In this document: piece by piece, positions 1 to 64,000 of the stretch
Layout of the letters: the number at the start of each line of letters is the position of its first letter
How positions within the stretch are numbered: the stretch's first letter is position 1
Virus record (IMG/VR): IMGVR_UViG_3300041955_000884
Location: 1 to 64,000 of that record
DNA length: 64,000 nucleotides
Source: a virus
Reading direction: 5' to 3' (one strand)
Notes under the pieces: model-generated
Database searches by the model: none
What the model was told of the DNA's origin: nothing
Seen by the model: the letters and a program-made list of their open reading frames with translations, nothing else
Program-made: the position numbers and the translations under genes

Positions 1-350
1 CGCGGAAGGCGGGGTGGGATGCGGCGTGGGCTGCGTCGGAGGCTGCGTCGACTGTGGCGCGGAAGGCGGGATGGTATGCGGCGTGGGCTGCGTCGGAGGC
101 AGCGTGGGCTGCGGCGCGGGAGGCGGCGTCGGAGGCAGCGTGGGCTGCGGCGCGGGAGGCAGCGCGAGAGGCGGCGTCGACTGCGGCGCGGGAGGCGGCG
201 CGGAAGGCAGCGTGGGCTGCGGCGCGGGAGGCAGCGCGAGAGGCGGCGTCGACTGCGGCGCGGGAGGCGGCGCGGGAGGCACAAAACGCCCGTCTCGTCG
301 AACTGACTGACGCCGCTCATGCGGTCGCCGTCGGGAGCACCGCGCTATGA
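1..350 (+). CDS. Ala-rich AAWAAAR/AAREAA repeat phage protein (5' end probably outside window)
   Basis: Frame of ORF 54..350 consists of 4-aa repeats (AAWA, AARE, AASE) from 12-nt DNA repeats, then QNARLVEL; stop overlaps next ATG (ATGA). Confidence 0.7.
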   Translation, partial: RKAGWDAAWAASEAASTVARKAGWYAAWAASEAAWAAAREAASEAAWAAAREAAREAASTAAREAARKAAWAAAREAAREAASTAAREAAREAQNARLVELTDAAHAVAVGSTAL

Positions 351-784
351 ACGCCCAGGCCCTCTACGATGAGGCTCAGGCCATCATGGGCCGGCTCCCG
401 CGGAACATCGGGCGGGCGAAGCGGCTCGGGCGGTTGTCAGTGCGGCAGCTCGCGGCGCTCGACCGCCTGTACGAGATCGAAGAAGCGCTCCCACCCATGG
501 GCGAGGAGTGGAAAGCCTGCCAAGCAGCGCGCCATGCCGCAGCGATGGAACGCTACCGCGCCGAGGTGGCCGAGGTTGAGGCCGCACAGCGGGCGCAGCT
601 TGAGCGCATCGGTTTGGCGCTGGGAGCGCGCGTTTTCACCGTCCTGCCGGGTTCGTTCCCTTGGATGGCTGGCCGGCGCATCGAGGGCACCGTCCGCATC
701 GACAAGAGCGGTGCCGCCTACGTCCAGGCCGGACGGCAGCGCCTGTGCCCGTTCTCCAACCGCTTCCGGCCGGTGTCGCCGTGA
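347..784 (+). CDS. hypothetical phage protein
   Basis: 145 aa ORF with GGGAG RBS, coupled to both neighbours by ATGA/GTGA overlaps. Confidence 0.7.
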   Translation: MNAQALYDEAQAIMGRLPRNIGRAKRLGRLSVRQLAALDRLYEIEEALPPMGEEWKACQAARHAAAMERYRAEVAEVEAAQRAQLERIGLALGARVFTVLPGSFPWMAGRRIEGTVRIDKSGAAYVQAGRQRLCPFSNRFRPVSP

Positions 785-981
785 AGGGGTTCCTTCTGCT
801 CATCTACGTCCTCGGCTGGCTCGGTGCTGCGGGAGCGATCGAGCATTCGTCGTTTGTGCTCAACTGCAAAGAGCGCGGCGATGCCGGCTGCGAATGGAAA
901 GCGGCTGGCCTCGCGCTTTTCTGGCCCGTCGCGTACGTGATCTCTCGTGTGAACGAGCAGCTTACGGAGCCAAAGCCATGA
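781..981 (+). CDS. small membrane protein
   Basis: GTG at 781 overlaps previous stop; two hydrophobic segments (FLLLIYVLGWLG, AGLALFWPVAYVI). Confidence 0.6.
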   Translation: MKGFLLLIYVLGWLGAAGAIEHSSFVLNCKERGDAGCEWKAAGLALFWPVAYVISRVNEQLTEPKP

Positions 982-1196
982 TCGCGCGCATCGGCCACGG
1001 CCTCCGCGTCGCGCTCAAACGCGCCGAGGGCCACGAATCCGCCTACCGCGACGGCTGGAACTGCGCCGAACTCTGCGAGGACTGGATGGCGGCGCTCGAA
1101 GCGTACCGCCAGGACCGGGAGGCGGCCAGGGCGTTCATGCGCGGGTATCTGGACTGCGACGCGCACTTAGCGGCCAGCGAAGCAAAGGGAGGCTGA
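978..1196 (+). CDS. hypothetical phage protein
   Basis: ATG at 978 after GGAG, coupled to previous stop; MIARIGHG... Confidence 0.6.
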   Translation: MIARIGHGLRVALKRAEGHESAYRDGWNCAELCEDWMAALEAYRQDREAARAFMRGYLDCDAHLAASEAKGG

Positions 1197-1197
1197 C

Positions 1198-1446
1198 ATG
1201 CCGGCGCAGACGCACCGCGGGCGGCGGGCAGCGCAGAGCAGCGTGCGCGACCGCACCATTGATGCGCTCGTCTGCTCCCTGCGCTCAGGCTATCTCCGCA
1301 GCCTGCTTGGATATGCGCTGCCCGACGGGCTGCTGTCTGGACTAGGCGCCGCTCATATCCGTGATGGCATCGAAGCCGCCGGGCTGCGGATTGTCGCCAC
1401 CCGGGTTCCCAAACCAAGAAAAGGAGAGACAACCGATGGGACTTGA
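1198..1446 (+). CDS. hypothetical phage protein
   Basis: GGGAGG RBS, 82 aa, fits the tightly packed operon. Confidence 0.55.
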   Translation: MPAQTHRGRRAAQSSVRDRTIDALVCSLRSGYLRSLLGYALPDGLLSGLGAAHIRDGIEAAGLRIVATRVPKPRKGETTDGT

Positions 1447-1954
1447 CATCACCGCGTACCGCCAGCTCGTGAAGGCACCTGCGGGCAGCGACCCCGAGGC
1501 GGACTGGGACCGCTGTTTCCGGTTCTACGTCAATCCGGAGTTCTCTGGCCGCGACGCTGGTCTCGAGCCCGGTACCGTTTATGTGCGGCCGGAGCCGTCC
1601 GCCACGTACGAGTTCCGGGCCGGCAGTTACCGCGGCTACAACGATTGGCGGAATGCCCTGGCGCGGTTGGCGGGCTTCGCGCGCGGCGCTGAACAGGCAT
1701 GGAACGATGGCCTGGAACACGGGCCGTTCATCGAGCTCATCAACTTCTCGGACTGCGAAGGCGTCATCGGCCCCGTAGTGTCCGCCAAGCTCGCCCGCGA
1801 CTTCGCCGAATGGCAGGAACGCGCCAACTCGCTCGCCGAGAAAGGCCGCGGTGCCCCGTGGTGCGACGCCCCGGTCTGGTTCCTCGGCCTCTACGCACAC
1901 TGGCGTAAGGCGTTCGAGATGGCCGCCGACGGCGGCGCTGTCGCGCTCCATTGA
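1436..1954 (+). CDS. conserved-looking phage hypothetical protein (MGLDITAY type)
   Basis: AAGGAG RBS, ATG 1436; motifs FRAGSYRGYNDWR and PFIELINFSDCEGVIGP. Confidence 0.75.
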   Translation: MGLDITAYRQLVKAPAGSDPEADWDRCFRFYVNPEFSGRDAGLEPGTVYVRPEPSATYEFRAGSYRGYNDWRNALARLAGFARGAEQAWNDGLEHGPFIELINFSDCEGVIGPVVSAKLARDFAEWQERANSLAEKGRGAPWCDAPVWFLGLYAHWRKAFEMAADGGAVALH

Positions 1955-1970
1955 AGGAAGGAGAACCGTA

Positions 1971-2189
1971 ATGAGTGCCCACATGAAGCGCCAGCCGCTT
2001 GCGGAGCGGTTCGTGGCGGACGAGGACGCCTTTATTCAGGACCCCACGTACCAGGACCCCACGTACCAGGGCCGCATCACCAAGGGCAGCGGGAACGACC
2101 TAGAGGTGGCATTCCCAGACGGCTCGGTGGCGCACTGCCGCGCCGGCGACTGGCGCGTCGGGCCGTTGCTGGCCGAGGACCGCATGTGA
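1971..2189 (+). CDS. hypothetical protein with QDPTY duplication
   Basis: AGGAG RBS, ATG 1971. Confidence 0.6.
   Translation: MSAHMKRQPLAERFVADEDAFIQDPTYQDPTYQGRITKGSGNDLEVAFPDGSVAHCRAGDWRVGPLLAEDRM
2037..2070. repeat. 15-bp perfect tandem duplication
   Basis: CAGGACCCCACGTAC x2 plus CAGG; in-frame. Confidence 0.9.
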
Positions 2190-2352
2190 TGTTCCTTGGG
2201 TACAGCAAGCGCGACTGGGCGCTCATCGCGTCCGGTAGCAACACGGCCATCGCCGCGATGTGGTTAGGAGAGGGCGCATTTGGACTCGGCACGCTCCACT
2301 TCGTCCTCGGCATCGGTTGCCTTATGCTGGCTGACCGTTGGGAGCGAAGCTG

Positions 2353-2646
2353 ATGGGCACCATCCGAGCTGACGACATGCGACTGGTGCTGGAGCATCTC
2401 GCCAGCGCCCGTGCGAAGGCCGCTGAGGCGGTTGGCGCTCTGGTGGAGTGTCCGACACCGCCCAGCGGCGTCTGCGGCCTCCTTGGCTCTCTGGAGGGCT
2501 TGCTCGACGTGGTCTTCGGGATACTCGCGAACGCCAGTGTCGGCGACGTGCGCATCGAACAGGCGGACAGCGACCGGAACATCCGCCGTGGGTACGAATG
2601 GCCGGGCAGCGCGCTACGGCCAGCGCCAGGGGACGTCGGCCTATGA
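2353..2646 (+). CDS. hypothetical protein
   Basis: TGATG overlap at 2351-2355, GGGAG RBS. Confidence 0.55.
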   Translation: MGTIRADDMRLVLEHLASARAKAAEAVGALVECPTPPSGVCGLLGSLEGLLDVVFGILANASVGDVRIEQADSDRNIRRGYEWPGSALRPAPGDVGL

Positions 2647-2756
2647 CCGTCCTCCACGCCCTTCCGCCGCCGGTTCAGACGCTGATCGGCGTCCTGGTCG
2701 TCTGCTGGGCAGCCGCGCTGGTGTCCAGCCTCGTGCGCGTGCTGGTCGGCCGATGA
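2643..2756 (+). CDS. small membrane peptide
   Basis: ATGA overlap; one TM-like segment TLIGVLVVCWAAALVSSLV. Confidence 0.5.
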   Translation: MTVLHALPPPVQTLIGVLVVCWAAALVSSLVRVLVGR

Positions 2757-2816
2757 AAGGAGGTGGTCGGCATACAGCCAGAGGTCAACATCCCTGGAAG
2801 GCCACGAATCCGAAAG

Positions 2817-2855
2817 CGCCCCGTCGCAGACCACCGCGGCGGGGCGTTTCCGTTT
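2817..2855 (+). terminator. intrinsic terminator closing the first accessory operon
   Basis: CGCCCCGTCGC/GCGGCGGGGCG stem followed by TTTCCGTTT. Confidence 0.7.
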
Positions 2856-2909
2856 ACGCACCCTTAACCTTCGTCGGCTATGCTATCCTGGCAACCGCAG
2901 GAGTGCGCC

Positions 2910-3107
2910 ATGCCGCAGCCCTTAGCCGTCACCGCCGAGGATGTCGCCGGCACGCTGGCCGCGCTCCTCCAGCAGTTCGACGTCGCCAGCCAAGTTGGCA
3001 TCTCGCTGCTTCTGGCGAAGACGGTACTGCGCCAGATCCCCGCTACCTTGCGGGCCGAAACGGCGAAGGACTTCGCCACGCAGGTGCAGAAGCTCTACGA
3101 TGCCTGA
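2910..3107 (+). CDS. small hypothetical protein
   Basis: CAGGAG RBS, ATG 2910, amphipathic helical sequence. Confidence 0.55.
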   Translation: MPQPLAVTAEDVAGTLAALLQQFDVASQVGISLLLAKTVLRQIPATLRAETAKDFATQVQKLYDA

Positions 3108-3232
3108 CGGGGAAAGAGAGGGCCGGCTGCGCCACCAGCGCGCCGGCCCGAGTTCAGGGAGGTGTGGGCCGATGCAGTCGGCCACCAAAAGCCATGTGCG
3201 CAGATACGAAAGCGCCCGTCAAGCCGGAATCG

Positions 3233-3577
3233 TTATGGCATTTCGCCAGCGTGCGACTCGGCCCAGAGCCGGGCGGCCAGACCGACGGCGTCCACGTTGT
3301 AGAACGCCCAGAACCCGCTCTCTTTCCCCACCAAGTGAAGCTCGGCATGGTGCTCCCAGCACACCGGGATTACGTGCCTGTCAGCCGCCTTCAGGCCACG
3401 CGCCTTCGGGTCCGGCCCGAAGGTGAGATGGTGCGCGTGTACGTGCCGCCCACGGCATCCTGGCACGGCGCAAGGTTGCCGCCGGACGTAGGCAAGGTGC
3501 TTGGCATCCCGGACGCGGCGGTGCTTCGGGATGAGGAATCCGGCCTCTCCGTCGTCAGAAACCCGGGGTGATTTCAA
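3233..3577 (-). CDS. DUF968-like Zn-binding HNH-fold protein
   Basis: HLAYVRRQPCAVPGC...HAHHL...KAADRHVIPVCWEHHAELH pattern. Confidence 0.7.
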   Translation of the reverse strand: MKSPRVSDDGEAGFLIPKHRRVRDAKHLAYVRRQPCAVPGCRGRHVHAHHLTFGPDPKARGLKAADRHVIPVCWEHHAELHLVGKESGFWAFYNVDAVGLAARLWAESHAGEMP

Positions 3578-4691
3578 CTTTCGCCTCGCTGTGAATTGCC
3601 GCCGTGAAGTAGCCCAGCGACCGTGGAACGCGATAGCCGGGACGCCCGGCGATCTGCCGAATCACGCGGAGGATCTCGCTTTCGGGATAGCCTTCCCTGA
3701 GCCAGCCCACCAGCGGCTGCCAGGTCGCGAGCGTGGCAACGGTGCGGATTCCGGCGGCTTCGCAGCAGTCCTCGAACAGGCTGTCAACGTAGAAACCGCG
3801 ACAGGTTGGCCGGCCGTCCACCATCTTCAGGTCGGCCACCCCGGTCCCCATCGGGTCGGCCTCGCGCGCGCCTGCGGGGTTCGTACCAGAAGAAGCTGGC
3901 TTAGCTTCTTTCTTTCTTTCTGACTCTGCTTCTGCTTCTGACGCGCGCGCGCGAGGGTTACCGTCGGACGGCGTCAAGGTTGCTGTCGGATGCTGATCCG
4001 ATACCAAGGCTAGCGTTCCTGTCGGATCAGCATCCGACACGAGGGGCAGCCTTGGTGTCGGATTGCCATCCGACCAGTTCTTCCTGGCTCGCTTGTGGTT
4101 GCAAGCCGAACAAGCGGCGACGAGGTTGCCTTCCTCGTTCGTGCCGCCATCACGAATCGGGATCACGTGATCGACATGGAAGAAGTCGGCGCCAGCCCGT
4201 TCACGCTGGAGCGCCACTCGGCACCAATGGCACTGGCCGCCGTCTCGGCCGAAAATCCGATCGGTTTTCCCCGGTGCGTCTGACCGCTTGAATGGTCGCG
4301 CGCGTTCCTTTTTTGGCACGGTTCCGCGAGCCAAATCCGGGTTGCCGCCGAGCGCGCCCCACACCGCATGCTGGCCGTTCAGCCACTCGTCGTTATCCTT
4401 CACCAGTCTGCGGCTGAAGATGGAGCCGCCCTCCGTCCGGCTGAAGACTTGGCGCTGCTCCAACTCCGCAAGAAGGCGCCTCACGTCCTTCTCCGGCTTG
4501 CCTGCCAGGCAGGCTAGTTCCTCGGCCGTCATCGCCCGGCCCGAGATGGTCAAGTGGCCATAGGGTTCGCCGCGCTGCATGGCGCACAGCATCCGCATCC
4601 ACAGCCCTTGGGCCGCCAGACTTGCCAGCCGCAAGGGGATGTCGGCCTCGTAGTCCTGCCACCAGAATTTCGACCAGCGGTGCTCTGTCAT
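3555..4691 (-). CDS. phage replication initiator (wHTH N-terminus) with inserted HNH domain
   Basis: N-terminus WSKFWWQDY...LASLAAQGLWMRMLC typical of phage initiators; CHWC...HVDHVIPIRDGGTNEEGNLVAACSACN HNH; adjacent to dnaB; contains iterons. Confidence 0.8.
   Translation of the reverse strand: MTEHRWSKFWWQDYEADIPLRLASLAAQGLWMRMLCAMQRGEPYGHLTISGRAMTAEELACLAGKPEKDVRRLLAELEQRQVFSRTEGGSIFSRRLVKDNDEWLNGQHAVWGALGGNPDLARGTVPKKERARPFKRSDAPGKTDRIFGRDGGQCHWCRVALQRERAGADFFHVDHVIPIRDGGTNEEGNLVAACSACNHKRARKNWSDGNPTPRLPLVSDADPTGTLALVSDQHPTATLTPSDGNPRARASEAEAESERKKEAKPASSGTNPAGAREADPMGTGVADLKMVDGRPTCRGFYVDSLFEDCCEAAGIRTVATLATWQPLVGWLREGYPESEILRVIRQIAGRPGYRVPRSLGYFTAAIHSEAKVEITPGF
3900..4074. repeat. probable replication origin: palindromic iterons plus pyrimidine/AT-rich tract inside the initiator gene
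   Basis: GTCGGAT-N4-ATCCGA(C/T) at 3985, 4021 and 4057 (36-bp period), degenerate copy near 3952; TTAGCTTCTTTCTTTCTTTC at 3901-3920. Confidence 0.75.
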
Positions 4692-6118
4692 GGCGCTGTC
4701 TCGCTGAAGCTTGCCGTGTCGCGGTCGAAGCGCAGAAACACTGTGGCCGGCTCGCCGTCACGCACCTTCTCGCAGAGCAGCTCCGCTTTTCCGGCTGCTG
4801 CGCGCCGCTTAGCATCGAGATTTGTGCGCCTGTTGGCGTAGTGCTCCTGGCTCTCATTCTCGCTTTTTGGCGGGTCCTCGCGCGGGATGTATTGCTCCTC
4901 GCGATACAGAAGCGATACCGTGTCGGCGTTCTGCTCGATTGTACCGGACTGCCTGAGATCCGCGATCGCTGGCCTGTGGTCCTCGCGCCCCTCGGTAGCC
5001 CTGGAGAGCTGCGCCAGAAGCAGTACGGGGCACCCGAACTGCTTGGCGACGCCGAGCATGACGTCAGCGACCTCGCTCACCATTGCCGTGGGCCCGTGGC
5101 GCGCTGCGCTTTCCTCAGCCCTGACGAGGTGCAGGTGGTCGACCACGATGAGGCCCAGCGATTGCTGCCGGGCTTCAATGCGGCACTTCGTGGTGATCTC
5201 CGCAGCAGACAGGCGCCCGCCGTCGTGGATGGCCAGCGGTAGGCCGCCGAGTTCCTTCCTGGCGGTGATGAGCTGCTCCGCGTGCTCCTGGTGCCTCCCG
5301 AGCCGCATCTTCCAGATCGGCACGCCGGATGCCGCCGAGAGCACCCGGCGGCCAAGGGCCTTGGCGGACATCTCCAAGCTGAATTCCACCACGCGGTGCC
5401 CGGCGCGGGCCGCATTCACTGCCCATTGCTGGCCGAGGCTGGACTTTCCCGAACCGGGCCGTCCGGCGAGGATGTTCAGCGTCCCAGCCTCCAAGCCGCC
5501 AAGAACGCGATCCACGCTCGCCATGCCCGTGGAGAGGCCAGCTACGCCCCCGGTCGCCGCCACCCTGTCCGCGGCGGCCAGCGCGCCGTCCATGGCCTCA
5601 TCCAGCGTTGCCGCAGGACGATGGACAGAACCGCCTGCCAAGAGCTTTTCGATTGTTCCGAGCGCCTCGGCCATCATCGCTGCAGAATCAGCGCCGTCGC
5701 CAAACGCGCGCTCCACGAGTGCTGTACCGGCTTCGATGAGCTGCCGCCGCACCCAGGCGTCGCGGACAGCCTCGGCGTAGGGCCTGGCATGCAGGTGCGA
5801 CACCATCGAGACCACGAGCTGCGACAGGTAATCCATACCGCCGACCTGGTCGAGTACCCCAGCATTTTCGAAGTCGCCGCGCAGCGTGATAACGTCGGCC
5901 ACCTGGCCAGCCGCCAGCCGCTTGCTGGCCGCCTCGAATATCCTCGCATTCACCGGATCGAAGAAATGCCGCGGCTCCAATAGTCCGTCCACGGCGGCGA
6001 AAGCCTTGGCGCTCGACAGGATGGCGCCAAGGAGCGCCTGCTCGGCCAGGACGTTGCTCGGCTGCTGGCGCAGGCTGGCGCCAAAAAGCGGATTTGTCCC
6101 CCCGTCGCCTCGCGGCAT
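4688..6118 (-). CDS. dnaB: replicative DNA helicase
   Basis: AEQALLGAIL N-domain, Walker A ILAGRPGSGKS, IVVDHLHL, LLAQLSR, DLRQSGTIEQNAD. Confidence 0.95.
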   Translation of the reverse strand: MPRGDGGTNPLFGASLRQQPSNVLAEQALLGAILSSAKAFAAVDGLLEPRHFFDPVNARIFEAASKRLAAGQVADVITLRGDFENAGVLDQVGGMDYLSQLVVSMVSHLHARPYAEAVRDAWVRRQLIEAGTALVERAFGDGADSAAMMAEALGTIEKLLAGGSVHRPAATLDEAMDGALAAADRVAATGGVAGLSTGMASVDRVLGGLEAGTLNILAGRPGSGKSSLGQQWAVNAARAGHRVVEFSLEMSAKALGRRVLSAASGVPIWKMRLGRHQEHAEQLITARKELGGLPLAIHDGGRLSAAEITTKCRIEARQQSLGLIVVDHLHLVRAEESAARHGPTAMVSEVADVMLGVAKQFGCPVLLLAQLSRATEGREDHRPAIADLRQSGTIEQNADTVSLLYREEQYIPREDPPKSENESQEHYANRRTNLDAKRRAAAGKAELLCEKVRDGEPATVFLRFDRDTASFSETAP

Positions 6119-6125
6119 CGCGCCC

Positions 6126-6317
6126 TCAGGCGTCCCGGGAGAGCTGCGATAGCTGGCTGACTACGCTTTCGGTGGCGGCTTCCTCCTCGGCGATGGCCAT
6201 GATACTGGGGCCAGAAGCGAGCCACACGCGCCAGCACGCGACGAACTCAGTTCGTGCGGCGCACATACGACCATAAGCCCACGCATCGCCGGCTTCGGCT
6301 GGGTCATGCGTTTTCAT
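6126..6317 (-). CDS. small hypothetical protein
   Basis: ATG 6317 overlaps upstream stop; MKTHDPAEAG... Confidence 0.5.
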   Translation of the reverse strand: MKTHDPAEAGDAWAYGRMCAARTEFVACWRVWLASGPSIMAIAEEEAATESVVSQLSQLSRDA

Positions 6318-7249
6318 GCCGGAAACTCCCTCACCATTAGGTCGGGCGGTATCGGCGCCACTTTGTCCAACTGCTTCGCGAAAAAGGCCACGCCAGCCGC
6401 CGCACATTGGTCGCGGAGTGAGCGCAGCCAATCTGGATTGACCGGGCGCCGCCGAGGTCCGCTCTCGCCGCCAGCGATCACCCAGTCGAGAGCGTGCGCG
6501 CCGATCCGCGTCCAGTCTGGCATGTGCGCCGTGACTTCGCCGCTCGCGAACGCTGCTGATGGCGACGCCGTTAGCCAAAGCGGGTCGAGAACGACCGGCC
6601 CAAGCAATGGTTCTGCGCTGATAAAACGAAGCGCCGCCAGTGTCGCCAGCAGATCGGGGATGCGCTCGTCCGCTCGCTGCTGATCCTCGACGCTGACGCC
6701 GAGCCAGACGTTCGGCAGCGGCCAGCATCCGTCGATGGCGTCGATTGATTTTTGCCATTCTGGATCGCGCGAGCTCCAGTCCCCGCGCGGTCGCAGCAGG
6801 GCGTGCACAGCGCTCCGGATATGATGATGGCGCGCAGCCCCGCTAGGCCATGACGCGAACCACCGTTGCATCCGCGCCGACCGCTTCGTCAGCACCTGGA
6901 ACGTGTGGTGCGGCGCCAATGCCATGACGGCGAACACCTTGTCGATGTGTTCGTCCGGCACGTCCTCGTGGAACAGGTCGGACATGCTGTCCACGAAAAT
7001 GCGGCGCGGCCGCTTCCAGCGCAGTGGTATCGCCAGTGTCTCGTCACTGCACGGCCGCACGACGCCGCTCCAGACCGCGCCGGCCTTTGATGGCTGCGTG
7101 AGTCCAGCGTAACGCTTCTGGCCCATCGCCTGTAGCCTCGCCGCCATCCGCATAGCATAGCAGTTCGAGCAGCCCGGCGAAACGAGCGAGCAACCATGCG
7201 TTACCTGCCACGTCGCATCGGTCCATTCGATGCCGGTCCCATCCGCCAT
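6314..7249 (-). CDS. DUF5131 (phage Gp37/Gp68) family protein
   Basis: TGIEWTDATW, GCSLVSPGCSNCYA, IFVDSMSDLFHE, NVWLGVSVEDQ, WVIAGGESG. Confidence 0.93.
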   Translation of the reverse strand: MADGTGIEWTDATWQVTHGCSLVSPGCSNCYAMRMAARLQAMGQKRYAGLTQPSKAGAVWSGVVRPCSDETLAIPLRWKRPRRIFVDSMSDLFHEDVPDEHIDKVFAVMALAPHHTFQVLTKRSARMQRWFASWPSGAARHHHIRSAVHALLRPRGDWSSRDPEWQKSIDAIDGCWPLPNVWLGVSVEDQQRADERIPDLLATLAALRFISAEPLLGPVVLDPLWLTASPSAAFASGEVTAHMPDWTRIGAHALDWVIAGGESGPRRRPVNPDWLRSLRDQCAAAGVAFFAKQLDKVAPIPPDLMVREFPA

Positions 7250-7467
7250 CAGCTTCGCAGTCCCCTCTGTATCGGCCCGCAGGCGATGGCAAACGGCTTC
7301 CTTCCTTCTGCCTTGCGACGGTAGTTCACCTTGGTCACATTGCCGTCGAAAGTGAGGCCCCGATCACGGCACCACTTCGCGATCTCGGCCCAGCCGGCGA
7401 TGCGGTGGCTGCTCGCGGAAGCAGGATTTTCCGGTGATGGCGCGGCGCGGTCGAAGTTCAGGGCCAC
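7249..7467 (-). CDS. hypothetical protein
   Basis: 72 aa ORF coupled to the DUF5131 start. Confidence 0.5.
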   Translation of the reverse strand: MALNFDRAAPSPENPASASSHRIAGWAEIAKWCRDRGLTFDGNVTKVNYRRKAEGRKPFAIACGPIQRGLRS

Positions 7468-7676
7468 GGAACGACCTCGTACGGCTGCGGTGGCCTGCCA
7501 ACTCCAGAGCGATGGCGCCGATCGCGACGCAGATAGCCGGCCGCGGCGAGTTGGCTAAGCCTTGCCCCGACGGTTTTCGGCGCCATGCCAGTCGCCTCCG
7601 CGATGGCTGGCGCCGTCGTGGCCGCGCCGCTGGCGACGGCGTCGAATACCGCGCGGTGGGCTTTGCTCATGGTCAT
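7458..7676 (-). CDS. winged helix-turn-helix DNA-binding protein
   Basis: TAPAIAEATGMAPKTVGARLSQLAAAGYL...GRPPQPY. Confidence 0.75.
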   Translation of the reverse strand: MTMSKAHRAVFDAVASGAATTAPAIAEATGMAPKTVGARLSQLAAAGYLRRDRRHRSGVGRPPQPYEVVPWP

Positions 7677-7708
7677 GGGGCGGCGCATCGGTGAAGGCTG
7701 CCACGGCC

Positions 7709-7984
7709 TCAGCCGCGCGTCAACGGGTGGCAGTGCTCGCACCAGGCCCGCGTCGCCTGCCCGCGTAGCGTCACACGCTTGGCGCGGGTGCGGATGTCCA
7801 CCACGTTCGCGGCCACGCTCTGCTCCGTGCCGGGCCGAAGCGCGAAAATGTCCGTGGAGCCGCAGACGAAGCACCGCAACTCCGCGCCAAGCGTAATCCA
7901 GAGGCCGCCGTGAATGCCCGGCGCGCGGTCGGCTGGGAGGTCGGCTTCGGCGACTTGGCGGCCAATGGCGGCGCGGACGATCAG
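7709..7984 (-). CDS. CxxC...CxxC zinc-ribbon protein with non-canonical (CTG) start, absent from ORF track
   Basis: Manual translation ...LRCFVCGSTDIF...AWCEHCHPLTRG*; GAGGAG 8 nt before a CTG that overlaps the upstream TGA. Confidence 0.55.
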   Translation of the reverse strand: MIVRAAIGRQVAEADLPADRAPGIHGGLWITLGAELRCFVCGSTDIFALRPGTEQSVAANVVDIRTRAKRVTLRGQATRAWCEHCHPLTRG

Positions 7985-8370
7985 GGCGGCAGCTCCTCGA
8001 CGAGTACGATCGTGGCCGGAGCGTTGGTCCGCTTGTCTTGCTTGGCGATGAGTTCACACCGCTCGGGCGTGTCGTCAACGATGATACCGAGGCCCATCGG
8101 ATGCCGCTTGCTTGGGGCACACAGGCTGTCAACCAGAAGCTTGCAGGAGCCAGCGAGATTGTCGTGGTCGAGCAGCTTCGTCCCGTGCCGCGTCACGGTC
8201 ACACGGCAGCGCTCGAACATCGGCCGCGGGAAATGCGCCGGGCCGCCGAGCTGGGCCATAATCTCCCAAGCCAGTTTGTCACGCTGCCGCCCGCGCTTCG
8301 CCCAATGCGTCCGGAGAGTCTGGTTGAGCGATGGCAGCGCGAACGGCAGCGTGAAGGCCACAACCCTCAA
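7981..8370 (-). CDS. RusA-like Holliday junction resolvase
   Basis: LPSLN N-terminus, LDHDNLAGSCKLLVDSL...GIIVDD motif. Confidence 0.75.
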   Translation of the reverse strand: MRVVAFTLPFALPSLNQTLRTHWAKRGRQRDKLAWEIMAQLGGPAHFPRPMFERCRVTVTRHGTKLLDHDNLAGSCKLLVDSLCAPSKRHPMGLGIIVDDTPERCELIAKQDKRTNAPATIVLVEELPP

Positions 8371-8382
8371 GCGGGCCTCGGC

Positions 8383-9231
8383 TCAGGCCAGCGCAGCCGG
8401 CGGCAGACCTTCGAGCAGGGGCACCTCGGCGCTGCGCTCGATGGCCCCGACGACATCGTTCAGGATGTCCACCATCATGCTCTCGACGCGCTGCAGCTTC
8501 ACGCCCAGCGTCAGCTTGCCGTCCTGTAGGCGATAGCGGAACCGGACCGGCACTTTGTAGATGGGCACGCCGAGGAACGGCGCGATGCCCAGCTCGAAGG
8601 TTTCCGGGATGGCGAACTGCCCGGCGCTGACCTTGGCCTCGATGCTCTCCATGTTCTGGAACTGAATCTGGCCGGATGGCAGCCGTATGCCGGAGCGGAA
8701 GTTCACGGTCCTTGTGGCATCAAGGTAGGTGGCAATCTCCAGCATCTCGGCGCCGCTCGGCGTGGTGATGTCCTCGGCGTTTTCCTCGATGAACTCGGCG
8801 AAATCCGCCTGGGCCAGCATTTTGCCGTTGATGGCTTTCCACTTCGCCCACTGTGGCGTCTCGCGGAACTCGATTTGCACACGGAAGTCGCCCCAGCCAG
8901 GGCCCTCGATGCCGTGGCCGTTCAGGACGGCGACGATGGACGGACTTCCTGGGTCACGGTCAACATAGATCGTCGCGTCGCCGACATCGCCGTTCGCGTC
9001 CAATACCTGGCTGAAACTGGCCGCGTCGAAGACGGTGACGCTCCCGCGCTTGCGGGCCGGCGTCTCGGCCGCCTTCTCCGTCTCCACGGCTTCGATTCTG
9101 CTTGCATACGCGGCGATGCCCGGCACGAGCCACCACTGTTTGCTGCCGACGGTGGCAATGAGTTGGGCCTTCGCGCCCTGTCGGGCCGCAGTGATAACGG
9201 CCTGAGTGTCACTGGTTGGGGTGTCCGCCAT
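8383..9231 (-). CDS. DUF2303 (YfdQ-like) phage protein
   Basis: AVLNGH...PGWGDFR, QADFAEFIEEN, IPETFELGIAPF...RFRYR. Confidence 0.85.
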   Translation of the reverse strand: MADTPTSDTQAVITAARQGAKAQLIATVGSKQWWLVPGIAAYASRIEAVETEKAAETPARKRGSVTVFDAASFSQVLDANGDVGDATIYVDRDPGSPSIVAVLNGHGIEGPGWGDFRVQIEFRETPQWAKWKAINGKMLAQADFAEFIEENAEDITTPSGAEMLEIATYLDATRTVNFRSGIRLPSGQIQFQNMESIEAKVSAGQFAIPETFELGIAPFLGVPIYKVPVRFRYRLQDGKLTLGVKLQRVESMMVDILNDVVGAIERSAEVPLLEGLPPAALA

Positions 9232-9294
9232 TGTCTGCTCCTTGCGCCGCCACGGAGGCGGCCGGTTTGGTTGCTATTGTGAGGCGCCGCGAGG

Positions 9295-9627
9295 TCAGGC
9301 CAGCGCCTTGTGGACGCCAGCCGGGATCTCCCGCAGTTCGAGTGTCATCTGCTTCGGGTCCTCGCGGATGAGGTTGTTCTCGGGCGTCGGGAACCACAGG
9401 CTCGCCGAGCGCGTCTGCGGCGGCCCCTTGACCACGATGCGGTCCGTAACCTCCAGCGCATCGCTCTTTCCGGCCGGGGCGACCTTGATGGTAAAGACGA
9501 GCGTGCCGGCCTTGCCCTCGCTGGTGACAGCCGCCACCAACTCTTGCAAGGCATCGCTCAGTTCATCGTGGGTATGGCCCCCGCGTTGCTCGCGCAGCCA
9601 GTCCATGAAGGGTCTCGAGTTAGCCAT
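9295..9627 (-). CDS. YfdP-like partner of DUF2303
   Basis: ELVAAVTSEGKAGTLVFTIKV...FPTPENNLIREDPKQ; AAGGAG RBS; usual position upstream of DUF2303. Confidence 0.75.
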   Translation of the reverse strand: MANSRPFMDWLREQRGGHTHDELSDALQELVAAVTSEGKAGTLVFTIKVAPAGKSDALEVTDRIVVKGPPQTRSASLWFPTPENNLIREDPKQMTLELREIPAGVHKALA

Positions 9628-9673
9628 GTACGTCTCCTTGTCAGGCGCGGCCTGGATTGGCCAGCGCGTAGCG

Positions 9674-9940
9674 TCAATCCGGTGCGCAGTCGTTGTCCGT
9701 GTCGAGCGCAACCGGAGCGGTGCGGTCATCCACGAATGGCAGCGGAGGCCCAGCAGCCCGCCCTTTCCGGCGTTGCTCGCCTAGCGCCTCCAACGCGATA
9801 TCAATGCCTTGCAGCTTGGCGTCCAGGGCAGCTTCCTCGCGATCAAGTTCAGCCTTGCGCATCTGCACGGCAGCCACGGCGTCGAGGAGCTTGGCGCGCT
9901 CGGCCAGAATGTGGCCGCGGCGCGTGATGCGTTTCGCCAT
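9674..9940 (-). CDS. coiled-coil hypothetical protein
   Basis: ATG 9940 coupled to the Cro-like stop. Confidence 0.6.
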   Translation of the reverse strand: MAKRITRRGHILAERAKLLDAVAAVQMRKAELDREEAALDAKLQGIDIALEALGEQRRKGRAAGPPLPFVDDRTAPVALDTDNDCAPD

Positions 9941-10143
9941 CAGGCCGCGTCCTTCCGCCGCTGGTACGTCACCACGCGGTCCAGCCCGAGGGTGTCGTAT
10001 ATCTTCCACCCTGGTTCGACGCGGCCAGCGAGCACCTCGCACACATAGGTCAGGGAAACCCGGTGGGCGCGGCACCAGGCCCGCATCGAGCCAGCGGCCT
10101 CGCACTCCCTGCGCAGCAGGGCACGAACACGGTCAACTTTCAT
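9940..10143 (-). CDS. Cro-like HTH regulator
   Basis: 67 aa, GSMRAWCRAHRVSLTYVCEVLAGRVEPG HTH; first gene of the leftward operon. Confidence 0.75.
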   Translation of the reverse strand: MKVDRVRALLRRECEAAGSMRAWCRAHRVSLTYVCEVLAGRVEPGWKIYDTLGLDRVVTYQRRKDAA

Positions 10144-10149
10144 GCGCGA

Positions 10150-10190
10150 ACGATAGCCTATTGACGAACAGCGCACAAGAGGGATATACG
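10150..10190. promoter_or_regulatory. overlapping divergent sigma70-type promoters
   Basis: Minus: TTGTGC(10178-73)-17-TATCGT(10155-50), 6 nt before the Cro-like ATG. Plus: TTGACG(10161-66)-18-TATACG(10185-90). Confidence 0.65.
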
Positions 10191-10259
10191 AAGATTGTTC
10201 GCGCCAAAGCGCGCACCGAGCCGGACGGCTTCCGGCGACAACAAGGAGCATAGGTCCCG

Positions 10260-10736
10260 ATGGCATCCGCCACGTCCTTGGTCGCGCGCTTCGGCATCCT
10301 CGCGGTTGCCCTCGCGGTCTGCGTCCTCAAGGTGTTCTACTTCTTCACGCTCGATCTCACGGAGACGGGCGCGGCTGCGGTCTACGACTCGCTGATGCAG
10401 ATCGGCTACACCGTCCTGGCGTCCTGGACGGTGCTCTACTGCGGCGTCAGCACCAGCACGGGCTGGGAAGCCTTCGCCGCGAAGAACACGTTCCTCCGGC
10501 TCACGATGGGCGCCTATGTCGTCGCCATGGCAATCGGCGCCGCCTACGGCCTGTTTCAGGACGGCCTCGCGCAAGGGCATGTCACCGGCACGGCCGCCTA
10601 CTACGGCATCATCCAAATCGTCGGCGAGGTCGCCGTGCTCCTGTATATGGGCAAGGATCTCTGGACCCTCGTCACCGGGACGGCCGAAAAGGTGTCCACG
10701 CAGGCGTCGAGCGCGCTCGACCGCGCGCTGCGCTGA
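10260..10736 (+). CDS. multi-pass membrane protein
   Basis: AAGGAG RBS; about four hydrophobic helices. Confidence 0.75.
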   Translation: MASATSLVARFGILAVALAVCVLKVFYFFTLDLTETGAAAVYDSLMQIGYTVLASWTVLYCGVSTSTGWEAFAAKNTFLRLTMGAYVVAMAIGAAYGLFQDGLAQGHVTGTAAYYGIIQIVGEVAVLLYMGKDLWTLVTGTAEKVSTQASSALDRALR

Positions 10737-10795
10737 CACGTTTGGCCGCGGCTTGAACGCCTGGACCTAACCAACTGAACCGAAGGGAAGCACCG

Positions 10796-11002
10796 ATGGG
10801 CGATCAAGTGACGAGCTTGGACGCTGTCCTGCCAGCATCGGACGACATCGACGATCTGCGCTCGGCTGTGGAGAGCGCGTTGAGTGAATCCGGGAGCGCC
10901 GATGAGATCGACGCGTTCCTGCGCGACCTGCACGACGCGGGCTACATGATCGTCGTGAAGCCTGACGAAGAAACGCGCACCACGACGCGCCGCAAGCGCT
11001 GA
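10796..11002 (+). CDS. small acidic hypothetical protein
   Basis: 68 aa, AAGGGA RBS. Confidence 0.6.
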   Translation: MGDQVTSLDAVLPASDDIDDLRSAVESALSESGSADEIDAFLRDLHDAGYMIVVKPDEETRTTTRRKR

Positions 11003-11072
11003 TGCTGACCGTGTCGGGCCGAGCGGCGATTATCGGCCCGCTTCATTCGTTCGTACCTTTAGGAGTTCCTCG

Positions 11073-11270
11073 ATGGGCGTGAGACAGTGGGCCGAGGGCC
11101 AGTTCTTCCGCCTGATGCGGGTCAGCGGCTGGCTTGCGCTGGCGGCCATCGTTCTAACGAGCACGCTCGCTGTCCCATTTGGCGAGAGCCTCCGCATGAC
11201 GTTCGTCAACGACCTGCTCATCGCGGCCATCGTGGTCGTGGCGAGGCTGGAAGGGCGGTGGTGGAGATGA
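11073..11270 (+). CDS. small two-TM membrane protein
   Basis: AGGAG RBS; two hydrophobic segments. Confidence 0.6.
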   Translation: MGVRQWAEGQFFRLMRVSGWLALAAIVLTSTLAVPFGESLRMTFVNDLLIAAIVVVARLEGRWWR

Positions 11271-11872
11271 GCATCCTTTTCTTCGACACTGAGACAACAG
11301 GGCTGCCGGACTTCAGAGGGCGTTCGAACGACCCAAAGCAGCCACACATCGTCCAGTTAGCAATGCTCTTGCAAAACGACGGCGGCACAGAAGTTCTCGC
11401 TAGCAGCTTGCTCGTCAGGCCGAACGGCTGGATAATTCCCACGGAAGCGGCGGCTATTCACGGCATCACGCAAGAACGAGCGCTTGATGAAGGACAGGAT
11501 GAGAGCGTCGTCGTGCGCCACTTCATCCTGCACCAGGGACTCGCCGACCTTCGCGTGGCCCACAACGAGTCGTTCGACCGCCGTATCCTCCGCATAGCCA
11601 TGACGCGTGCTGGATTTGCCCGCGATTTCATCGAGGCCATCGAAGGACGCGCGAGTCTCGACACCTGTGCGTTGGCAAAAGCCATCGTCAACCTACCGCC
11701 CACCGAGAAGATGCTGGCGGCCGGGTTCGCAGGGCCGAAGTCGCCAAAGCTGGAGGAGTGCGTCAAGTACTTCTTCGGCGACGAGATGGCGGGTGCGCAC
11801 GATGCCCTCGTAGACGTCCGAGCGTGCGCAAGGGTCTATCACGCCATCATGGCGCGGGGAGCGGCAGCATGA
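11267..11872 (+). CDS. DEDDh 3'-5' exonuclease (DnaQ-like)
   Basis: FFDTETTG, VAHNESFD, AHDALVDV. Confidence 0.92.
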   Translation: MSILFFDTETTGLPDFRGRSNDPKQPHIVQLAMLLQNDGGTEVLASSLLVRPNGWIIPTEAAAIHGITQERALDEGQDESVVVRHFILHQGLADLRVAHNESFDRRILRIAMTRAGFARDFIEAIEGRASLDTCALAKAIVNLPPTEKMLAAGFAGPKSPKLEECVKYFFGDEMAGAHDALVDVRACARVYHAIMARGAAA

Positions 11873-11981
11873 CGGAGGCCATCAAACAGCGGACGCCGGA
11901 GTGGCACGCCGATCCGCTCATCGTCATTGACGGGCTTGAGCCGTCCGACGACAGTCTCGACACGCCAGAGGAAGCACCGCT

Positions 11982-12518
11982 GTGAGCGCTGCCAAGGCGC
12001 CAAGCGCCTGGACCGTCGGCCAGGTCCTCGCCATCGCCAAGGCCACGGCCGAGCGGCTTGCTAGCGCCGGCGAGGCCGTCGAAACCGATGAGTCCGCGTT
12101 GTTCGCCGCGCTGCGGGAGGACGGGGCAGATGTCGAAAGCATTATTCGGCGCCTAGCGCGGGCCGTCGTCGAGTCTGAAAGTCTCTCGGAAGCAGCGGCG
12201 CGGCGGAAGTCTGCCATCGCTGACCGCGAAAAGCGCTACAGCAAGCGCGCCGACGAGTACCGCGCGTCTCTGTTCGCCGTTATGCAGGCCCTCGAACGCG
12301 CCACTTTCGCCGACGCCGAGTTCACCATCACGCTGTCGCGCAACCTAGGGGGCACAGTCATCATCACCGACGAGAAAAAACTGCCCGACGGCTATGTGCG
12401 GACGAAACGCGAGCCGGACAAGAAGAAAATCGGCGACGACCTCAAGCAGGGCGTTGTCATCCCCGGCGCCGAACTCTCGCAGGGCGGCGAGCCGACACTC
12501 ACGATAAGGACGAGGTAA
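11982..12518 (+). CDS. Siphovirus Gp157-like protein
   Basis: Coiled coil followed by VIITDEKKLPDGY...PDKKKIGDDLKQGVVIPGAEL. Confidence 0.85.
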   Translation: MSAAKAPSAWTVGQVLAIAKATAERLASAGEAVETDESALFAALREDGADVESIIRRLARAVVESESLSEAAARRKSAIADREKRYSKRADEYRASLFAVMQALERATFADAEFTITLSRNLGGTVIITDEKKLPDGYVRTKREPDKKKIGDDLKQGVVIPGAELSQGGEPTLTIRTR

Positions 12519-12524
12519 TAAACG

Positions 12525-13634
12525 ATGAGCGTGACAGTCGCGAAGCCGCAAGCCGCTCCGCCGGCGTTCCTTGTCCCTCGCGACATGGAGCAGGCCATGC
12601 GGCTCGCCGAGCTGATGTCCAAGGCGCGCCTCGTTCCCGAGCACCTCCAAGGCAAACCGGGCGACTGCCTCCTGATTATTGAGCAGGCCGGGCGCTGGAG
12701 CATGTCTCCGTACGCCGTGGCCCAATGCTCAAGCCTCGTTCACGGGCGCTTGTGCTACGAAGGTAAGCTCGTGGCCGCCGCTGTGGAGAGCCTGGGCGCT
12801 ATCGACGGCCATTTCGACTACACCTTCACCGGGAGCGGGGATGCCCTCGAGGTCACGGTCAGTGCCGTCCGCAGCGGCGAGAAGGTGCCGAAGACAATCA
12901 CGCTGAAATGGAAGGACGCCTACACCGTCGACAAGGAGGGCCGCGTCCAGAAGCACTGGAGCAAGCAAGCCGAACAGCAGCTTTGCTACGCGGGAACGCG
13001 CATCTGGGCGCGGCGGTGGACGCCGGCCGTCATCCTTGGCGTCTACGTCCGCGAGGAGTTCGAAAGTGGCGGCCTTCCAGACGGGAAGGTGATTGACGCC
13101 GTCGCCGAACCTGCGGGAGGCGACCCCAGGGAGGCCGTGAACGCGACGGTGCCGCTGAAGGATACGCCAGCGCCCGAAACGACAGAGGAGAAGCCGCGCC
13201 AGACATTCACCGAGTGGAAGGCTGGCATCGCGGAACTCTTGGGCCAGGCGCAGAGCATCGCCGGCGTCGAGGCCATCGTCAAGCGCGAGGACGTGCAGAA
13301 GATACTCTTCGAGGGCAGGCCAAAACAGCAGGAAGCCCTGACGGAAATGCTGGAAGAAGCGAAGGACCGTGTGGCGCTGCGCGGAAAGCCACAGCAGAGC
13401 GACGAGGCGCCGGACACCATGCCGGACGCGGATAGCCAGCAAGCCGACAAGCTTGTCAAAGTGCTACAGGCGTTCGATTCGGCGAAGTTGCTGCGGGAAT
13501 ACGCAGGCAGCGACGCAATTCGCAAAGTGTTGAAGAAGTGGGACGACGGGCCGCCAGCGCACCAGGCGCTCAAGGCGAAGGTCGTAGAGGCCGGAGAGGC
13601 GCGGCTGGCAGAGCTGGAAAGGAATGCATCATGA
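12525..13634 (+). CDS. RecT-like single-strand annealing protein
   Basis: LAELMSKARLVPEHLQGKPGDCL...WSMSPYAVAQ...QQLCY...WARRWTPAVILGVY. Confidence 0.8.
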   Translation: MSVTVAKPQAAPPAFLVPRDMEQAMRLAELMSKARLVPEHLQGKPGDCLLIIEQAGRWSMSPYAVAQCSSLVHGRLCYEGKLVAAAVESLGAIDGHFDYTFTGSGDALEVTVSAVRSGEKVPKTITLKWKDAYTVDKEGRVQKHWSKQAEQQLCYAGTRIWARRWTPAVILGVYVREEFESGGLPDGKVIDAVAEPAGGDPREAVNATVPLKDTPAPETTEEKPRQTFTEWKAGIAELLGQAQSIAGVEAIVKREDVQKILFEGRPKQQEALTEMLEEAKDRVALRGKPQQSDEAPDTMPDADSQQADKLVKVLQAFDSAKLLREYAGSDAIRKVLKKWDDGPPAHQALKAKVVEAGEARLAELERNAS

Positions 13635-14242
13635 ACGAAACCGGACTGACGCCGGCGGCCATCACAGCCGCGATGAAGGGCGACTTGGCGAATTTCCTGG
13701 TCGCCGCGACACCGGGCGGCATTGAACGCCAAGAGGCCGCTGGCCAGCAGGCGCTGGTGAAGTCCACGAACATGCCGAAGGAGATGCGCCCGCATCCGGC
13801 GGCGTATGAGAAGGTCGGCTTCAAGTTCGGCGATGCAGTAGATGACGTCTTCATTGCCGCCGAGTTGCCACCAGGCTGGACGCGCAGGGCGACGGACCAT
13901 TCGATGTGGTCGGAGATCCTCGACGGACGGGGCCGTGTGCGGGTGTCGGTGTTCTACAAGGCGGCCTTCTACGACAGGAAGGCCCATGCTGACATGGATT
14001 GCCGTTTCACTGTCTGCTCCGATTTCGACAGCGACGGGAACCTAGCTGCGGAGCTCGTGAAGGATGCGGGCACGGAGGTCGCAAGGTTCGGCGTCGACGT
14101 CCCGCGCGACCAACATGGCGACAGCGCTGCATATCAAGCCGTTCGAGCGGCACAGAAAGAAGCCGATGCGCTCGCCGAAGCATGGCTCGCCGAGCGCTAT
14201 CCGAACCATGCCGACCCGACCGCCTATTGGGACGAGCCGTGA
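13631..14242 (+). CDS. conserved-looking phage hypothetical protein
   Basis: PGGIERQEAAGQ, LPPGW...TDHSMWS...FYKAAFYDR. Confidence 0.75.
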   Translation: MNETGLTPAAITAAMKGDLANFLVAATPGGIERQEAAGQQALVKSTNMPKEMRPHPAAYEKVGFKFGDAVDDVFIAAELPPGWTRRATDHSMWSEILDGRGRVRVSVFYKAAFYDRKAHADMDCRFTVCSDFDSDGNLAAELVKDAGTEVARFGVDVPRDQHGDSAAYQAVRAAQKEADALAEAWLAERYPNHADPTAYWDEP

Positions 14243-14499
14243 GCGGCAAAACGGAATATGACTTCGAAGCGGCTTGGCAGCGCGACGAGCGCGTTACAGC
14301 CGCCGCTCAGGCCGGGAACGACGCCCGTCGCGGAGAGCCGCGTCCCGGCGCCGATGGCCTCGCGGAGTGCAATGCCGCCGTGATGCGGGCCTTCGCCGAA
14401 GAAGCGGAGCGACTTGGTGAGCCGGCCCTGGCTGCCTTCTGGCGCGGCCTGATTGCCGCTACGCGGGCGGCGTCCAAGTCGGAATCTGCTCCGGCGTAA
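14239..14499 (+). CDS. hypothetical protein
   Basis: GTGA-coupled; last gene of the + operon, convergent with the endolysin. Confidence 0.5.
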   Translation: MSGKTEYDFEAAWQRDERVTAAAQAGNDARRGEPRPGADGLAECNAAVMRAFAEEAERLGEPALAAFWRGLIAATRAASKSESAPA

Positions 14500-15016
14500 T
14501 CGTCCCCGAGAACACTGCGGCTTCGACTGCTCGGCGGATTTCCAAGCCGCGGAGGCGCTTGCCACCGGCATAGACCCAGCTCGCGAACTCGGCGGCGGCC
14601 TTGTCCATCAGGCCAGCACGGGCATAACGGAGCAGCGAGGAGCCGCGGAGGTTTCCCACCCCTTCATTCCAGCCGAAGCTGTAGCAGGAACCCCGCTGCC
14701 GGTCGAGGATAGGTGCGTCGCCGAGGATGGTGTCCGTCTCCCGCGCGAACTCGGCCAGCCTCGCTTCCAGCATAGCCTCGGCTTGGTCCAGTGTGATGGG
14801 CGGCGTGTGCGCCGTCACCAGGGCGCCCCCTGGCAGGAAATTGCAGCCATAGCCGATTTGCCAGCGCGTACCCGTGTCGGGCAGCGGCGTCAGGCAAAGA
14901 TCCTCGAAGCGCTTAATAAGCGCCACCGCGATAGCCGCCGCGGCAGGATGGGCAAACAGACTACCTGCAGCGGCAGGCGCCGTCGGCTCGAGCTGGAGTC
15001 CAGGGCTACCGCTCAT
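14459..15016 (-). CDS. endolysin, GH24 phage lysozyme
   Basis: LIKRFEDL...D...WQIGYG, FGWNEGVGNLRGSSLL, WVYAGGKRLRGLEIRRAVE. Confidence 0.92.
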   Translation of the reverse strand: MSGSPGLQLEPTAPAAAGSLFAHPAAAAIAVALIKRFEDLCLTPLPDTGTRWQIGYGCNFLPGGALVTAHTPPITLDQAEAMLEARLAEFARETDTILGDAPILDRQRGSCYSFGWNEGVGNLRGSSLLRYARAGLMDKAAAEFASWVYAGGKRLRGLEIRRAVEAAVFSGTITPEQIPTWTPPA

Positions 15017-15088
15017 CGCTCCCTCCGCGTTCGGAATCCGGCGCCGCTCCCAAGCCCGCCGAGCGGCGATAGCATCGTGAAGCAGCAG

Positions 15089-15631
15089 TTACAGAGCCGG
15101 GACGACCACCTGCGTCCCAGCCGGCGGCGCAGGGACGGCGGTCAGGCCGTTGCACACGCCGTTCACGTCCTGAACGATGAGGCCGACCACGGGAGCTGCA
15201 GCGGCCGCCGCAGGATCTACGGCGGCGACGCCAGCAGTGCCAATCGTGGCCACGGTGCCGATCACCGGCTGGTCCGTGGTGCAGAACTTCACCGCCGCGG
15301 CTTGGGTGCTGGCGAGCTGCGCGGCCGAGCAGGCGGCGAGCGACGCGCCACAGCCGAGCAAAAGGGCGAGCACGGCTGCCTTGACGCCAGGAGGAATGAG
15401 TGGCGCAGACGGAACGCCTGGCGGCTGAGTCGAGCCACTTCCCCAGTTTGCCGCCAGGATATCGAGCGCCTTGTAGATGATCGGCCAAAGCCCGGTAGCC
15501 CCTGCGGCGGGCGCAGGAACGAAGTTCCACAGGTGCGAGAAGGCGTAGCCAACCACGCCGATGATGACGGTGGCCGTCGCAGTCCAAGGGTGGCCCTGCA
15601 CCAAGCCGACAAGAATCGCAGAGATGTCCAT
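15089..15631 (-). CDS. lysis-associated membrane protein (holin/spanin candidate with internal lipobox)
   Basis: N-terminal TM segments, internal AAVLALLLGCGASLAAC, C-terminal hydrophobic stretch; directly upstream of the endolysin. Confidence 0.6.
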   Translation of the reverse strand: MDISAILVGLVQGHPWTATATVIIGVVGYAFSHLWNFVPAPAAGATGLWPIIYKALDILAANWGSGSTQPPGVPSAPLIPPGVKAAVLALLLGCGASLAACSAAQLASTQAAAVKFCTTDQPVIGTVATIGTAGVAAVDPAAAAAAPVVGLIVQDVNGVCNGLTAVPAPPAGTQVVVPAL

Positions 15632-15657
15632 GAAGCCCTCCGTGTCAGCCTATTGTA

Positions 15658-15972
15658 TCAGCCTTGGCCCGAGTCGCCACCACGGCGTGGGGCGGCGCTG
15701 CCGAGACCATCAGGAGCCGACGGCAGGCAGACGTACTTTGCGTCGAGCCGCTTCATCACCTCGCAGAAGGCCGCCATCGTTTGCTGCTGGTCCTGGTGGC
15801 GCTCAGTCCTGGCTTGGGCGACGGCGCCCTCGACGGCATCAAGCCGTTGGGTGACCGTGGCCCACGCGATGCCGGCGGTGAATACGACCGCAGCCAGCGT
15901 GCCGAGCGTGCCTACGCTGCCCCAGGAGAAACCCTGGAAGACGCGGAGGCCGTCGGCGGTATTGCGGTCCAT
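15658..15972 (-). CDS. single-TM protein, holin/antiholin candidate
   Basis: TLGTLAAVVFTAGIAWA followed by coiled coil; in lysis cluster. Confidence 0.55.
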   Translation of the reverse strand: MDRNTADGLRVFQGFSWGSVGTLGTLAAVVFTAGIAWATVTQRLDAVEGAVAQARTERHQDQQQTMAAFCEVMKRLDAKYVCLPSAPDGLGSAAPRRGGDSGQG

Positions 15973-16400
15973 CAGGCTGGCTTGGCCGCGATCAGCGCCT
16001 TGAGGGCCACGATGTCGGCCTCTGTCAGCGTCGCGCTGCCGAGCGTCAGCTTCGGCGGCTCCGGCGCGGGCTTTGGCTTCGCGGCCTGCTCGGCGCGGTA
16101 TCTCGCCACGGCAGCCTGCTTCGCCGCTGCGGTCGCGATGGCAGGCGTCACCCGATCGTCAGGCAAAACGTCGCCGGCCTTCGCGGTCGCATGCTCGATC
16201 AGCGTGGCCTTCGGATGCCTTGGCCCCATACCGGCAGCGATCTGCGTTTGGCCAAGCGAAACCGTAGCAAGCACGAGGCCCTTGGCCACTGGCACAGGGA
16301 AACCGCCGCCGGCCAAACGACCAGTAAAGGCTTCGGACACTACCAGCACATGCGCTGTTTCCTGGTCTGGAGGACTATAGTTTCCTTGTGCATCGAACAT
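15972..16400 (-). CDS. hypothetical protein (tail-associated?)
   Basis: 142 aa in the late operon. Confidence 0.6.
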   Translation of the reverse strand: MFDAQGNYSPPDQETAHVLVVSEAFTGRLAGGGFPVPVAKGLVLATVSLGQTQIAAGMGPRHPKATLIEHATAKAGDVLPDDRVTPAIATAAAKQAAVARYRAEQAAKPKPAPEPPKLTLGSATLTEADIVALKALIAAKPA

Positions 16401-16406
16401 CTGTTG

Positions 16407-17285
16407 TCACCCCTGCGAGACGAAAAGTGTATATGGCGCGGTCGCAAGCTGCCATGGCGCACCGAGGACACCAGGATCGGAGGTAGGCCACTTGCCAATG
16501 ATAACGCCGTTAGTAGCGCCCGTGCCCGGAGTGAAGGTAATATTTCCTCCCAGATTTCCAGCGCCACCCTGAAAGGAAACGGAGCCGCCCTTGCTTCCGG
16601 TAACAGATGGTGCAGAGCCACCCGAAGCAGCAAAATCACCACCGTAGCCATATCCGGTTCCGTTGATATATGAGGTCGTTAGGGCAAACTGAGGGCCGAT
16701 GGCTACATTCACCCCATATGTTGCGCTACCACTTCTTATATTGACCGCACCACTGTTCCCGAAGCCAGTTATATCGGTAACGACAACGTCGCCTGTATAA
16801 ACGTAAAGATCGCCAGTTTTTGACCCACCAGAAGTCCCGGGATTTGTAACGGCGTCAGTTGAAGCATAAAAGGGGCCGCTGTAAGAGAGTGGGTCGCCAC
16901 TGCTTCCGCCCGTTTTCAACAAGATAGCAGCGCCGGCATTAGTTCCCGTCGCCGCCGCCTGCACGATCGTTCCAGTGTTGCCGATCGTGCCGTCGGTGAG
17001 ATAGAGGCCGAGACCGGCGGTCACGCCGCCGCCGCCGCCCGAAATTGATACGCCGGCCTTGCCGCCGCCAAGATTCGAGACGGCGGCGCCGGAGGTGAAG
17101 TCAATCGTCGAGGTATTGGTGACCGTAGTCGTGCCGTCCATCACGGCGAGCGAGGTCGGAACCGGCGGCACCGTCGTGCGGAAGTTCACGCCAAGGTTAG
17201 TCGGGTCGATCACGGGCACCTGAAGAGTGCCGCTGTTCGTGATCGACGGCATCTGCGAGATTTTAAGGTTCCCGGCCATACTCAA
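16407..17285 (-). CDS. Gly/Thr-rich tail fibre-like protein
   Basis: LKISQMP N-terminus, beta-rich Gly repeats, WPTSDPGVLGAPW C-terminus. Confidence 0.65.
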   Translation of the reverse strand: MSMAGNLKISQMPSITNSGTLQVPVIDPTNLGVNFRTTVPPVPTSLAVMDGTTTVTNTSTIDFTSGAAVSNLGGGKAGVSISGGGGGVTAGLGLYLTDGTIGNTGTIVQAAATGTNAGAAILLKTGGSSGDPLSYSGPFYASTDAVTNPGTSGGSKTGDLYVYTGDVVVTDITGFGNSGAVNIRSGSATYGVNVAIGPQFALTTSYINGTGYGYGGDFAASGGSAPSVTGSKGGSVSFQGGAGNLGGNITFTPGTGATNGVIIGKWPTSDPGVLGAPWQLATAPYTLFVSQG

Positions 17286-17485
17286 GCTTCCAATGCGATT
17301 TTGCCGTAGCCGGATTCGAGCAGGACGGCGCCAGTGCCGCTCTCAAGCTCGACCACACCGTGGCTCGTGACCGTCACGCAGATGTCCGTCAGGCGCCCAG
17401 CCAGCGTGCCCTGGTAGTCTCCGTTCAGGAAGCCGAGGACGCCGATGTCCGCCACCGGGATGATTTCCGCAGTCATGTCAGCCAC
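17282..17485 (-). CDS. small tail-region protein with LExG repeats
   Basis: VELESGTGAVLLESGYGKIALE. Confidence 0.55.
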   Translation of the reverse strand: MADMTAEIIPVADIGVLGFLNGDYQGTLAGRLTDICVTVTSHGVVELESGTGAVLLESGYGKIALEA

Positions 17486-17524
17486 ATATCAGCCGGGCCG
17501 ATTCGCGCCACAGTGAAATCTCCG

Positions 17525-17815
17525 TTAATACAGGCTGTAGACGCTGGATGGCGTGGCCGAGCCAGCGGACCAGGAGATGACGCCGAACGGGTAGATGTTG
17601 TCGCCCAGCGCCGGGTTGACGACGATCTGGCTGCCGTCAGTCAGCGTGAGGTTCACGGTGCCGGTTGACGCCGTCAGGCTTATCATCACCGCCTGCGTGG
17701 CGGTCACGGTGGTGCTGGCGGTGATAGCCGTGGCCCCCCGGGCGTGGCCGAGCGGCGACCATTGGCACTCCTTGCTCGGGTCGAAAAAGGTGGGAAAAGT
17801 GGGGGTTGCGGGCAT
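17525..17815 (-). CDS. small beta-rich virion protein
   Basis: AAGGAG RBS, 96 aa. Confidence 0.65.
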   Translation of the reverse strand: MPATPTFPTFFDPSKECQWSPLGHARGATAITASTTVTATQAVMISLTASTGTVNLTLTDGSQIVVNPALGDNIYPFGVISWSAGSATPSSVYSLY

Positions 17816-17970
17816 CGGGTTACTCCTTCAGCGCCGTTGCAGGACGTTCGGCGGCAGGCCGCCGAGGAAGTTCGTGTCCGTGAGGTTTGCGTACGCAGCC
17901 GTCGCGTAGGGACTGCCGGGAGGGCCGCCAGAAACGAACGCAACCCCGCTGATGCCGTCGAAAGGCTCCA

Positions 17971-18411
17971 TCAGAAGTCGGCGCCGACGCAGTAGATGTT
18001 CACGACGAGGCCGGCCCCGAGCGAGACTGTACTGGCGATGGACGCCTGCACTGTGTCACCGCTGATGGCCACGAGATAGAAGTTGCCGTCATTGTCGAGC
18101 GGCAGCCCGGGCCAGTTGACGGCGCTCATCACGTTGACGGGCGCGACGCCCACGGCAAAGCCCGCGCTGGCCGCCAGGGTCACCGCGGCGGCTTGGTACC
18201 TGACGCCTCCATTCACGATGGCTACCGAGACCGTCGCCGCCAAGGTGTTGCTATTCGTGGCGAACATACCGAAGACCTTCGAGGCCGCGCCGGCCGTCGT
18301 CTCGCCGGTGTAAAGCGTATAGAACTGCCCAGCGGTCGAGGCGGTCGACATCTGGAGCACGCCTCGGTTCGGAGTCTGCGGGGTGACGATGCTGTTCGGG
18401 GTGACGGCCAT
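17971..18411 (-). CDS. putative virion structural protein
   Basis: 146 aa beta-rich, ends GADF. Confidence 0.65.
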   Translation of the reverse strand: MAVTPNSIVTPQTPNRGVLQMSTASTAGQFYTLYTGETTAGAASKVFGMFATNSNTLAATVSVAIVNGGVRYQAAAVTLAASAGFAVGVAPVNVMSAVNWPGLPLDNDGNFYLVAISGDTVQASIASTVSLGAGLVVNIYCVGADF

Positions 18412-18429
18412 GGGGGATTTTTCCTTGCG

Positions 18430-19248
18430 TCAGCGGGTCAGCAGACCCGGCGGGATGATGCCGTAAGGCGGGGTGGCAACGCTGGAGGCGGCGGTTAGCT
18501 TGAGCGGATTGGTGGCGAGCGCATAAAGGGCCGAGCCGAAGTAGACGCTCCACACGGCGGCCCAAAGTATCGGGCGCCTTGCTGTCTCCGTGGGGTGTGA
18601 CAGCTCCACAAAATTCAGCCCGGACCAGGAAGCGATGGAGCTTCCGTTCGAGCCGCCCTGATTGTTGTCGAAGATATTCTCAAGGTCTGCCGTTCCAGGC
18701 GTATAGGTGACGAGGCAGCTATGGCCGCCCTTATTCACGCCCTCGATGTTGTAGGTGCTGCTGCTCGGGATCGTGCTGCCGTTGCCGCCGGCGACGCATT
18801 GGCCATTACCGGATGCCGACCGAACCGCCAGGCAACCCGTTGTATCCGTCGGGGAGGCTGGCGTTCCGCTGTTGACGTGGGCGAACCGCGCGGTGCTTCC
18901 GGTCCAGGTTATGCCCGGCAGATTATAGACGCCGGCCGCAACCGTGAGCCCGGCAGCCGGCTGGTAGCGGCCAGCGGCTGGCAGCGTGTAGGCATATCCC
19001 ACGGCATTTGCCAGGGCCGTGCCAGGAGGGCCGCCAAACATGCCGCCGACGCCGAGTGGCGTCGGCACGGGAGTGTATGCGCCGCTCACGATGAGCGGCT
19101 GACCGCCGACAAGATCGAAGAAACCACTCGGCGTCGGAACAGCGAAGAACACGAGGTTCGCCGCGAGCGGATGCCCCCTGTTGATTCGGGATCCATTGGT
19201 GCGGAAGCCGAAACTGTTCCTACGCGGGAAAGGTTCGTCGAACATCAC
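18430..19248 (-). CDS. LamG/concanavalin-like tail protein
   Basis: RINRGHPLAANLVF N-terminus and beta-sandwich composition. Confidence 0.55.
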   Translation of the reverse strand: MMFDEPFPRRNSFGFRTNGSRINRGHPLAANLVFFAVPTPSGFFDLVGGQPLIVSGAYTPVPTPLGVGGMFGGPPGTALANAVGYAYTLPAAGRYQPAAGLTVAAGVYNLPGITWTGSTARFAHVNSGTPASPTDTTGCLAVRSASGNGQCVAGGNGSTIPSSSTYNIEGVNKGGHSCLVTYTPGTADLENIFDNNQGGSNGSSIASWSGLNFVELSHPTETARRPILWAAVWSVYFGSALYALATNPLKLTAASSVATPPYGIIPPGLLTR

Positions 19249-19556
19249 CAGGCCTGCGTAAAAAGGGTGATGCCGGGGTCCGTTGGCGAGCTGGCGAGGC
19301 CGTTCGTTGAGCCGGCCGAGCCGACCGCGACGGCAAGTGCATAGGCCGCGTTACCCTGCTTGAGCAGAACGCCTTCCCCCTGAGTGGCCAGCGGCCCGTA
19401 GTCTAAGCTGAGAGCCGCAAGGGCGGAGCCGAGGAGGGTTTCTGCGGGCGTCAGGCCACCGCCCATGACCGAGCGCTGCTGACTGCCAGCCAAGGCAACG
19501 GCGAGCGAGTTCTGCGCTGACAGCCAGCCCACGGCGAGATCGAGGTTGAAGACCAT
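19245..19556 (-). CDS. hypothetical protein
   Basis: Coupled to both neighbours. Confidence 0.55.
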   Translation of the reverse strand: MVFNLDLAVGWLSAQNSLAVALAGSQQRSVMGGGLTPAETLLGSALAALSLDYGPLATQGEGVLLKQGNAAYALAVAVGSAGSTNGLASSPTDPGITLFTQAW

Positions 19557-20656
19557 CAGATCGTCACCGCATAGAAGTCGGCCATATCGGTCATCGCGGT
19601 CTGAAGGTCGGCCGGCGCGATTGTCGTCCCGCAGAGCGCCTCGACGATGTCAGCAGCGAAGGGGTAATTCGGTGCCGCGCCGCCGCCATTGGCGATGTCG
19701 CCCATCCCGATGTAGCAGGCCGCGCCGAAATCCCCCGTGCTGGCAACTGCGGCCCCAGCGACGCCGTTTACCCAGGTCTGCTGCGTCGAGCCATCGAAGA
19801 CAGAGGCCACGATCATGACGCTGGTTGTCACCGATATCGCGCTCAGCGTCGTGCTGTCGCGGTAGCCCTCGAGTGCGCTCCCCGGCGCGCCCTGCCACCC
19901 CATCACAATCGCCGACGTCGTGGTGTTAGAATCGTGCCCAGGGAAGCCATCAACGGTGGCGTACAGCGACGCCAGGCGGCCGGTCGTCGAGCCGGACCCG
20001 GCTTGCGCGCGGACGGCAGCCACGAACCAGAACTGCGGCGTGCCCACCGGAATCGCCATCGGGATGCCGGAAGACGTCGACGCCATGGAAATCGAGGGGG
20101 CATTGCTCGTCGAGTAGGTGGCGCTATAGCCGACGCTGATTGCGGGGTAGCCGTTGATGGGCTGGTTGAAGGCGCCCCCGCCGGCAATTCGGGGGTAGCC
20201 CGCATTGCCGCCCTTCTGCGGCTTCATCACGTTGCCGAACGTGCCGTTGGTGGAGGAAATCTGCCCGGATTGGTCGTACCAGAGGGTGATGTCGGCCGAC
20301 GTGTAGCTGGTCACGTAGGCCTGGAACTCGGCGCCCGCCGTTATGCTCAGCGTGCACTGGCTCGTGGAGGGAAAATTCATGGCGTTCGTGATCTGCCCTG
20401 CCGGGGCCGCGGCCTCGAAGAAATATCCGGTGTAGGCATTGCGGAGCCTGCGGGCCATCGACCAGGCACCGAGCACCACGGTTCCCCCGACCAGCTTGTC
20501 AATGAGACAGCCGCCGCCGTCGCTCGACGTCGCGAAGCAGGCAGAGGAGGAACCGCCGGCGCGCGGCAGCATCGGCATGATGGCGTCCGCATCCGCGCCG
20601 AAGGCCGCGGCGGCCGCAGCGCCGAACAGCAGGGGACGGCGGAAGACGTGGCTCAC
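19556..20656 (-). CDS. lectin-like (LamG / arabinofuranosidase-B-type fold) protein with Tat-like leader
   Basis: GAWSMARRLRNAYTG and ITLWYDQSG motifs; leader FRRPLLFGAAAAAAFGADADA. Confidence 0.65.
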   Translation of the reverse strand: MSHVFRRPLLFGAAAAAAFGADADAIMPMLPRAGGSSSACFATSSDGGGCLIDKLVGGTVVLGAWSMARRLRNAYTGYFFEAAAPAGQITNAMNFPSTSQCTLSITAGAEFQAYVTSYTSADITLWYDQSGQISSTNGTFGNVMKPQKGGNAGYPRIAGGGAFNQPINGYPAISVGYSATYSTSNAPSISMASTSSGIPMAIPVGTPQFWFVAAVRAQAGSGSTTGRLASLYATVDGFPGHDSNTTTSAIVMGWQGAPGSALEGYRDSTTLSAISVTTSVMIVASVFDGSTQQTWVNGVAGAAVASTGDFGAACYIGMGDIANGGGAAPNYPFAADIVEALCGTTIAPADLQTAMTDMADFYAVTI

Positions 20657-21648
20657 GAGAAGTTCAACGTCGGCACGCAGACCATCGACTGCGTCGAGGA
20701 GGCGACGCAGAAGAGGGCGTCCGAAGCCGAGAGAGATTGAGTCAACGGCGGCGGCGAGGCGTTGCTGTATGGGGAGGGGAACAGGTACATGTTCCCGTAG
20801 GCGGAAACGCTCTGCGCCGCGCCGCTCGTCGGTTGAAGGAAGACGAAGATGAACGACGCGCCGGCGGCCGGCGGCGGTACGCAGTTGGCGAAAGTATAGG
20901 GGCCATCCCCGGAGACGAGCTGCATGATCAGCACATTGCCGCCCGTCGAGGAATTGCAGGCCGGCGTGATCGTCGAAACCGTGGTTGACGGCGAGACCAA
21001 GCCCTGGTTGAGGTTGACGCGCGCGCTGTTGGACGTTGAGGCGTCCGTGCCGCCGAAGGGCACGGGCACAATCTCAGCGTACGAGGTCGTGCAGGAACTG
21101 CCGGGCGTGGTGATAGCGCCCGTCAACTCAGGAAGCGTGGAGCAGGCGAAAGAGACCGTGGAGTTCAGCGAGGTCGCGCAGGAGCCGCTGGCGCTGGTCA
21201 CGGAGCCGACAAGGGCCGGAAGCTGAGCGCAGGACAGGTTCGGGACGTCGGCGTCAACTAAGGCCCGGAACGTCGGCGTTGCGGACGGGCCGCTGACTGG
21301 CCCAGCGAAGACCGTGTTCGCGGCCTCGGGCGCCAGGGTGACATCGAAGGTTCCGCTCGCCGAGGCCGGCGAGCCGGTCACGTCGAAAATGGACGGCATC
21401 AGCAGACTGATGGAGACGGAGACCGAGCCGCTGATGTAGCTGCCCAATGCGCCGAGCGAGAAGCTCCGGCTGTGCGGGTTTTCCTGGAGCTGGTAGAGGT
21501 AGATGACATCGCCGGGCTGCGGATTGACCGCCGGCGGGCAGTTCACGATGAGGCCGGCAGCGCATTGCGCCTCGGCCGCCGGAGCGCCGAGTAGGAGCAT
21601 CCCGGCGACGGCGGCGGCGTAGGCCGAGCATGTGGCGAGCGAGCGCAT
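20653..21648 (-). CDS. Cys-rich fibre-like protein with Sec-type signal peptide
   Basis: Leader AAAVAGMLLLGAPAAEA; ANTVFAGPVSGPSATPTFRALVDAD motif; CxxLPxLxGxxTxxxxSCxT repeats. Confidence 0.65.
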   Translation of the reverse strand: MRSLATCSAYAAAVAGMLLLGAPAAEAQCAAGLIVNCPPAVNPQPGDVIYLYQLQENPHSRSFSLGALGSYISGSVSVSISLLMPSIFDVTGSPASASGTFDVTLAPEAANTVFAGPVSGPSATPTFRALVDADVPNLSCAQLPALVGSVTSASGSCATSLNSTVSFACSTLPELTGAITTPGSSCTTSYAEIVPVPFGGTDASTSNSARVNLNQGLVSPSTTVSTITPACNSSTGGNVLIMQLVSGDGPYTFANCVPPPAAGASFIFVFLQPTSGAAQSVSAYGNMYLFPSPYSNASPPPLTQSLSASDALFCVASSTQSMVCVPTLNFS

Positions 21649-21654
21649 CAGGGG

Positions 21655-22041
21655 TCAGGTCTCCAGAAGGATGGCACCGCTGCCATCCTCGAGTTCGATG
21701 TCGTCAATGCCATCCTCGAGCAGGATGAAGTCGCCTGCCGGGGCTGGCGGGGCTGGCGGGTTGAGGTAGAAGCAGTTGTCGCCGCCGCTGGTGGCGCCAT
21801 TGGAGAAGCCGTCCAGGAATGGTTCCCACTGGCCGCAGCCGCCTTGGCCCAGCGGGACACGAACCCCGCCGAGGCCCATGTTGTCGTCACTGCGCCAGAT
21901 GATGGTCGACTCGGATGCGGTGAGCGGGCTGGGGTCCGCAGTCCAAGCGTTCCAACTGGCCAGCCGGCCGGAAGCTCCCTGGCCCGTATCGACGAACCGG
22001 GGCGCGTTGGCAGCCGGGGGAAATGCAAGGAAGCTAGCCAC
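21655..22041 (-). CDS. tail-region protein with LEDG repeats
   Basis: FILLEDGIDDIELEDGSGAILLET C-terminus; GTG start. Confidence 0.6.
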   Translation of the reverse strand: MASFLAFPPAANAPRFVDTGQGASGRLASWNAWTADPSPLTASESTIIWRSDDNMGLGGVRVPLGQGGCGQWEPFLDGFSNGATSGGDNCFYLNPPAPPAPAGDFILLEDGIDDIELEDGSGAILLET

Positions 22042-22633
22042 ATATCAGCTCCAGCGACGACTGAGCGGCCGCGTGGCGCGCGCGCGGCGCCGCCGCCCAT
22101 CGCTCGCGCTGAAGACAGCCGCATGATTTTGACAAGCCGCGCCTAGCACTGTTGACGGACAGCAGTTTTTCCGTCCCGCAAATGCACCGACACAGCCATT
22201 TCCGCTCAAGGCCGACCATCGGGCCAGCGGACAGCACAGTCCAACGGCCAAAAACGTCGCCTGGATTAGTCTTGCAGATGCGTCGGAGCGCTCCGGCATT
22301 GGTGCTCGCCTCGGCGCGACTATTGTAGCCGAACGGCTTCCTGTTCGCCTGATAGGCCGAAATCAGCGCGTCCTCGTAGCCAAGCAGGTCTTCGGGACGG
22401 CACGCCAAAACTTGGCGGAAGGCGAAGGCGCCCTCGCCATGCTTGTTCCACGCGTTTTGAAGCGACGGACTGCGAGCGCGACGGCCGCGAAGGTCACAGC
22501 GGTGGCGCTGCAGCCTGTACCGGACGTGCTTGGAGCTGCCGATATAGCGCCGGCCACTCTCGATGTGGACAATCTCGTAGACGCCAACGTCCAACGGTCT
22601 GCCGCCAGTCGCGAGGGAGGAGATGCTCACCAT
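22034..22633 (-). CDS. GIY-YIG homing endonuclease
   Basis: GVYEIVHIESGRRYIGSS...R, LQNAWNKHG, GYN, then FGRWTV...WLCRCICG...SKSCGC; TGATG-coupled to the tailspike. Confidence 0.88.
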   Translation of the reverse strand: MVSISSLATGGRPLDVGVYEIVHIESGRRYIGSSKHVRYRLQRHRCDLRGRRARSPSLQNAWNKHGEGAFAFRQVLACRPEDLLGYEDALISAYQANRKPFGYNSRAEASTNAGALRRICKTNPGDVFGRWTVLSAGPMVGLERKWLCRCICGTEKLLSVNSARRGLSKSCGCLQRERWAAAPRARHAAAQSSLELICG

Positions 22634-25600
22634 CAGTGGGTCATCACGTTCGCGGTCATGGCGCCGCTGTAGGAAATCACGACGCTCTCGTTCGGGCCGA
22701 GGCCGACAGTGAAGGGAGCAGAAGCCGACGTGGCCACGGGCAGCAGGTGCGTGCCATTGTACGTCACTGAATTGATTGAAGTCGTGGCGCTGAGGTAAAG
22801 CGTCTGCGGCGACGGTCCCGCGGTGTAAGTCCACGGCGAGGCCGAAGCGGACAGCGTCGATGAGCCAACGGGGTTGTAGCCGTTGTTGTCGAGCACGCGG
22901 ATGGCGGTGGCCGTGGCGGAAACCGAGATCGTCGAGGAACCGAAACCCCCGGCGAAGCTGTTGCCTTGGATGATGCCGCCCGTTGCCGAAGGCCCGATGG
23001 TGATGCCCGTCGTCGTCGGCGTCGCCGAGCGCAGCGTGTTGGCAGCAAGGTTGAAGTACTCCGTGCTGTCCACGTTGAGGCCGGCATCGGCCGCCGTTCC
23101 GATGCCCTGCCAGGCGTTTCCGGTCACGGTCATCGCGGTGACCCAGATACCTCCGGTATCGCTCGGCACGCTGAGGCCGGTCTGGGTGTCCTGCATCTCG
23201 TTGCCGTCGATGAGGATTTGCGCCAGGGTTCCGGTGCTGCTGCGCTGGATTTCGACGGCGGGGCCAAGGCTAACCTGCGAAATCGAATTGTCCCCGATGA
23301 GGACGCCGCCAGCCGCCTGGGAAGTCGAAGTGTACATGTAGAGGATGCCACCGGCCGCGCACTCCGTGATGGTATTGCCCACGGCCCGGAAGCCGCCAGC
23401 ACCGGCCCATCTCACGCCCACGGCGGTCGTGGATGACGTGGAACCGTAAATTTCATTGTTGGCGAGGTCCACGTCGACGGAGGAGGCAAGCTCGGCCCCG
23501 GTGGTCGAGAAGCCGACAATGAAGCAGCCGTCCATCACAAAGGCGCCGCTGTTCTGAACCAGGATGCCGGCGTTGGAGTAGACGATGGCCGTGTCGCGGA
23601 CCCGGCTGGCGACGTTGTTCGTCGAGTTCACGTTGATGGTCATGGCGTAAACGCCAGGGGACTGGGCTGCGGGCGGGTAGTAGAGCTGGAGATCCTCGGT
23701 GGTGATGGGAGCCGTGGTGTTGAAGGCAAAGCAGGTCGTGGCCGAGGACGGCGAGATGACGGACTGGCCGAGTCCGTCGCCGAAAATCTTCATCCCAGTC
23801 GTGATGCTGATTTGCGCCGTGATGCGATAGACATCCGTCGGCACGTACATCGCATTCGGCGCAGCCGCGTTGGCACATGCCTGAATTGCCACCGTGTCGT
23901 CAGTCACGCCGTTCCCGGTCGCCCCGAACCATTTCACCGAGAACGGATTTCCGCCCGTCTCTCGGTACCAGTTGCGGCTCAGGCCGTCAGCGATGATAGA
24001 CCCGCCGTTCGGCGAGGCCGTGCTGGATGGGAACGGAGCGAACATCCCCTCCCCGCCGTCCGTTGCGTTGTAGTAGCCGAGGAGCCAGAGCGGCATCGTC
24101 GCTGGCCCGGTGTAAGCGGCGAGTGCCGCAACATTGGCGATCTGGCCGACGCTATATTCCCCGAACCCGACATTGTTGAGGACGTAGACGGCGGTTGCGG
24201 TGGCCGACACGGAGACGGCCGGAGGGACGAATGAGCCGGCGAAGTTGTTCCCCTGGATATTGACGCCCACGCACGACGGGCCGATGACAATCCCGGCCGT
24301 GGTCGGCGTCGCCGAGCGCAGCGTGTTGCCGAGAATGTTAACGTATTCGGCAGTGTCAATCTCGAAGCCGTAGTCGGCTGGAGTGCCGGGACCCTGCCAG
24401 GTATTGCCGGTCACGGCCATGGCATTGACCCAGATGCCGCCGGTATCGCTCGGCACGCTCAGGCCGCCCTGGCAGTCCTGAAGCACGTTCCCGGAGATGA
24501 CGATTTGGGCTACCGTCCCGGTGCTGCTGCGGACGAGCCTGATAGCCGGGCCGCTATCCGCCGAGAAGATCTCATTGTCGGCGATAACGACGCCGCCGTT
24601 CGCCGGGGTGCCGATGTAGTTGTAGAGAATGCCGCCGGACGCCGCTTCCGTGATGGTATTGCCCACGACGCGAAGGGCGCCAGCAGCAGTCAGATTCAGC
24701 CCCGTCGCTGCCGCTCCAGCGCCGTAAAGCTCGCAGTTCGTGATATTCACGTCGATGGAGGACGAAATCACCGCGCAGGTGGTCGAGCACCCCACGATGA
24801 AGCAACCGTCCATCACGAAGGCGCCGGAGTTCTGCACCAGAATGCCGGCGTTGGCGTAGATGATGGCGGTGTCCCGAACCCGGCTGGCCACATTGTCCGA
24901 GGAGGACACATCGAACGTCATGGCATAGACGCCGGAGGACTGGGCCGCAGGCGCGTAGTAAAGCTGCAGGTCCTCGACGGTGACAGGCGCGGTCGTATTG
25001 AACGCCAGGGCGGTGGTGGCGGAGGACGGCGAGAATACGGATTCCCCGAGACCTGCACCGAAAATCTTGATCCCAGTCGTGATGCTGATTTGCTTCGAGA
25101 TGGCGTACACGTCCGACGGCACGTACATCGGGTTCGGGGCGGCTGCGTTGGCGCAGGCCTGGATGGCCGCAGTGTCATCAGTCACGCCATCGCCGACGGC
25201 ACCGAACCATTTCACGGAGAACGGATTTCCGCCGGTCTCGCGGTACCAGTTCCGCGCCAGGCCGTCGGCCAGAATGGTGCCGCCGTTCGGGGAGGCTGTG
25301 CTGGAGGGGAACGGCGCGAGCATGCCCTCCCCGCCGTCGGTCGGGTTGTAGTACCCCATCAGCCAGAGAGGCCCCGTCGCTGGCCCCGTATAGGCGCTCA
25401 GGGCGGCGACATTCGCGATCTGGCCGACGTAACCGACGCCTGATGCCGAGGGGCTAAGCGAAGCAATCTCCTCCTCCAGCGTGGTGATCTCCGTCTGGAG
25501 CTGCTGGAGGCACATCATCTGGTAGTCGAACTCGGTCTCGATGGCCGCGAAGGTCGGCCCCTGGTTCTGCAGGCTTGTGGCCTGGATGAGGGGCAGGATG

Positions 25601-25851
25601 CGGGCGATGAAGACGAAGGCGCCAGCGGCGAGCGGAGGGCCGGACAGCGGGTAGATGACCGTCCCGCCCGCGGGATTGCCGAGGCCGGTGATGCTGTACT
25701 GCGTCGGCGAGAGGTAGACGACCGTGCCGCCAGGGAGCAGGTAGCTCACCACGGCGTCGGAGGCGAACGGGATGAGGAACGGGTAGGCGAAGCTGGTCGT
25801 CACGCCGTTGGCCGTCACCGCGATGGCGCTGATGGTCGTCCCGATGGTCAT
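22633..25851 (-). CDS. tailspike/depolymerase with T7-like N-terminal anchor and two tandem pectate-lyase-like beta-helix modules
   Basis: ANGVTTSFAYPF anchor; SVKWFGAxGxGVTDDTxAIQA present twice, 426 aa apart. Confidence 0.88.
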   Translation of the reverse strand: MTIGTTISAIAVTANGVTTSFAYPFLIPFASDAVVSYLLPGGTVVYLSPTQYSITGLGNPAGGTVIYPLSGPPLAAGAFVFIARILPLIQATSLQNQGPTFAAIETEFDYQMMCLQQLQTEITTLEEEIASLSPSASGVGYVGQIANVAALSAYTGPATGPLWLMGYYNPTDGGEGMLAPFPSSTASPNGGTILADGLARNWYRETGGNPFSVKWFGAVGDGVTDDTAAIQACANAAAPNPMYVPSDVYAISKQISITTGIKIFGAGLGESVFSPSSATTALAFNTTAPVTVEDLQLYYAPAAQSSGVYAMTFDVSSSDNVASRVRDTAIIYANAGILVQNSGAFVMDGCFIVGCSTTCAVISSSIDVNITNCELYGAGAAATGLNLTAAGALRVVGNTITEAASGGILYNYIGTPANGGVVIADNEIFSADSGPAIRLVRSSTGTVAQIVISGNVLQDCQGGLSVPSDTGGIWVNAMAVTGNTWQGPGTPADYGFEIDTAEYVNILGNTLRSATPTTAGIVIGPSCVGVNIQGNNFAGSFVPPAVSVSATATAVYVLNNVGFGEYSVGQIANVAALAAYTGPATMPLWLLGYYNATDGGEGMFAPFPSSTASPNGGSIIADGLSRNWYRETGGNPFSVKWFGATGNGVTDDTVAIQACANAAAPNAMYVPTDVYRITAQISITTGMKIFGDGLGQSVISPSSATTCFAFNTTAPITTEDLQLYYPPAAQSPGVYAMTINVNSTNNVASRVRDTAIVYSNAGILVQNSGAFVMDGCFIVGFSTTGAELASSVDVDLANNEIYGSTSSTTAVGVRWAGAGGFRAVGNTITECAAGGILYMYTSTSQAAGGVLIGDNSISQVSLGPAVEIQRSSTGTLAQILIDGNEMQDTQTGLSVPSDTGGIWVTAMTVTGNAWQGIGTAADAGLNVDSTEYFNLAANTLRSATPTTTGITIGPSATGGIIQGNSFAGGFGSSTISVSATATAIRVLDNNGYNPVGSSTLSASASPWTYTAGPSPQTLYLSATTSINSVTYNGTHLLPVATSASAPFTVGLGPNESVVISYSGAMTANVMTH

Positions 25852-26069
25852 CGGACGTACGCCTTCGGGCCCGACAGGCCGCGCTTGGCGGTCGTCCCGT
25901 GGCCAGCGGCGGCGACTCGGCGGGGCACGCGGTTCAGGTGGCGCTGCCGCTTCGGCGCTTGGCGCATGCCGCGGGCTGACGCCACCGGCTGGGCGCGGCC
26001 GAGCGCGGCCTCGGCCAGAATGGCCAGGGCGCTGGCAAGATCGGACTGGGAAGCCGGCTGGTCAGCCAA
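25848..26069 (-). CDS. small basic hypothetical protein
   Basis: TTG start, ATGA-coupled to the tailspike. Confidence 0.45.
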   Translation of the reverse strand: MADQPASQSDLASALAILAEAALGRAQPVASARGMRQAPKRQRHLNRVPRRVAAAGHGTTAKRGLSGPKAYVR

Positions 26070-26131
26070 CGAGGTCCCCGCGTTGGGGTGGGGCTGGGAC
26101 CTAGCGCCCGCTCGTTGGCGATGGCGGGAGG

Positions 26132-26160
26132 ATACTACCGGAAAGCTGGGAGTCGTTCAA
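26132..26160 (-). promoter_or_regulatory. sigma70-type promoter for the tailspike-lysis operon
   Basis: TTGAAC(26160-55)-17-TAGTAT(26137-32). Confidence 0.65.
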
Positions 26161-26177
26161 ACCCCTTCTGACGGGGC

Positions 26178-26207
26178 TTGACGGGAGCGCAAGAACCGGA
26201 ATAAACC
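26178..26207 (+). promoter_or_regulatory. promoter of the protein-ncRNA unit
   Basis: TTGACG(26178-83) with A-rich -10 region (ATAAAC/TAAACC) 17-18 bp downstream. Confidence 0.55.
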
Positions 26208-26255
26208 GTCGCTGCACAGCAAGTGCCCAGAAAACTCAGCATGAAAGGTCCCGCA

Positions 26256-27020
26256 ATGGCAAAGCTCCATGAGGTCCTGGCCGTCGAAAGCGGCCTCCAG
26301 GCCACGGCGAAGAAGGTCAATGAGGAGACGATTCGCACCTTCGGCAAGAAAGATGAGCACTTCATCGAGACGGTGAAGGCCATCACCCACTTCGCCGAGG
26401 AGGACAAGCATCTCGACACCACCGAGTCCAAGGCGATGGTGACGACCGTCTTCGACAAGCTGCTCTACACCGCCGGACCGAACATCAAGGCACTGGACGC
26501 CTACCTCCAAAAGGAGGCCACCAACCAGAAGGCCGTCGCCGATCTCGTCGTGGGCGAGACCACGTTGGCCACGGCGATGCCGGCCACGGTTCTCCTCGGA
26601 CTGGAGACCAAACTGGCGGAACTCCGCGCGGTCTACGATGCCATCCCGACGCTGGCGCCGGGTCCGACATGGGTCGAAGACGGCGACAGGCGCGCCGACG
26701 GAGGCGTCTACCGCTCCGAGCACCCCGACGTCACGTTCCGCACCCGCAGGACCGTGAAGCCCATCATCATGGCGCCGGCGACGAAAGAGCATCCGGCCCA
26801 GGTCCAGGCCATCCAGGAGGACGTGCCCATCGCGAAAATCGTGATGCAGCACTGGAGCGGCATGATCACCTCGGCGGAGAAGTCCGACCTGCTCGGCCGC
26901 GTTGACAGATTGCTTCGCGCCGTGAAGCGCGCCCGGCAGCGCGCCAACATGCAGGAGGTCGAGAACCGGAAGATCGGAAAGGCCTTGTTCGATTTCATCC
27001 ACGACGGTATCGTGGGATGA
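26256..27020 (+). CDS. uncharacterised alpha-helical protein (MAKLHEVLAVE type) heading the ncRNA locus
   Basis: AAAGG RBS, ATG 26256, 254 aa, strong GC3 codon bias; APATKEHPAQVQ and RAVKRARQRAN motifs. Confidence 0.9.
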   Translation: MAKLHEVLAVESGLQATAKKVNEETIRTFGKKDEHFIETVKAITHFAEEDKHLDTTESKAMVTTVFDKLLYTAGPNIKALDAYLQKEATNQKAVADLVVGETTLATAMPATVLLGLETKLAELRAVYDAIPTLAPGPTWVEDGDRRADGGVYRSEHPDVTFRTRRTVKPIIMAPATKEHPAQVQAIQEDVPIAKIVMQHWSGMITSAEKSDLLGRVDRLLRAVKRARQRANMQEVENRKIGKALFDFIHDGIVG

Positions 27021-27027
27021 CCAGTTC

Positions 27028-27099
27028 GCCGGGATAGCTTAGTGACAGAGCGTCCACCTCGTCAGTGGAAGACGGCGGTTCAACTCCGTTCTCCTGGCA
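27028..27099 (+). tRNA. degenerate tRNA-Thr(CGT)-like element
   Basis: GCCGGGA/TCCTGGC acceptor, GCTT/GAGC D-stem, TCCAC-CTCGTCA-GTGGA anticodon arm, GGCGG-TTCAACT-CCGTT T-arm; lacks D-loop GG, has C37 and one extra C. Confidence 0.7.
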
Positions 27100-27111
27100 C
27101 CCCTCTCCCAT

Positions 27112-27380
27112 CAGGGACAGCTTCAGCCTCAACCTCAGCGTGACGACGAAGTAGCCTCAGCTTTGTGCCCTGAAAACTTACTCGCGAAACACCGGAAATA
27201 GGCGCGAGACGGCTCCGATAACGCCAGACGCGGGTTCGATGCCCGCGCCCCCAACCAACTTGATGGGGGCTAGCACAGTGGCAGTGCAGGCGCTTGAAGA
27301 TGAGGCCGTAGTGTCGCTGAAAAGCGGTGTGCGAAGGGAAATGCGCTTTCCGTAAGCGCCAGACTTGAAATCTGGTTCCC
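27112..27380 (+). ncRNA. structured ncRNA with circularly permuted tRNA domain, hexamer-repeat domain and anticodon-arm mimic
   Basis: T-arm 27230-46, acceptor 3' strand plus ACCA 27247-57, acceptor 5' strand 27264-70, D-arm 27273-87, closing helices 27222-25/27289-92 and 27209-15/27302-09. Confidence 0.85.
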
Positions 27381-27386
27381 AAACCC

Positions 27387-27420
27387 GGGGGGTGCCGTAG
27401 GGATTGCGGCATCCCCTTTT
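27387..27420 (+). terminator. intrinsic terminator ending the ncRNA unit
   Basis: GGGGGTGCCGTA-GGGAT-TGCGGCATCCCC followed by TTTT. Confidence 0.85.
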
Positions 27421-27503
27421 GGTTGCTACGGGTTCTGCCCGAGCGCGCCGAACGGTCCGGCCGCCCCGTTGCACAAAGTCGCCCCAGATGCTACATTCGC
27501 GGC

Positions 27504-28250
27504 ATGGCACCGACAGTCATCAGCCGAGAGGAAGCGCGCGCGGCTGGCCTGAAGCGCTTCTTCACCGGCGAGCCATGCCCGAGGGGCCACATCGCGGAAC
27601 GCTACGTGCTGAAAGGCCGCTGCGTCGTCTGCGCGAAAGAGGCCGGAGCCGCTTGGATTGCAGCGCACCCCGAAAAGGCCTTGGAGTACTCCCGTCGGAA
27701 TGAGGCGAAGCACCGGGAGAGGCGCCGCGCGAAAAACCGTCGCGTCAAGGCCAAGTGGCGCGCGGCACACCCAAAGGAGAACAAGCGTCGGCTGAAGGAG
27801 TGGCGCGACGCGAACCTTGAGAAGTCACGACAGCACTCGCGGGACTGGGGCAACGCTAACCGCGGGAAGCGCGCGGCTACTGCAAAGCAATGGCGGCAGG
27901 ACAACCCAGAACGAGCGCTGGAGCTGGCGCACGAATGGCGCGAACGGAACCCGGAGCGCTACCGCATAGCAAAGAATGCGGCGAGCCACAGACGCCGCGT
28001 CAGGAAGCTCGCGGCGGAGGGAAACCACACCGCTGATGACATCCAAGCCCTGTGCGCGAAGCAGCACGGCAAGTGCGCAAACTGCCGTCGCGGCATTGGC
28101 CGTTGCTTCGAGGTAGACCACATCCAGCCACTGACGAAGGGCGGCTCAAATTGGCCGTCAAATCTCCAGCTTCTGTGCCCGCGCTGTAACCGCAAAAAGC
28201 ACAACAAGGACCCCATCGCCTGGGCGCGGGAGAACGGCCGTTTGCTCTGA
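27504..28250 (+). CDS. HNH endonuclease
   Basis: FFTGEPCPRGH...CVVC N-terminus, CANC...VDHIQPLTKGGSNWPSNLQLLCPRCN; own promoter TTGCAC-17-TACATT 6 nt before ATG. Confidence 0.9.
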   Translation: MAPTVISREEARAAGLKRFFTGEPCPRGHIAERYVLKGRCVVCAKEAGAAWIAAHPEKALEYSRRNEAKHRERRRAKNRRVKAKWRAAHPKENKRRLKEWRDANLEKSRQHSRDWGNANRGKRAATAKQWRQDNPERALELAHEWRERNPERYRIAKNAASHRRRVRKLAAEGNHTADDIQALCAKQHGKCANCRRGIGRCFEVDHIQPLTKGGSNWPSNLQLLCPRCNRKKHNKDPIAWARENGRLL

Positions 28251-30893
28251 CTACGGGTTCGCGCCGAGAAGACCGAAGCTTTGGCCTGCCGGGTTCCGAA
28301 GGTAGACGCCAGGGATACCGCGAGGAACGCCGGCTCCTGGCACGTACCCTTGCATCGTCCTTCCAGATTCCACCTGAATACGGCGATTCATCCTCTCCCA
28401 CCAGCCCGGCTTCATCGCCTCGAAGAGCGCAAACCAGACGATGTAGTCCATCGCGCCTTTGAGATACACGAGATTGGCGAATGGCACATGATTCGAAGCG
28501 AATCGAGCAAGGTCGGGCCAGAAGTCGGATTGCTTTCCGGTCCGCAGGTTCTCGCGCCAACGGCCATAGATGTGGGCCAGCGCGTCGGTGTCAGAAATCA
28601 TTGGACCAGCCAGCGCCGTGACGCCGCCAGCCCCCATTCTATTGACGTTTCCCCACAGCAGGTCGCCGAGAATCCCAAGTCCGCCCCCCTGCGCCAAACC
28701 GGCCAGCAATGTCGCCGGCTTTCGCGGGTCTCGTGGCGGGTTGCCGCGCAGCAGGTCATTGATAAGCATGCGCGTATAGCCGGCCATTGTGGACATGCCG
28801 ACCGTCAAGAGGATACCAGTGGCGGCGCCCATCGGCGTCAGGCTCATGTTGATCTCGCGGCCCATGACCTGGTGCATGGCCGCGACGGGCCAGATTTTGA
28901 ACTGGGTCAGGGCCCGGCGGATTTCGAAGCCGAGGCTGCCAGGCCTTTCCGCGCCGTAAAGCTGCGCACGCTCGCGAACGCCGGGGACGACGCGGCCATG
29001 GTCGGCGATATCTTGGAAGTACATCAGCAGCTTGTCGGCCAGCGCCTGTCCGCCCGGCGTGCGCAGCGCGTCGCTGGGCGTCAGATAAGCCCGGCCCTCC
29101 CACTGCTTCAGGTCCTTCAGCCCGCGGAGTTGGTTCCACTGCTCGTCGCCGATGCCGTACTTGCTCAGCAGATTCTGGTGCAGCGGATGCAAGGCAGTGA
29201 AGTCGCGGTCTAGCTGACGGCCGAGGTTGGCGGAGGCCATCTCGCGGAGGCCGTAGCCCATCGACTCGAACCACCAATTCACGCCGGTGGCGTTCATGAA
29301 CAGGCTATGGATGGCGGAAATCCGCCCCATCGGCGTGTTGCCGGGCTCAAAGATGAGGTTCCAGTTCCGCGCCAGGTTATAAGCGAAACCAGAAGCGTAG
29401 GCGCCGGCGTCGGCGAGGATTTCCTGCTTCTCGATGGGGCCTTTGCCCTTGAGGATGATGTTCATCACCCGGCCGACATTGGCGACGCCGCCGGTCAGGT
29501 TGCCGACACCGAAGGGATCTGTCGCGGCGCCGATGCCGTGGTGGCGGAGCTCACTCGGGATCGTGGCAAAGCTCGACGCCATGTGAGTCACGCCGACGCC
29601 GCCGAGGCTGATGGCATCGTAATACTGCCTGGCGCCTTCGCTCAGGCTGGCAAACAACGAGTCGGTCGGGATATTGGCTGAACCGTCGAGCCTGGCCATG
29701 ACGTTCTTGATGCCGTCGATGCGGCGCTGGAACTGCTTCAGGCCGTCGAGATCCTCATTGCGGAACTTCTCCTGGATGCGGCGGATGACGGTGTTCAGGT
29801 TGCCGGCGGGGTTAGTGCCGAGCTTGTCCATCAGGGCGATGTTGCGGCTGCCCTGGCGAATGGTGTTCTGCACGCCGTCGTAGAGGGACAGGTAGCGACC
29901 ATATTTCTGGTTGTAGTCGGTCCAGGCGTCAGCGTCTTTCCAGAACAGCACGCGGGGGTGCGAGACGCGCTTGGCGATGTTGAATGTGCCCTCGTACGCT
30001 GGCGGCACGTAGTCGCCGTGGTCGTCCATCGGTATGCCGGCGGCTCCTTCTGGCAACAAGTGAATGCCCCCCTTCAGCCGCACGTTGCTGGCCATCGCGA
30101 AAAAAGCCGAGCGTCCAAAGCGAAGCCTCGCTGCGGCATCGTTCTCGCCCTCCTTCGGGACGATGCCTTCGAAAGTTTTCTCGGCCAGTTTCGGCTCGGT
30201 CCACCGCCACCAGGCGGAGAAAGCATCGTCTGGGCTGATGCTACCGTTGCCGCCGCGGCCGCCGCGCCGCATCAGGAGCGGGTCGTGCCAAGTGTGCATC
30301 ACGTAGTCGGGGGCGTCGCCGATGCGGGCGCCGTGCTCGTTCTGCATGTCGCGCATCTGATCGAGAGCCGGATGGAACGCCTCCACAGCGGCGCGGGCCG
30401 GCGCTGAGATGTCGGCTTCGCCCTTCGCGTTCTTCGCCCACAGGCCGCGGGCTATGTCGCGGTCGAGGCCACCGCGGGCTACGGCCTTTTGGATGCCGGC
30501 CTTCTTGAGCTTCACCTCGACGGCGCCGAGCGTGGCGGCGGCGCGGCCAAGCCATTCGGACTGCACGTTCTCGCGGCTGCCGACGTTGGAGCCGTGGAGC
30601 ACGTCGCGGAGGACCTGGGCAGCGTTCCCGAAGCCAGTCACTTTGGACAGCAGAGCCGAGCGCTTGGCGGCGTTGCGCAGCGCGTCCAGCCGGTCGGCGC
30701 GGGCCTCCTCGGCTTCCTTGGCGGCGAGCTCCGACGCGGCCTGCATGAATGGGTCGGGCGCGCCAGTTGCGCGCATCGTCTCCGCCCTGTCGTGGACTTG
30801 TTGGAGGAGTGCCCGCGCATCCGCGGCGCCGAGCCTGCCGGCCGCCGCGACGCGGGCGACGCAGGCTTCGAAGGACTCCGGCGCTCTTGCCAT
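28251..30893 (-). CDS. large internal virion (ejection) protein
   Basis: ~880 aa helical protein with C-terminal GGGLGILGD and VPFANL motifs; last of the ejection-protein cluster. Confidence 0.75.
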   Translation of the reverse strand: MARAPESFEACVARVAAAGRLGAADARALLQQVHDRAETMRATGAPDPFMQAASELAAKEAEEARADRLDALRNAAKRSALLSKVTGFGNAAQVLRDVLHGSNVGSRENVQSEWLGRAAATLGAVEVKLKKAGIQKAVARGGLDRDIARGLWAKNAKGEADISAPARAAVEAFHPALDQMRDMQNEHGARIGDAPDYVMHTWHDPLLMRRGGRGGNGSISPDDAFSAWWRWTEPKLAEKTFEGIVPKEGENDAAARLRFGRSAFFAMASNVRLKGGIHLLPEGAAGIPMDDHGDYVPPAYEGTFNIAKRVSHPRVLFWKDADAWTDYNQKYGRYLSLYDGVQNTIRQGSRNIALMDKLGTNPAGNLNTVIRRIQEKFRNEDLDGLKQFQRRIDGIKNVMARLDGSANIPTDSLFASLSEGARQYYDAISLGGVGVTHMASSFATIPSELRHHGIGAATDPFGVGNLTGGVANVGRVMNIILKGKGPIEKQEILADAGAYASGFAYNLARNWNLIFEPGNTPMGRISAIHSLFMNATGVNWWFESMGYGLREMASANLGRQLDRDFTALHPLHQNLLSKYGIGDEQWNQLRGLKDLKQWEGRAYLTPSDALRTPGGQALADKLLMYFQDIADHGRVVPGVRERAQLYGAERPGSLGFEIRRALTQFKIWPVAAMHQVMGREINMSLTPMGAATGILLTVGMSTMAGYTRMLINDLLRGNPPRDPRKPATLLAGLAQGGGLGILGDLLWGNVNRMGAGGVTALAGPMISDTDALAHIYGRWRENLRTGKQSDFWPDLARFASNHVPFANLVYLKGAMDYIVWFALFEAMKPGWWERMNRRIQVESGRTMQGYVPGAGVPRGIPGVYLRNPAGQSFGLLGANP

Positions 30894-33800
30894 TATTCTC
30901 CGCCTCTCAGGCATTTGGCCGCTTCATCAATGGCTTGGGCACGCTGTTGGGCCTCGTGCTCGGCCTGGGTGGCCTGGGCGATGGCGGCGCGGTCCTCAGG
31001 GTCTATCTCCCCAGCGGCGGCGATGCGGCGCTCGGCTTCTTCCATCTCGGGGTCCACGGGGCGGGCAGCCTCTCCGCCTTCCTCGCCCTCGTGAACAATG
31101 CCGCGTGCCCTGTCGACCGCCGCTTGGTGAGCACCGATACCAGCGACAATCTTGCTGGCCTTCCTCGCTTCGGCTTCAGCTTCGAACATGGCCTGCATGG
31201 CATCAACCTGGCGCCGCAGCTCTTGCAACTTCGTGGTATCGAACCGCTGGCCGATGAGTGGCCTGATGTTCTCGGCCGCCTGGAGATGCTCCGCGCGTTG
31301 TCGTTCGGCGTAGGCCTTATCGTTCTCGAGGCCGCGGAGATTGGCCTCGGCGGACTTGATGAGGCCGTCTCCGGTATCAGCATGCAGGGGGCGGTTGCCG
31401 GAATCGAGCGACAGCCAGTAGTTCGTCGTGCCCTTCCAGCCGCTCTTGTCCCCGCGCAGGGCGAAGCCACCGATGCGGCCGAGCGTGATGGGCGCCCCCT
31501 TGTCGCCCATCGGCTTAATGTGCTCGTCGATGAACTTGTCCAGGGCTATGGCAGCATCGGCGCGCTTCTCCAACTTCTCGCCGCCGACGAGCATCGAAAA
31601 CTGGTCGCCCTTCGTTTCCTGGCGGTTGGCGATATCGCGGGAGATGGAGGCGGCGCTTCGCTCTTGGTAGTCGGCATTGTCCCGGTGATAAGCCAGCTTC
31701 GTGCGGAGCGAGTATTGCTCTTGGTTGTGGGCGCCTTCGCGGCGCTTCTCGCGGTCGTAGGCTTGCCGAAGCTCGGTAAACGCCATGATGCGCTCGTCCG
31801 TGGTGGCCATGGCGGAGGCCTGCTCGTACATGCTGGCCTCCCCGACATCCTCCATGTGGCGAAGGTTCGGATCGCCGCGGAAAAACTGCTCGATAAAGCG
31901 GCCCTTCTTCCCCATCATCCCCCACATGGCCGAGTCGTAGGTGCCCTTGGTCGTGTAGTCGTGGATTTCGACCTCAGGGTTGTGGTTGCCCTGGCGGAGG
32001 ATGCGCCCGATACGCTGCTCGTCGTCGGCCGGATACCAGAGCGGGTCCTGATTATGGATGGCGATGAGACGGCGCTGGGCGTTCACGCCGGTGCCCATCT
32101 TCTGCGTGGAACCGATGAGGATGCGGACCTTTCCGTCGTTCATGTCGTTGAAGAGGTTCTGGCGAGCAAGCGCTGTCCCGTAATCGCCGATGAAGGCTAT
32201 GTGCTGCGCTGGGACGCCTTCGCGGCGAAGGGCCTCTCTAATCCACTGGTAGCCGGAGAAGTTGGCAGGGCCGCGGCCGTTCACGCCGAGGTTGGCGAAA
32301 ATCATCTGGGTCGCCGGACCACGGAAGGACGGCTCCTTGTAGCCGCTCCTCGGGTCATAGAACTGGACATCGCCGGTTGCGTGGTAGATGCGGGCGACGT
32401 TCTGCACCATCATGTTCAGCTTCGAGCGCGGGTCGCTTTGCGCCTGCTCCACGAAGCGCGGGTCGATCGCGGCATGGCGCCCATCGTTGATGACGGACAG
32501 CAGGATGTCCATGCCCTTCTCGGGCGGTCCTTTCCTGGCCTCAATGGCATCCATACGGTCGGCGAGCCTCGCCTGGTAGTCGTCCAGGATTGGCGTCCGC
32601 GGCGCCATGTGGAGCTGCCTGGAGCCGCCCTTGACGGCCGGGCGCGTGACGTATTGCTCAAGCTCGCTCGGCGTCACGATGTCCATTGTCTCGCCGACCA
32701 TCTTGTAGAGCTCCGGCATGTTCACGAACTGGCCGAAGCGCGTCTGCGGCTTGTAACCGCCGGCGGCGTTCTCCTCCAACCCGGTCTTCGTGTCGCCGAA
32801 GGCCTGCGCCCATGAATCGAAGTGCGAAAGGCCGCGGGCGGCAAGTGCTTGCGGCTGCATGTAGCGGCTCAGGCTGTAGAGCTCGCCCATCGTGTTGGTC
32901 ACCGGCGTGCCGGAGGCGAACACCACGGAACGGCCCGGGCGCTGGCTATCGAGGTAGCGCACCTTCGTGTAGAGGTCCCACGCCTTGTTGGAACCCTCGG
33001 GCGTGATACCTTTCACGCCGCTCTGCTTCGTGGCAAAGGTGAGCTTGCGGAATTCGTGCGCCTCGTCGACAAACAGGAAGTCAGCGCCGAGCTCCTCGAA
33101 GGTAAGCGTCTGGTCCTGCGTGCCGTCGCCCTTCCTAGCCAGCCTCTGCTCCAGCTTCTCCTTTTGGTTTTCCACGCGGCCTCTGGCGAAACGGGCGTCC
33201 GGCCCCTGGAGCTCGCCAAGCGCCTGCTCAAGCTGGGCGAGCTGCTCGCGAATCAGATGTTCCTGGAACTCATCGCTGATGGGAATCTTGCCGAAGGACG
33301 AATGCGTCATGATGATGGCGTCGAGGTCGTCCTGCGCCACGTTGGCGACGAACTGCTTGCGGCGGCTGGTATGGAAGCGCTGCTCGTCTGCCACCGCAAT
33401 CTTTGCGGTCGGATACTGCTCGTAGAACTCTTTCGTGAACTGGGCCAGCATGTGGTTCGGAACAGCGAAGAGCGCCTTGCGGATAAGGCCAAGGCGCCGC
33501 ATCTCCATCGCGGCACCAATCATCTCGGCCGTCTTGCCAGCGCCGACGGCGTGTGCGAGATAGGTATTACCGGCCTGGACGACGCGCGCAACCGCGCGAA
33601 GCTGGTGGCTGAACCATTTCCATGTGCTGGAAATGCCGGGGGTCGTCAGGTAGCTGCCATCGAACTGACGGAGCACCGAGCGGTTGAGGGCGTCGTTGTA
33701 AATCTTCGCCATCTGGTCGGCGCGGTCCTGGTCGGAATGGACCCACTTCTCGAACTCGCCCTGGAAGCGGATACCGTCCTCCATGTAGCCAGCGATGGCC

Positions 33801-36800
33801 TTGATTTTGTCCGCTGCCGCCTGGGTGGCGACTTCGTCGAATACCTGACGCCGGTCGCTTCCGCTTCCCTCCCACTGGTAGATGCGCGGCGGTGTCCGGT
33901 TCATCGCATCGGAGAGGAGCTGGAGCGCCGTCCGGTCCGGCGTGCCCCATTTTGCCGCGCCGGCAGTCTTGCCTTCGCCGCCCACGAACCACGTTCCGGT
34001 AGTCTTGCTGCGCGCGACATGGACATCGCCGAGGTCAAGGTGGTCGCGGGCGAACTCCTCCACGGTCTCCTTCGGTATCCAGGGCATGCCGACAATCATA
34101 TCGACGAGCGGCGGTGGCACGGGCGGCGGCAGCGCGGCCTCTAGCGCCGAAATGTTGCGGCGCACCTCCGGGTCCGTCTCGGCTGCGGCGCGGGCTTCCT
34201 CCAGCTTCGTGGTCACGTCGCCGGAGAGGTACTCGTCCTTCGTCTGGTAGGTGTCGCCCTTGTTCGGCACTTTGAAGATGGAGTCGCCGAGGTCTCCCAC
34301 GAGGCTGGCGCGGTCGCGGCCCATCTTCTCCGCGATGGCGTCCAGGTCGAAGCGGCCGAGCTTGTTGTACGACCACAGCACGCCGTCCTGAGCGGACTTG
34401 AGTTCCGGCTCCTCGTCGAATTTCAAGATGGAGCGCTCGAAGATTGGCTTCTTGGAATGCGCCCCAGTGGCGAGGTCGTAATTCTCGATGGAGCGGAGGC
34501 GGTAGCTCTCCGGGTCCGACATGAAGGCGCGCACGTTCGGGTAGCGCGCGTCAATGATGTCCGGCACGTCGTCTGGGTCGAAGGATCCCTCGTTGAATTT
34601 GCGCCCTGCCGCAATGGCGGCCTGCCGGGCATCGTCGCGGGCCTTCGCGATTGCGGAGACCTTGGCTTTCGCCAGAAGCATTTCGCTCGGGTCGAAGTCG
34701 CCGTCGTTCCAGTAGTCGTCAATCGAGCGGGCGTCCTCGCGGGCCTCGAGCCGCGCTTCCTCGATTTGCGTCAGGGTCGGCTTGCGGTTGGTCAGCGTCG
34801 TCAGGTTGATGGGCCCGTGCTGGGCCACGAAGGAATCGTAATGGGCACTGAGCCGCTTGCGGGCCTCGGCGCCGCGGGCGTCATCCCTGGCGAGGTCGGC
34901 CTGGAACACGTCGGGCAGCGCATCTCGGATGGGGATAAGATGCTGCACCTTTTCCCGGTCGCCGGCGCTCATGCCGCCGGTAACGCCATGCTTCGGCACC
35001 TCGCGACCGGCACCGCCTTCGTACTGCATCAGCTTGCCGTCGGGGCCGATGTAGAAGCTGCCGTCTTTCTTCTGGCCGGAAGCGAAGTCGAGCTTCGCGC
35101 GCTCCTCCGGCGACGGAGGCTCCGTCATAATGCCCTCTGGAAGGCGCTCTACGGCGGAGGCGAGGTCGGCGTCGAGGTCGCTGCCAGGGCGCGGCGACAC
35201 CGTATAGTCGTCGCGCGGCTGCATCTTGCCCTGGAAGCTCTCTTCCCCCAGTACATTCTCCGGGTGCTCACTGAAGTAGCGGCTGACGTTGCCTTCAACC
35301 ATGGGTGCCGTTTTGCCGGCGAGTCCGCGCGAGACGACGCCCATCCACGGTGGCTCTTGCCCTTCGGGGACTTCGATGCGGCCCTCTGGGCGCTTCTGGA
35401 AGAAAAGGATGTCGGTCGTGACAGGCGTGCGGGCGTTCCTCATGAACGCATCGCTGTTCAGCCGGATGCCACCGACGAACTCCGCGCGCTCCGCGAGATA
35501 GCGGCGCGCGTCGTCGCTGACAGCGTCCATCGTATAGTGGCTGGTAATGAAGCCTAGCAGGCCGCCAGGCCGGACGCTATCCAGCGACTTCGCAAAGAAG
35601 TAGTTGTGCAACGTGAAGCCGCGCGCCGCGTACTTCGGGTCGCCATGCACCACCGTGTCGCTGAATGGCGGGTTGCCGATGACAAGGTCGAACTGGCCCT
35701 CCGGCATTGGCGTCTTGATGTAGTCGGCCTCGCGGACGCCGGACTCTGGATAGAGCAGCTTCGCGATTTGCGCGGTGATGTGGTCGCGCTCGATGCCCTG
35801 GTACTGGCTCTTCTCGGCGATGTCCGCCGGCATCATGCCGATGAAGTTGCCCGTTCCCATGCCTGGTTCGAAGACGAGGCCGCCTTTGAAGCCCATGCGG
35901 CGGACGGCGTCCCACATCCGGCGGACAACGGTTTCCGAAGTGTAGTGCGCGTACTGGGTGGACTGCGCGGCTGTCCGGTATTCCTCGTCGCTCAGCAGGC
36001 CCTTGAGCCGCGCGCCGATGTCCTCGAAGCCCTTGCCGAAGTTGCCTTGGTTGTCCTCGAAGGCGCCCTTGAGGCCGCCCCAGCCGACGTATTTCGCGAG
36101 GATGGCCTGCTCGGCTTTGGTCGCCGGGCGGTTCTCCTCCGTCAGGCGCTTGGCGAGCTCGATGGCGGCAAGGTTGTCGTTGGCTTTGAGCTTCGGGCCA
36201 CGGGCTTCTTCGAGCGAGCCGGGGCCGATTTGCCAGTTGGCTCCGGTGACGTTGGCGTCGGCAGATCGTCCGGCGGCTCCGGGTTCTGGTCCCTCTCCGG
36301 CGTCGGGAATTCGAGGAAGTGCGCCCGCACCACCTCCTCCGCCGCGTGCTCGGCGTTGGGGTTGAGGTTGCCGTGGCTGTCCCGCGGGCTGCTCCTCAGG
36401 AGGCCCTCCAGCAGGTCGTTCGCCTCCAGGCACACCCTCTGGGCGTGCTGGTCCAGCTTCCCCGCCCGGCGCAGCTCCCGGTACAGTCTCGGGTCTTTCT
36501 CCCTCAGCGCCAAGAGGTAGGTTAGCTTGAAGTCCACCCTCTTCTTCCTCTTCTGGTTCGGTCGGGGCCGGGATCTTGCCGTCGCGCTCAAGCTCATCGG
36601 CGAGGGCGACGATTTCCGGCTCGGTGAACGTCCCGCCGACGTAGCTGTCGGCGATTTCGGCCGGCGTTTCTCCATCGGCGATGCGCTGGCTGATGTCCTC
36701 CAATATGGCGGTGCCGTAGTGGGCGTTGTAGAGGCGCTGGGCTTCGTACTCGTTCAACGGCTCGGGGTGCTCGGCACCCTCGGGCGCGAACGGGATGGCC

Positions 36801-39800
36801 TCGATTTCGGCGTATGGCGTCATCCCGCGGGTGTCGACATTCGGGTCGTGGCGGATGGCCTCGTACCATGAACGCAGATACGGCCGGTACTTGTCGCCGA
36901 GCTCGGCCGCCATCGCCTTCGTGTAATCAGCGAAGGCGCGGACGCCGCCCTCGATGTAGTAGCCGGCGAGGTCGATGCCGGCCTGGGCCATCTCGGGGTC
37001 AATGCCGGTGCGCAGCTCGCCGGCCTTCGCGCGGAGAATGGCGCGGGCTCGGTCGGCGCGCTCCCTGGTGTAGATTTTGTTCTTGGCGCCGAAGCCGGCT
37101 TCGGTGGGCTCGGCCTTAGGCGGGGGCGGTCCTTCCGGCGGCTTCGCAACGGCTTCCGGTCTCGCCTCGGTGGGCGGCCGCGGCGGCTCCGTCGTGACCG
37201 GCAGCGGTCCCTTTCCCTGCGCTGGGGCGATGCCGTCGGCGATGTCGCGGGCTTGCGGCGTCTCGGGCGTTGGCGCTGGCCCAGGAAGAGGAGGCGGCGG
37301 CTGCGACTGCCCGGCTTGCTCGGTTACTTCGGTTGGCGTCGACGCTTCCGGTGCTTCGCCGTAACGCCGCAGGAACGTCTCCGCCGCTGCTCTGTCCTTG
37401 AACTGGAAGCCAGGCACGCCGCCCTCGCCGCGCCAGGAGGAGTAGTAGCCGCCGCCTTCCTTCGCGCCTGCGGCGAGTTCCGTGTACCGCTCCCGCGGCA
37501 CCTTCTCGCTCATCGTCACCACGTAGAGCGGGTAACCGCCCTTGGTGTGCGCGGTCTCGACCAGGGCCATGTTGCCGGCGCGTGGCGGGGCCGCTGGGCC
37601 GGGCGTCTCCGGTTCCGGCACCACGCCGGCGGCCGCTTCGGGATGTTTCGCGCGCCACGCCTGCAGGACGGCTTCCTTGGCGTCGGCGTCGCGCCTGCGC
37701 TCGGCCGCGGCTTGGCGCTGGGCCTTCTTGCCGGTCGGCGTCCGCGCCCGCGCTTCAGCCCGGTCATGCTGCGCGGCCTTCGTGCGGTCATAGGCCGCGC
37801 TATCCGCCAGCCGCTTCGCCTCCATCGGGTGGCCAGCGTAGACAGGGTCCGGCACAACCTTCGGCGCTTCGCCGACTTCCGGCTCAAACTTGCTGCCGAT
37901 GGCCGTCTCGCCGCCGTCGGTTCGCACGGTGTAGTGGTAGGACGGCTCAGACCGCTTGCCGCCGAGCATTGCCTGCCAGACGACGCTGGTGGCTTCCTCG
38001 ATAGTGCCGTGGCGGCCAGCGAGGTGTTCCCCTTCCGGGATAACGACGCGCTCGCCCTCCTTGAATATCAGATTGCCGCGGCTGTCCCTGGCGCGTTCTG
38101 GAGCAGCCCCGGCTCGCCCAGCCTCTGCTGCGCCTGCGGGAGCACCTGCTCGCTCTCCTGCGGCAGCGCCAGCGACGGGTTGGCCTGCTCTTTCTTCTCC
38201 AGGGCGTTCGCCAGCCCCAGCGCCACTTGGCCGTGGTCCGCGCTCTGCTGGTAGAGGTCCCGGATGTCCTGCGGGAGCGCCGGGTTGTTCTGCGCCGCCC
38301 TCGCCTGGGCGTACTGGCGCAGTGCTGTTTGCCTGTTGAACCTCATTCGATATGTCCTCTTCGGGGCGTAGGTTGGCTTCGCCGTAGAGCTGGTCGGCGA
38401 TGGCTTGCGGGCGCCCGGCTGGTGCGGTCGGCGCCGCTTCCGCCGCCTCGGCCTCCGTCATGGCGTGCGGTTCGACCGCAACGCCGTTCCTGTGGGTGAT
38501 TTCGACGTCGTTGTGGTCGAATACGACCACGTTGCGGGTCGGTGGCTCGATGGTCAGGTCGGCGCGATGGCGCTCGAGCACTTCGGCGATAGACGGGGCA
38601 TGCTCCCGCGCTTTGGCTACGGCCTCGTCAATGTTGTCCGACGGTGATTGGCGCTGAAGTTCGCGGACGATAGCGCCGAAGTCAGATGCGCCAAGGCCTT
38701 TCTCGGCTGCGGCCGATACGAGCTTCTCGCCCTTCCACTTGACGCGGTCGAAGCTGCCGCGGCTGCCCTGGTCGAGGTAGCGGATGCCTTTGATGCCAGC
38801 GGCGTGGAGAGCTGCGGAAGCCTCGGCCGGCATTGTCGCGGCGGCCAGTCTCTTGTAGACGTTCTCGCCAGTCAGCGACGCAGGGGCGAGCTCGCGGAGG
38901 AACCGGCCGTCGTCATTCTTTTCGAAAATAGGCGAGACCTTGGCGAGCGTCGCAGTGTCTAGTGGGCGGTCCCAGTCCAAGGCCTCGCCGGGGGTGAACT
39001 TGAGGCGAAGGGTAAGAAGATGGCCCTCGGTTTCCTTCGGCTCTTCCCAACCACTGCGGATAAGGTCTGCCGCCGCTGCCCCCGTGCGTTTCACCTCGGC
39101 CACCGTTGCGGCCGCCGCGTGCTCATCGAGGGCGGCAGCGGCCGCAGCGCGGTCCCCGCCGTGGTGCGACATGGCGGTAGCCGCTTGCTGCTCTGCCTCT
39201 GAAAGCGCCCGCGGAGCCGTAAGGTCGAGACGGTACTGGTTTGCGACGCCGGCTTGCTCAGCTGCGTACAGGACACCCCAACCGTACGCTTGGACGCCCT
39301 CGCCGGTCCCGACGTGCCCCGGCTCTACGCGCTCGAAGAAATGCGGCGTCCCGTGGTAGACAATCCAATCGGCAGCCTGTTTCTCGGCTTCCTCGAAGGT
39401 GGCCGCCCTGGCGTCCTCGTGGCTGTCGATCTCGGCGGCGACCTGCTCGGCTGGCAGCCTCTCGACAACCTCGTCGTAGATCTGCTCCGGCGCCTTGTCG
39501 GCGGAGTTTTCTACGCCAGCGGCTTCGCCGACGCGGGCGGCCAGTTTGTTCGCTGGCGGAAGGGCTTCAACGCGCGCCTTGCGCTCGGCGACTTCCTCGG
39601 CTGCTACCGGCTTGCCGCGCGCCAGCAGCTCCTCGGTCTGGATTTCCGCCGCCCGCTTCGCGCCGACGCGCTCCTGGTCCATGATTTGCTGGACGGTGCG
39701 GATAGGGGCCGGTGCGGCGGGAGCGCCGGGCTTTGCTTCCCCCTCGGCTGCGGGCTTCGCCGCTGCTGCCTCGCGAGCGACGGCCTCCGGTTTCGGCGCT

Positions 39801-41788
39801 TCCTCGGCTGGCTTCGGCGCGTAGAGCTGCTCCGTCGCGGCACCAAGCTCGCTGCCGGGGACGCCGGTCACGTACCCATTGCGCTGAAGGTCGCGCTGGC
39901 GGTCCACGGCCTCGGCTGGCGTCATGCGAATCTGGCCACCAGCGCCGCCTTCCTCGGGCGGGATGATGCGGCCGCGGGCTAGAAGCTCGGCCTGCTGCGT
40001 CCGCTTGGCCTTGGCCAGCCCGACGCCGTCTTGCTGCATGATGTCGGCGATGGTGCGGATAGGCTTCGGCTGTGCCGCGGCGGCATCGATGACGGGCTGC
40101 ACGTCCACAGGGCGGCCGTCCATTACCTGGGCGATGCCAGCCTGCATGGCAGCGCCGCGGACGACGGGCGATTGCGGCAGGGCGTCGCGCGCGACTTCCC
40201 CGGGAACCGCGGGCCGTTCAAGCGCGGCGTCCGCTTCCTCCGACGCCCGGAGCAGTGGCGCAATCGCCATGAGTTCGTCGTACTTTTGCGAGGCGTCGCG
40301 GACGCTCAGGTCCTGCTTGCCGGCCCACTTCTGGTCGTAGGCATCCACTGCCGCCCGGTACGCTTGGTATTTGGCGTCGGCGTCAGCCTTCGTTCCCGCT
40401 GGCGGGGGGCCTTCTGGCGGCACGGCGGCCGCCTCGGGCGCGGGTCGCTCGGCTGGCGGCGCTGCGCCACGCCGGATTTGCGTCTCGCTGGTGTAGTACG
40501 GCGTTCCGTCCTCGTTCACCAGCCAGAACCCGCCGCCTTCCGCTTCTTCGACGCGGGCGCCCTTCAGGTCGGCTGCGCGGATGACGCGCTGCGCCTGGGC
40601 TTCGGTGTCGTAGACGCGGCGCACGCGCTCCGGTTCGGCGGCCGCTGCCGTCGGCTCTGCCGGCTGGCGCAGTTCCCGCTCGTCGCGCCAAGCCGCGAAC
40701 TGGTCCTCCGACATCGTGCCGTCTTCGGCGACAAGACCGTCGCGCTTCAGGGCCTCGATTTCGTGCGGGGCGAAGCCGGCCTCGGCGAGGTCAACGGGCA
40801 CGCCAGCCTGCTCGGGGGCCTCGAAGCGGGTGCGCAGTGCGTCCTCACGCTCCGCCGTGAAAGCCGTCTCCGGCACAGCGGCGCGCGTTTCCGGCGAGCC
40901 GGGCGCCGGCGGCATTGGTGCCGGTTCCGGCTCTCCAAGCGGGCGGCCGAGAATTTTGTTGCGCAGCAGCGGCCACGCTTCCTTGACGGCCCCGATGCCA
41001 GCGTGAATCGCGGCGCCAAGAACAGCCTGCTGGAAGACACCATCCAGCGCCTCGCGCATACCGAACTCGTCGCCCTCTTCCTTGGCCATCGCGCCTTGAA
41101 GGGCGACGTAGGGAACGGCTTGGACCGCACCAGTCGCGGCGCCAGCAGCGACGCGGGCGGCGGTGCGAGCGCCAAAGCCAGTCAGGCCAGCGGTAGCAAG
41201 GCGTTCGAGAATGGCTTCCTCGCCGATGCCTGGCACTACGGCGAGCGCCGCATTCGCCGGGTCGAGCAGGCCGACAGCGAGCTCAATGCCCACGCGCTCC
41301 GGCCAGAAGTTGTAGGCCGCCGTGCGTTGGAGGCGGCTGTCAAGCTCGGTCTCGTCCGCCTTCTGCTTGCCAATTACTTGCGCCATGCCGCGGGAAATCG
41401 GCTTGTCAGTGATGGAGATCGGCTTCCCGTCTGGGCCGCGCGGCGCGTATTGGTCGTTCGCTACGTCGGGCGGCAGTTCCTCGGCTTGGTGCGGGTCAGG
41501 CGGCGGCGGCTCGAAATTCGGCGCCCATCCGGCTTCGGTGCCGGGCATCACCTCGCCGCCAAAGCGGCCGCCAGCGGCAGCGACGCCGATGTCGAACGCG
41601 CTGGCGCCGGGCTGCGCACCGCGCTCGGCTGCGCGCCCAAGGATGGATGGCGTCAGGCCGCGAAGCGCTGCCTCGGCAACATTCGCCGCGCCGCCTGCTG
41701 CGCCAGCCGCCGGGATGTTCGCATAGTCCTCCGCAGCCGCACTTTCCGGCGGCTCGTAAGGACCCTGCGGAATCTGCCAGTCAGCCAT
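30893..41788 (-). CDS. giant DarB-like polyvalent virion protein: ART-like domain, N6-adenine methyltransferase, SNF2 helicase
   Basis: YHGTPH...GEGVQAYGWG; KYVGWGG, FEPGMGTGNF, VIGNPPF; LAHAVGAGKT, VDEAHEF, SGTPVTN, QRIGRILRQGN. Confidence 0.9.
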   Translation of the reverse strand: MADWQIPQGPYEPPESAAAEDYANIPAAGAAGGAANVAEAALRGLTPSILGRAAERGAQPGASAFDIGVAAAGGRFGGEVMPGTEAGWAPNFEPPPPDPHQAEELPPDVANDQYAPRGPDGKPISITDKPISRGMAQVIGKQKADETELDSRLQRTAAYNFWPERVGIELAVGLLDPANAALAVVPGIGEEAILERLATAGLTGFGARTAARVAAGAATGAVQAVPYVALQGAMAKEEGDEFGMREALDGVFQQAVLGAAIHAGIGAVKEAWPLLRNKILGRPLGEPEPAPMPPAPGSPETRAAVPETAFTAEREDALRTRFEAPEQAGVPVDLAEAGFAPHEIEALKRDGLVAEDGTMSEDQFAAWRDERELRQPAEPTAAAAEPERVRRVYDTEAQAQRVIRAADLKGARVEEAEGGGFWLVNEDGTPYYTSETQIRRGAAPPAERPAPEAAAVPPEGPPPAGTKADADAKYQAYRAAVDAYDQKWAGKQDLSVRDASQKYDELMAIAPLLRASEEADAALERPAVPGEVARDALPQSPVVRGAAMQAGIAQVMDGRPVDVQPVIDAAAAQPKPIRTIADIMQQDGVGLAKAKRTQQAELLARGRIIPPEEGGAGGQIRMTPAEAVDRQRDLQRNGYVTGVPGSELGAATEQLYAPKPAEEAPKPEAVAREAAAAKPAAEGEAKPGAPAAPAPIRTVQQIMDQERVGAKRAAEIQTEELLARGKPVAAEEVAERKARVEALPPANKLAARVGEAAGVENSADKAPEQIYDEVVERLPAEQVAAEIDSHEDARAATFEEAEKQAADWIVYHGTPHFFERVEPGHVGTGEGVQAYGWGVLYAAEQAGVANQYRLDLTAPRALSEAEQQAATAMSHHGGDRAAAAAALDEHAAAATVAEVKRTGAAAADLIRSGWEEPKETEGHLLTLRLKFTPGEALDWDRPLDTATLAKVSPIFEKNDDGRFLRELAPASLTGENVYKRLAAATMPAEASAALHAAGIKGIRYLDQGSRGSFDRVKWKGEKLVSAAAEKGLGASDFGAIVRELQRQSPSDNIDEAVAKAREHAPSIAEVLERHRADLTIEPPTRNVVVFDHNDVEITHRNGVAVEPHAMTEAEAAEAAPTAPAGRPQAIADQLYGEANLRPEEDISNEVQQANSTAPVRPGEGGAEQPGAPAGHPGPLPAERGPRPSGAGAGERPGEERAGQPVAGAAAGERAGAPAGAAEAGRAGAAPERARDSRGNLIFKEGERVVIPEGEHLAGRHGTIEEATSVVWQAMLGGKRSEPSYHYTVRTDGGETAIGSKFEPEVGEAPKVVPDPVYAGHPMEAKRLADSAAYDRTKAAQHDRAEARARTPTGKKAQRQAAAERRRDADAKEAVLQAWRAKHPEAAAGVVPEPETPGPAAPPRAGNMALVETAHTKGGYPLYVVTMSEKVPRERYTELAAGAKEGGGYYSSWRGEGGVPGFQFKDRAAAETFLRRYGEAPEASTPTEVTEQAGQSQPPPPLPGPAPTPETPQARDIADGIAPAQGKGPLPVTTEPPRPPTEARPEAVAKPPEGPPPPKAEPTEAGFGAKNKIYTRERADRARAILRAKAGELRTGIDPEMAQAGIDLAGYYIEGGVRAFADYTKAMAAELGDKYRPYLRSWYEAIRHDPNVDTRGMTPYAEIEAIPFAPEGAEHPEPLNEYEAQRLYNAHYGTAILEDISQRIADGETPAEIADSYVGGTFTEPEIVALADELERDGKIPAPTEPEEEEEGGLQANLPLGAEGERPETVPGAAPGGEAGPARPEGVPGGERPAGGPPEEQPAGQPRQPQPQRRARGGGGGAGALPRIPDAGEGPEPGAAGRSADANVTGANWQIGPGSLEEARGPKLKANDNLAAIELAKRLTEENRPATKAEQAILAKYVGWGGLKGAFEDNQGNFGKGFEDIGARLKGLLSDEEYRTAAQSTQYAHYTSETVVRRMWDAVRRMGFKGGLVFEPGMGTGNFIGMMPADIAEKSQYQGIERDHITAQIAKLLYPESGVREADYIKTPMPEGQFDLVIGNPPFSDTVVHGDPKYAARGFTLHNYFFAKSLDSVRPGGLLGFITSHYTMDAVSDDARRYLAERAEFVGGIRLNSDAFMRNARTPVTTDILFFQKRPEGRIEVPEGQEPPWMGVVSRGLAGKTAPMVEGNVSRYFSEHPENVLGEESFQGKMQPRDDYTVSPRPGSDLDADLASAVERLPEGIMTEPPSPEERAKLDFASGQKKDGSFYIGPDGKLMQYEGGAGREVPKHGVTGGMSAGDREKVQHLIPIRDALPDVFQADLARDDARGAEARKRLSAHYDSFVAQHGPINLTTLTNRKPTLTQIEEARLEAREDARSIDDYWNDGDFDPSEMLLAKAKVSAIAKARDDARQAAIAAGRKFNEGSFDPDDVPDIIDARYPNVRAFMSDPESYRLRSIENYDLATGAHSKKPIFERSILKFDEEPELKSAQDGVLWSYNKLGRFDLDAIAEKMGRDRASLVGDLGDSIFKVPNKGDTYQTKDEYLSGDVTTKLEEARAAAETDPEVRRNISALEAALPPPVPPPLVDMIVGMPWIPKETVEEFARDHLDLGDVHVARSKTTGTWFVGGEGKTAGAAKWGTPDRTALQLLSDAMNRTPPRIYQWEGSGSDRRQVFDEVATQAAADKIKAIAGYMEDGIRFQGEFEKWVHSDQDRADQMAKIYNDALNRSVLRQFDGSYLTTPGISSTWKWFSHQLRAVARVVQAGNTYLAHAVGAGKTAEMIGAAMEMRRLGLIRKALFAVPNHMLAQFTKEFYEQYPTAKIAVADEQRFHTSRRKQFVANVAQDDLDAIIMTHSSFGKIPISDEFQEHLIREQLAQLEQALGELQGPDARFARGRVENQKEKLEQRLARKGDGTQDQTLTFEELGADFLFVDEAHEFRKLTFATKQSGVKGITPEGSNKAWDLYTKVRYLDSQRPGRSVVFASGTPVTNTMGELYSLSRYMQPQALAARGLSHFDSWAQAFGDTKTGLEENAAGGYKPQTRFGQFVNMPELYKMVGETMDIVTPSELEQYVTRPAVKGGSRQLHMAPRTPILDDYQARLADRMDAIEARKGPPEKGMDILLSVINDGRHAAIDPRFVEQAQSDPRSKLNMMVQNVARIYHATGDVQFYDPRSGYKEPSFRGPATQMIFANLGVNGRGPANFSGYQWIREALRREGVPAQHIAFIGDYGTALARQNLFNDMNDGKVRILIGSTQKMGTGVNAQRRLIAIHNQDPLWYPADDEQRIGRILRQGNHNPEVEIHDYTTKGTYDSAMWGMMGKKGRFIEQFFRGDPNLRHMEDVGEASMYEQASAMATTDERIMAFTELRQAYDREKRREGAHNQEQYSLRTKLAYHRDNADYQERSAASISRDIANRQETKGDQFSMLVGGEKLEKRADAAIALDKFIDEHIKPMGDKGAPITLGRIGGFALRGDKSGWKGTTNYWLSLDSGNRPLHADTGDGLIKSAEANLRGLENDKAYAERQRAEHLQAAENIRPLIGQRFDTTKLQELRRQVDAMQAMFEAEAEARKASKIVAGIGAHQAAVDRARGIVHEGEEGGEAARPVDPEMEEAERRIAAAGEIDPEDRAAIAQATQAEHEAQQRAQAIDEAAKCLRGGE
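36142..36537 (-). CDS. nested out-of-frame ORF, TnpV-like small helical protein
   Basis: GAGGAAGAAGAGG before GTG 36537; YLLALREKDPRLYRELRRAGKLDQH...AEEVV resembles the TnpV pattern; host frame here is a low-complexity linker. Confidence 0.6.
   Translation of the reverse strand: MDFKLTYLLALREKDPRLYRELRRAGKLDQHAQRVCLEANDLLEGLLRSSPRDSHGNLNPNAEHAAEEVVRAHFLEFPTPERDQNPEPPDDLPTPTSPEPTGKSAPARSKKPVARSSKPTTTLPPSSSPSA
38068..38346 (-). CDS. nested out-of-frame ORF, helical hypothetical protein
   Basis: GAGGA RBS before ATG 38346; L/Q/A-rich protein-like sequence over a linker of the giant gene. Confidence 0.5.
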   Translation of the reverse strand: MRFNRQTALRQYAQARAAQNNPALPQDIRDLYQQSADHGQVALGLANALEKKEQANPSLALPQESEQVLPQAQQRLGEPGLLQNAPGTAAAI

Positions 41789-44607
41789 TAGGTAGTTCCC
41801 GGTCCGGCCTGCGCGGCTGTGGGTGCCGCCGCAGGAGCGGGGCCGGCGGCGTTGAACGGCACCGCAACCGGGTTGCCCTTCGGGTCACGCACCACGCGGC
41901 CGCCGCTGTCCAGCAGCCACAGCGCGTCGGCCTTCGGCGATGTAATCCACGTCGGGTTCGCCTGCAGGTTGGCGATGTAGTCGGAGGCGGCCGGCGCAGT
42001 CGGGTTGAGCCGGCGCGCCTCGGGCGTCTCCTCGGTGCGGAATTCCGGCGGGACGGCAATCGTCGTCGGCGACAGGTTCGTCAGCATCTGTCCAGCATTG
42101 CCCATCACGGCGTCATACTTGTCCGCAGGCACGCGGGCACCCCCGTTCGCGATGAAGCGGAATTTGCTGGTGAAAGCCTCAACGGCGTGCGTGCCGGGCG
42201 CAGCGTCGTTGTTATAGTACTTCAGGCCATAGGCCAACGTCTCCACGGCGCTCCGCATGGACTCCACCTGCGCTAGCGTCGCTCCGCTCCCTCGCCACGA
42301 AGCCTCGAGTTGCTTCATGCCGTCAGCGCCGCGAACATCGTCCCGGATCTCAGCCGCGACGGGTCTGCCGCCCACAGGCTTCGGGAAGATGTCGTCCCAC
42401 GCCTTGCCGCTTTTCTGCTGCTCGCCAGCGGCACGGGCCAGGACAGCGGCCATCTTCGGGTCGTCAAGTGCCACGACGCCCTGGTACTCCGCTGGCAGCT
42501 TGCCCAGCGTCACCATGTCGCCGAAGACATGCGTCCAGGCGTCGCCCCATTGCTTCTCAAGGCCGTCGAGCGTGGCTTTGGCGTCGCCACCGGGCTGCAT
42601 CACCTGCTGGGTGAATGTGTCGGCCTGGGCCTTTGTCAGGACGTGCTGCGCCTCGGGGCGCACGCCGAGATGCTCCTGGATGGCGAGCTGCGTCCTGGCG
42701 TATTGGTCGAAGCTCGCCGGGTTCTTCGGGTCCATCACCTTCGCTGCGGCGGCCACGGTCGGCTCGCCGAGCGTGTAGCTCGCCGGGTCCTGGCGAAGCT
42801 GCTCCTGCCGGGCCTGGATAAGCTGGATGGCGCGGGCCGCGATTTGCGTCCGCATGCCGAACAGCTCCGCCGGCTCCGTCACGCCGGGCTGCCCAGGCTC
42901 AGCGGTCGTCACCGTGCCGCCCGTCGCCTTCCCGAGCCGGGCGCGAATAGTGTCCGAAATCGTCCCGCTGCCCGTCGTCAAGTCCGTCACCGCTTCGCCC
43001 AACTGCTCAGGGCTGGCGTACTTCAGGCCGCTCAGGATGGTGCCGGCCGCCTGCGAAACGCCGAGCGTCGCGATGTAGCGGTCGGCCACGTCCGGCGGGA
43101 ACACGGCTCGGATGCGGTCCTCGGGGATGGTGATCTGCACGCCGGCCTCGGCCGCCTTTGACAGGTCGCCGAACTGCTTCTCAAGGTTCGTGCGTTCGGT
43201 CGCCGTCGCCATCTCGATACGGCTGCGGGTCTGCGCAAGCTTCGACAGCGTGATCGTGCGAAGCTCCGGGTCGCCAGCAGTGCGATTCAGTACGTCCTGC
43301 TCGAGCTTCGACCAATCCGGCATGTGCCAGCCGGATGGCGCGGCTTGGCCCTCGCCGCCGCCCCCAACGCGGCGCAGCACGTCACCGACATAGCTGGACG
43401 TGGACTTCCCGGTTGGGTCCTTGAGGTCCTGCTTCCACGGCGTCGGGCTGCCGGCTGGGGCCACATTGTCTGGGCCCGAGAAGTAAGCTACGGCCACGCG
43501 CGCCGGGTCGCCATCGTAGCGCTTCGTATAGTCGGCGGCAATGCGGGCGCCAACGATGGCGTTGTCCGTCGGGTCGTCGATGCGCTCGCCGGGCTTCGCA
43601 TATTGCTGGAACGTCGCCGGCTGGATTTGGTGGCCGCCGGTTGCTCCGGTGACGCTCGTCCGCGCCGTCGCCGCGCCGCCGCTCTCCTGGCTCCACAGCG
43701 CCTTGTCCATCTGGTCGGCGGACACCGGAGGGCCGGTCCAGGTCGTGCCGCCCTCTGTGTAGCCGAGGCCCCGCATGGATTGGCCGAGGGCGGCATCGCC
43801 CTCGGCATCCTTCACTGCGGGATGCAGCATTCGCGCGATGGCGTCCGCCGAATTGGCGTCGAGCTGGCCGCGAACGCTATTGTAGAGCGTCAGAGCGGCC
43901 TGCGCGCCCCCGCCTTGCGCTTCCGGTGCCAGCATTTTCGCTTGGATGATCTGTGACCAATATTTGCCGAGCTCGGCAGAGACATCAGCCTGGGCCTCCT
44001 CGGTTGTCTTGTTCAACCGGAGCGCGTTCATCTCGGCGTGGGCACGCACCTGTAGAGCGTTCTTAGCGAGAAGCACGCCGTCATTCTGCATGAATACGGA
44101 TTGGTCGGTGATGTTCTTGTTCGCCGCAGTGTTGGTCTCAATATATGAGCGGTCGAGTTCGGTCGCCGCATGAACGCTGGCGCTCGTCTCGATACGCTGC
44201 CGCAGGAAGCGGGCGTTCTGCATGTAGGCGTTCTGCGTCGCGATGCCGCCGCCGATTTGTTTCGCGCCCGCGTCGATGGTGTCCTGCACGTCCTTGATGA
44301 ACGGGTCGTATCCCTCGTGGGCGGCTTGGCCCTTCAGCGACAGGTAGGCAGCGTACTTCTTGTCGATGGCGGGCCCGACTTGGTTGAACAGCACGCTCTG
44401 CAGGTTGCGGGTGTTGATGTCGTCCTGCATCTGCACGGCGACTTGCGCCAGTTTCCCGCCGGCTTGCTCCTCCGCGCCTCCGAGCTTCTCCTCTGCGGCG
44501 CCAATGCCGCCACCGAACATCGCCGGAGTGACGTTCTCCGAGATGTAGGGCGTCCCCTGGGTAGTCGGGGCAACGTCCGGGACGGGCGTGTACGGCGGCC
44601 GAGCCAC
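41788..44607 (-). CDS. internal virion protein with lytic transglycosylase domain
   Basis: ALWSQESGG...GATGGHQIQPATF...AYFSGP. Confidence 0.85.
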   Translation of the reverse strand: MARPPYTPVPDVAPTTQGTPYISENVTPAMFGGGIGAAEEKLGGAEEQAGGKLAQVAVQMQDDINTRNLQSVLFNQVGPAIDKKYAAYLSLKGQAAHEGYDPFIKDVQDTIDAGAKQIGGGIATQNAYMQNARFLRQRIETSASVHAATELDRSYIETNTAANKNITDQSVFMQNDGVLLAKNALQVRAHAEMNALRLNKTTEEAQADVSAELGKYWSQIIQAKMLAPEAQGGGAQAALTLYNSVRGQLDANSADAIARMLHPAVKDAEGDAALGQSMRGLGYTEGGTTWTGPPVSADQMDKALWSQESGGAATARTSVTGATGGHQIQPATFQQYAKPGERIDDPTDNAIVGARIAADYTKRYDGDPARVAVAYFSGPDNVAPAGSPTPWKQDLKDPTGKSTSSYVGDVLRRVGGGGEGQAAPSGWHMPDWSKLEQDVLNRTAGDPELRTITLSKLAQTRSRIEMATATERTNLEKQFGDLSKAAEAGVQITIPEDRIRAVFPPDVADRYIATLGVSQAAGTILSGLKYASPEQLGEAVTDLTTGSGTISDTIRARLGKATGGTVTTAEPGQPGVTEPAELFGMRTQIAARAIQLIQARQEQLRQDPASYTLGEPTVAAAAKVMDPKNPASFDQYARTQLAIQEHLGVRPEAQHVLTKAQADTFTQQVMQPGGDAKATLDGLEKQWGDAWTHVFGDMVTLGKLPAEYQGVVALDDPKMAAVLARAAGEQQKSGKAWDDIFPKPVGGRPVAAEIRDDVRGADGMKQLEASWRGSGATLAQVESMRSAVETLAYGLKYYNNDAAPGTHAVEAFTSKFRFIANGGARVPADKYDAVMGNAGQMLTNLSPTTIAVPPEFRTEETPEARRLNPTAPAASDYIANLQANPTWITSPKADALWLLDSGGRVVRDPKGNPVAVPFNAAGPAPAAAPTAAQAGPGTT

Positions 44608-45243
44608 TTACGGTGCGCCCATGATTCCAGCGCCGGAGAAGTCCTGCGCCGGACCGCCGTTAACACGTTGCCATTGGGCGTACTGAGAGCTGACGCCGGC
44701 CGCACCACTCAAGAGCGATGCCGCAGCACCAAGTGCGCCGGTCGTCGGCGCCTGTGCCGCCTCGGCCTCGTACGCCTGCTGCTGCCCGGTGAACTGAAGC
44801 TGCTGCGTCTGGTAGCCGTAGGCGGTTTTTGCCGCGTTGCTTCGGATAGTCAGCGCGTTGAGTTCACCCAGCTCGGCAGCGCTGGAACGCACATCGAGGG
44901 CCGACCCGGTGTTCACGTCGATGTTGCTGGCCGCCTGGGCGGCCTTGATGGCACCGACTTGCCCTTTCGTCTTCAAGCCAGCTTGCTCGACTTGCGCTTC
45001 CCCAGCGGCTCCCGCAAGAGCCGCGTTCTGGCTCGCGAGCGTAGCGTTCTGGGCCGCCACCTGGGCTTGGTAGCTGGCCATCGCGCCAGTGGCTGCTGCG
45101 GAGCGTTCAGCGCCGATGGCGCCGGTGACGCCGCCAAGCGCGGAGGCTGCCATTCCGACGTCAGCGAGAATGCTGGTCGCGCCAATACCGGAGCCGGCGG
45201 CCGACGCTGCGGCAAGAGCAGCGGGAATGCTAGCTGTGGCCAA
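44608..45243 (-). CDS. small Ala/Gly-rich ejection protein (T7 gp14-like position)
   Basis: GGGAGG RBS plus TTG 45243; AQAASNIDVNTGSALDV motif. Confidence 0.75.
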   Translation of the reverse strand: MATASIPAALAAASAAGSGIGATSILADVGMAASALGGVTGAIGAERSAAATGAMASYQAQVAAQNATLASQNAALAGAAGEAQVEQAGLKTKGQVGAIKAAQAASNIDVNTGSALDVRSSAAELGELNALTIRSNAAKTAYGYQTQQLQFTGQQQAYEAEAAQAPTTGALGAAASLLSGAAGVSSQYAQWQRVNGGPAQDFSGAGIMGAP

Positions 45244-45862
45244 CGGCCGCCTCCCTGCCAATCAATCCGGCACGCGCAAGGCGCCAGAGTTCGGCCTTCG
45301 CCGCCGCCTTGAAGCGGTCAACAGCCTCCTTATGCCGCTGATAGTAAAGGATGAACGATGTGATGTCCTTCTGGACATTGCGCTGCCGCATGTTCTCCCA
45401 GCGGTCCTTCGGCAGCTTGAGCGGCAAGCAGTGCTCAAAAACGGCGGCGCAGGCATCCCTGCGGTCGAGGTCGGCGTAGTCCACCACGAGCACGCCCGGC
45501 TGCACGGCGAGTTCGTCCAGCGCGCGGCGCTGGCGCTGCATCAGCGCTCGCAGCGTCGGTTCATCGTACGTCGCCACGCCACGGAGGTCGGCGCGCATCA
45601 TCGAAGCCACGACGTCGTCCACGGGCCGGCGAACCACCACGCGCTGCAGCTCAGGGACGTGGTAGCCGAACAGCCGCCAGCCCAGCGCGCACGCGGTTTC
45701 CGCCACGCCGGTCCGCGGCAGCCGCAGGAACCACGCCATCTGCTCGATGGAGCGTGCCCGAATGGCCGTCTCGTGGTGGCACTGCCAGCCGCCGTACGTC
45801 AGGAAGGCCGACAGCCAAGCCGTCCGGGAACGCGGCAGGGCGAATATCATGAACGGCGCCAT
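45230..45862 (-). CDS. sulfotransferase-like / P-loop fold protein
   Basis: FMIFALPRSRTAWLSAFL...CHHE, VVVRRPVDDVVAS, VDYADL. Confidence 0.6.
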   Translation of the reverse strand: MAPFMIFALPRSRTAWLSAFLTYGGWQCHHETAIRARSIEQMAWFLRLPRTGVAETACALGWRLFGYHVPELQRVVVRRPVDDVVASMMRADLRGVATYDEPTLRALMQRQRRALDELAVQPGVLVVDYADLDRRDACAAVFEHCLPLKLPKDRWENMRQRNVQKDITSFILYYQRHKEAVDRFKAAAKAELWRLARAGLIGREAAVGHS

Positions 45863-46320
45863 CAGTGCCTTACCATTCGATATTCCCGGAATAACGTGCG
45901 ACTCGGACCGAATGCAAATGGTTCGCCAACCGTGAAGCCGAGCACCTCCAGGAGGCGGACGGCCTTGTGGTAGTCTGCCGAGACGCGGCCGCGAAGTTCG
46001 GGGAAGATCGTCAGCATCACCCGCACCGCGCTGCGGGCCTCGGCCAGGAAGGCGATCTTCGCCCGCTCAATCGGTGGAGCGGTGAGCAGCCAAAGCTCGC
46101 CGACGCGGCCGAGCGGGCAGCCGCCAACGCCGCCGACCGCCGCGATCTCGCCATCCACCACCATCGTGCTGGCCAGCACCGAGTTCCGCCAGGAGCGCCA
46201 CAGCGCCCGCCGTGGGCTGATGCCAGCCGCCTCTATCTCCGCAGCGTCGCCGACACGGAGGCGGTCGGCGAGGGCCGAGATGTCGCAGGCGAGCGTGGGG
46301 CGGATGGCGTAGGAAGCCAT
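45862..46320 (-). CDS. GNAT-fold virion assembly protein (T7 gp13-like)
   Basis: LRVGDAAEIEA...WLLT...AVRLLEVLGF; follows the tail nozzle gene. Confidence 0.75.
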   Translation of the reverse strand: MASYAIRPTLACDISALADRLRVGDAAEIEAAGISPRRALWRSWRNSVLASTMVVDGEIAAVGGVGGCPLGRVGELWLLTAPPIERAKIAFLAEARSAVRVMLTIFPELRGRVSADYHKAVRLLEVLGFTVGEPFAFGPSRTLFREYRMVRH

Positions 46321-47012
46321 CAATCGGCTGCCAGTTTCAAGACCGCAGCCCCTTGCCTGTCTCTCCTGTCGAGGACGCGCCGGAACACATCGAGGACGAG
46401 GTCGTCCCCGTAGTTCGCGAGCGCTCTGTTCAGAATCCAAATGACCAGGCGGCAGTTGCTCTGCGTGTACGGACCGCCGGGATTGATGCGGTCGATTGAG
46501 GGAGAGAACGGCGACCACCGGCCTTCTCGGCGGAATTCGAGGCCAGACATTTCACAGGTCCCACGCGCAAGACGTTCGTTCATCCACGCTTCGGTGAGGT
46601 CACAGTCTATTCCGGCCTTCCGCGAGCGCTTCTGGACAGCGCGTAGGATATTCCTGCCCCAGTGACGGCTGTAGCTGCGGTTGCAGATGCGCTTGAAAAA
46701 ATCTGGATCCTCGGCCAGCTTCTTGGCCTCGTACGCCTCCCGCTTAGCCTTTCCTTCTGGTGATGCGTTCCGGGCGCGCGCGTACTCTGCTCGCTCTTCC
46801 TTGTGCTGGGCCGCCCACTTTCGATTCCTCTCTCGAATCGCATCTGCATTCTTCTCGCGGCTTCGCTTGCTGTACTCCCGCGTCCTCTCGGGACGCTCGC
46901 GCGCCCAGCGGGCGTTTGACTCGCGGCGCTTGTTCCCAGGCTCATGATAAAGCTCGCGGCGGCGCGCTTTCTGAGCTTCCGTGCGCGGTCGGCTAATTCG
47001 CGGAGTCGCCAT
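46320..47012 (-). CDS. putative HNH-type homing endonuclease
   Basis: Basic helical repeats then CEMSGLEF...PSIDRINPGGPYTQSNCRLV...N. Confidence 0.75.
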   Translation of the reverse strand: MATPRISRPRTEAQKARRRELYHEPGNKRRESNARWARERPERTREYSKRSREKNADAIRERNRKWAAQHKEERAEYARARNASPEGKAKREAYEAKKLAEDPDFFKRICNRSYSRHWGRNILRAVQKRSRKAGIDCDLTEAWMNERLARGTCEMSGLEFRREGRWSPFSPSIDRINPGGPYTQSNCRLVIWILNRALANYGDDLVLDVFRRVLDRRDRQGAAVLKLAAD

Positions 47013-47016
47013 TCTG

Positions 47017-50000
47017 TTACTCGCTGTCAACGTCGTCCCCGAGCCTAATCGAGGTCACAATCGAAAGCAAGTTCAAGGGGATAGGGGCGGTCTGTTGGAC
47101 GGCGATCTGACCACCCGGCTGATTCCAGGCATCAACGACATCACTAAAAACGTCTCCGCTAAAAAGTTCGAAGGGTTGCTGCGGGCTGAGGCTGTTCGGC
47201 GGCTGCTGGAGGCCGGAGAGGTTGGTCCAGGGCACGTTCACTTGGCCCGGCTGCGTCGCGGCATCTGGCTGGTTGGCGCCAATCTCGAACGGGAAGCCGC
47301 TGCCGGCCAGCCGCACCACGGCGCTGTCGATGAGCTTGCGGCGCCCCTGGACGGTCGCCGGGCCTGGGATGTCGAGATAGAGCGTCTGGAGCTGGCAGGT
47401 GAAGCCGAGGCCGACGACAACCTGCGAGGCTGGCTGCGGCAGACTCACAGTGCCGTTCACCACCTTCTGCGGCGCTACCACTACGCCATCAGCAAGGATG
47501 GAGACCTGATTTCCCTCGAGGTGATTGAGGCCATAGACCGTCAGCACCGGGGCAGTGATGGTCCAGCCGCCAGCTCCTACGGGCACGGCGGTGTTCAGCG
47601 GGTCGTTCGGGATGGACGGCGCGGCGTCGCGCGTCACCTCGGCGATGAGGGTGGTCGAGTTCACGAACTGCTGCACGGTCATCGTCCGGCCGTTCATGCG
47701 GATGACATCGCCCGGTTCGCCCTGGCCTGGGGCGTTGGCGAAGACGGGCGCGGAGGCGGTCACTGTCGTCAACGGCACCGAGTAGATTTCCACCGCGGCG
47801 TTCCCGCCCGCCCCCGTCGGGTCGATGATGTTGAACGCCGGGGTCGAGTAGCCGTTGATGTTCCCCCCGATGGCCGCCGTGGTGACGATTCCGCCGCTCA
47901 CGGTCACGGCCGCGATGCACCCGGAGCCAGTGCCGCTGGTGTCCAGCACTTCCGCGTAGGTTCCGGCCGAGTAGTTGGATCCTCCGTAAAGCACATGCCC
48001 AGGCTGGCCGCCCAACTGAAGCGTGAGAACGCCGGAAGCCGAGGACACCGTGAGCGTGGCATTCGGCGAGTTCTGCGGCAGCGACAGCCCGGCGTCCACG
48101 CACCATGCGTCCTCCTGGTCGAGCCAAAGGCGGTTGTCCATGCGCTCCTGGAAGTAAGCCCACACCGGGTTGCCGTTGTTCTGGATGAGCCGCTGGACGA
48201 TGAAGTAAGGGGCGTTCACCGGCGGCTCGGACACCACGGCAACGGACTGGAACAACCCGTTGGTGTCATGGCGCGTCCAGGCATAAACGTCCTGTTCCTT
48301 GAGGTACGTCAGGCAGAGCAGGGTGCCGTCGTTTCTGACAGCCCAGATGAGCTTGTTCGGCTCCTCCGCCCAGCCCCACTGCACGATGGTGAAGCCGTCG
48401 AACAGATGGTTCGACAGCACCGTCATGTCCGTGCCGGTGTAGATGTTGACGAAGAAGTTGTAGCTCAAGTCTCTGACGATGCTGCCCTTTTCCTGGACGT
48501 AGATGATGTCGTAGTTGATGGGAATCGGGGGCACCGTCGGCGAGCAGCCGTTGTACGCCTGCGGGTTCGCCACCTGGTCGGCCGGGGTAATCGCAGCAGA
48601 GGTCGCCAACCCGGAGCCGGCGCCGGACACCTGCCACGCGCCGAGGCCAGTGAAGATGACGAGGCCGCCCGGCATGTTCAGCATCCACAACACGCCGTTG
48701 ACCTGCTGGCTCCAGGGCGTGCCGATGATGGCGTCGGAATCCACCACGGGGTCCGACACGTCCATGTTCGTGAACGCGCCCGGCTGGCTCATGTAGTAGG
48801 TTTCGGGGTTGTTCAGCGTGGCGGCATAGACGCGCCGCTGCTGGAAATAGGAGACGACGGACGGGAACGTGCCCGTCGCCGGCCCAATGCTGGTCGTCGC
48901 CGAGGCCCCGCTTCCCGAGCCGGTCCCGTCGCTGATGACGACGGCCTCGCCGCCCGTGTAGCCGGCGCCTGCGGTGTCAACGACAATCCACGCAATCTCA
49001 CCGAACAGCGCGCCCCCGACGCCGATCACAACGGGCGTGAGGGCGGCATTCTGGCCGATGGGGCTTGTCACTGTTGCTGTCGTCGCCGTGATGCTGTAGC
49101 TCGCATTGCCCGTTGAGGTCACCGCCACCGCCGTCACCGAGGACGTGGCGAATGGGTTGCTGTGCAGCGGCGGTCCCGTCGAGAAGTCCGGCGTCACGTT
49201 GGTGTCGGCGAAGGAAGGCCCGAAGGCGGTCCCGATGTAACCGAACAGGATGCCGGCCGACGGCGGCGCACCGTAGGTCGCCGGCCCACCATAGAAGTTG
49301 TAGGAACCGGCATTCGCCACCGTGGCGAGGTTCACCGTGATGGTGCCGGCCTGCGTCGAGATGTCCACCGACGCCGCGATGGCCACCGGGGAGGCAATGC
49401 TTTCCTCCCCCGTCGAGGCATCAATCGCCGTGCCGCAGAAGGAGTAGTAGAAACTCGGCGTCCCCGCCGACGTGTTCACCACGTAGCTGATGGAGGCCGG
49501 CGGCCCGATGGAGGCCACGAACGAAGTCGTCGTCAGCGTCCAGTTCGAGTCCGTGATGCGGGCGAGGTCCATCGGCGGGTATTCGGCCTGCGTCGCCTGG
49601 TTAACGCACGTCAGGGACATTACGTCCGCAGACTGAGCCCACTTCAGGTCGGGAAGGTCCGCAGCCGCGTAGGGCGTGGCGAGCGTGTAGATGCGCTCGG
49701 CTGTCCCGCCCGAGGTGTATGGGCCTTGACCGAGCGTGCTCACCGTCGTCCCGTCGAGCACGTCAACGAGGGTGAACGTGTTCGTCGTCGTGTTCGACAC
49801 CTCGAAGGAGCGGTTGTTGAGCTGCGGAATCCCGCCGATGCCCTGAAGGAACACCTCGTCGCCATTCACGTAGCCGTGGGCAACGTCGGTCACCACCGAC
49901 GGGCTGGCCGACGTCACGTTGGTGATGGTCGAAGCGCTCTCGGTGACATAGCCGCCGTTGATGACGAAGCGGAAATAGTTGTCGCCGGCCTCGATGACGA

Positions 50001-50253
50001 TGCCCTGAGTAACACTGAAGTTGAAACTGATGTCGCGCGGCGGCGCAACAGTCAAGGCCGCGCCTTTATTGCCCTGCTTACACTGGCCGACGTAGAGTGT
50101 TCCTGCGCGAGACAGGGCGCCGCCGCGATATGACGCGAAAAAATTTCGCAGCGTGGAACAACCATGAGCGTACTTGGCAAGGTCCGTGCGCCCGTAGAGC
50201 TGGGGCGAGAGCTCGCCGGCATTCAGCGCAGAGCGGAGAGTGGGGAGGCTCAC
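47017..50253 (-). CDS. tail tubular protein B (nozzle)
   Basis: NAGELSPQLYGRTDLAKY, AQSADV, FPSVVSYFQQR, AWTRHDT, GLNHLEG, VVVGLGF. Confidence 0.9.
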   Translation of the reverse strand: MSLPTLRSALNAGELSPQLYGRTDLAKYAHGCSTLRNFFASYRGGALSRAGTLYVGQCKQGNKGAALTVAPPRDISFNFSVTQGIVIEAGDNYFRFVINGGYVTESASTITNVTSASPSVVTDVAHGYVNGDEVFLQGIGGIPQLNNRSFEVSNTTTNTFTLVDVLDGTTVSTLGQGPYTSGGTAERIYTLATPYAAADLPDLKWAQSADVMSLTCVNQATQAEYPPMDLARITDSNWTLTTTSFVASIGPPASISYVVNTSAGTPSFYYSFCGTAIDASTGEESIASPVAIAASVDISTQAGTITVNLATVANAGSYNFYGGPATYGAPPSAGILFGYIGTAFGPSFADTNVTPDFSTGPPLHSNPFATSSVTAVAVTSTGNASYSITATTATVTSPIGQNAALTPVVIGVGGALFGEIAWIVVDTAGAGYTGGEAVVISDGTGSGSGASATTSIGPATGTFPSVVSYFQQRRVYAATLNNPETYYMSQPGAFTNMDVSDPVVDSDAIIGTPWSQQVNGVLWMLNMPGGLVIFTGLGAWQVSGAGSGLATSAAITPADQVANPQAYNGCSPTVPPIPINYDIIYVQEKGSIVRDLSYNFFVNIYTGTDMTVLSNHLFDGFTIVQWGWAEEPNKLIWAVRNDGTLLCLTYLKEQDVYAWTRHDTNGLFQSVAVVSEPPVNAPYFIVQRLIQNNGNPVWAYFQERMDNRLWLDQEDAWCVDAGLSLPQNSPNATLTVSSASGVLTLQLGGQPGHVLYGGSNYSAGTYAEVLDTSGTGSGCIAAVTVSGGIVTTAAIGGNINGYSTPAFNIIDPTGAGGNAAVEIYSVPLTTVTASAPVFANAPGQGEPGDVIRMNGRTMTVQQFVNSTTLIAEVTRDAAPSIPNDPLNTAVPVGAGGWTITAPVLTVYGLNHLEGNQVSILADGVVVAPQKVVNGTVSLPQPASQVVVGLGFTCQLQTLYLDIPGPATVQGRRKLIDSAVVRLAGSGFPFEIGANQPDAATQPGQVNVPWTNLSGLQQPPNSLSPQQPFELFSGDVFSDVVDAWNQPGGQIAVQQTAPIPLNLLSIVTSIRLGDDVDSE

Positions 50254-50294
50254 GCCGCTTGCCTCATCGTCGCGCTTCCGGCATAAATCGCCGC

Positions 50295-51767
50295 ATGGCC
50301 GCTATCGAAATCATCCACGGCGATTGCCTCGCCATCCTGCCGACGCTGCCGGCGGACAGCTTCCACGCCATCGTGACCGACCCTCCCTACGGCTTGGAGT
50401 TTATGGGCCGGGCTTGGGATTCGTTCTCTGACGCGCCGCGCGCCGTGCCTGGAACCGGCGGCCGACAGGCGCCGTTTGCCGTCCACTCGACCGCGAACTG
50501 GCAGACAGGCGCTGGCTTCTCCAAACCGGGCATCGGTGAGCGCGAGACGCCCTGGCCGTCCTTCACTGGCAGCAACGATGAGTTCGGTGGCGCAAACCCG
50601 ACATGCGCCACCTGCGGCGGCCGAGCGAGGGGCAAGCGGAAGTGTGCTTGTGCCGAACCTGATTGGCGCGTGAAGGGCGCGGCTCCCGACCGCAACTACG
50701 GGCGACAGCGCCAGATGCAGAATTTCCAGGCGTTCAACGAGGCGTGGGCACGCGAAGGTCTGCGCGTCCTCAAGCCCGGCGCCCACATGCTCGCCTTCGG
50801 CGGCACGCGCACCTATCACCGGCTCGCCTGCGCCATCGAGGACGCCGGGTTCGAGATACGTGACGCGATCATGTGGCACTACGGCTCGGGCTTCCCGAAA
50901 TCGCATGATGTCGAACGGTCGATTGCGAAATGCACATGCCAGATGCCGGGCCGGCATTTTGGTCGCGGTTTGCCGCCGCCAGATGAGCGGCAGCCCGAGG
51001 ACCACATCTGCCATGTGACTCCGGAGTCGGAGCCGTGGGGCGCCTTCGGCACTGCGCTCAAGCCGGCGACCGAGATTATCTGCGTGGCGCGCAAGCCGCT
51101 CGTCGGCACAGTCGCGGCGAACGTGCTGGCGCACGGATGCGGGGCGTTGAATGTTGACGGGTGCCGCGTGCCAATCGACGCCGACGCCGACGCGTCGCAG
51201 CTCAGGACGATGCAGCGTGGCCAGCGCATTGACGATACCAACGGCCAGACGTGGGGCCTGTCGAAGCTCGCCGCCGACGAGCCGCAAGTGGTGCGCCCAG
51301 ATGGCCGCTGGCCCGCCAACCTCATCCACGATGGCAGCGATGAAGTGCTGGCGCTGTTCCCCGAGAGCGACGGTTGCCAGCCGCACGCTGTGAACTCGCG
51401 GAACGAGCAATACGACGGCTGGGGCACAATCACCAACAAGCACGGCGAGACAATCGGATACGAGGGCGCCGGCTCCGCAGCGCGGTTCTTCTATACTGCC
51501 AAGGCCGACAAGCAGGACCGCCTCGGCTCGAAGCATCCCACCGTCAAGCCCGTGGACCTGATGCGCTACCTCGTCCGTCTCATCACGCCGCCCGGCGGCC
51601 GCGTCCTGGACCCATTTGCTGGCAGCGGCACCACTGGCATGGCCGCGCTCGCGGAGGGATTCGACTGCACGCTCATCGAGCGCGAGGCCGAGGCCGTCGC
51701 GGATTGCCGCCGCCGGGTCGCCCACGTTCGCGGGGATGACACGCCGCTGTTCGCTGGGCCGGAGTGA
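50295..51767 (+). CDS. DNA amino-methyltransferase (beta class, N4-C/N6-A)
   Basis: IVTDPPYG motif IV before VLDPFAGSGTTG motif I; HPTVKP. Confidence 0.93.
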   Translation: MAAIEIIHGDCLAILPTLPADSFHAIVTDPPYGLEFMGRAWDSFSDAPRAVPGTGGRQAPFAVHSTANWQTGAGFSKPGIGERETPWPSFTGSNDEFGGANPTCATCGGRARGKRKCACAEPDWRVKGAAPDRNYGRQRQMQNFQAFNEAWAREGLRVLKPGAHMLAFGGTRTYHRLACAIEDAGFEIRDAIMWHYGSGFPKSHDVERSIAKCTCQMPGRHFGRGLPPPDERQPEDHICHVTPESEPWGAFGTALKPATEIICVARKPLVGTVAANVLAHGCGALNVDGCRVPIDADADASQLRTMQRGQRIDDTNGQTWGLSKLAADEPQVVRPDGRWPANLIHDGSDEVLALFPESDGCQPHAVNSRNEQYDGWGTITNKHGETIGYEGAGSAARFFYTAKADKQDRLGSKHPTVKPVDLMRYLVRLITPPGGRVLDPFAGSGTTGMAALAEGFDCTLIEREAEAVADCRRRVAHVRGDDTPLFAGPE

Positions 51768-51775
51768 ATCTTTCA

Positions 51776-52570
51776 TCAGTACCGCAGACCGCAGGGATAC
51801 GTGACGCTGTCCCAGCCGCCGTAGCCGCCATATTGGCCCACCGGCCCGGCATTCCAGGCGTTGTTGTATCCGCTCGTGAAGCGCGCGCGCAGCCAGTCCG
51901 GCGAGTGGTCGATCGACGGAATCCCTTCCGCCCCGTTGGCGACGCGGGCTTGGTCGAGGATGGAGGAGCAGGTGGCGACTTGGGCGTTGTATTGGGCCTG
52001 GTTTCTGGCCAGCGCGTTGATGAAATAGGCAGCCAGGTAGGCGGTCTCGGCGTCGAGGAACAGTTTGTCCCAGGTATCTGGAATCATCGAAAGGTCGCGG
52101 GTATAGACGAGCTGAGCATTCGGTAGGTTGCACAGCAGCACGCGAATCGGATTATTGTTTGCATCTACGTCCGTCCCCGGAATGAACGGAATGCCAGTCG
52201 GCACCGGGGGCACGCGAGCGATGTTCGTCGGCGTGGTCGTCAGCGGAGTGCCTGGCGGTGCCACAGGGATGGTCGGCAGCACGAAGCGGGCCTTCAGACA
52301 ATCTGGTGGATACAAATAACTGAAGAGCCAAGGCTGTGGCGGCGGATTGCTGCTGGCGACGCCGTTGGTGATGGCCTCTTTCCAGACGGTGAGCGTGATC
52401 TGCGCTCGTGCGAAGTCCCAATTAGCCGCCCTCAAAAGCGCTTGGGTTTTTGGCAAGTAGAACGTGCGGGCAATGATGGCCTGCGCGCTCGTGTCATTCG
52501 TCAGGCTATTCACGAAAACGCGACTGCCTTGTTCCGCGAGCGCGACGTTTATTACGTCCGTTGGAGTCAC
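51776..52570 (-). CDS. tail tubular protein A (adaptor)
   Basis: VINVALAEQG...WDFAR...YLYPPDCL pattern and position. Confidence 0.85.
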   Translation of the reverse strand: MTPTDVINVALAEQGSRVFVNSLTNDTSAQAIIARTFYLPKTQALLRAANWDFARAQITLTVWKEAITNGVASSNPPPQPWLFSYLYPPDCLKARFVLPTIPVAPPGTPLTTTPTNIARVPPVPTGIPFIPGTDVDANNNPIRVLLCNLPNAQLVYTRDLSMIPDTWDKLFLDAETAYLAAYFINALARNQAQYNAQVATCSSILDQARVANGAEGIPSIDHSPDWLRARFTSGYNNAWNAGPVGQYGGYGGWDSVTYPCGLRY

Positions 52571-53247
52571 GCAGCATTCTCCTTTCGCTTAGCGCGGTCG
52601 AGATACGCTGCCGCAGCACGCAGCAACTCGGCGTCATCGCGAAGAAGTCCGATTCCCGTGTTGCAGCCGCTGCACAGAATTCCTCTGTTCGCACCAGTCA
52701 TGTGGTCGTGGTCAACGTGACACTGGCGAGTAGCGACCGAAAGCGGCTGCTGGCAAATCGCGCAGCAGCCCCCTTGTTCGGCGAGCCACGCCGCGATTTC
52801 GTGCACGCTCATGCCGTACCTGCGCTTACGCGCTGAATCAACCGAGCGCTTGCTCGCCAAGGCGCGGTTGTCGCCCTTATCGCGCCAGCGTGTCATCGCC
52901 TCTCTGTTGCAATCCTTGCAGCGATAGGCGTAGCCAGTCGGAGACTCGGTCAGGCGAGGGAAATCTGACAAGGCCTTCTCGACACGACATACGGTGCAGA
53001 CCCGCCGTCCTGTGCGAAAGAGCGCGTGGGCGGCGGCCCTTTTTGCTACGTTCTCCGGCTTTGCTCGGCTTATTCGAGGCTGCCCAGCGCGCCACATGCG
53101 CATGCACTCGGCTACGCATGCCTTGCACCGCGACGAGTGCCCGAGCGCGCCGTCCTTGGCCGGCGAAAATTCTGTCAACGATCTCCAGACACCGCAGCGC
53201 GAGCAGGCGCGCTTGCCGTCAACGAGAACGACGAATGGCCTCGCCAT
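52567..53247 (-). CDS. endonuclease VII-type homing endonuclease
   Basis: Two CxxC...CKxC zinc modules, QGGCCAIC...HVDHDHMTGANRGILCSGCNTGIG. Confidence 0.88.
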   Translation of the reverse strand: MARPFVVLVDGKRACSRCGVWRSLTEFSPAKDGALGHSSRCKACVAECMRMWRAGQPRISRAKPENVAKRAAAHALFRTGRRVCTVCRVEKALSDFPRLTESPTGYAYRCKDCNREAMTRWRDKGDNRALASKRSVDSARKRRYGMSVHEIAAWLAEQGGCCAICQQPLSVATRQCHVDHDHMTGANRGILCSGCNTGIGLLRDDAELLRAAAAYLDRAKRKENAA

Positions 53248-53363
53248 GGTCGGACGCTCCGAGATGAATGTGAGCGTCATTATAGCGCACAAGCCATTGA
53301 AACGCCATCGCTTTCAGCCCTGCGCGGGCGCTGGACCGCTGCCGGTATCTGTCCGCAGCGCCA

Positions 53364-53912
53364 TCATGAGGCCCCCGTGAGCGCGAAGATGGAGAAGTTG
53401 GCGTTGTAGACCGTGACCTGGCTCCCGCCCTGCGTGGTGTCCTCGACGCGGAGGTCGTACCTGTCGCCGACAACGGCGCCATCTATGCCCACGATCGTGC
53501 TGGAGACGGCCTTGTTGGCCGTCAGGACATCCGTGGCCACGATGTGGTCCGGGATGGGGCTGTTGTTCTTGAAGATGCCGAACCGGATGCCGTCGGTGTT
53601 GTTGCAGGACCAATTCACCATGCACAGCGTCACGAAGGTGCCGGCGATGTTGACGAGAACGGAACCCGTGGCGAGGCTCGTCACCGCGTTGACCGGCGCC
53701 TGGTCCTGCGTCCAGCCGGCCGTCCATTGGTAATACGCGCTCGCCGTGGTCATCGTCAGCGAAGCGGTGTTCCCGTTGACGGTGATTTCGGCGAAGGCGA
53801 GCGTACCGGCGAGCTTGCCGGCCGTCGCCTGCACTGTGGTCGCGGAAGGCTCGCCAGCCGCTGAAACCGGCACGATGGTGATCAGGTCCTGCGGCTGCAC
53901 ATCGTACGCCAT
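53364..53912 (-). CDS. putative head/neck structural protein
   Basis: Beta-rich 182 aa in the head operon. Confidence 0.65.
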   Translation of the reverse strand: MAYDVQPQDLITIVPVSAAGEPSATTVQATAGKLAGTLAFAEITVNGNTASLTMTTASAYYQWTAGWTQDQAPVNAVTSLATGSVLVNIAGTFVTLCMVNWSCNNTDGIRFGIFKNNSPIPDHIVATDVLTANKAVSSTIVGIDGAVVGDRYDLRVEDTTQGGSQVTVYNANFSIFALTGAS

Positions 53913-53914
53913 GG

Positions 53915-54412
53915 CTACCGCCCATCGGTTTCCATGGTTGGGCGCGCCTCTGCGACGTACTGCGCGAGACCGGCGTCCCAGACGAGGACGGTCCCGTCGG
54001 GCGCGGTGATGCGGAGCAGGTTGCCCGTTGGCTCGGGGCCAAGCGGGATCTCCGGTTCCGTCGCCGGCACGGGCGCGGCCTTATCGAACGCGAAGTAGAC
54101 GACGTTGGATGGCTCGTCTGGTTTCGGCTCTGCGGCAGCGCGCTGCGGACGCAGGCTTTCCTCCTCGAGGGCGCGAATCTGCGCCTCGGAACTCTTTACG
54201 TACTGCGTGACGAAGCTCGGCGTGTTACGGAGCGTCTCGTCGCGGGCCGGTTGCGCTGCGGCGAGCACGGCAGGCGCCGCGGCCTCATCCTCGGCCCAGA
54301 CATCGACCATGTGCGCGCCAGGAACGACCTTGTCGCTGCACAGCACCTCGTCGCCGGCCTCGATGAGGCGGCCGTCGTGGAAGCCGCGCTTCGTCCAGCG
54401 GTAGAGCCTCAC
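53915..54412 (-). CDS. hypothetical head-region protein
   Basis: Contains RDETLRNTPSFVTQ motif shared with 57561..58232. Confidence 0.65.
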   Translation of the reverse strand: MRLYRWTKRGFHDGRLIEAGDEVLCSDKVVPGAHMVDVWAEDEAAAPAVLAAAQPARDETLRNTPSFVTQYVKSSEAQIRALEEESLRPQRAAAEPKPDEPSNVVYFAFDKAAPVPATEPEIPLGPEPTGNLLRITAPDGTVLVWDAGLAQYVAEARPTMETDGR

Positions 54413-54660
54413 TGGCCGGTCTCCATCATCGCTCGGACGTGCCCGACCGGAGACAAAACGAAACCGCCGAGGCGCTCGGCGCCGTACCCAGCCGCGATTA
54501 GCTCGGCCTTCATCTCGGCTGTCATTACCGGCTGAAGCAGCTTGTTCACACCCATCTGACGCAGCGCGGCGGTCGTGGCGTCGGAAAGCGGCGTCTGGAG
54601 CTTCTGGCGGCTCGCCGGGGCGAGGCGGTCAACGATGAGGGCCGACAGCGCGGAAGGCAT
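54409..54660 (-). CDS. hypothetical protein
   Basis: GGAGGAG RBS, coupled. Confidence 0.6.
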   Translation of the reverse strand: MPSALSALIVDRLAPASRQKLQTPLSDATTAALRQMGVNKLLQPVMTAEMKAELIAAGYGAERLGGFVLSPVGHVRAMMETGQ

Positions 54661-54998
54661 TACTCCTCCTCGCCGTCGGGCGCTTCCTCAGTGGTCTCGT
54701 CCTCGATACTCAGGTCCGTGATTGCGAGTTCCAGGCATTCCTCGCGGCCGGCACCCGTCGCGTTCTGCTTGATGCCCGTCACTTTGGCGAGGCCGGAGAT
54801 ATGGATGGTGTCGCCGATGGCCACGTCCTCGTCGAGCTCGATGTTGAGCTTGTCGAGCTCCGTTTCGGTAAGCCGGATGCAGAGGCCGTAGGGGACGTCA
54901 GGCATGGACGAGAGGGCCGGGGGCATCTCGTTTTTCAGCCGCTCCTGCGCCTTCTCGGCGTCAGAACGCTCCATCGAAACCATTTTCCTAAAGGACAT
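54660..54998 (-). CDS. acidic head-accessory protein
   Basis: PYGLCIRLTETELDKL...LELAITDL. Confidence 0.65.
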   Translation of the reverse strand: MSFRKMVSMERSDAEKAQERLKNEMPPALSSMPDVPYGLCIRLTETELDKLNIELDEDVAIGDTIHISGLAKVTGIKQNATGAGREECLELAITDLSIEDETTEEAPDGEEE

Positions 54999-55645
54999 CA
55001 GCTCACCCCGTCGTGCGAAATGAGATAGGCCTTCGCCGCGTCAAGGAGCGCGACGCTGTCCTGAAGTGCACCGAGGCCGGAGTTGCACTGGCGACAAAGG
55101 ATGCCGCGGACCTTTCCCGTCCGGTGGCTGTGATCAACGCATGTGTGGCGCGAGGAGCGCTCAAGGTTGCCTTTGCATACCGCGCATCTGCCGCCCTGGG
55201 CATCAAACAGGGCATGGAAGGCATCTGGCGTAATGCCGTACTTCGCTGTGCGGCGCTTCAACTGGTTGCGTTCAGCATTCTGCTCATTAGCTTCTGCCGT
55301 CCGCGCGGCCGCACAAGGCTTGCATACGTTCAGCCTGCCGAACTTGAAGCCCGCTGACTTGTGATAGTCGGTGAGCGGCTTTTCGATGCGGCACCGGGTG
55401 CAAACCCTGGCTAGCCCGGCAATCTCCGGGGCCTCATCGTCGTGCGTCTCGTACCGGTTGTAACCAGGCCGCGCGGCTCGGCGGTCTTTGCCATATTTCG
55501 CCTCGCACAATCGGCACCACGAACGTAGTCCGCTCTTCGTCCCGGAGGAGCGCGCGAATACCGCGACCGGTAACTCGACGCGGCAATGGCCGCAGACCTT
55601 CGTCTGCGCGGGGAATTCCAGGACCTGGGCGGTAGCTTGCGACAT
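54998..55645 (-). CDS. endonuclease VII-type homing endonuclease
   Basis: KYGIT...QGGRCAVC...CVDHSHRTGKVRGILCRQCNSGLG; own promoter TTGACG-17-TAGTTT. Confidence 0.88.
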   Translation of the reverse strand: MSQATAQVLEFPAQTKVCGHCRVELPVAVFARSSGTKSGLRSWCRLCEAKYGKDRRAARPGYNRYETHDDEAPEIAGLARVCTRCRIEKPLTDYHKSAGFKFGRLNVCKPCAAARTAEANEQNAERNQLKRRTAKYGITPDAFHALFDAQGGRCAVCKGNLERSSRHTCVDHSHRTGKVRGILCRQCNSGLGALQDSVALLDAAKAYLISHDGVS

Positions 55646-55693
55646 GCGCGAAACTATCCTAATTTGGCAAGGACGTCAACGCCTTAGCTGGCG

Positions 55694-56218
55694 TCAGCCG
55701 TTCTTCTCGCGCGGTGGCTCGGTGCCGCCCTTGCCCTCGGGCTTCTCGGTGATGCCTCCGGTCGGGCCCGTGCCGCTCTCGCCGCCGAAGTGGCGCTCGT
55801 GCATTTCGCGATGCTCGCCCTCGTGACGGGTGTGCATCCGCTGCAGCTCCTTGTGGTGGCGCTCGGCCATCGCCTGGTGCGTCTCGTGGTGGTGGCCAGC
55901 CTCGCGCATGGAATGCTCGTGCTGGTGGCGCACGTGCATTTCGTGCCGCTCGTGCGCATGACGGGCGTGCATCTGGTTGCGCTCGTGGGCGTGGTGGTGG
56001 GTCTCAACCCCAGCGGTTCCGGCCATCACATCTCCTTTGGCGTTGCCGCCTTCCTTCATGGTTCCTTCGGCCCGCGGCGGCTTCGCGGCAGCGGCCGCGG
56101 CCTCAGCCTCGTGGCCGGACTTGTTGGTGTCGCCCTCGCCAGCGACGGCCTTTTCCTTGATGCGCGGCGACTTGCCGTAGAGCTTGCCGGCGCCCTTCTT
56201 CGTCTTCTCTTCGGCCAT
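55694..56218 (-). CDS. histidine-rich protein
   Basis: GGGAGG RBS, ATG 56218; HHHAHERNQMHARHAHERHEMH... tract. Confidence 0.75.
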   Translation of the reverse strand: MAEEKTKKGAGKLYGKSPRIKEKAVAGEGDTNKSGHEAEAAAAAAKPPRAEGTMKEGGNAKGDVMAGTAGVETHHHAHERNQMHARHAHERHEMHVRHQHEHSMREAGHHHETHQAMAERHHKELQRMHTRHEGEHREMHERHFGGESGTGPTGGITEKPEGKGGTEPPREKNG

Positions 56219-56559
56219 CAGTCCCTCCCAACCGTCTTCGGACGGTAGAGCTTCGAGGCCCGCGACTTCTCTTTGCTGCCGCCGATGGGCGGCTCCCCGA
56301 GCTCTTTCGCGCGCTTGTTGATCCACGCGCGGGCGGGCCCGGGATTCTTGGCGCGCCCGATATCGTGCTTGGCATTCGCGAGGTCGGAGGCGTTCCTGAT
56401 GGGGAAGCGGCCGCCAGGCATCGACTCGCCCTTGGACTCCGCCTCGCGACGGGCATTCGCGCTCACGCTGCCGGATTCGGTCCGGAAGGAGTGCGTGCCC
56501 TCACCCAGACCGTGGGAGTGCTTCTTCACGACGGTGCTCAGCTTGCGCTTCTCAGCCAC
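56218..56559 (-). CDS. small basic protein (DUF6582-like helical motif)
   Basis: PGGRFPIRNASDLANA...ARAWINKRAKELG. Confidence 0.7.
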   Translation of the reverse strand: MAEKRKLSTVVKKHSHGLGEGTHSFRTESGSVSANARREAESKGESMPGGRFPIRNASDLANAKHDIGRAKNPGPARAWINKRAKELGEPPIGGSKEKSRASKLYRPKTVGRD

Positions 56560-56749
56560 GGGCGATGCCTTTCGCCTTGTAGAGACGCGATGCGCGGGAC
56601 TTCGCTGGCTTCGGCGCCTTGGCCGGCAGCTTGCCGCCCTGGTCCGCGGCCATGAACTCCTTGCCGACGGACGGCGGGATTCCGAGCTTGGACTTCCCTT
56701 CCATCGCGCTGGCCATCGCGGCTCGCTGTGCGGTTGACACCGGAGGCAT
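56552..56749 (-). CDS. small basic phage protein
   Basis: TGATG-coupled; MPPVSTAQRAAM...LGIPPSVGKEF. Confidence 0.7.
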   Translation of the reverse strand: MPPVSTAQRAAMASAMEGKSKLGIPPSVGKEFMAADQGGKLPAKAPKPAKSRASRLYKAKGIARG

Positions 56750-57549
56750 CAGTTCATCGCATCCACGGTCATGAGGTTGAACGTGCTCGAGGTCGTCGCC
56801 GCCGTGTTGTTGCACGTCACGGAGATGTACAGGGCCGACGTGGTCGTGCCCGTCGTGACGGACGGCGCCGTCATGCCGGAATGCGCCGATCCGGCGATGG
56901 CGCCGTTCGACGTGACGATCTGCCCCGGGCCGCCCGTGTTGAAGACGTTCCCGGACACGTACCAGCCGCCGCTGTTGCTCGTTGTCGTTCCGGTGTCGGC
57001 CATGACGGTGCCGCCGGAGATGGTGGCCCCGGCGGTCTGTGCATTCGGCGAGAAGAACATCTTCACGCGCTTCGCGGTCGCGTCGGCCGAAAAGCTGCCC
57101 CAAGCCTGGGCCGTGATCATCCGGTTCGTGATATCCAGCGAGTTGGCGGGGATGACGTAGACGGCCACCACGATATCGGCGCCGATGAAGGCGGGATTGA
57201 TGCCCGTAGTGCCCTGGCGGAAGATGTTGCCCGCAGCGCTGGCGACAGCGGCGCCGGAGCCGAACTGCGCGCCCTCCGTGTTCGGGTTCGTGCCGCCGTT
57301 GGCGTAGTCGGCCCCGGTGAATACCCACTTTGCGGCCCCGACGGCATTGTCGTGGCATGTCCACCAGCGCAGCGCGCCGGCAGACGTATTGCACCACTGG
57401 GAGCCGACCTGGTAGTTCTGGGTGCTGTCGTTGGCGGTCGTCGGGTCCGTCGTCTGGTTAAAGGTGTCCAGGACGAGAACCTCAGCCGCGGTGGGCTGCG
57501 TGCCCGCCGACTGCGGATAGACGATCCTTGCCTGGCCGAGAAGCGCCAT
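56749..57549 (-). CDS. putative head decoration/fibre protein
   Basis: DPTTANDSTQNYQVGSQW...CHDNAVGAAKW motif, Thr/Gly-rich. Confidence 0.7.
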   Translation of the reverse strand: MALLGQARIVYPQSAGTQPTAAEVLVLDTFNQTTDPTTANDSTQNYQVGSQWCNTSAGALRWWTCHDNAVGAAKWVFTGADYANGGTNPNTEGAQFGSGAAVASAAGNIFRQGTTGINPAFIGADIVVAVYVIPANSLDITNRMITAQAWGSFSADATAKRVKMFFSPNAQTAGATISGGTVMADTGTTTSNSGGWYVSGNVFNTGGPGQIVTSNGAIAGSAHSGMTAPSVTTGTTTSALYISVTCNNTAATTSSTFNLMTVDAMN

Positions 57550-57560
57550 TCAATCCGTCC

Positions 57561-58232
57561 TCAGGCCACCCGGCGCTCGCCGGCGGATGGCGACAGCTCG
57601 CCTTCACGCGGTGCGCGCGGTGCGGCGGTCGGCCGGTTTGCTTCGGGCCCAGTCTGCGGTGCGGCAGGCACGGCCATGGCCTTGCGCTGCTTCGGCTGGC
57701 CGCGGCGCTCGGCGGCTTGCGCCTCCGGCAGGTGCGGCATCGCCGGCACGTTGTTCAGTGGCACCGGCATCTTGATTTCCTGCGGGGCCGCATTGGCCAG
57801 CGCCTTGGCGTCTTCCAGAGCGCGGTCGAGAAGCACGCCGCGGTCGGTCATCAGGCCGAGGAATTCGCGGCCGCGAAGGGCGGCGACGTTGCGGGCGCCG
57901 ATGGAGAGGCGCTGGAGATGAACCCCCATGGCGCGCTTCGCCGGCTCGTTCTGCGGCACCATCGACGTGTCAGGCTCCTCGGTGTAGTCGAGGGTCATGC
58001 CGGCCGGGAAGTAGGTGTTGTCGAGGAAAACCGGCTCGTTGAGGAAGTAACGCGGGAGTTCGCCCTGAGGAACGGCGGCAGTGCGCTGCTCCAGCGCGGC
58101 GAGGCGCTGGCGGAGATCCTCGTTCTCGCGAGCGAGGAGTTGCGTCTCGGTGTCCTTCGAGTGCTGCGTCACAAAGCTCGGCGTGTTGCGGGCCGTCTCG
58201 TCGCGCTGGTCTGCGGTCATGTTCAAGGCCAT
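57561..58232 (-). CDS. hypothetical head-region protein
   Basis: 223 aa, GAGGT RBS, directly after the cement gene. Confidence 0.7.
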   Translation of the reverse strand: MALNMTADQRDETARNTPSFVTQHSKDTETQLLARENEDLRQRLAALEQRTAAVPQGELPRYFLNEPVFLDNTYFPAGMTLDYTEEPDTSMVPQNEPAKRAMGVHLQRLSIGARNVAALRGREFLGLMTDRGVLLDRALEDAKALANAAPQEIKMPVPLNNVPAMPHLPEAQAAERRGQPKQRKAMAVPAAPQTGPEANRPTAAPRAPREGELSPSAGERRVA

Positions 58233-58244
58233 GGGTCAGATACC

Positions 58245-58781
58245 TCAGGAGACCGAGAACCCGGCCGCGTATTGGCCGAGTGTGCCAGCGCTTTCCTCGG
58301 CGGCAAGGACGATGCCGGCCAGGACGGTGCCCGTTGACAGGCCGGCCGTGCCCGCGTTCGCCGAGAGAACCATGTTGAGCTGATAGTAGAGCGGAAGCGC
58401 CACGAGCTGCGCCGAGCTCGATGCCGAGCTTACGGGCCGCGACGGGACATCGAAGGTGTACTGCGTGCCCGCTCCCCAGCTCGCCGTGGTGGACGCCCCG
58501 GTCTCGTAGTAGGTCGTCCAGTGGCTGGAGTCCGTCGAGCCCTGGAACTGGACGTTGACGGCGAGGGTAGCCGACGAGGACGTGAACGCAGTCCCGACGA
58601 CCATCCGAACCTGCGGGATTTCCTGGCCCGGGCCGATGCCGAGGTCGCGGGCATTGCCAAGGTTGATGACAGTGCTCGCCGAGCTCGTGGCGAGGCCCAC
58701 CATCGTGGCGAACTCGCCCGACGTGAAGGCATAGGTGCCGCTATTGTGCCAGAAGAGCAGCGTGCTGTCGAAAAGTGCCAT
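58245..58781 (-). CDS. capsid cement protein (Bbp16-like)
   Basis: STVINLGNARDLGIG...LAVNVQFQGSTDSSHW; directly downstream of MCP. Confidence 0.8.
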   Translation of the reverse strand: MALFDSTLLFWHNSGTYAFTSGEFATMVGLATSSASTVINLGNARDLGIGPGQEIPQVRMVVGTAFTSSSATLAVNVQFQGSTDSSHWTTYYETGASTTASWGAGTQYTFDVPSRPVSSASSSAQLVALPLYYQLNMVLSANAGTAGLSTGTVLAGIVLAAEESAGTLGQYAAGFSVS

Positions 58782-58808
58782 GGGGTGTTCTCTCTCGCTA
58801 CTCGGCGT

Positions 58809-59852
58809 TCAGGACAGGGTGCTCTCGGTGGTGAGCAGGGCGTCAACCACGCGGATGGGAATGCCGCGGAATTCCACGACAGGCTGGCCGGCGTACTCGG
58901 TCGGCCGCAGCAGCACGTTCTTGTCACGAATCGCTTGGATATCGAGCGATTCGCGCACGGTGCGGTTGCAGTAGAAGGCCGGATTGATGCCCGGAGCCGG
59001 CTCGTCCGGTGCGTCCGTCTCGATGATGCCGGAGGCCCGCTTCGTCAGTGTCGGGAAGCGGATGACAGCCTTCGACATGAGCAGGAACAGGTCCGGCGGC
59101 GTCGTGCCGAACAGGCCGACTGCAGCCGTGGTCGTGTCGATGTTCGCGATGCGGACGGCGAAGCGCCAGTCCTTCGTCACCAGGCCGGCGTTCCATTCGA
59201 AGTAGCTGGTGTACGCCGGGAACGGGTTGTTGGAAACATCGTAGCCCGGGACGATGTCGCCACGGTCCTCGAAGACGAGGCCTGCCTTCGTGCCCTTCGG
59301 GTAGATGCCGAAGTTGGTTAAGTCGCCCCAGCCGACCATCCAGAGGCTGGCGTTGGACGAGGCCGTGCCACCGGCGTTGATGGTGTTCTGGGCGTTCGTC
59401 GCGTTCGCGGTGCTGATGGTGTTGTAGCGCGGCGAGAAGCCGGTGAACTGGCTCGGCGTGGTGGCTGCGTTGCCGTACCAGAAGGTAGTCGCCATCTGCT
59501 GGCTCATGCCTTCCAGGAAGGCCGAGTCCTCGGTGAGCCGGATCTGCGCCACCTTGCCGCCTAGCTCGGCGACGCGCTTGTCAAGTTGGCTGTAGGCGGC
59601 CAGGAAGCCCAGCGTGTCCACGACCTGCGCGGTGGTCGAACGGGCGTACGGCACGCCAGCGTAGGCGACGCGCCAAGTGCCAGACGGCAGCCCGGTGCGG
59701 ACCGTGCTCTTGTGGCCGGTGTCGAGGTTCGACTCTGCCCAGGTCATGTCCTGGAAGAACTCGTTCGCCTGGCTGAGGAGCTCGGCGATGGTGTCGATCT
59801 CACCGTCGGGGTCGAGCCGGCGTGCGGCGTCCATGAGGGAGAGGAATGCCAT
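58809..59852 (-). CDS. major capsid protein (BPP-1/epsilon15-like)
   Basis: IAELLSQANE, VRTGLP, EDSAFLEGMSQ, FTGFSPRY, DWRFAVRIANID, FRGIPIRVVDALLTTE. Confidence 0.93.
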   Translation of the reverse strand: MAFLSLMDAARRLDPDGEIDTIAELLSQANEFFQDMTWAESNLDTGHKSTVRTGLPSGTWRVAYAGVPYARSTTAQVVDTLGFLAAYSQLDKRVAELGGKVAQIRLTEDSAFLEGMSQQMATTFWYGNAATTPSQFTGFSPRYNTISTANATNAQNTINAGGTASSNASLWMVGWGDLTNFGIYPKGTKAGLVFEDRGDIVPGYDVSNNPFPAYTSYFEWNAGLVTKDWRFAVRIANIDTTTAAVGLFGTTPPDLFLLMSKAVIRFPTLTKRASGIIETDAPDEPAPGINPAFYCNRTVRESLDIQAIRDKNVLLRPTEYAGQPVVEFRGIPIRVVDALLTTESTLS

Positions 59853-60751
59853 CAGGCAGCTCCTTGATTCGTGCCAGTGTTGCGGTAGAGACGCGCGGCC
59901 CTGCTGGCGCCAGGCACGGGCGCGCGCGGCATCATCGGCGTGACGACGCGGGCGGTTTCGGTCAGGCGGCTCGCGGCCCAGTTGACGAAGCGGAGGACCT
60001 CGAGGTGGTTGCCGGCGCCCGTCATCGTGAAGACATCACGGAGGGCGGAAAGGCGGTCGGGGCCGACCTGGGAACCGTAGAGGTCCATCAGGCCGCCCAT
60101 ACGGGTGAGGGTGGTCTCTTGGCGGTTGCGGCCGAGCTGCGGGTCGTTGCGGAAGGCTGTCTGCCATTCCTCCTGCGTCCGCTCCCACGTCTCCTTCTGG
60201 AGGCGAGTGAAGCGGTCGGCGTCCTCGCGGGCCTGGGTGACGTAGAGGTCGGCGAGCTTCTGGCGAAGGTCCGCGAAGGCGGCGTGCATCTCGGCCGGAT
60301 TGCTGAGGGCGCGAAGCTCCTGCTCAGCCACGAGGTCATCGAAGGCCGTCACCTTCGCGTCGTCGAACTTCACGCCGTCGGGGAGCTTGAGGGCCTCATA
60401 GACGGGCTTCGCCGGAGGTTCGGGCTTGGCGGCTTCCGCGGGCTTCTCGGCTTCGGCTGGCTTGGCGTCGGCGACTGGCTCCGCAGGCTTCTCGGCGGCG
60501 GGAGCCTCGGCGGGCGCTGGCTCGGCTGGCTTCTCGCCCTGGGCGCCGCTCAGTATGCTCTGTGGCGCCTCAGCGGCCGGCGCGGCTTCAGAAGAAGCCG
60601 CCGGCGCCGCGTCAGCCGCAGGCGCCGGCGCAGGTGCGTCCGCCGTAGGTCCCAGCACAGTGGCAGCGGACGGGGAGGATGGAGCGGCGGCTGGCGCGGC
60701 AGCAGCCGGAGCTACGGGGGCGGCGGAAGCCGCAGCGACTTCGTCAGTCAC
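59852..60751 (-). CDS. scaffolding protein
   Basis: Pro/Ala-rich N-terminus, YEALKLPDG, TGAGNHLEVLRF; directly upstream of MCP. Confidence 0.8.
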   Translation of the reverse strand: MTDEVAAASAAPVAPAAAAPAAAPSSPSAATVLGPTADAPAPAPAADAAPAASSEAAPAAEAPQSILSGAQGEKPAEPAPAEAPAAEKPAEPVADAKPAEAEKPAEAAKPEPPAKPVYEALKLPDGVKFDDAKVTAFDDLVAEQELRALSNPAEMHAAFADLRQKLADLYVTQAREDADRFTRLQKETWERTQEEWQTAFRNDPQLGRNRQETTLTRMGGLMDLYGSQVGPDRLSALRDVFTMTGAGNHLEVLRFVNWAASRLTETARVVTPMMPRAPVPGASRAARLYRNTGTNQGAA

Positions 60752-61082
60752 GGTCGTTCTCGCGAACCATGCGGCCGAAATCCTCCGGGTTCACCTTGGC
60801 GAAGCGGCGCATGGCCTGGAGGCCCGCTTCACGCTCGCCAGCGAAAAATCCGTTCTCGTAGTCGGAACCCGACATAGCCACCCGTTGTTCGAAGACATGC
60901 AGCCGCTGAAGAAAGCCCCAAAGCCATTCACGTCCTCCGGGGGTCCCGAGAAGCGCCTCTTCAACCTGGCGCAGCCGGTCCTCACGAAGGCTGGCTTCCG
61001 CTTTCCGCTTCCGCTCGCCCTCAGGATCGGCGTGGTCGTAATCGCCGGGTTCGGGAGCGCTTGGCAGCGTTGGCTCGGCCAT
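60744..61082 (-). CDS. Bbp19-like small head-assembly protein
   Basis: LLGTPGGREWLWGFL...FFAGEREAGL. Confidence 0.75.
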   Translation of the reverse strand: MAEPTLPSAPEPGDYDHADPEGERKRKAEASLREDRLRQVEEALLGTPGGREWLWGFLQRLHVFEQRVAMSGSDYENGFFAGEREAGLQAMRRFAKVNPEDFGRMVRENDRD

Positions 61083-61189
61083 GGCTGGTAAAAATGTCCG
61101 GCAAATGCCGCAAGAACAAGGATAACCGCGAGTTTCTTGCATTTCTTCGCCCACTTGCGCACGACGGATGAACGCGGCATACTGCGCGC

Positions 61190-61378
61190 ATGAGTTCAAC
61201 CGCATCTCTCGTGTCGAATCGGCTGACGGTGTGCGTGAGCAGCCGACACCGCGAGTTCATCCTGGCCGGAGTTCAGCGCTATCGGCTGAACACGTCGGAG
61301 TACGTCCGGCGGCTACTCGACATCGTCATGGACGAGGTGGAGCGGAACCATGGGCATCTGCCGCAGGTGCCGCGGTGA
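61190..61378 (+). CDS. ribbon-helix-helix-like small regulator
   Basis: RLTVCVS...LNTSEYVRRLL. Confidence 0.6.
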   Translation: MSSTASLVSNRLTVCVSSRHREFILAGVQRYRLNTSEYVRRLLDIVMDEVERNHGHLPQVPR

Positions 61379-61623
61379 GCGAGCCGACGGATATGGAATT
61401 TCGGGCGAGCGGCTACACTGCCGCTGCGAGGCAGTTCCCGCTTTCCGACGCGGCGAAGGAATGGCTGGCGCGCTTTAACGGCGTCGCTGTCGAGCGGATG
61501 CCAGCGGCATGGCACTACGCACCGAACGAATACATGCGAGCAGAAATGGAATCGCGAGCCGCGGCCCTTGACGAGCGGAATAATCCACGCTATCGGACGA
61601 GGACAGCACAGAGGATGATGGAA

Positions 61624-61872
61624 ATGCCGCACCTGTTCGCCGGAGAACCGGACGACCGCCAGTCGGAGAGCGCCGAGGCCTCGATGAGCCGTTTCCGACC
61701 GCGCTACCGCAAACTGACTGACGCGGAAGTCGTGCTCCACGATGAGCTGAAGACGAAGGCGACCGAGCTCGAGGCGCTGTTCGACAAGGTCGCGCCGGGG
61801 CGCTATCGCTCGTTGGCCTACACGGCCCTGGAAGAAGCGATCATGTGGGCCGTGAAGCAGTTGACGGCCTGA
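61624..61872 (+). CDS. Acb2/Tad1-like cyclic-nucleotide sponge (anti-defence) protein; frame is open upstream to GTG 61375
   Basis: YRKLTDAE...LKTKATELEALF...GRYRSLAYTALEEAIMWAVK; GAGGA RBS at 61611. Confidence 0.7.
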   Translation: MPHLFAGEPDDRQSESAEASMSRFRPRYRKLTDAEVVLHDELKTKATELEALFDKVAPGRYRSLAYTALEEAIMWAVKQLTA

Positions 61873-62138
61873 TGAGCGATGACTCAGACTACACCGACGC
61901 CGACCGCAAGCGCGACAATGCCATCGCGGAGAAGGCCTTCGACGCCGCCATCGACGGCGCCGAGGACGAAATCGGCGTCATCTACGCGCTGTTCCACTGC
62001 TGCCTGGCAGCGCTGACGGAGTGCGAGTGGCCGCTGGACCAGTTGATGCGGGATATCGTGTACCATGCGGATGTCGCCGAGGAGGACCGGGAGGAGCAAG
62101 CGGCGCCGGTCAGCCACCACGAACCGGGGCACGCGTGA
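61872..62138 (+). CDS. acidic hypothetical protein
   Basis: TGATG-coupled. Confidence 0.6.
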   Translation: MSDDSDYTDADRKRDNAIAEKAFDAAIDGAEDEIGVIYALFHCCLAALTECEWPLDQLMRDIVYHADVAEEDREEQAAPVSHHEPGHA

Positions 62139-62503
62139 TGGGCGATCTCCTCTTGAAGGCCATCGCGGCGTGGAACGACGAATACTTTCGCTGGGATTGG
62201 GAGTTCAACCAAGGTCGTTCCACATCTGTAGCGATGCGTTTCGATCGACGGGGGAATTATCTCCCCGTGCGTGTCGAGCCTCTGCCGGTTGCGGAAAATC
62301 AGGACGAAGACGATGCCTTTGCGATCTTCCGCGATGCCAAGGCCGCACGCGCGTTCTTGGCGGCTCTTCGGGAGCCGACTCAGGCGATGCTCGATTCCTG
62401 CTATGGCGTCACGCGCGCGCCGGACGGCAGCGTCGCCGAACTTCTTCCCGAGGCGCTGGTCGCGCAGATATGGCGCGCGATGATTGACAAGGCGCTGGAA
62501 TGA
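62138..62503 (+). CDS. hypothetical protein
   Basis: ALREPTQAM...IWRAMIDKAL motif common in proteobacterial phage proteins. Confidence 0.65.
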   Translation: MGDLLLKAIAAWNDEYFRWDWEFNQGRSTSVAMRFDRRGNYLPVRVEPLPVAENQDEDDAFAIFRDAKAARAFLAALREPTQAMLDSCYGVTRAPDGSVAELLPEALVAQIWRAMIDKALE

Positions 62504-62541
62504 ACGCCGCCTGAAAAACCAACAAATCCAAGGAGATCCCA

Positions 62542-62778
62542 GTGAAACTGCAATCGGTTAAGGACGTCGCCGAGGTGAAGCTCGAAGGCATCGGGATCAC
62601 CGCGATGTACGAGGACAATACCCTCAAGGAGCTTCGGCTCCGCGATGCGAAGGGTGTCTTCATCATCATCAAGCCTGGCGAGAGCTACAGCCAATGCCTT
62701 CGGGTATTCGTCCCGCAGCCGCCGGAGAAGCTCGCCGACGCGCCCGCGGCAGCCATCCCAGACGAGATGCCGTTCTGA
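62542..62778 (+). CDS. hypothetical protein
   Basis: AAGGAG RBS; ends DEMPF. Confidence 0.65.
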   Translation: MKLQSVKDVAEVKLEGIGITAMYEDNTLKELRLRDAKGVFIIIKPGESYSQCLRVFVPQPPEKLADAPAAAIPDEMPF

Positions 62779-63680
62779 TGAGCGCCGCCCTCAGAACCGG
62801 GAACGGGAAGGGAACCCAGCCAATGGCCCCAGCGCAGTTGAAGGCCGTCCCGACCGCCGCAAAGCCGCCGGCTGGTGGCATGATAACGGCCGTGGAACTC
62901 ATCACGCCGGCCCAAGCCGCCGAGTTCCTGAAACTCAACCGCACCAACCGGCCACTGCGGCAGTCGTGGATTCGCGCCCTCGCCGACATCATCGCCCGCG
63001 GTGAATGGAGGGTGACGCACCAGGGCGTGGCCATCACCAAGGAGAACGAACTCCTGGACGGCCAGCACAGGCTTAACGCGATCGTCCTCTGCGGCGTCTC
63101 GGTCGAGATGAACGTGTCCTACGACTGCGACCCAGCGACCTTCCAGGTCATCGATTCGGGCATCAAGCGGACGAGCGCGGATCACCTGCGCGTTTCGCCG
63201 ATGACGGCTGCCGTCGCACGTCTGCTGTGGCGGCTGCCGGCGCCGCGGCTTGGCCGGAGCGCGACATCCCAGCAGTTGGCAGAAGTCCTGACATGGGCGC
63301 AGCCGCTCGTCATCGAGCTGCAGGAGATCGCCAGGACAAAGACGACGCGCACGGGGGCGAACGTCCAAATGCCTTTGGCTGTGCACCTCATGGCTGGCCG
63401 CCGGGAGGTCGTCCCGAAGTTCGCTGCCTTCGTGGCGATGGACAAGGACAACATGCCGCCGAGCATCTGGTCCCTGGTCCAGCAGATGACGGACAAGAAG
63501 GCGTCGGCGTCGCGGGACCAATGGGACTTCGCTTGCCGGGTATGGCGAGCGTTCGACCCCACGAACTGGGACCAGAAGCGCGTCATCCTGAAGTCCACCG
63601 ACGTGGCGCTGGACGAGATGAACCGCGTCGTCGAGGCCTATAAGCGGGCGGTGGCGAGCGGGAAGGCGGTGAGGGCGTGA
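62778..63680 (+). CDS. ParB/Srx-like (DGQHR) domain protein
   Basis: ITPAQAAEFL...NRPL...GEW...LLDGQHRLNAI. Confidence 0.8.
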   Translation: MSAALRTGNGKGTQPMAPAQLKAVPTAAKPPAGGMITAVELITPAQAAEFLKLNRTNRPLRQSWIRALADIIARGEWRVTHQGVAITKENELLDGQHRLNAIVLCGVSVEMNVSYDCDPATFQVIDSGIKRTSADHLRVSPMTAAVARLLWRLPAPRLGRSATSQQLAEVLTWAQPLVIELQEIARTKTTRTGANVQMPLAVHLMAGRREVVPKFAAFVAMDKDNMPPSIWSLVQQMTDKKASASRDQWDFACRVWRAFDPTNWDQKRVILKSTDVALDEMNRVVEAYKRAVASGKAVRA

Positions 63681-63952
63681 GCATGGAAGCAGTTTCGCCG
63701 AACGTCGTCATCCTGACGCGACAGGAACTTCGCGAGATTGAGGACGCGGCGTTTAAGCGTGGTGTCGAGCGCGGTATATTCGAGGCGGCAACGCCTCACG
63801 TCCGCGTCGCCGGCAACTGCGCGAACTGGAGCAATGGCCTCTGCGAGGCCTGTGGCGTTGCCTGGCAATCGTACGAAGTGGCTGCCGACTTCCGTTGCAC
63901 CCGGTTCTTGCCGCGTCCGGCGGTGGCGAGCGGGAAGGCGGGGAGGGCGTGA
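63647..63952 (+). repeat. 34-bp direct repeats at consecutive gene ends
   Basis: GGCGGTGGCGAGCGGGAAGGCGG(T/G)GAGGGCGTGA at 63647-63680 and 63919-63952. Confidence 0.9.
63677..63952 (+). CDS. small Cys-containing protein
   Basis: CANW...CEAC...CTRF; GTGA-coupled. Confidence 0.55.
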   Translation: MSMEAVSPNVVILTRQELREIEDAAFKRGVERGIFEAATPHVRVAGNCANWSNGLCEACGVAWQSYEVAADFRCTRFLPRPAVASGKAGRA

Positions 63953-64000
63953 TGGGCGAAGGACTGAAGCGCGCTCGGGCAGCGGCTCGAGCGAGCCGGA

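Follow-up and report, generated by a model that had tools for sequence, protein, structure and literature searches.

The window analysed here, a stretch of 64,000 nucleotides, comprises the first 64 kb of IMGVR_UViG_3300041955_000884, a 107-kb phage record with a GC content of 65% for which no similar DNA was found in named phage records. A short unit on the plus strand of this window stands amid virion genes that apparently run on the minus strand, four large minus-strand ORFs nearby being a tailspike, a virion structural protein, an ORF of 3631 aa and a transglycosylase. The unit is a cassette in which a DUF7873 gene is followed, in this order, by a tRNA-Thr(CGT), a hairpin with tandem hexamers in its loop, a second hairpin, a tRNA mimic, more hairpins and a terminator-like hairpin. 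The hexamer hairpin begins 10 nt past the end of the tRNA and is plausibly the 5' end of a non-coding RNA (ncRNA); the RNA that it opens is ~310 nt long and carries the back-to-front tRNA mimic and the terminator hairpin. The features of the cassette are listed below.

26256-27020, plus strand: DUF7873 gene, 254 aa (Pfam PF25283, E 2e-72)
27028-27101, plus strand: tRNA-Thr(CGT) (ARAGORN; Rfam tRNA, 48 bits)
27112-27172, plus strand: hexamer hairpin, whole; stem CAGGG(A)CA/TGTGCCCTG, loop with 4 + 2 YARCNT hexamers
27112-27119, plus strand: closing helix P1, 5' strand CAGGGACA, A27117 bulged (covariation in 37 phage hairpins and 32 bacterial loci)
27118-27141, plus strand: 5' hexamer tract, CAGCTT CAGCCT CAACCT CAGCGT, the first CA inside the stem
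27142-27151, plus strand: central spacer GACGACGAAG, which contains GACGAAG (sequence)
27152-27163, plus strand: 3' hexamer tract, TAGCCT (27152-27157) and CAGCTT (27158-27163); two units before the 3' strand, family-wide
27164-27172, plus strand: closing helix P1, 3' strand TGTGCCCTG (sequence; phage covariation; RNAalifold)
27173-27181, plus strand: post-stem element AAAACTTAC, a degenerate copy of the family's YAGCTTYAR
27181-27208, plus strand: second hairpin, CTCGCG / CGCGAG (sequence, fold)
27209-27312, plus strand: back-to-front tRNA mimic, with T-arm, acceptor plus CCA, and D-arm (Rfam YrlA 32.5 bits, E 3e-5)
27387-27417, plus strand: terminal terminator-like hairpin followed by a U-tract, loop GUAGGGAU (sequence)

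The first five pairs of P1 are C27112-G27172, A-T, G-C, G-C and G27116-C27168, and C27118-G27167 and A27119-T27166 lie past the bulged A27117. The units of the 5' tract occupy 27118-27123 (CAGCTT), 27124-27129 (CAGCCT), 27130-27135 (CAACCT) and 27136-27141 (CAGCGT), and both the stem and all six YARCNT hexamers that a preliminary description of the window had read at 27112-27172 are found exactly as placed. The lag-6 self-match of 17/24 is the maximum of the whole 107-kb genome and is reached at only seven places, the other six lying inside long putative ORFs; likewise, tandem YARCNT (two or more units) occurs three times on both strands of the phage, twice in the hairpin and once at 8506. The hairpin alone shows no extra stability over shuffled sequence (z = -0.34), and the MFE fold of the entire RNA favours pairings other than P1. 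Since the hairpin is not unusually stable by itself, its reality rests on comparative evidence.

Homologues of DUF7873 number 774 in the protein collection, and 80 viral loci fetched through this protein have the same layout as the window. The hexamer hairpin recurs 3' of the DUF7873 gene in about 40-60 independent phage loci, where it sits, with tandem hexamers opening its loop, between the gene and a permuted tRNA-like module. Hairpin finders that used stem strength alone were unreliable and were replaced by a covariance model, R1, built from 12 short-loop examples. This model gave 39 matches at E<=1, up to 76 bits, in 356 kb of DUF7873 loci, all of them on the plus strand and downstream of the gene, against only three weak matches (<=21 bits) in 886 kb of other tRNA-rich phage DNA, and therefore matches DUF7873 loci almost exclusively. 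In an alignment of 37 distinct phage hairpins fitted to R1, the closing stem is 89.7% paired, versus 66% in shuffled and 34-50% in slid controls, with compensatory changes in 7 of the 8 pairs (63 double-change cells, 18.8 expected). Independently of that fit, RNAalifold applied to a plain MAFFT alignment of the seeds predicts only the closing stem and an unpaired loop. The hairpin of the preliminary description is thus a real structure, borne out both by the covariation of its closing stem across homologous phage hairpins and by the RNAalifold prediction.

When the repeats of the 37 distinct phage hairpins were anchored at the stem, a consensus Y-A-G-Y-N-U emerged (Y 87%, A 86%, G 63%, Y 77%, N, U 85%), in which only a U-N-A-R core is conserved periodically across loci, the anchored counts retaining as conserved positions only A2, U6, Y1 and G/R3. 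In a typical hairpin the 5' tract runs to ~4 units and the tract leading into the 3' strand to two, and ~2 more follow the stem (YAGCUUYAR). The hexamer varies between loci (CAGCTT, GAGACT, TATCTT, ATACTT, TGGTGT, CAAAAT, GAAGCT) and is homogeneous within one locus. The R1 alignment leans towards the repeat pattern, its seeds being repeat-bearing, but the lag tests are free of that bias: among lags 3-10, lag 6 comes first in 35 of 65 distinct phage loci (~8 expected; 7 of 63 in a control region), and 32 phage loci beat 95% of their shuffles in the lag-6 test, which is model-independent. The 5' and 3' tracts are of the same sense and thus do not pair with each other, and no complementary repeat that might act as an antisense partner was found elsewhere in the phage genome. 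Two other pairings of the hexamers were considered and rejected. That of the 3' hexamers with 27296-27323, present in the MFE fold, is not conserved in locus L004 and is contradicted by the covariation of P1. A codon-anticodon link of the UCA/YAG units with the tRNA or anticodon arm that follows them would hold for the window (UGA arm) and for L043 (AGA/UCU), but it fails in L007, L015, L017 and L054.

The element is not confined to phages, as DUF7873 matches more than 570 stretches of bacterial genome contigs at ~30% identity, among them Streptomyces, Nocardia, Actinomadura, Micromonospora, Nostoc/Anabaena, Planctomycetes and Myxococcota. The same hairpin lies 3' of DUF7873 genes in Streptomyces (GGAGCG CAAAGC TGAAGC TGAAGC ... 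CGCTCC), Anabaena/Nostoc (in Anabaena GGAGCG CAAATT TAGTTT CAGTGT ... GCTCC), Nocardia, Planctomycetes and others, and in 37 of 79 bacterial loci the sequence 3' of the gene matches itself best at lag 6. When 32 bacterial loci were aligned with MAFFT, with no fitting to a structure, P1 proved to be 82% paired, with C:G to U:A swaps. In anchored counts U and A recur strictly every six bases, five times in the 5' tract and three times in the 3' tract, and the post-stem element reads AGNYUCAGYAUU. The central spacer of the window corresponds in position to a variable inner hairpin in its relatives and to a whole tRNA-like module in bacteria, where the P1 loop encloses a first module with hexamer tracts flanking it on both sides and a second module follows. 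As the hexamer hairpin is shared by phages and bacteria, that of the window may be regarded as the streamlined phage form of an ancient, widespread element. The absence of the repeats from homologous loci would have spoken against the preliminary description; downstream of DUF7873 homologues, in phages as in bacteria, period-6 repeats were found down to ~30% protein identity. Two permuted tRNA-like modules were seen 60-200 nt past the DUF7873 stop in L223, L250, L219, L258, L273 and other bacterial loci. The neighbouring ORFs scanned, seven in Anabaena and three in Streptomyces, are mutually unrelated (transporters, FtsH, HcyBio and several without a Pfam match), so that in these genera the DUF7873-RNA pair stands alone amid unrelated neighbours, and DUF7873 is the only gene linked to the RNA.

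In the tRNA mimic of the window the T-arm (27230-27246) is followed by the 3' strand of the acceptor (27247-27253), an A and CCA (27255-27257) and, after a linker, by the 5' strand of the acceptor (27264-27270) and the D-arm (27273-27287). A regular expression in which complementarity at 6 or more of the 7 acceptor positions was already a requirement found the permuted module downstream of the DUF7873 gene in 63 of 82 listed loci, and in phages its order is T-arm, 7-nt acceptor strand, discriminator, encoded CCA, loop, complementary acceptor strand and D-arm. The phage copies found in this manner all carry CCA because the expression required it; by eye, an encoded CCA is absent in several actinomycete copies (L241, L223). 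Covariation of the acceptor is supported independently of the regular expression by the 32 bacterial loci, in which the T-arm is 98% paired and the acceptor 93% paired with compensatory changes in 6 of 7 pairs. When permuted tRNA modules were sought by pattern, independently of the protein, neighbouring pairs of tRNAs overwhelmed the output, which yielded only L112, a DUF7873 locus, and L136. The latter shows, at 6340-6440 in a phage tRNA cluster, a small permuted module (T-arm, ATTGTGT-G-CCA, loop, ACACAAT, D-arm) closed by an AGACCC/GGGTCT stem, with neither a DUF7873 gene nor a hexamer hairpin, and may represent a separate, simpler class of tRNA mimic.

The remainder of the cassette is more variable. 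The tRNA-Thr between the DUF7873 gene and the RNA is specific to one clade, present in L001-L004 and absent in most other loci. In L002 a stretch of ~240 bp, possibly an extra small ORF, separates the DUF7873 gene from the tRNA-Thr; L003 is without it, and downstream the two RNAs appear near-identical by eye. ARAGORN assigns the third module differently in these two loci, as Leu(UAA) in L002 and as Thr(UGU) in L003. A three-way junction whose anticodon arm (CU-UGA-AA) is detached occupies 27334-27380 of the window, and relatives show a complete tRNA at this position (Thr-UGU, Arg-UCU, Ile, Gln, Met and others; for example L003 2580-2653); the junction of the window and of L004 appears to be a reduced tRNA remnant. 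The loop of the terminal hairpin, GUAGGGAU, recurs in a chromosomal copy of Anabaena (L284, about 7830-7860, minus strand), and similar loops, UAGGCAAUG and AAGGGUAU, are found in other phages; this hairpin may be a conserved functional element beyond its role as a terminator. Directly 3' of the terminator of the RNA lies a gene of the HNH / endonuclease VII type (27504-28250), a possible mobile homing-endonuclease insertion.

The tRNA mimic brings to mind the bacterial Y RNAs, and neither a paper nor an Rfam family describing DUF7873 or its associated RNA was found. Like YrlA (RF02553; Chen et al. 2014, PMC4201824), the RNA of the window has at 27230-27287 the module order T-arm, closed acceptor stem and D-arm, and like the YrlA of M. 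smegmatis it has a 7-bp acceptor stem with CCA, which is added in M. smegmatis (PMC4201824) and encoded in the window. YrlA and a Ro60/Rsr (TROVE) gene share a strand and lie about 4 kb apart at most, and the motif GNCGAAN0-1G near the 5' end of YrlA is reported as the contact of Rsr (Ro60) (PMC4201824). GACGAAG at 27145-27151 fits this motif, with a chance expectation that we estimate at a few percent; by eye, L004 has a partial version (GACGAAC), L008 a matching one, and most loci have none. The partner gene of the RNA described here is DUF7873 and not Ro60/Rsr: no TROVE/Rsr gene was found in the 107-kb phage, and of five bacterial genomes searched two lack TROVE and three have it; in the two of these three for which positions were compared, about 72 kb and about 1.5 Mb separate it from the DUF7873 locus. 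The YrlA covariance score (32.5 bits for the window, 31-34 for bacterial loci) falls below the Rfam gathering score of 69 bits. We know of no counterpart of the hexamer hairpin in YrlA. Given the sub-threshold score and the lack of linkage to Ro60, the RNA resembles the YrlA/Ro60 Y RNAs but is not a member of that family.

The AF2 model of the DUF7873 protein (pLDDT 88.7) comprises four long helices, several short strands and a long beta-hairpin, and the protein ends in a conserved, Arg/Lys-rich C-terminal helix. Neither Foldseek nor a wide structural search returned a significant match for this fold in the PDB or BFVD, or a known RNA-binding fold; PHROGs, NCBIfam, PADLOC, a PDB profile search and the ESM Atlas held nothing informative on its function, and no longer or fused forms were found. 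A Cas7/RAMP-like fold, which would account for a period of 6 nt, was considered and rejected: the Cas7 chains listed by Foldseek were all without significance (probability <=0.1), and the wide structural search listed none.

The gene itself offers a further observation, in that tandem hexamers are found in its own leader in 18 of 68 phage loci (3-4 expected), an excess that is marginal against a reverse-strand control (p = 0.08) and to which the window and three quarters of the loci do not contribute. In L011, L027, L051, L058, L021 and L025 such hexamers lie 10-40 nt before the DUF7873 start and are of the type of each locus's own RNA; they often abut the Shine-Dalgarno site and in some cases run straight into it (L027: TTAATCTTATCGTCAGGAG). 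This arrangement is the one expected of an RNA-binding protein that acts as a translational repressor of its own gene.

Systems in which a protein reads short RNA repeats are well known. TRAP recognizes 11 (G/U)AG triplets with spacers of 2-3 nt and HutP recognizes UAG with 4-nt spacers, one subunit reading each repeat. Like the sites of TRAP (in the Bacillus trp leader) and of HutP, the hexamer tracts present a short N-A-G-like core at fixed spacing in RNA that is predicted to be unpaired; unlike them, the period is strictly six, ~8 units are distributed in three tracts round a helix, and the candidate protein is unrelated; the analogy with TRAP or Hfq is to be taken as functional only. Six nucleotides per protomer are bound by the paramyxovirus nucleoprotein, with its phased promoter elements and 'rule of six', and by the Cas7 backbones of CRISPR complexes, where, as here, one or two bases are conserved per six; for DUF7873, in contrast, no fold similarity was found. 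Sponge RNAs of the CsrB/RsmZ type likewise display many copies of a short motif in loops for several copies of a protein, but their GGA motifs are irregularly spaced and are tied neither to a tRNA mimic nor to an adjacent partner gene. The conserved phase and the U-N-A-R core, in tracts of the same sense with no conserved pairing and no partner, look like a repeated protein-contact track, and the hexamers are probably the site at which the RNA docks a protein. The proposal of the preliminary description, that the repeats form a binding track for an oligomer of the upstream protein, is therefore partly sustained: the repeats are periodic and conserved, lie in a predicted single-stranded loop and are linked to DUF7873, whereas the predicted fold of DUF7873 is unlike that of any known RNA-binding protein.

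As to the identity of the protein, we hypothesize that the tracts serve as a periodic single-stranded docking track for several copies of DUF7873, a reading drawn from sequence comparison to which we would give somewhat less than an even chance. The hairpin would then be the 5' domain of a conserved ncRNA located 3' of the DUF7873 gene and co-transcribed with it, in which P1 would hold out single-stranded six-base tracts (~4 units in the 5' tract, two in the 3' tract and ~2 past the helix), and several DUF7873 copies, or repeated surfaces of the protein, would dock at one per six bases. The assembled ribonucleoprotein (RNP) would display the tRNA-mimic module or modules and, in some phages, the units by the ribosome-binding site of the gene would let DUF7873 repress its own translation. 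Alternatively, DUF7873 could bind the tRNA mimic or the terminal hairpin instead of the tracts.

The periodicity might also be read by a common host factor, such as an RNA chaperone, ribosomal protein S1, RNase E or another RNase, or a tRNA-handling enzyme, with the RNA acting as a sponge or adaptor as CsrB does for CsrA. In favor of such a reader, which we consider unlikely, the U-N-A-R periodicity extends unchanged from Streptomyces as far as cyanobacteria and to phages whose hosts have low or high GC, and CAG|CUU is near the preference of RNase E, R-N|W-U-U; nevertheless, we know of no universal bacterial reader of a 6-nt U-N-A-R period, and the strict linkage to DUF7873 together with the leader copies is more simply explained by a co-encoded protein. 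A role of the RNA by itself, be it through tertiary contacts (U-turn-like bends against the tRNA-like module), as a measured spacer or by pairing with another RNA, would suit the bacterial arrangement of tracts on both sides of the tRNA-like module, and UNR is the consensus of the U-turn. This role seems rather improbable, given that the 5' and 3' tracts are not complementary and have no complementary repeat elsewhere in the phage genome, that the long-range pairing of the MFE fold is not kept in L004, and that a target in trans would have to co-vary with each locus's own hexamer.

Since the hairpin starts a few bases past the stop codon in most loci, and lies in the window between a tRNA and a tRNA mimic that both look like substrates of RNase P/Z, it may be asked whether it is a signal in cis for the processing, stability or regulation of the DUF7873 transcript (a 3'-UTR element, an RNase entry site or a coupling to tRNA processing) with no role in a particle. 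Such a signal would not explain why, across phyla, a strict six-base phase is kept on either side of the loop and again past the stem, and we regard it as quite improbable. We give very little credence to the view that the repeats are neutral products of slippage or the reading frame of a tmRNA-like tag. Hexamers are indeed homogeneous within a locus, as slippage would have it, and seven to eight codons followed by a stop can be read in the window, L004 and L007 (ASASTSA*, NSKSNSK*, NSASASA*). However, neutrality is excluded by the conservation of phase over about 30% protein identity, and the tag frame meets no stop in L003, a close relative, and is interrupted by TGA or TAG inside the repeat in other loci. 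An identity as tmRNA was rejected on the grounds of this inconsistency of the tag frame between loci, of the absence of a G:U at pair 3 (no G3:U70 in the acceptor stems examined, those of the window, L004 and L010) and of the lack of an ARAGORN call; Rfam returned only fragments of 14-15 bits over the T-arm.

The hexamer hairpin is a conserved hallmark of an undescribed ncRNA that, in many phages and bacteria, always follows the DUF7873 gene. What is new on its hexamer domain is the covarying closing helix, the phase code U-N-A-R common to phages and bacteria, the three tracts round P1, the specificity of R1 for DUF7873 loci and a modest, quantified excess of hexamers in the leader of the gene. 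Very tentatively, and with doubts that outweigh our confidence, we suggest that the tracts are the assembly track of a new, widespread bacterial and phage RNP, in which DUF7873 protomers would each grip six bases in three tracts round P1 and one or two anticodon-less tRNA mimics would be positioned for action on tRNA or the translation machinery, in parallel to Ro60/Y RNA but with an unrelated protein and a different principle of RNA recognition. If docking on the six-base track is correct, the track would be the recognition code of an undescribed protein-RNA particle spanning hundreds of bacterial species (actinomycetes, cyanobacteria, planctomycetes and myxobacteria) and many phages, and U-N-A-R every six bases would be a simple code, directly testable through its phase. 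The particle would also constitute a second, Ro60-independent family of tRNA-mimicking RNPs and, for the biology of the phage, would mean a function tied to tRNA or translation that is carried alongside the phage tRNA genes.

What the first reader, a model, noticed from the sequence alone, without database searches (positions are those of the whole stretch)
27209..27309. Circularly permuted tRNA with internal CCA and no anticodon loop
Seen in order: ACGCC-AGAC, T-arm GCGGG-TTCGATG-CCCGC, acceptor 3' strand GCCCCCA-A-CCA, 6-nt linker, acceptor 5' strand TGGGGGC (7/7 pairs), TA, D-arm GCAC-AGTGGCA-GTGC, A, GGCG. The anticodon stem extends into ACGGCTC/GAGGCCGT, joining the rest of the RNA. Inference: removal of the linker would give a two-piece RNA with a chargeable or adduct-accepting CCA end (U1-A72, A73, no G3-U70).
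Basis: seen in the sequence. Interest (0 to 1): 0.9.

Follow-up and report, generated by a model that had tools for sequence, protein, structure and literature searches.

The report
Phage tRNA-mimic RNA beside DUF7873
The flagged stretch is a real phage small-RNA domain shaped like a tRNA turned inside out, with a built-in CCA end and no anticodon loop. It belongs to a large family that is always encoded just after a protein gene of unknown function (DUF7873); I found this family in neither Rfam nor the papers I searched, and it is probably cut open to make a two-piece, tRNA-ended RNA.

Summary
Positions 27226-27288 form a circularly permuted tRNA body: T arm, 7-bp acceptor stem, A73-CCA, 6-nt linker, D arm. 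It sits on a long helix made by its own flanks. The whole RNA runs from about 27028/27102 to a terminator at 27420, behind a DUF7873 gene in a 107-kb phage.

- **Known families:** its topology is that of YrlA Y RNAs, but it fails YrlA membership. Rfam gives 32.5 bits against a cut-off of 69, the Ro60-binding motif is absent, and neither this phage nor five others carry a Ro60 gene.
- **Own family:** 69 of 86 DUF7873 loci carry the same element downstream on the same strand, and none on the other strand. A model built without this phage scores it at 66.5 bits.
- **Conservation:** CCA follows the acceptor stem in 55 of 60 distinct members while N73 varies. The stems and the 15-48 tertiary pair covary.
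- **Processing:** one metatranscriptome fragment ends exactly at the CCA.

The best reading is that RNase P opens the linker, giving a two-piece CCA-ended tRNA mimic that works with DUF7873. Its function is unknown.

This scan found the family before on other DNA (e1-2703945, e1-5869369). I found it in neither Rfam nor the papers searched.

The parts
26256..27020 (+). DUF7873 protein gene (254 aa), the conserved partner of the RNA
   Evidence: Pfam PF25283, E 2e-72. 774 homologues, typically 254 aa. It is the only protein family shared by all 86 related loci. Metatranscriptome contigs cover 26202-26708.
27028..27101 (+). tRNA-Thr(CGT), 7 nt after the DUF7873 stop; present only in this sub-lineage of the family
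   Evidence: ARAGORN and Rfam tRNA at 48.3 bits. The same position holds a tRNA-Thr in L187, L188 and L189. A second tRNA-Thr(CGT) lies in the phage's main tRNA cluster. RNA-library contigs join its 3' two-thirds to the downstream RNA.
27112..27172 (+). Stem (CAGGGA/GCCCTG) closing a loop of short repeats
   Evidence: RNAalifold consensus of four relatives, columns 11-16 paired with 66-71. The repeat unit differs in L189.
27185..27225 (+). 5' strand of the long helix ('rod') that carries the tRNA-like head; includes ACGGCT 27209-27214 and CGCC 27222-27225
   Evidence: RNAalifold consensus: 19 of 49 pairs keep pairing through changes on both sides. The same flank-to-flank pairing appears in folds of about 60 family members.
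27226..27246 (+). Variable loop AGAC (C48 = 27229) and T arm GCGGG-TTCGATG-CCCGC
   Evidence: T-stem pairs covary. The G15-C48 / A15-U48 tertiary pair covaries, 43 and 12 of 60.
27247..27257 (+). Acceptor 3' strand GCCCCCA, discriminator A73, encoded CCA (27255-27257)
   Evidence: All 7 acceptor pairs covary. CCA is present in 55 of 60 distinct members while N73 varies. An RNA-library insert ends at 27257.
27258..27263 (+). Linker ACTTGA, proposed to be removed (RNase P cut after 27263, then trimming back to 27257)
   Evidence: The linker is neither sequence- nor length-conserved: 3-39 nt after CCA across the family. The processing itself is inferred.
27264..27270 (+). Acceptor 5' strand TGGGGGC (U1-A72, G3-C70)
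27271..27288 (+). U8 A9, D arm GCAC-AGTGGCA-GTGC (A14, G15, G18, G19, A21), A26
   Evidence: U8 in 59/60, A14 in 60/60, A21 in 55/60. D-stem pairs covary.
27289..27333 (+). 3' strand of the rod: GGCG, internal loop with conserved ATGAG (27300-27304), GGCCGT, and a conserved GAAAAG loop (27319-27324)
   Evidence: ATGAG and GAAA invariant in four relatives. (a GAAAG-like loop recurs across the family).
27336..27380 (+). Three-way junction GGGAA/TTCCC holding a 6-bp hairpin and an anticodon-arm look-alike CCAGA-CTTGAAA-TCTGG; a remnant of the ordinary tRNA that follows the rod in most relatives
   Evidence: MFE fold. Weak tRNA-Sec hit, 21 bits. Relatives carry an ARAGORN/Rfam tRNA at this position. 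The stem is conserved or covaries while the loop differs among close kin.
27387..27420 (+). Intrinsic terminator (14-bp stem, then TTTT)
   Evidence: The only + strand terminator-like site between the DUF7873 gene and the next gene. Relatives have an equivalent hairpin.

Best explanation
Positions 27209-27309 are the tRNA-shaped head of a structured phage RNA of about 320-390 nt (27028 or 27102 to 27420). The RNA lies on the same strand as the upstream DUF7873 gene, is probably co-transcribed with it, and ends at an intrinsic terminator.

The head is a circularly permuted tRNA body. It has a T arm, a 7-bp acceptor stem, A73-CCA, a 6-nt linker and a D arm, and all the elbow contacts are possible. 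Its anticodon-like stem continues into a long helix formed by the RNA's own 5' and 3' flanks.

It belongs to a widespread family of DUF7873-linked tRNA mimics that I did not find catalogued. The family shares the architecture of YrlA Y RNAs, but not Ro60 or its binding motif.

Most likely mechanism (inferred): host RNase P recognises the T arm, 7-bp stem and CCA as a pre-tRNA and cuts between 27263 and 27264. Exonucleases then trim the six linker bases back to CCA at 27257. The 5' piece (to 27257) and the 3' piece (from 27264) stay together through the acceptor stem and the rod. The result is a two-piece particle with a free tRNA-like CCA end and no anticodon.

With DUF7873 bound (inferred from strict gene linkage only), it would act as an adaptor or decoy towards a factor that recognises the tRNA elbow and acceptor end, for example a tRNA-processing enzyme or a tRNA-targeting host defence enzyme.

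Shown: the structure, family membership, covariation, CCA conservation, DUF7873 linkage, and absence of Ro60 from the phage records. Weakly shown: transcription of the + strand and a 3' end at the CCA. Inferred: RNase P cleavage, DUF7873 binding, and the function.
For: Structure:
- All elements are read in the sequence.
- The independent covariance model R1 scores the site at 66.5 bits, E 9e-15.
- On 27 relatives, 92.8% of cells pair and 20 of 21 pairs change on both sides; covariation score 0.85 against 0.23 in shuffles and at most 0.18 when partners are slid. The T, acceptor and D stems were pre-selected for pairing by the parser that picked these 27. The anticodon-like stem was not imposed by the parser, and all 5 of its pairs covary.
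- The tertiary pair 15-48 covaries (G-C 43, A-U 12 of 60). U8, A14 and A21 are nearly invariant.

Family and partner:
- 69 of 86 loci fetched through the DUF7873 protein carry the element 100-600 nt downstream on the same strand, and 0 on the other strand.
- Seven of nine perfectly paired, CCA-bearing permuted elements found by a DNA pattern alone turned out to lie next to DUF7873.
- No other protein family is shared by these loci.
- Cultured Rhizobium, Klebsiella, Ralstonia and Gordonia phages have the element in the unannotated gap after their DUF7873 gene.

CCA and processing:
- C74 is present in 59/60, C75 in 56/60 and A76 in 57/60 members, while N73 is A 11, G 21, T 21, C 7, and the linker varies from 3 to 39 nt.
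- A metatranscriptome contig (X19) spans 27039-27258 between TruSeq adapters. Because the ligated form is insert + A + GATCGG, the insert most likely ends at 27257, the A of the CCA. A second sample (X20) gives 27043-27246. The adapter orientation fits a + strand RNA.
- Precedent: M. smegmatis YrlA, with a 7-bp acceptor stem, is cut by RNase P in vitro and carries CCA in vivo (PMC4201824; 10.1101/312249).

Not Ro60-dependent:
- No TROVE hit in this 94%-complete phage record, nor in five other phage records that carry such elements.
- The GNCGAAN0-1G motif occurs in 2 of 60 members and not here.
Against: - The end at 27257 rests on one assembled contig. It may be copies of one molecule, a fragmentation or random-priming site, or DNA carried over into the RNA library.
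- Members with long linkers pair CCA with UGG, and L268 has CCU/AGG. In those members the CCA may be conserved as part of a helix or a protein contact rather than as a free end.
- S. Typhimurium YrlA is not cleaved (PMC4201824), so a closed loop is a viable state.
- Remote members such as Gordonia phage Ronaldo, and one of the two copies in Ralstonia phiRSL1, lack CCA.
- DUF7873 binding is inferred from synteny alone.
Confidence: 0.6

Rival explanations
1. Closed-loop tRNA mimic. The RNA is never opened. The ACCA-containing loop stays intact, as in Salmonella YrlA, and the conserved CCA serves as a contact for DUF7873 or another factor, or as part of a helix.
For: Most characterised YrlA RNAs keep a closed acceptor loop (10.1101/312249). 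In long-linker relatives CCA pairs with UGG just before the acceptor 5' strand, with one covarying case, CCU/AGG in L268.
Against: The family has a canonical 7-bp stem, a variable N73 and then CCA, which is exactly the tRNA 3'-end pattern. CCA is kept in 55/60 members, including those with short linkers where it is unpaired, as here. One RNA-library insert ends at 27257. M. smegmatis YrlA, with a 7-bp stem, is cleaved.
Confidence: 0.2
2. Cis-acting 3'-UTR device. The tRNA-like head is mainly a processing or stability signal for the DUF7873 mRNA, in the way RNase P cleavage at the MALAT1 tRNA-like element forms that RNA's 3' end. It would not be a trans-acting RNA subunit.
For: The element always lies just after the DUF7873 stop on the same strand, with no terminator in between. 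RNase P-made 3' ends of upstream RNAs are known (reviewed in 10.1101/312249).
Against: The full set of elbow contacts, the covarying Levitt pair, the long conserved rod with invariant loops, and a second tRNA module are far more than a cleavage signal needs. In this lineage a complete tRNA-Thr already separates the gene from the RNA.
Confidence: 0.1
3. A true YrlA Y RNA that uses the host's Ro60 (Rsr) protein.
For: Full-length sub-threshold match to Rfam YrlA: 32.5 bits here and 36.2 bits in L002. Same permuted topology. Ro60-encoding phages with YrlA are known (PMC4201824).
Against: The score is under half of the gathering score. The same model also gives sub-threshold hits in 6 of 14 control genomes. 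The Ro60-binding motif GNCGAAN0-1G is absent. No TROVE gene is present in six phage records. The strict linkage is to DUF7873 instead.
Confidence: 0.06
4. No function. The element is a decayed junction of tandem tRNA genes (the 3' half of one, the 5' half of the next) or debris from an integration site.
For: Tandem tRNA junctions are the known false positives of YrlA-type models (PMC4201824). They also give the weaker R1 hits (38.7 bits or less) in this phage's own tRNA cluster.
Against: No flanking tRNA halves exist. The two acceptor strands pair with each other 7/7. The structure is kept through compensatory changes in dozens of phages, at a fixed position relative to one gene.
Confidence: 0.02
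5. A phage two-piece (permuted) tmRNA.
For: Same gene order as permuted ssrA: T arm, acceptor 3' strand, CCA, excised spacer, acceptor 5' strand. Weak local hits to the tmRNA models.
Against: The third pair is G3-C70, not G3-U70; only 2 of 60 relatives have G-U at 3-70. ARAGORN, which detects permuted tmRNAs, finds none. Rfam tmRNA_permuted gives 14.4 bits against a cut-off of 47. No conserved tag reading frame: the short frames ending in TAA differ in length and sequence between the window and L002. The D arm is full, unlike tmRNA.
Confidence: 0.02

Closest known systems
YrlA (Y RNA-like A; Rfam RF02553; Chen et al. 2014, PMC4201824; crystal structure, Wang et al. 2018, 10.1101/312249)
   Same: A circularly permuted tRNA body (T arm, acceptor-like stem, D arm, tRNA tertiary contacts including a covarying 15-48 pair), no anticodon loop, and an anticodon-like stem that continues into a long helix made by the RNA's 5' and 3' parts. 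Also found in phages.
   Different: No Ro60/TROVE gene nearby, no GNCGAAN0-1G motif, and a score below the Rfam cut-off. The acceptor stem is a canonical 7 bp followed by N73-CCA as the family rule, whereas typical YrlA has a 6-bp or longer stem and 'lacks a free CCA end'. The partner gene is DUF7873.
Mycobacterium smegmatis YrlA (Chen et al. 2014)
   Same: A 7-bp acceptor stem. It is cut by RNase P into two halves that stay Ro60-bound, and the 5' half ends in CCA. This is the direct precedent for the proposed two-piece maturation.
   Different: There, CA is added after cleavage; here, CCA is encoded. That RNA is Ro60-bound and encoded upstream of rsr.
Two-piece tmRNA from permuted ssrA genes (alpha-, some beta-proteobacteria, cyanobacteria; from my own knowledge, Keiler et al. 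2000)
   Same: A permuted gene in which the acceptor 3' strand and CCA precede a discarded spacer and the acceptor 5' strand. The mature RNA is two base-paired pieces with a free CCA end.
   Different: No G3-U70, no tag reading frame, a full D arm, and no match to the tmRNA models.
Permuted tRNA genes of Cyanidioschyzon merolae and some archaea (Soma et al. 2007, as cited in 10.1101/312249)
   Same: The gene order is 3' half, linker, 5' half, and the acceptor loop is opened by RNase P or RNase Z.
   Different: Those are spliced and circularised to restore a real anticodon loop and become decoding tRNAs. Here the ends run into a helix of more than 25 bp with no anticodon loop, and bacteria are not known to have that splicing machinery.
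MALAT1 mascRNA-type tRNA-like elements
   Same: A tRNA-like fold used as an RNase P substrate, so that cleavage creates the 3' end of the upstream RNA.
   Different: Eukaryotic, not permuted, and CCA is added after cleavage; unrelated in sequence.

Membership tests
YrlA / bacterial Y RNA (RF02553) | tRNA-like domain with T arm, D arm and acceptor-like stem in permuted order | tested here: met
YrlA / bacterial Y RNA (RF02553) | Reaches the Rfam gathering score (69 bits) | tested here: not met
   32.5 bits. The same model gives sub-threshold hits in 6 of 14 control genomes.
YrlA / bacterial Y RNA (RF02553) | GNCGAAN0-1G Ro60-contact motif near the 5' end (Chen 2014) | tested here: not met
   Absent from the 50 nt upstream of the head here, and present in only 2 of 60 relatives.
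YrlA / bacterial Y RNA (RF02553) | Encoded within about 4 kb of a Ro60 (TROVE) gene, on the same strand | tested here: not met
   No PF05731 hit in the 107-kb phage record (94% complete) or in five other phage records with such elements; the controls gave hits.
YrlA / bacterial Y RNA (RF02553) | Bound by Ro60/Rsr | not testable with these tools
   Needs immunoprecipitation; the host is unknown.
DUF7873-linked permuted tRNA mimic (not in Rfam; seen earlier by this scan) | Lies within 600 nt downstream of a DUF7873 gene on the same strand | tested here: met
   The gene ends at 27020 and the head starts at 27226. 69 of 86 family loci show the same layout.
DUF7873-linked permuted tRNA mimic (not in Rfam; seen earlier by this scan) | Matches a covariance model built from other members only | tested here: met
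   R1 (24 sequences, none from this phage or its two nearest kin): 66.5 bits, E 9e-15, full length.
DUF7873-linked permuted tRNA mimic (not in Rfam; seen earlier by this scan) | 7-bp acceptor stem followed by N73 and CCA | tested here: met
   GCCCCCA-A-CCA; 55 of 60 members.
DUF7873-linked permuted tRNA mimic (not in Rfam; seen earlier by this scan) | Head carried on a long helix formed by the 5' and 3' flanks, with a GAAAG-type loop on the 3' strand | tested here: met
DUF7873-linked permuted tRNA mimic (not in Rfam; seen earlier by this scan) | RNA bound by DUF7873 protein | not testable with these tools
   Only synteny is available.
Two-piece (permuted) tmRNA | G3-U70 alanine identity pair | tested here: not met
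   G27266-C27251.
Two-piece (permuted) tmRNA | Tag reading frame, and detection by ARAGORN or Rfam tmRNA_permuted | tested here: not met
   One search finds none; 14.4 bits against a cut-off of 47.
Permuted decoding tRNA gene (Cyanidioschyzon / archaeal type) | The ends can be joined to give a 7-nt anticodon loop on a 5-bp stem | tested here: not met
   The 4-bp stem leads into an asymmetric internal loop and then more than 25 further base pairs.

The most novel reading that the evidence does not exclude
The DUF7873 protein and this RNA form a Ro60-independent ribonucleoprotein whose RNA is matured like a tRNA into two pieces. Its free CCA end is then charged, extended or otherwise modified, by DUF7873 or by a host enzyme. 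Phages would use it as a bait or adaptor against host enzymes that attack tRNA acceptor ends or anticodon loops. The fast-changing anticodon-like loop of the attached second tRNA module would then reflect an arms race.
Probability: 0.12. Interest if true: 0.9.

Novelty: new variant of a known kind. Interest (0 to 1): 0.72.

Why it matters
tRNA mimics with a free CCA end are few (tmRNA, viral tRNA-like structures), and each revealed new biology. Here a whole family of phage and prophage RNAs keeps the complete tRNA elbow and acceptor end, has discarded the anticodon, and travels with a single protein of unknown fold instead of Ro60.

If the two-piece CCA-ended form is confirmed, the Y-RNA/YrlA idea extends to a second, unrelated protein partner. 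It would also show that RNase P-driven opening of permuted tRNA bodies is a regular maturation route in bacteria and phages, not an oddity of one mycobacterial RNA.

Because tRNAs are a main battlefield between phages and bacterial defences, the module is a good candidate for a counter-defence or tRNA-surveillance device. It can be tested directly: cultured phages of Rhizobium, Gordonia, Ralstonia, Vibrio and Klebsiella carry it.

Tried and rejected
- **blastn against 50,697 phage records:** no match for the RNA region.
- **Strict DNA patterns:** they found only one close viral relative (L002/L122) and one more in metagenomes (L172). Most pattern hits were tandem tRNA genes.
- **DUF7873 fold:** the AlphaFold model is good (pLDDT 83), but Foldseek against the PDB gave nothing at E <= 0.001. 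VIA-align gave only generic helical matches, Z 8.4 or less, including the FemA/FemX coiled-coil arm at Z about 7, which I do not trust.
- **Other protein libraries:** PHROGs and PADLOC gave no hit. The ESM Atlas gave only unnamed clusters at 0.8.
- **Literature:** no paper mentions DUF7873. Searches for permuted tRNA in phages or phage tRNA-like RNAs with CCA found nothing relevant.
- **Rfam at gathering score on 20 family loci:** only ordinary tRNA hits, none on the permuted element.
- **tmRNA reading:** short frames ending in TAA exist in the window and in L002 but are not conserved in length or sequence, so I rejected this reading.
- **K-turn reading of the ATGAG/CCGAT internal loop:** the bulge is one base short, so I did not claim it.
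- **Read laying:** runs X6 and X14 showed no contig over the RNA, and X19 and X20 showed none beyond 27258. With contigs such holes prove nothing.
- **Antisense ORFs 27080-27412 and 27178-27510:** no Pfam family.

Full report
**Observation.** The T arm is at 27230-27246, the acceptor 3' strand at 27247-27253, A73 at 27254 and CCA at 27255-27257. The linker is at 27258-27263, the acceptor 5' strand at 27264-27270 and the D arm at 27273-27287. The anticodon-like stem is CGCC/GGCG, and an outer stem ACGGCT(C)/GA-G-GCCGT follows it. The only correction is that the anticodon-like stem has four pairs, not five. ARAGORN calls only the neighbouring tRNA-Thr(CGT) at 27028-27101. At gathering score Rfam sees only that tRNA. 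A strict parser for this architecture finds one site in both strands of the window, against 0.01 expected from dinucleotide shuffles.

**First identification.** With relaxed thresholds, the best Rfam match after the tRNA is YrlA (RF02553). It matches full length at 27209-27312, but at 32.5 bits against a gathering score of 69. YrlA RNAs are bacterial and phage Y RNAs. Their effector domain is a circularly permuted tRNA with a loop-closed acceptor stem and no anticodon loop, bound through a 5' motif by Ro60 (PMC4201824; 10.1101/312249). The topology is therefore known. Membership fails on every other criterion:
- no TROVE/Ro60 gene in this 107-kb, 94%-complete phage record, nor in five other phage records that carry such elements;
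- no GNCGAAN0-1G motif;
- the YrlA model also gives sub-threshold hits in six control genomes.

**The real family.** The gene just upstream (26256-27020) is DUF7873. Earlier notes of this scan reported DUF7873 next to tRNA-mimic RNAs, so I tested the link.
- I fetched 86 loci through a DUF7873 protein alignment: 80 viral and 6 from MAGs. Of these, 69 carry a permuted tRNA-like element 100-600 nt downstream on the same strand. None carry one upstream or on the opposite strand, although many of the loci are full of tRNA genes. With a slightly relaxed T stem the count is 74.
- In the other direction, a DNA pattern scan found nine perfectly paired, CCA-bearing permuted elements. Seven lie directly after a DUF7873 gene. 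The five without CCA do not, so other permuted-mimic families also exist.
- No other protein family is shared among the 86 loci.
- A covariance model built from 24 members, leaving out this phage and its two closest kin, scores the window's element at 66.5 bits, E 9e-15. Its weaker hits elsewhere in the phage are junctions of tandem tRNA genes in a cluster of 25 tRNA genes at 77-83 kb.
- No Rfam family reaches its gathering score on the element in 20 diverse loci, and no paper mentions DUF7873.

**Structure evidence.** On 27 members, 92.8% of cells pair and 20 of 21 pairs change on both sides. The covariation score is 0.85, against 0.23 in shuffles and at most 0.18 with slid partners. The T, acceptor and D stems were pre-selected for pairing by the parser that chose these members. 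The anticodon-like stem was not imposed by my parser, and all five of its pairs covary. The tertiary Levitt pair covaries as it does in tRNA and YrlA: G15-C48 in 43 and A15-U48 in 12 of 60, never G-U. U8, A14, G18G19 and A21 are nearly invariant. An RNAalifold consensus of the window with L187, L188 and L189 shows that the flanks 27185-27225 and 27289-27333 pair into a long rod carrying the head; 19 of 49 pairs covary, and the ATGAG and GAAA loops are invariant. The same rod appears across the family.

**The CCA.** My parser did not require CCA. Yet in 60 non-identical DUF7873-linked elements, C74 is present in 59, C75 in 56 and A76 in 57 (CCA in 55). The discriminator is A 11, G 21, T 21, C 7, and the following linker ranges from 3 to 39 nt with no conserved sequence. 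That is the signature of a tRNA 3' end. [quoted passage not shown] Only 2 of 60 have G-U at 3-70. There is a caveat. In members with long linkers the CCA pairs with UGG next to the acceptor 5' strand, and one member has CCU/AGG. In those members the triplet could be a helix or contact element.

**Expression and ends.** Four metatranscriptome runs hold parts of the region, as contigs only. Two wetland runs cover the DUF7873 and HNH genes. In two samples of another study, short adapter-flanked contigs cover 27039-27258 and 27043-27246. The TruSeq junction reads insert + A + GATCGG, so the A at 27258 is most likely the A-tail, and the first insert ends at 27257, the last base of the CCA. The adapter orientation fits a + strand RNA in a dUTP-type library. 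Both inserts start 11-15 nt inside the tRNA-Thr. That fits a discrete RNA of about 230 nt running from the tRNA's 5' end (27028) to the CCA, after the usual 5' loss in second-strand synthesis; this last point is my inference. The chance that one of the four fragment ends falls within one base of either site is about 1%. Even so, this is one contig per sample, possibly copies of one molecule, and DNA carry-over is not excluded.

**Mechanism.** Two things are shown: a conserved, L-shaped, permuted tRNA body with a canonical acceptor end, and its strict linkage to DUF7873. The rest is inferred. RNase P treats the T arm, 7-bp stem and CCA as a pre-tRNA and cuts after 27263. Exonucleases trim to 27257, as in normal maturation of CCA-encoding bacterial tRNA genes. 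The two pieces stay paired through the acceptor stem and the rod. M. smegmatis YrlA is the experimental precedent, and permuted tmRNA genes mature in the same way (my own knowledge). The particle's function is open. I favour an adaptor or decoy for a factor that reads the tRNA elbow and acceptor end. Aminoacylation is unlikely by known identity rules but is not excluded.

**Rivals.**
- Closed-loop mimic (0.2)
- Cis-acting 3'-UTR processing signal (0.1)
- True YrlA using the host Ro60 (0.06)
- Decayed tandem tRNA genes (0.02)
- Two-piece tmRNA (0.02)

**Verdict.** The element is a new variant of the YrlA-type tRNA mimic: it is Ro60-independent, DUF7873-linked, and has an encoded CCA. This scan has met the family before on other DNA (e1-2703945, e1-5869369). 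I found it neither in Rfam nor in the papers searched.

Noticed in passing
window 27336-27380; L187 3817-3890; L188 3580-3653; L172: The module after the rod is an ordinary-topology tRNA in most relatives (ARAGORN and Rfam tRNA, 43-64 bits). It has a shortened acceptor stem in L187 and L188, and has lost its T arm in the window and L002. Its anticodon stem is conserved or covaries, but the 7-nt loop differs among very close kin: CTTGAAA, TTTAAGA, ATTGTAA, CTTGAGA, CTTTATA. Across the family the called anticodons vary widely (Thr, Ser, Ile, Gln, Met, Leu, Arg, Lys).
   Followed up: partly
window 27028-27101 and G000 about 77.2 kb: The tRNA-Thr(CGT) next to DUF7873 duplicates a tRNA-Thr(CGT) in the phage's main tRNA cluster (25 tRNA genes called, minus strand, 77-83 kb, outside the window). 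RNA-library contigs join its 3' part to the downstream RNA, so it may stay attached rather than being released.
   Followed up: partly
window 27112-27172; L187-L189 equivalents: A stem-closed loop of short repeats precedes the rod. The closing stem is conserved, but the repeat unit differs: CAGCTT-like here and in L187/L188, TCAAA-like in L189.
   Followed up: partly
window 27300-27304 and 27319-27324: ATGAG and a GAAA(A)G loop on the 3' strand of the rod are invariant in four relatives, and GAAAG-like loops recur across the family. They are candidate protein-binding sites. The ATGAG/CCGAT loop resembles a K-turn but does not fit one.
   Followed up: partly
L274 2371-2648 (Klebsiella phage KpLz-2_45); L275 2395-2691 (Ralstonia phage phiRSL1); also L215, L258, L260, L268: Some DUF7873 loci carry two permuted tRNA-like modules in tandem. 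The second often has CCT or no CCA, paired with AGG.
   Followed up: no
L034 (IMGVR_UViG_3300038829_000104); L062; L125; L143; L165; L186: Permuted tRNA-like elements with perfect acceptor closure but no DUF7873 in the held locus. L034 shows several repeated tRNA-like units. L165 shares the GGTGTGCGA box with the window's RNA. These are probably other families of permuted mimics.
   Followed up: no
window 27504-28250 (+) and 22034-22834 (-): Free-standing HNH and GIY-YIG endonuclease genes flank the module. The HNH gene is absent at the same place in L002, which suggests a mobile insertion.
   Followed up: no
L217, L227, L260: Three DUF7873 phage loci carry a tmRNA gene (called by ARAGORN) about 1.3-1.6 kb downstream of the tRNA mimic.
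   Followed up: no

What the first reader, a model, noticed from the sequence alone, without database searches (positions are those of the whole stretch)
27336..27380. Detached anticodon-arm mimic and possible long-range kissing interaction
Seen: GGGAA/TTCCC closes two hairpins, GCGCTT-TCCGT-AAGCGC and CCAGA-CTTGAAA-TCTGG. The second is a canonical 5-bp/7-nt anticodon arm (CU-UGA-AA, Ser). TTTCCG (27347-52) is complementary to CGGAAA (27193-98) in the loop of the CTCGCG/CGCGAG hairpin. Inference: the RNA carries tRNA body and anticodon as separate modules, suiting a nuclease decoy or synthetase ligand.
Basis: partly seen in the sequence, partly recalled or inferred. Interest (0 to 1): 0.75.

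Follow-up and report, generated by a model that had tools for sequence, protein, structure and literature searches.

The report
Armless tRNA remnant in phage RNA
The flagged 45 bases are a real, conserved RNA fold, a cut-down tRNA that kept its anticodon arm. It forms the tail domain of a large tRNA-mimicking phage RNA that always follows one unknown protein gene (DUF7873); the proposed long-range "kissing" contact is not supported.

Summary
C27359 is counted in both hairpins.

The element is the 3' domain of a roughly 320-nt phage ncRNA: tRNA-Thr-like unit, repeat leader, permuted CCA-bearing tRNA mimic, GNRA hairpin, this element, 3' hairpin. This RNA follows the DUF7873 gene in nearly all 47 related viral loci. 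The scan has already noted this RNA/DUF7873 pair on other DNA.

At the same place, 12 relatives carry a full cloverleaf that passes Rfam's tRNA threshold. The window, L004, L017, L049 and L068 lack the T arm. Eight or more relatives keep only the 7-nt-loop hairpin.

Across 25 loci the loop keeps Y32 (22), U33 (22), R37 (23) and A38 (22), while nine different triplets occur. In three near-identical phage pairs, substitutions pile up in this loop while the stems stay intact.

The TTTCCG/CGGAAA complementarity is within chance (12% of shuffles) and is absent from relatives.

Best reading: a tRNA-derived anticodon-arm display domain of an undescribed tRNA-mimic RNP. Decoy or tether function is inferred, not shown.

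The parts
26256..27020 (+). DUF7873 gene (254 aa), the conserved protein-coding partner upstream of the RNA
   Evidence: Pfam PF25283 hit, E 2.2e-72. 774 homologues. AF2 model pLDDT 82 with no clear fold match.
27028..27101 (+). tRNA-Thr(CGU)-like unit at the 5' end of the transcript
   Evidence: Rfam tRNA 48.3 bits and an ARAGORN call. A metatranscriptome contig joins 27039-27258 in one molecule.
27112..27172 (+). Leader stem CAGGG/CCCTG enclosing hexamer repeats (YCARNY units)
   Evidence: Read directly from the sequence. The stem changes on both sides among relatives as read by eye (GGGG/CCCC in L069, TAGGGA/TCCCTA in L071).
27181..27208 (+).
   Evidence: The loop motif C-Y-G-R-A-A-M-U-A-G is conserved in sequence in L004, L017, L022 and L023.
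27209..27309 (+). Permuted tRNA mimic. T arm 27230-46; acceptor 3' strand 27247-53; ACCA 27254-57; loop; acceptor 5' strand 27264-70; D arm 27273-87; closing stems CGCC/GGCG and ACGGCT/GGCCGT.
   Evidence: YrlA RF02553 match at 32.5 bits, below its gathering score of 69. 14 homologues, 13 of them with N-CCA. 12 of 16 pairs show compensatory changes. The CM hits nearly all DUF7873 loci.
27315..27326 (+). CGCT-GAAA-AGCG hairpin (GNRA tetraloop)
   Evidence: The GAAA is conserved in A4.
27327..27334 (+). Conserved GTGTGCGA motif just 5' of the junction
   Evidence: Invariant GTGTGC in the window, L004, L017, L022 and L023.
27336..27380 (+). The finding: a T-arm-less tRNA remnant forming a three-way junction, with closing stem GGGAA 27336-40 / TTCCC 27376-80
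   Evidence: MFE and centroid fold. Same topology in L004, L017, L049 and L068. Aligns with the full tRNA-like unit of L022/L023.
27343..27359 (+). D-arm-derived hairpin GCGCTT-TCCGT-AAGCGC, with no G18G19-type loop
   Evidence: Aligned to the D arm GCTC-AGTTGGTA-GAGC of L022/L023. L004, L017 and L068 keep the GCTC/GAGC stem.
27359..27375 (+). Anticodon-arm-like hairpin CCAGA-CTTGAAA-TCTGG (loop 27364-70)
   Evidence: Stem identical to L022/L023. The loop CTTGAAA recurs in L042, L032, L044 and L061.
27381..27383 (+). AAA linker, conserved between the remnant and the 3' hairpin
27387..27421 (+). 3' hairpin with U tract (intrinsic terminator). Its loop is related to the GGCAATGC loop of relatives.
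   Evidence: Terminator-like site. Compensatory changes between L004 and L017.

Best explanation
Positions 27336-27380 are the 3' domain of a composite, tRNA-mimicking phage ncRNA of about 320 nt (27028/27107 to 27421) that is genetically coupled to the DUF7873 gene. The domain descends from an ordinary-order tRNA-like unit that relatives still carry at this position. In this phage the variable region and T arm (about 22 nt) and the D-loop GG are gone. What remains is a short closing stem, a D-stem hairpin and a 5-bp/7-nt anticodon stem-loop.

Shown: selection keeps the helices and the anticodon-loop frame (Y32, U33, R37, A38). The middle loop positions (35-37) change quickly, even between near-identical phages.

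Inferred: the domain does not decode. It has no acceptor end and no T arm. It displays an anticodon stem-loop as a protein-recognition surface within a tRNA-mimic RNP. The partner would be either DUF7873 or a host tRNA-binding factor such as an anticodon nuclease or a modification enzyme. In this way it complements the CCA-bearing permuted tRNA body upstream.

It does not form the proposed kissing contact with the 27181-27208 hairpin.
For: Structure: the junction is the MFE and centroid fold, alone and in context. The same junction is the MFE fold in L004, L017, L049 and L068.

Homology: in A4 the window's hairpins align with the D arm and anticodon arm of L022/L023, with an identical CCAGA/TCTGG stem and a 22-nt T-arm gap. 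In 12 relatives the unit at this place scores 43-71 bits on Rfam tRNA. Two are annotated as tRNA-Ile(tat) and tRNA-Thr(tgt) in Rhizobium phages.

Position and enrichment: a 5-bp/7-nt hairpin with U at loop position 2 occurs 51-87 nt 3' of the mimic in 31 of 42 loci, against 6.0 expected.

Loop frame: Y32 in 22, U33 in 22, R37 in 23 and A38 in 22 of 25, with nine different triplets.

Constraint after T-arm loss: between L004 and L017, all 7 substitutions in the 42-nt module fall in its 16 unpaired bases and none in the 26 paired ones (my calculation, p about 4e-4).

Fast loop: 4 of 12, 2 of 21 and 1 of 6 substitutions fall in the 7-nt loop in three close pairs.

Repeated reduction: the DUF7873 tree needs at least 2 origins of the T-less form, and the hairpin-only forms lie elsewhere on the tree.

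Context: the permuted mimic follows DUF7873 in nearly all loci.

Expression of the 5' part: a metatranscriptome contig covers 27039-27258, flanked by adapters, with its end at the CCA.
Against: No RNA contig covers 27279-27520, so expression of this domain is not shown.

Folding z-scores of single sequences are modest, from -0.9 to -2.1.

The 25-hairpin alignment was assembled by a hairpin search, so its 100% pairing is partly circular.

Only three close T-less relatives could be fetched. The tool that would have fetched hundreds more was closed.

Fast-changing loop positions fit neutral drift as well as they fit adaptive retargeting.

No binding partner is identified. DUF7873 has no recognisable fold.
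Confidence: 0.6

Rival explanations
1. Structural relic only. The element is a decaying pseudo-tRNA whose helices are kept merely as a stable 3' structure that protects the ncRNA or positions the terminator. Nothing reads the anticodon-like loop.
For: Loop positions 35-37 change at about the neutral rate between close relatives. The module has been trimmed in different ways in different lineages (T-less, D-less, hairpin only). No partner is known.
Against: When arms are lost, the 7-nt-loop hairpin is the part that is always kept. Y32, U33 and A38 stay conserved even in reduced forms, and the exact loop CTTGAAA recurs in five distant loci. A plain stabiliser would not need this.
Confidence: 0.25
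2. A detached anticodon arm works together with the permuted tRNA body, and the hairpin-1 loop (TTTCCG) kisses CGGAAA in the 27181-27208 hairpin loop to fold the RNA.
For: Six Watson-Crick complementary bases are present in the window.
Against: A match this long arises in 12% of shuffles. Two of the six bases lie in a stem. At aligned positions the pairs are 3 of 6 in L004 and L017 and 1 of 6 in L022/L023. An alignment-free search finds no equivalent match to the homologous loop in L004 or L017. The upstream loop motif is conserved in sequence while hairpin-1 loops differ completely.
Confidence: 0.05
3. A working minimal tRNA. The remnant is excised and used in decoding, like the armless mitochondrial tRNAs.
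For: The anticodon-loop frame is canonical. The phage has 26 tRNAs and none for Ser.
Against: The closing stem is only 5 bp, and it is followed by AAA and the terminator, not by a discriminator and CCA. There is no T arm for RNase P or EF-Tu. ARAGORN and Rfam tRNA do not call it. Bacterial SerRS needs a long variable arm (established knowledge).
Confidence: 0.03
4. Not a functional RNA element: a chance fold in GC-rich DNA, or part of a protein-coding frame.
For: The single-sequence z-score is only about -2. Two 110-aa ORFs overlap the region on the minus strand.
Against: The fold and its position are conserved across diverged phages. The overlapping ORFs have no Pfam match.
Confidence: 0.02

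Closest known systems
YrlA-class bacterial and phage Y RNAs bound by Ro60/Rsr (Rfam RF02553; Chen et al. 2014, PMC4201824), especially M. smegmatis YrlA
   Same: The host RNA contains a permuted tRNA mimic: T arm, loop-closed 7-bp acceptor, D arm, and no anticodon arm. Like M. smegmatis YrlA, which RNase P cuts and which then carries CCA, this one has a 7-bp acceptor with CCA. One RNA-library insert ends at that CCA.
   Different: There is no Ro60/TROVE gene in the 94%-complete phage. The score is below the Rfam threshold (32.5 against 69). The Ro60-site motif is not conserved. The partner gene is DUF7873. The RNA also carries an extra 3' domain, the finding itself, with an anticodon arm, which the YrlA description read here (Chen et al. 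2014) does not include.
Ordinary phage tRNA genes (Rfam RF00005)
   Same: The element is homologous to a tRNA-like cloverleaf in relatives. It keeps a 5-bp/7-nt anticodon arm with U33, R37 and A38.
   Different: It has no T arm, no variable region, no G18G19, only a 5-bp closing stem, and no discriminator or CCA. It is embedded in a longer RNA. No tRNA finder calls it.
T-armless or armless mitochondrial tRNAs of nematodes (established knowledge)
   Same: A reduced tRNA that lacks the T arm but keeps the D and anticodon arms.
   Different: Those keep a full acceptor stem with a free CCA end and are aminoacylated. This one has neither.
E. coli thrS mRNA operator, an anticodon-arm mimic bound by ThrRS (established knowledge, not tested here)
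   Same: A hairpin outside any tRNA that copies the anticodon stem-loop and serves as a protein ligand.
   Different: The thrS operator is a cis-regulatory mRNA leader with a fixed Thr-type loop. Here the hairpin lies in a trans ncRNA and its triplet varies between relatives.
Two-piece (permuted) tmRNA (Rfam RF04321)
   Same: A permuted tRNA-like gene with an internal CCA.
   Different: Only 14.4 bits, over the T arm and acceptor. There is no G3:U70 pair (U1-A72, G2-C71, G3-C70 here) and I found no conserved tag frame. ARAGORN calls no tmRNA.

Membership tests
tRNA (RF00005), for the element 27336-27380 | Reaches the Rfam gathering score, or is called by ARAGORN | tested here: not met
   No tRNA call here. 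The only clan match is tRNA-Sec at 21.4 bits against a cut-off of 47, E 0.095, over 27334-27418.
tRNA (RF00005), for the element 27336-27380 | T arm and variable region | tested here: not met
   TCTGG is followed directly by TTCCC. There is a 22-nt gap relative to L022/L023.
tRNA (RF00005), for the element 27336-27380 | 7-bp acceptor stem with discriminator and a free or encoded CCA | tested here: not met
   The closing stem is 5 bp and is followed by AAA and the terminator.
tRNA (RF00005), for the element 27336-27380 | 5-bp anticodon stem with a 7-nt loop, U33 and purine-37 | tested here: met
   CCAGA-CTTGAAA-TCTGG. The frame is conserved in 22-23 of 25 homologous hairpins.
tRNA (RF00005), for the element 27336-27380 | Homology to a tRNA gene | tested here: met
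   It aligns with the cloverleaf of L022/L023, which scores 53 bits on RF00005.
YrlA / Y RNA (RF02553), for the host RNA | Encoded within about 4 kb of a Ro60/TROVE gene on the same strand (Chen et al. 2014) | tested here: not met
   No PF05731 match in the 107-kb, 94%-complete phage record. The adjacent gene is DUF7873.
YrlA / Y RNA (RF02553), for the host RNA | GNCGAAN0-1G motif near the 5' end (proposed Ro60 site) | tested here: inconclusive
   GACGAAG is present at 27145, but it arises in 21% of shuffles and is absent from L004, L017, L022, L023, L069, L070 and L071.
YrlA / Y RNA (RF02553), for the host RNA | tRNA-like domain: T arm, loop-closed acceptor, D arm | tested here: met
   This is module 1 (27209-27309), not the flagged element.
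YrlA / Y RNA (RF02553), for the host RNA | Rfam gathering score | tested here: not met
   32.5 bits against 69.
DUF7873-associated composite tRNA-mimic RNA (undescribed family, noted earlier by this scan) | Lies directly 3' of a DUF7873 gene and contains the permuted CCA-bearing mimic | tested here: met
DUF7873-associated composite tRNA-mimic RNA (undescribed family, noted earlier by this scan) | Physical binding of DUF7873 to the RNA | not testable with these tools
   Only gene adjacency is available.

The most novel reading that the evidence does not exclude
The anticodon-arm domain is a retargetable decoy. Its loop evolves quickly to copy whichever host tRNA anticodon loop a tRNA-targeting defence nuclease (or a modification enzyme) attacks. 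Together with the CCA-ended permuted tRNA body and DUF7873, it forms a two-part tRNA-mimic particle that phages use in conflicts centred on tRNA.
Probability: 0.15. Interest if true: 0.85.

Novelty: new variant of a known kind. Interest (0 to 1): 0.55.

Why it matters
tRNA mimicry by non-coding RNAs is known from Y RNAs and tmRNA. Those mimic the acceptor/T/D body and lack an anticodon arm.

Here a widespread phage RNA has no Ro60 partner and is tied instead to an unstudied protein. It carries both a CCA-bearing body mimic and a separate, selectively retained anticodon stem-loop whose central bases change quickly between near-identical phages.

If the loop is read by a host factor, this would be a natural, evolvable RNA decoy in the phage-host contest over tRNAs. 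It would also give a handle on the function of DUF7873. If it is not read, it is still a clear case of a tRNA gene being whittled down into a structural RNA domain several times independently.

Tried and rejected
1. Kissing TTTCCG/CGGAAA is rejected. It is not beyond chance and is not conserved.

2. An alternative tertiary pairing, ACACCG (27189-94) with CGGTGT (27325-30), is kept 6 of 6 in L004 and L017, with two G-U pairs and one compensatory change. It is kept only 3 of 6 in L022/L023. I leave it as an untested lead.

3. The idea that the anticodon-like loop pairs with the UCA-containing hexamer repeats of the leader found no support. Own-locus complementarity is no higher than with loops permuted among loci (p 0.48-0.99).

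4. tmRNA is rejected. The match is 14-15 bits, there is no G3:U70, I found no conserved tag frame, and ARAGORN calls none.

5. The tRNA-Sec-like fold that uses the terminator as a T arm is low-scoring and conflicts with the contiguous terminator helix and with the homologues.

6. GGCGCTT (27289-95) could pair with AAGCGCC (27354-60). This is specific to the window and absent from L004 as read by eye.

7. A DNA search of the phage collection found no match. Two of the three pattern scans returned mostly tandem tRNAs or coding DNA.

8. DUF7873 fold searches gave only generic helical matches, best Z 7.6. There is no PHROG match.

9. No RtcB or CCA-adding enzyme gene is present in the phage.

11. 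No RNA contig covered 27279-27520. This is no evidence either way.

Full report
Observation. The window is the first 64 kb of a 107,197-bp viral record estimated to be 94% complete. It carries 26 tRNA genes, none of them for Ser. The flagged stretch lies in a 400-bp non-coding gap between a DUF7873 gene (26256-27020; Pfam E 2.2e-72) and an HNH endonuclease gene (27504-28250). RNAfold returns exactly the described three-way junction as both MFE and centroid. This holds for the isolated segment (-15.5 kcal/mol, z -2.06) and inside the whole 323-nt RNA (z -2.9). Two details need correcting. C27359 is shared by the two hairpins. T27347 and T27348 of the proposed kissing hexamer belong to the hairpin-1 stem.

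What surrounds it. An E-value Rfam scan matches 27209-27312 to YrlA at 32.5 bits, below its gathering score of 69. The anatomy is a permuted tRNA mimic. It runs T arm, 7-bp acceptor 3' strand, ACCA, a 6-nt loop, acceptor 5' strand, TA and D arm, and it is closed by further stems. A tRNA-Thr(CGU)-like unit lies upstream. A terminator-like hairpin with a U tract lies downstream at 27387-27421. The flagged element is therefore the last folded domain before the terminator of one long RNA.

Relatives. The neighbouring protein has 774 homologues. Pattern scans, a protein-guided scan of viral contigs and three Rhizobium phage records gave about 50 loci with the same gene. In 14 loci read by eye the permuted mimic is present, and 13 of them have N-CCA after a strongly covarying 7-bp acceptor. 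Twelve of the 16 consensus pairs show compensatory changes. A covariance model built from these sequences hits just downstream of DUF7873 in nearly all 47 viral loci. This scan had already noted the DUF7873/tRNA-mimic pairing on other genomes. I found no paper naming DUF7873.

What the flagged element is. A homology alignment with the closest phages (74-76% protein identity) puts the window's two hairpins in register with the D arm and anticodon arm of a complete cloverleaf in L022/L023. The anticodon stem CCAGA/TCTGG is identical. The window, L004 and L017 lack the 22 nt that form the variable region and T arm. In 12 relatives the unit at this position passes Rfam's tRNA threshold at 43-71 bits. 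Two of these are annotated as tRNA-Ile(tat) and tRNA-Thr(tgt) in Rhizobium phages Y1_11 and TM16. Their acceptor stems, as I read them, are mostly only 5-6 bp and are followed by AAA rather than a discriminator and CCA. Those with UGA or UAA triplets have short variable regions, unlike bacterial tRNA-Ser and tRNA-Leu (established knowledge), so even the full versions are doubtful decoders.

The window, L004, L017, L049 and L068 all fold by MFE into the same T-less junction. L030, L034, L035, L037, L042, L044, L055, L061 and L062 keep only the 7-nt-loop hairpin. On a DUF7873 tree the T-less state needs at least two origins, and the hairpin-only forms lie elsewhere on the tree. The tRNA-like unit has therefore been trimmed repeatedly, and the anticodon-arm hairpin is the part that survives.

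Is the anticodon-arm likeness more than chance? A 5-bp/7-nt hairpin with U at loop position 2 occurs within 170 nt 3' of the mimic in 31 of 42 loci, against 6.0 expected from shuffles. It sits at a consistent offset of 51-87 nt. In 25 such hairpins the loop has a pyrimidine at 32 (22), U33 (22), a purine at 37 (23) and A38 (22). Nine triplets occur: UGA 10, UGU 4, UUA, UAA, UUU and UAU 2 each, and CAU, GAA and GCU 1 each. The perfect pairing in that alignment is partly circular, because I collected the hairpins with a hairpin search.

Two tests do not share this bias. First, between L004 and L017, which are both T-less and differ at about 9% of positions, all 7 substitutions in the 42-nt module fall in its 16 unpaired bases and none in the 26 paired ones (my calculation, p about 4e-4). 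Second, in three independent near-identical pairs, substitutions concentrate in the 7-nt loop: 4 of 12 (p 3e-5), 2 of 21 and 1 of 6. They always hit position 35 and never U33, U34 or A38. So the helices and the loop frame are constrained, and the central loop bases move fast.

Kissing claim. The hexamers are complementary in the window, but 12% of shuffles of the hairpin-1 segment find a match as long somewhere upstream. At aligned positions the pairs are 3 of 6 in L004 and L017 and 1 of 6 in L022/L023. An alignment-free search finds nothing equivalent in L004 or L017. The upstream loop motif is conserved in sequence while hairpin-1 loops are unrelated. I reject the claim. A different pairing, ACACCG with CGGTGT, fares better but remains unproven. 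Pairing of the anticodon-like loop with the leader repeats is also unsupported.

Expression. Metatranscriptome runs from wetland and other samples hold parts of the locus. One RNA-library contig covers 27039-27258 with no mismatch and has Illumina adapter sequence on both sides. The insert therefore ends at or one base after the CCA at 27255-27257. This is a single observation. It fits RNase P-type processing of the mimic, as was shown for M. smegmatis YrlA. It also shows that the tRNA-Thr-like unit can remain joined to the leader. Nothing covered the flagged domain itself.

How it probably works. It is shown that the element is a conserved, tRNA-derived fold that keeps an anticodon stem-loop and cannot be a decoder. 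It is inferred that the element is a protein-recognition surface in a tRNA-mimic RNP. The partner could be DUF7873, whose model (pLDDT 82) matches no known fold. It could instead be a host factor that reads anticodon arms. The phage has no Ro60, RtcB or CCA-adding enzyme gene. The fast central loop bases fit either drift or retargeting, and I cannot tell these apart here.

Comparison and verdict. The host RNA works like a YrlA-type Y RNA but fails the membership tests: no Ro60, a sub-threshold score, and no conserved Ro60-site motif. The flagged element is homologous to tRNA but fails tRNA membership on the T arm, the acceptor and the CCA. It is a new variant within tRNA-mimic ncRNAs. The 'detached arm' becomes 'reduced second tRNA unit'. 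The kissing contact falls. The decoy function remains a hypothesis.

Noticed in passing
window 27039-27258: A metatranscriptome contig (run X19) matches this span exactly and is flanked by Illumina adapters on both sides. The cDNA insert therefore ends at the CCA of the permuted mimic and begins inside the tRNA-Thr-like unit. This hints at CCA-end processing and at the tRNA-like unit staying attached to the leader.
   Followed up: partly
window 27247-27270 and homologues: Many acceptor stems of the permuted mimic read U1-A72, G2-C71, G3-C70 with discriminator G. This is the acceptor pattern of E. coli tRNA-Gln (from memory). The discriminator varies (A, G, C, U) across the family.
   Followed up: no
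window 27118-27165; leaders of L004, L023, L069-L071, L035, L042: Hexamer repeats (CAAACT/CAGCYT type, with UCA recurring every 6 nt) lie inside a stem that changes on both sides. In L042 the repeat is GGTGTT instead.
   Followed up: partly
window 27327-27334; L004, L017, L022, L023, L016, L020: A GTGTGC(G/A)A motif is invariant 5' of the remnant. It may pair with the 27181-27208 hairpin loop (ACACCG/CGGTGT).
   Followed up: partly
3' hairpins of L004, L017, L022, L023, L025, L043: The loop of the terminal hairpin keeps GGCAATGC(C) across diverged phages. It may therefore be more than a terminator.
   Followed up: no
L022 2848-2854 versus L023 2611-2617: Two nearly identical tRNA-like units differ at 4 of 7 anticodon-loop bases (TTTAAGA against ATTGTAA). 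This would switch the nominal identity from Leu(UAA) to Thr(UGU) on the same class-I body.
   Followed up: partly
L031 2389-2667; L016 3285-3536; L008: Some loci carry two or more permuted tRNA mimics in tandem. L008 holds a run of odd tRNA-like units with GGTGAAG D regions.
   Followed up: no
window 27504-28250 and 22034-22834: An HNH endonuclease gene lies directly after the ncRNA terminator, and a GIY-YIG gene lies nearby. They are probably homing endonucleases. L004 has different DNA after its terminator.
   Followed up: no
L071 (Rhizobium phage RHph_Y65) 3035-3180: This relative has the permuted mimic but no recognisable tRNA-like or 7-nt-loop hairpin before its 3' hairpin. The second domain is therefore not universal.
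   Followed up: no
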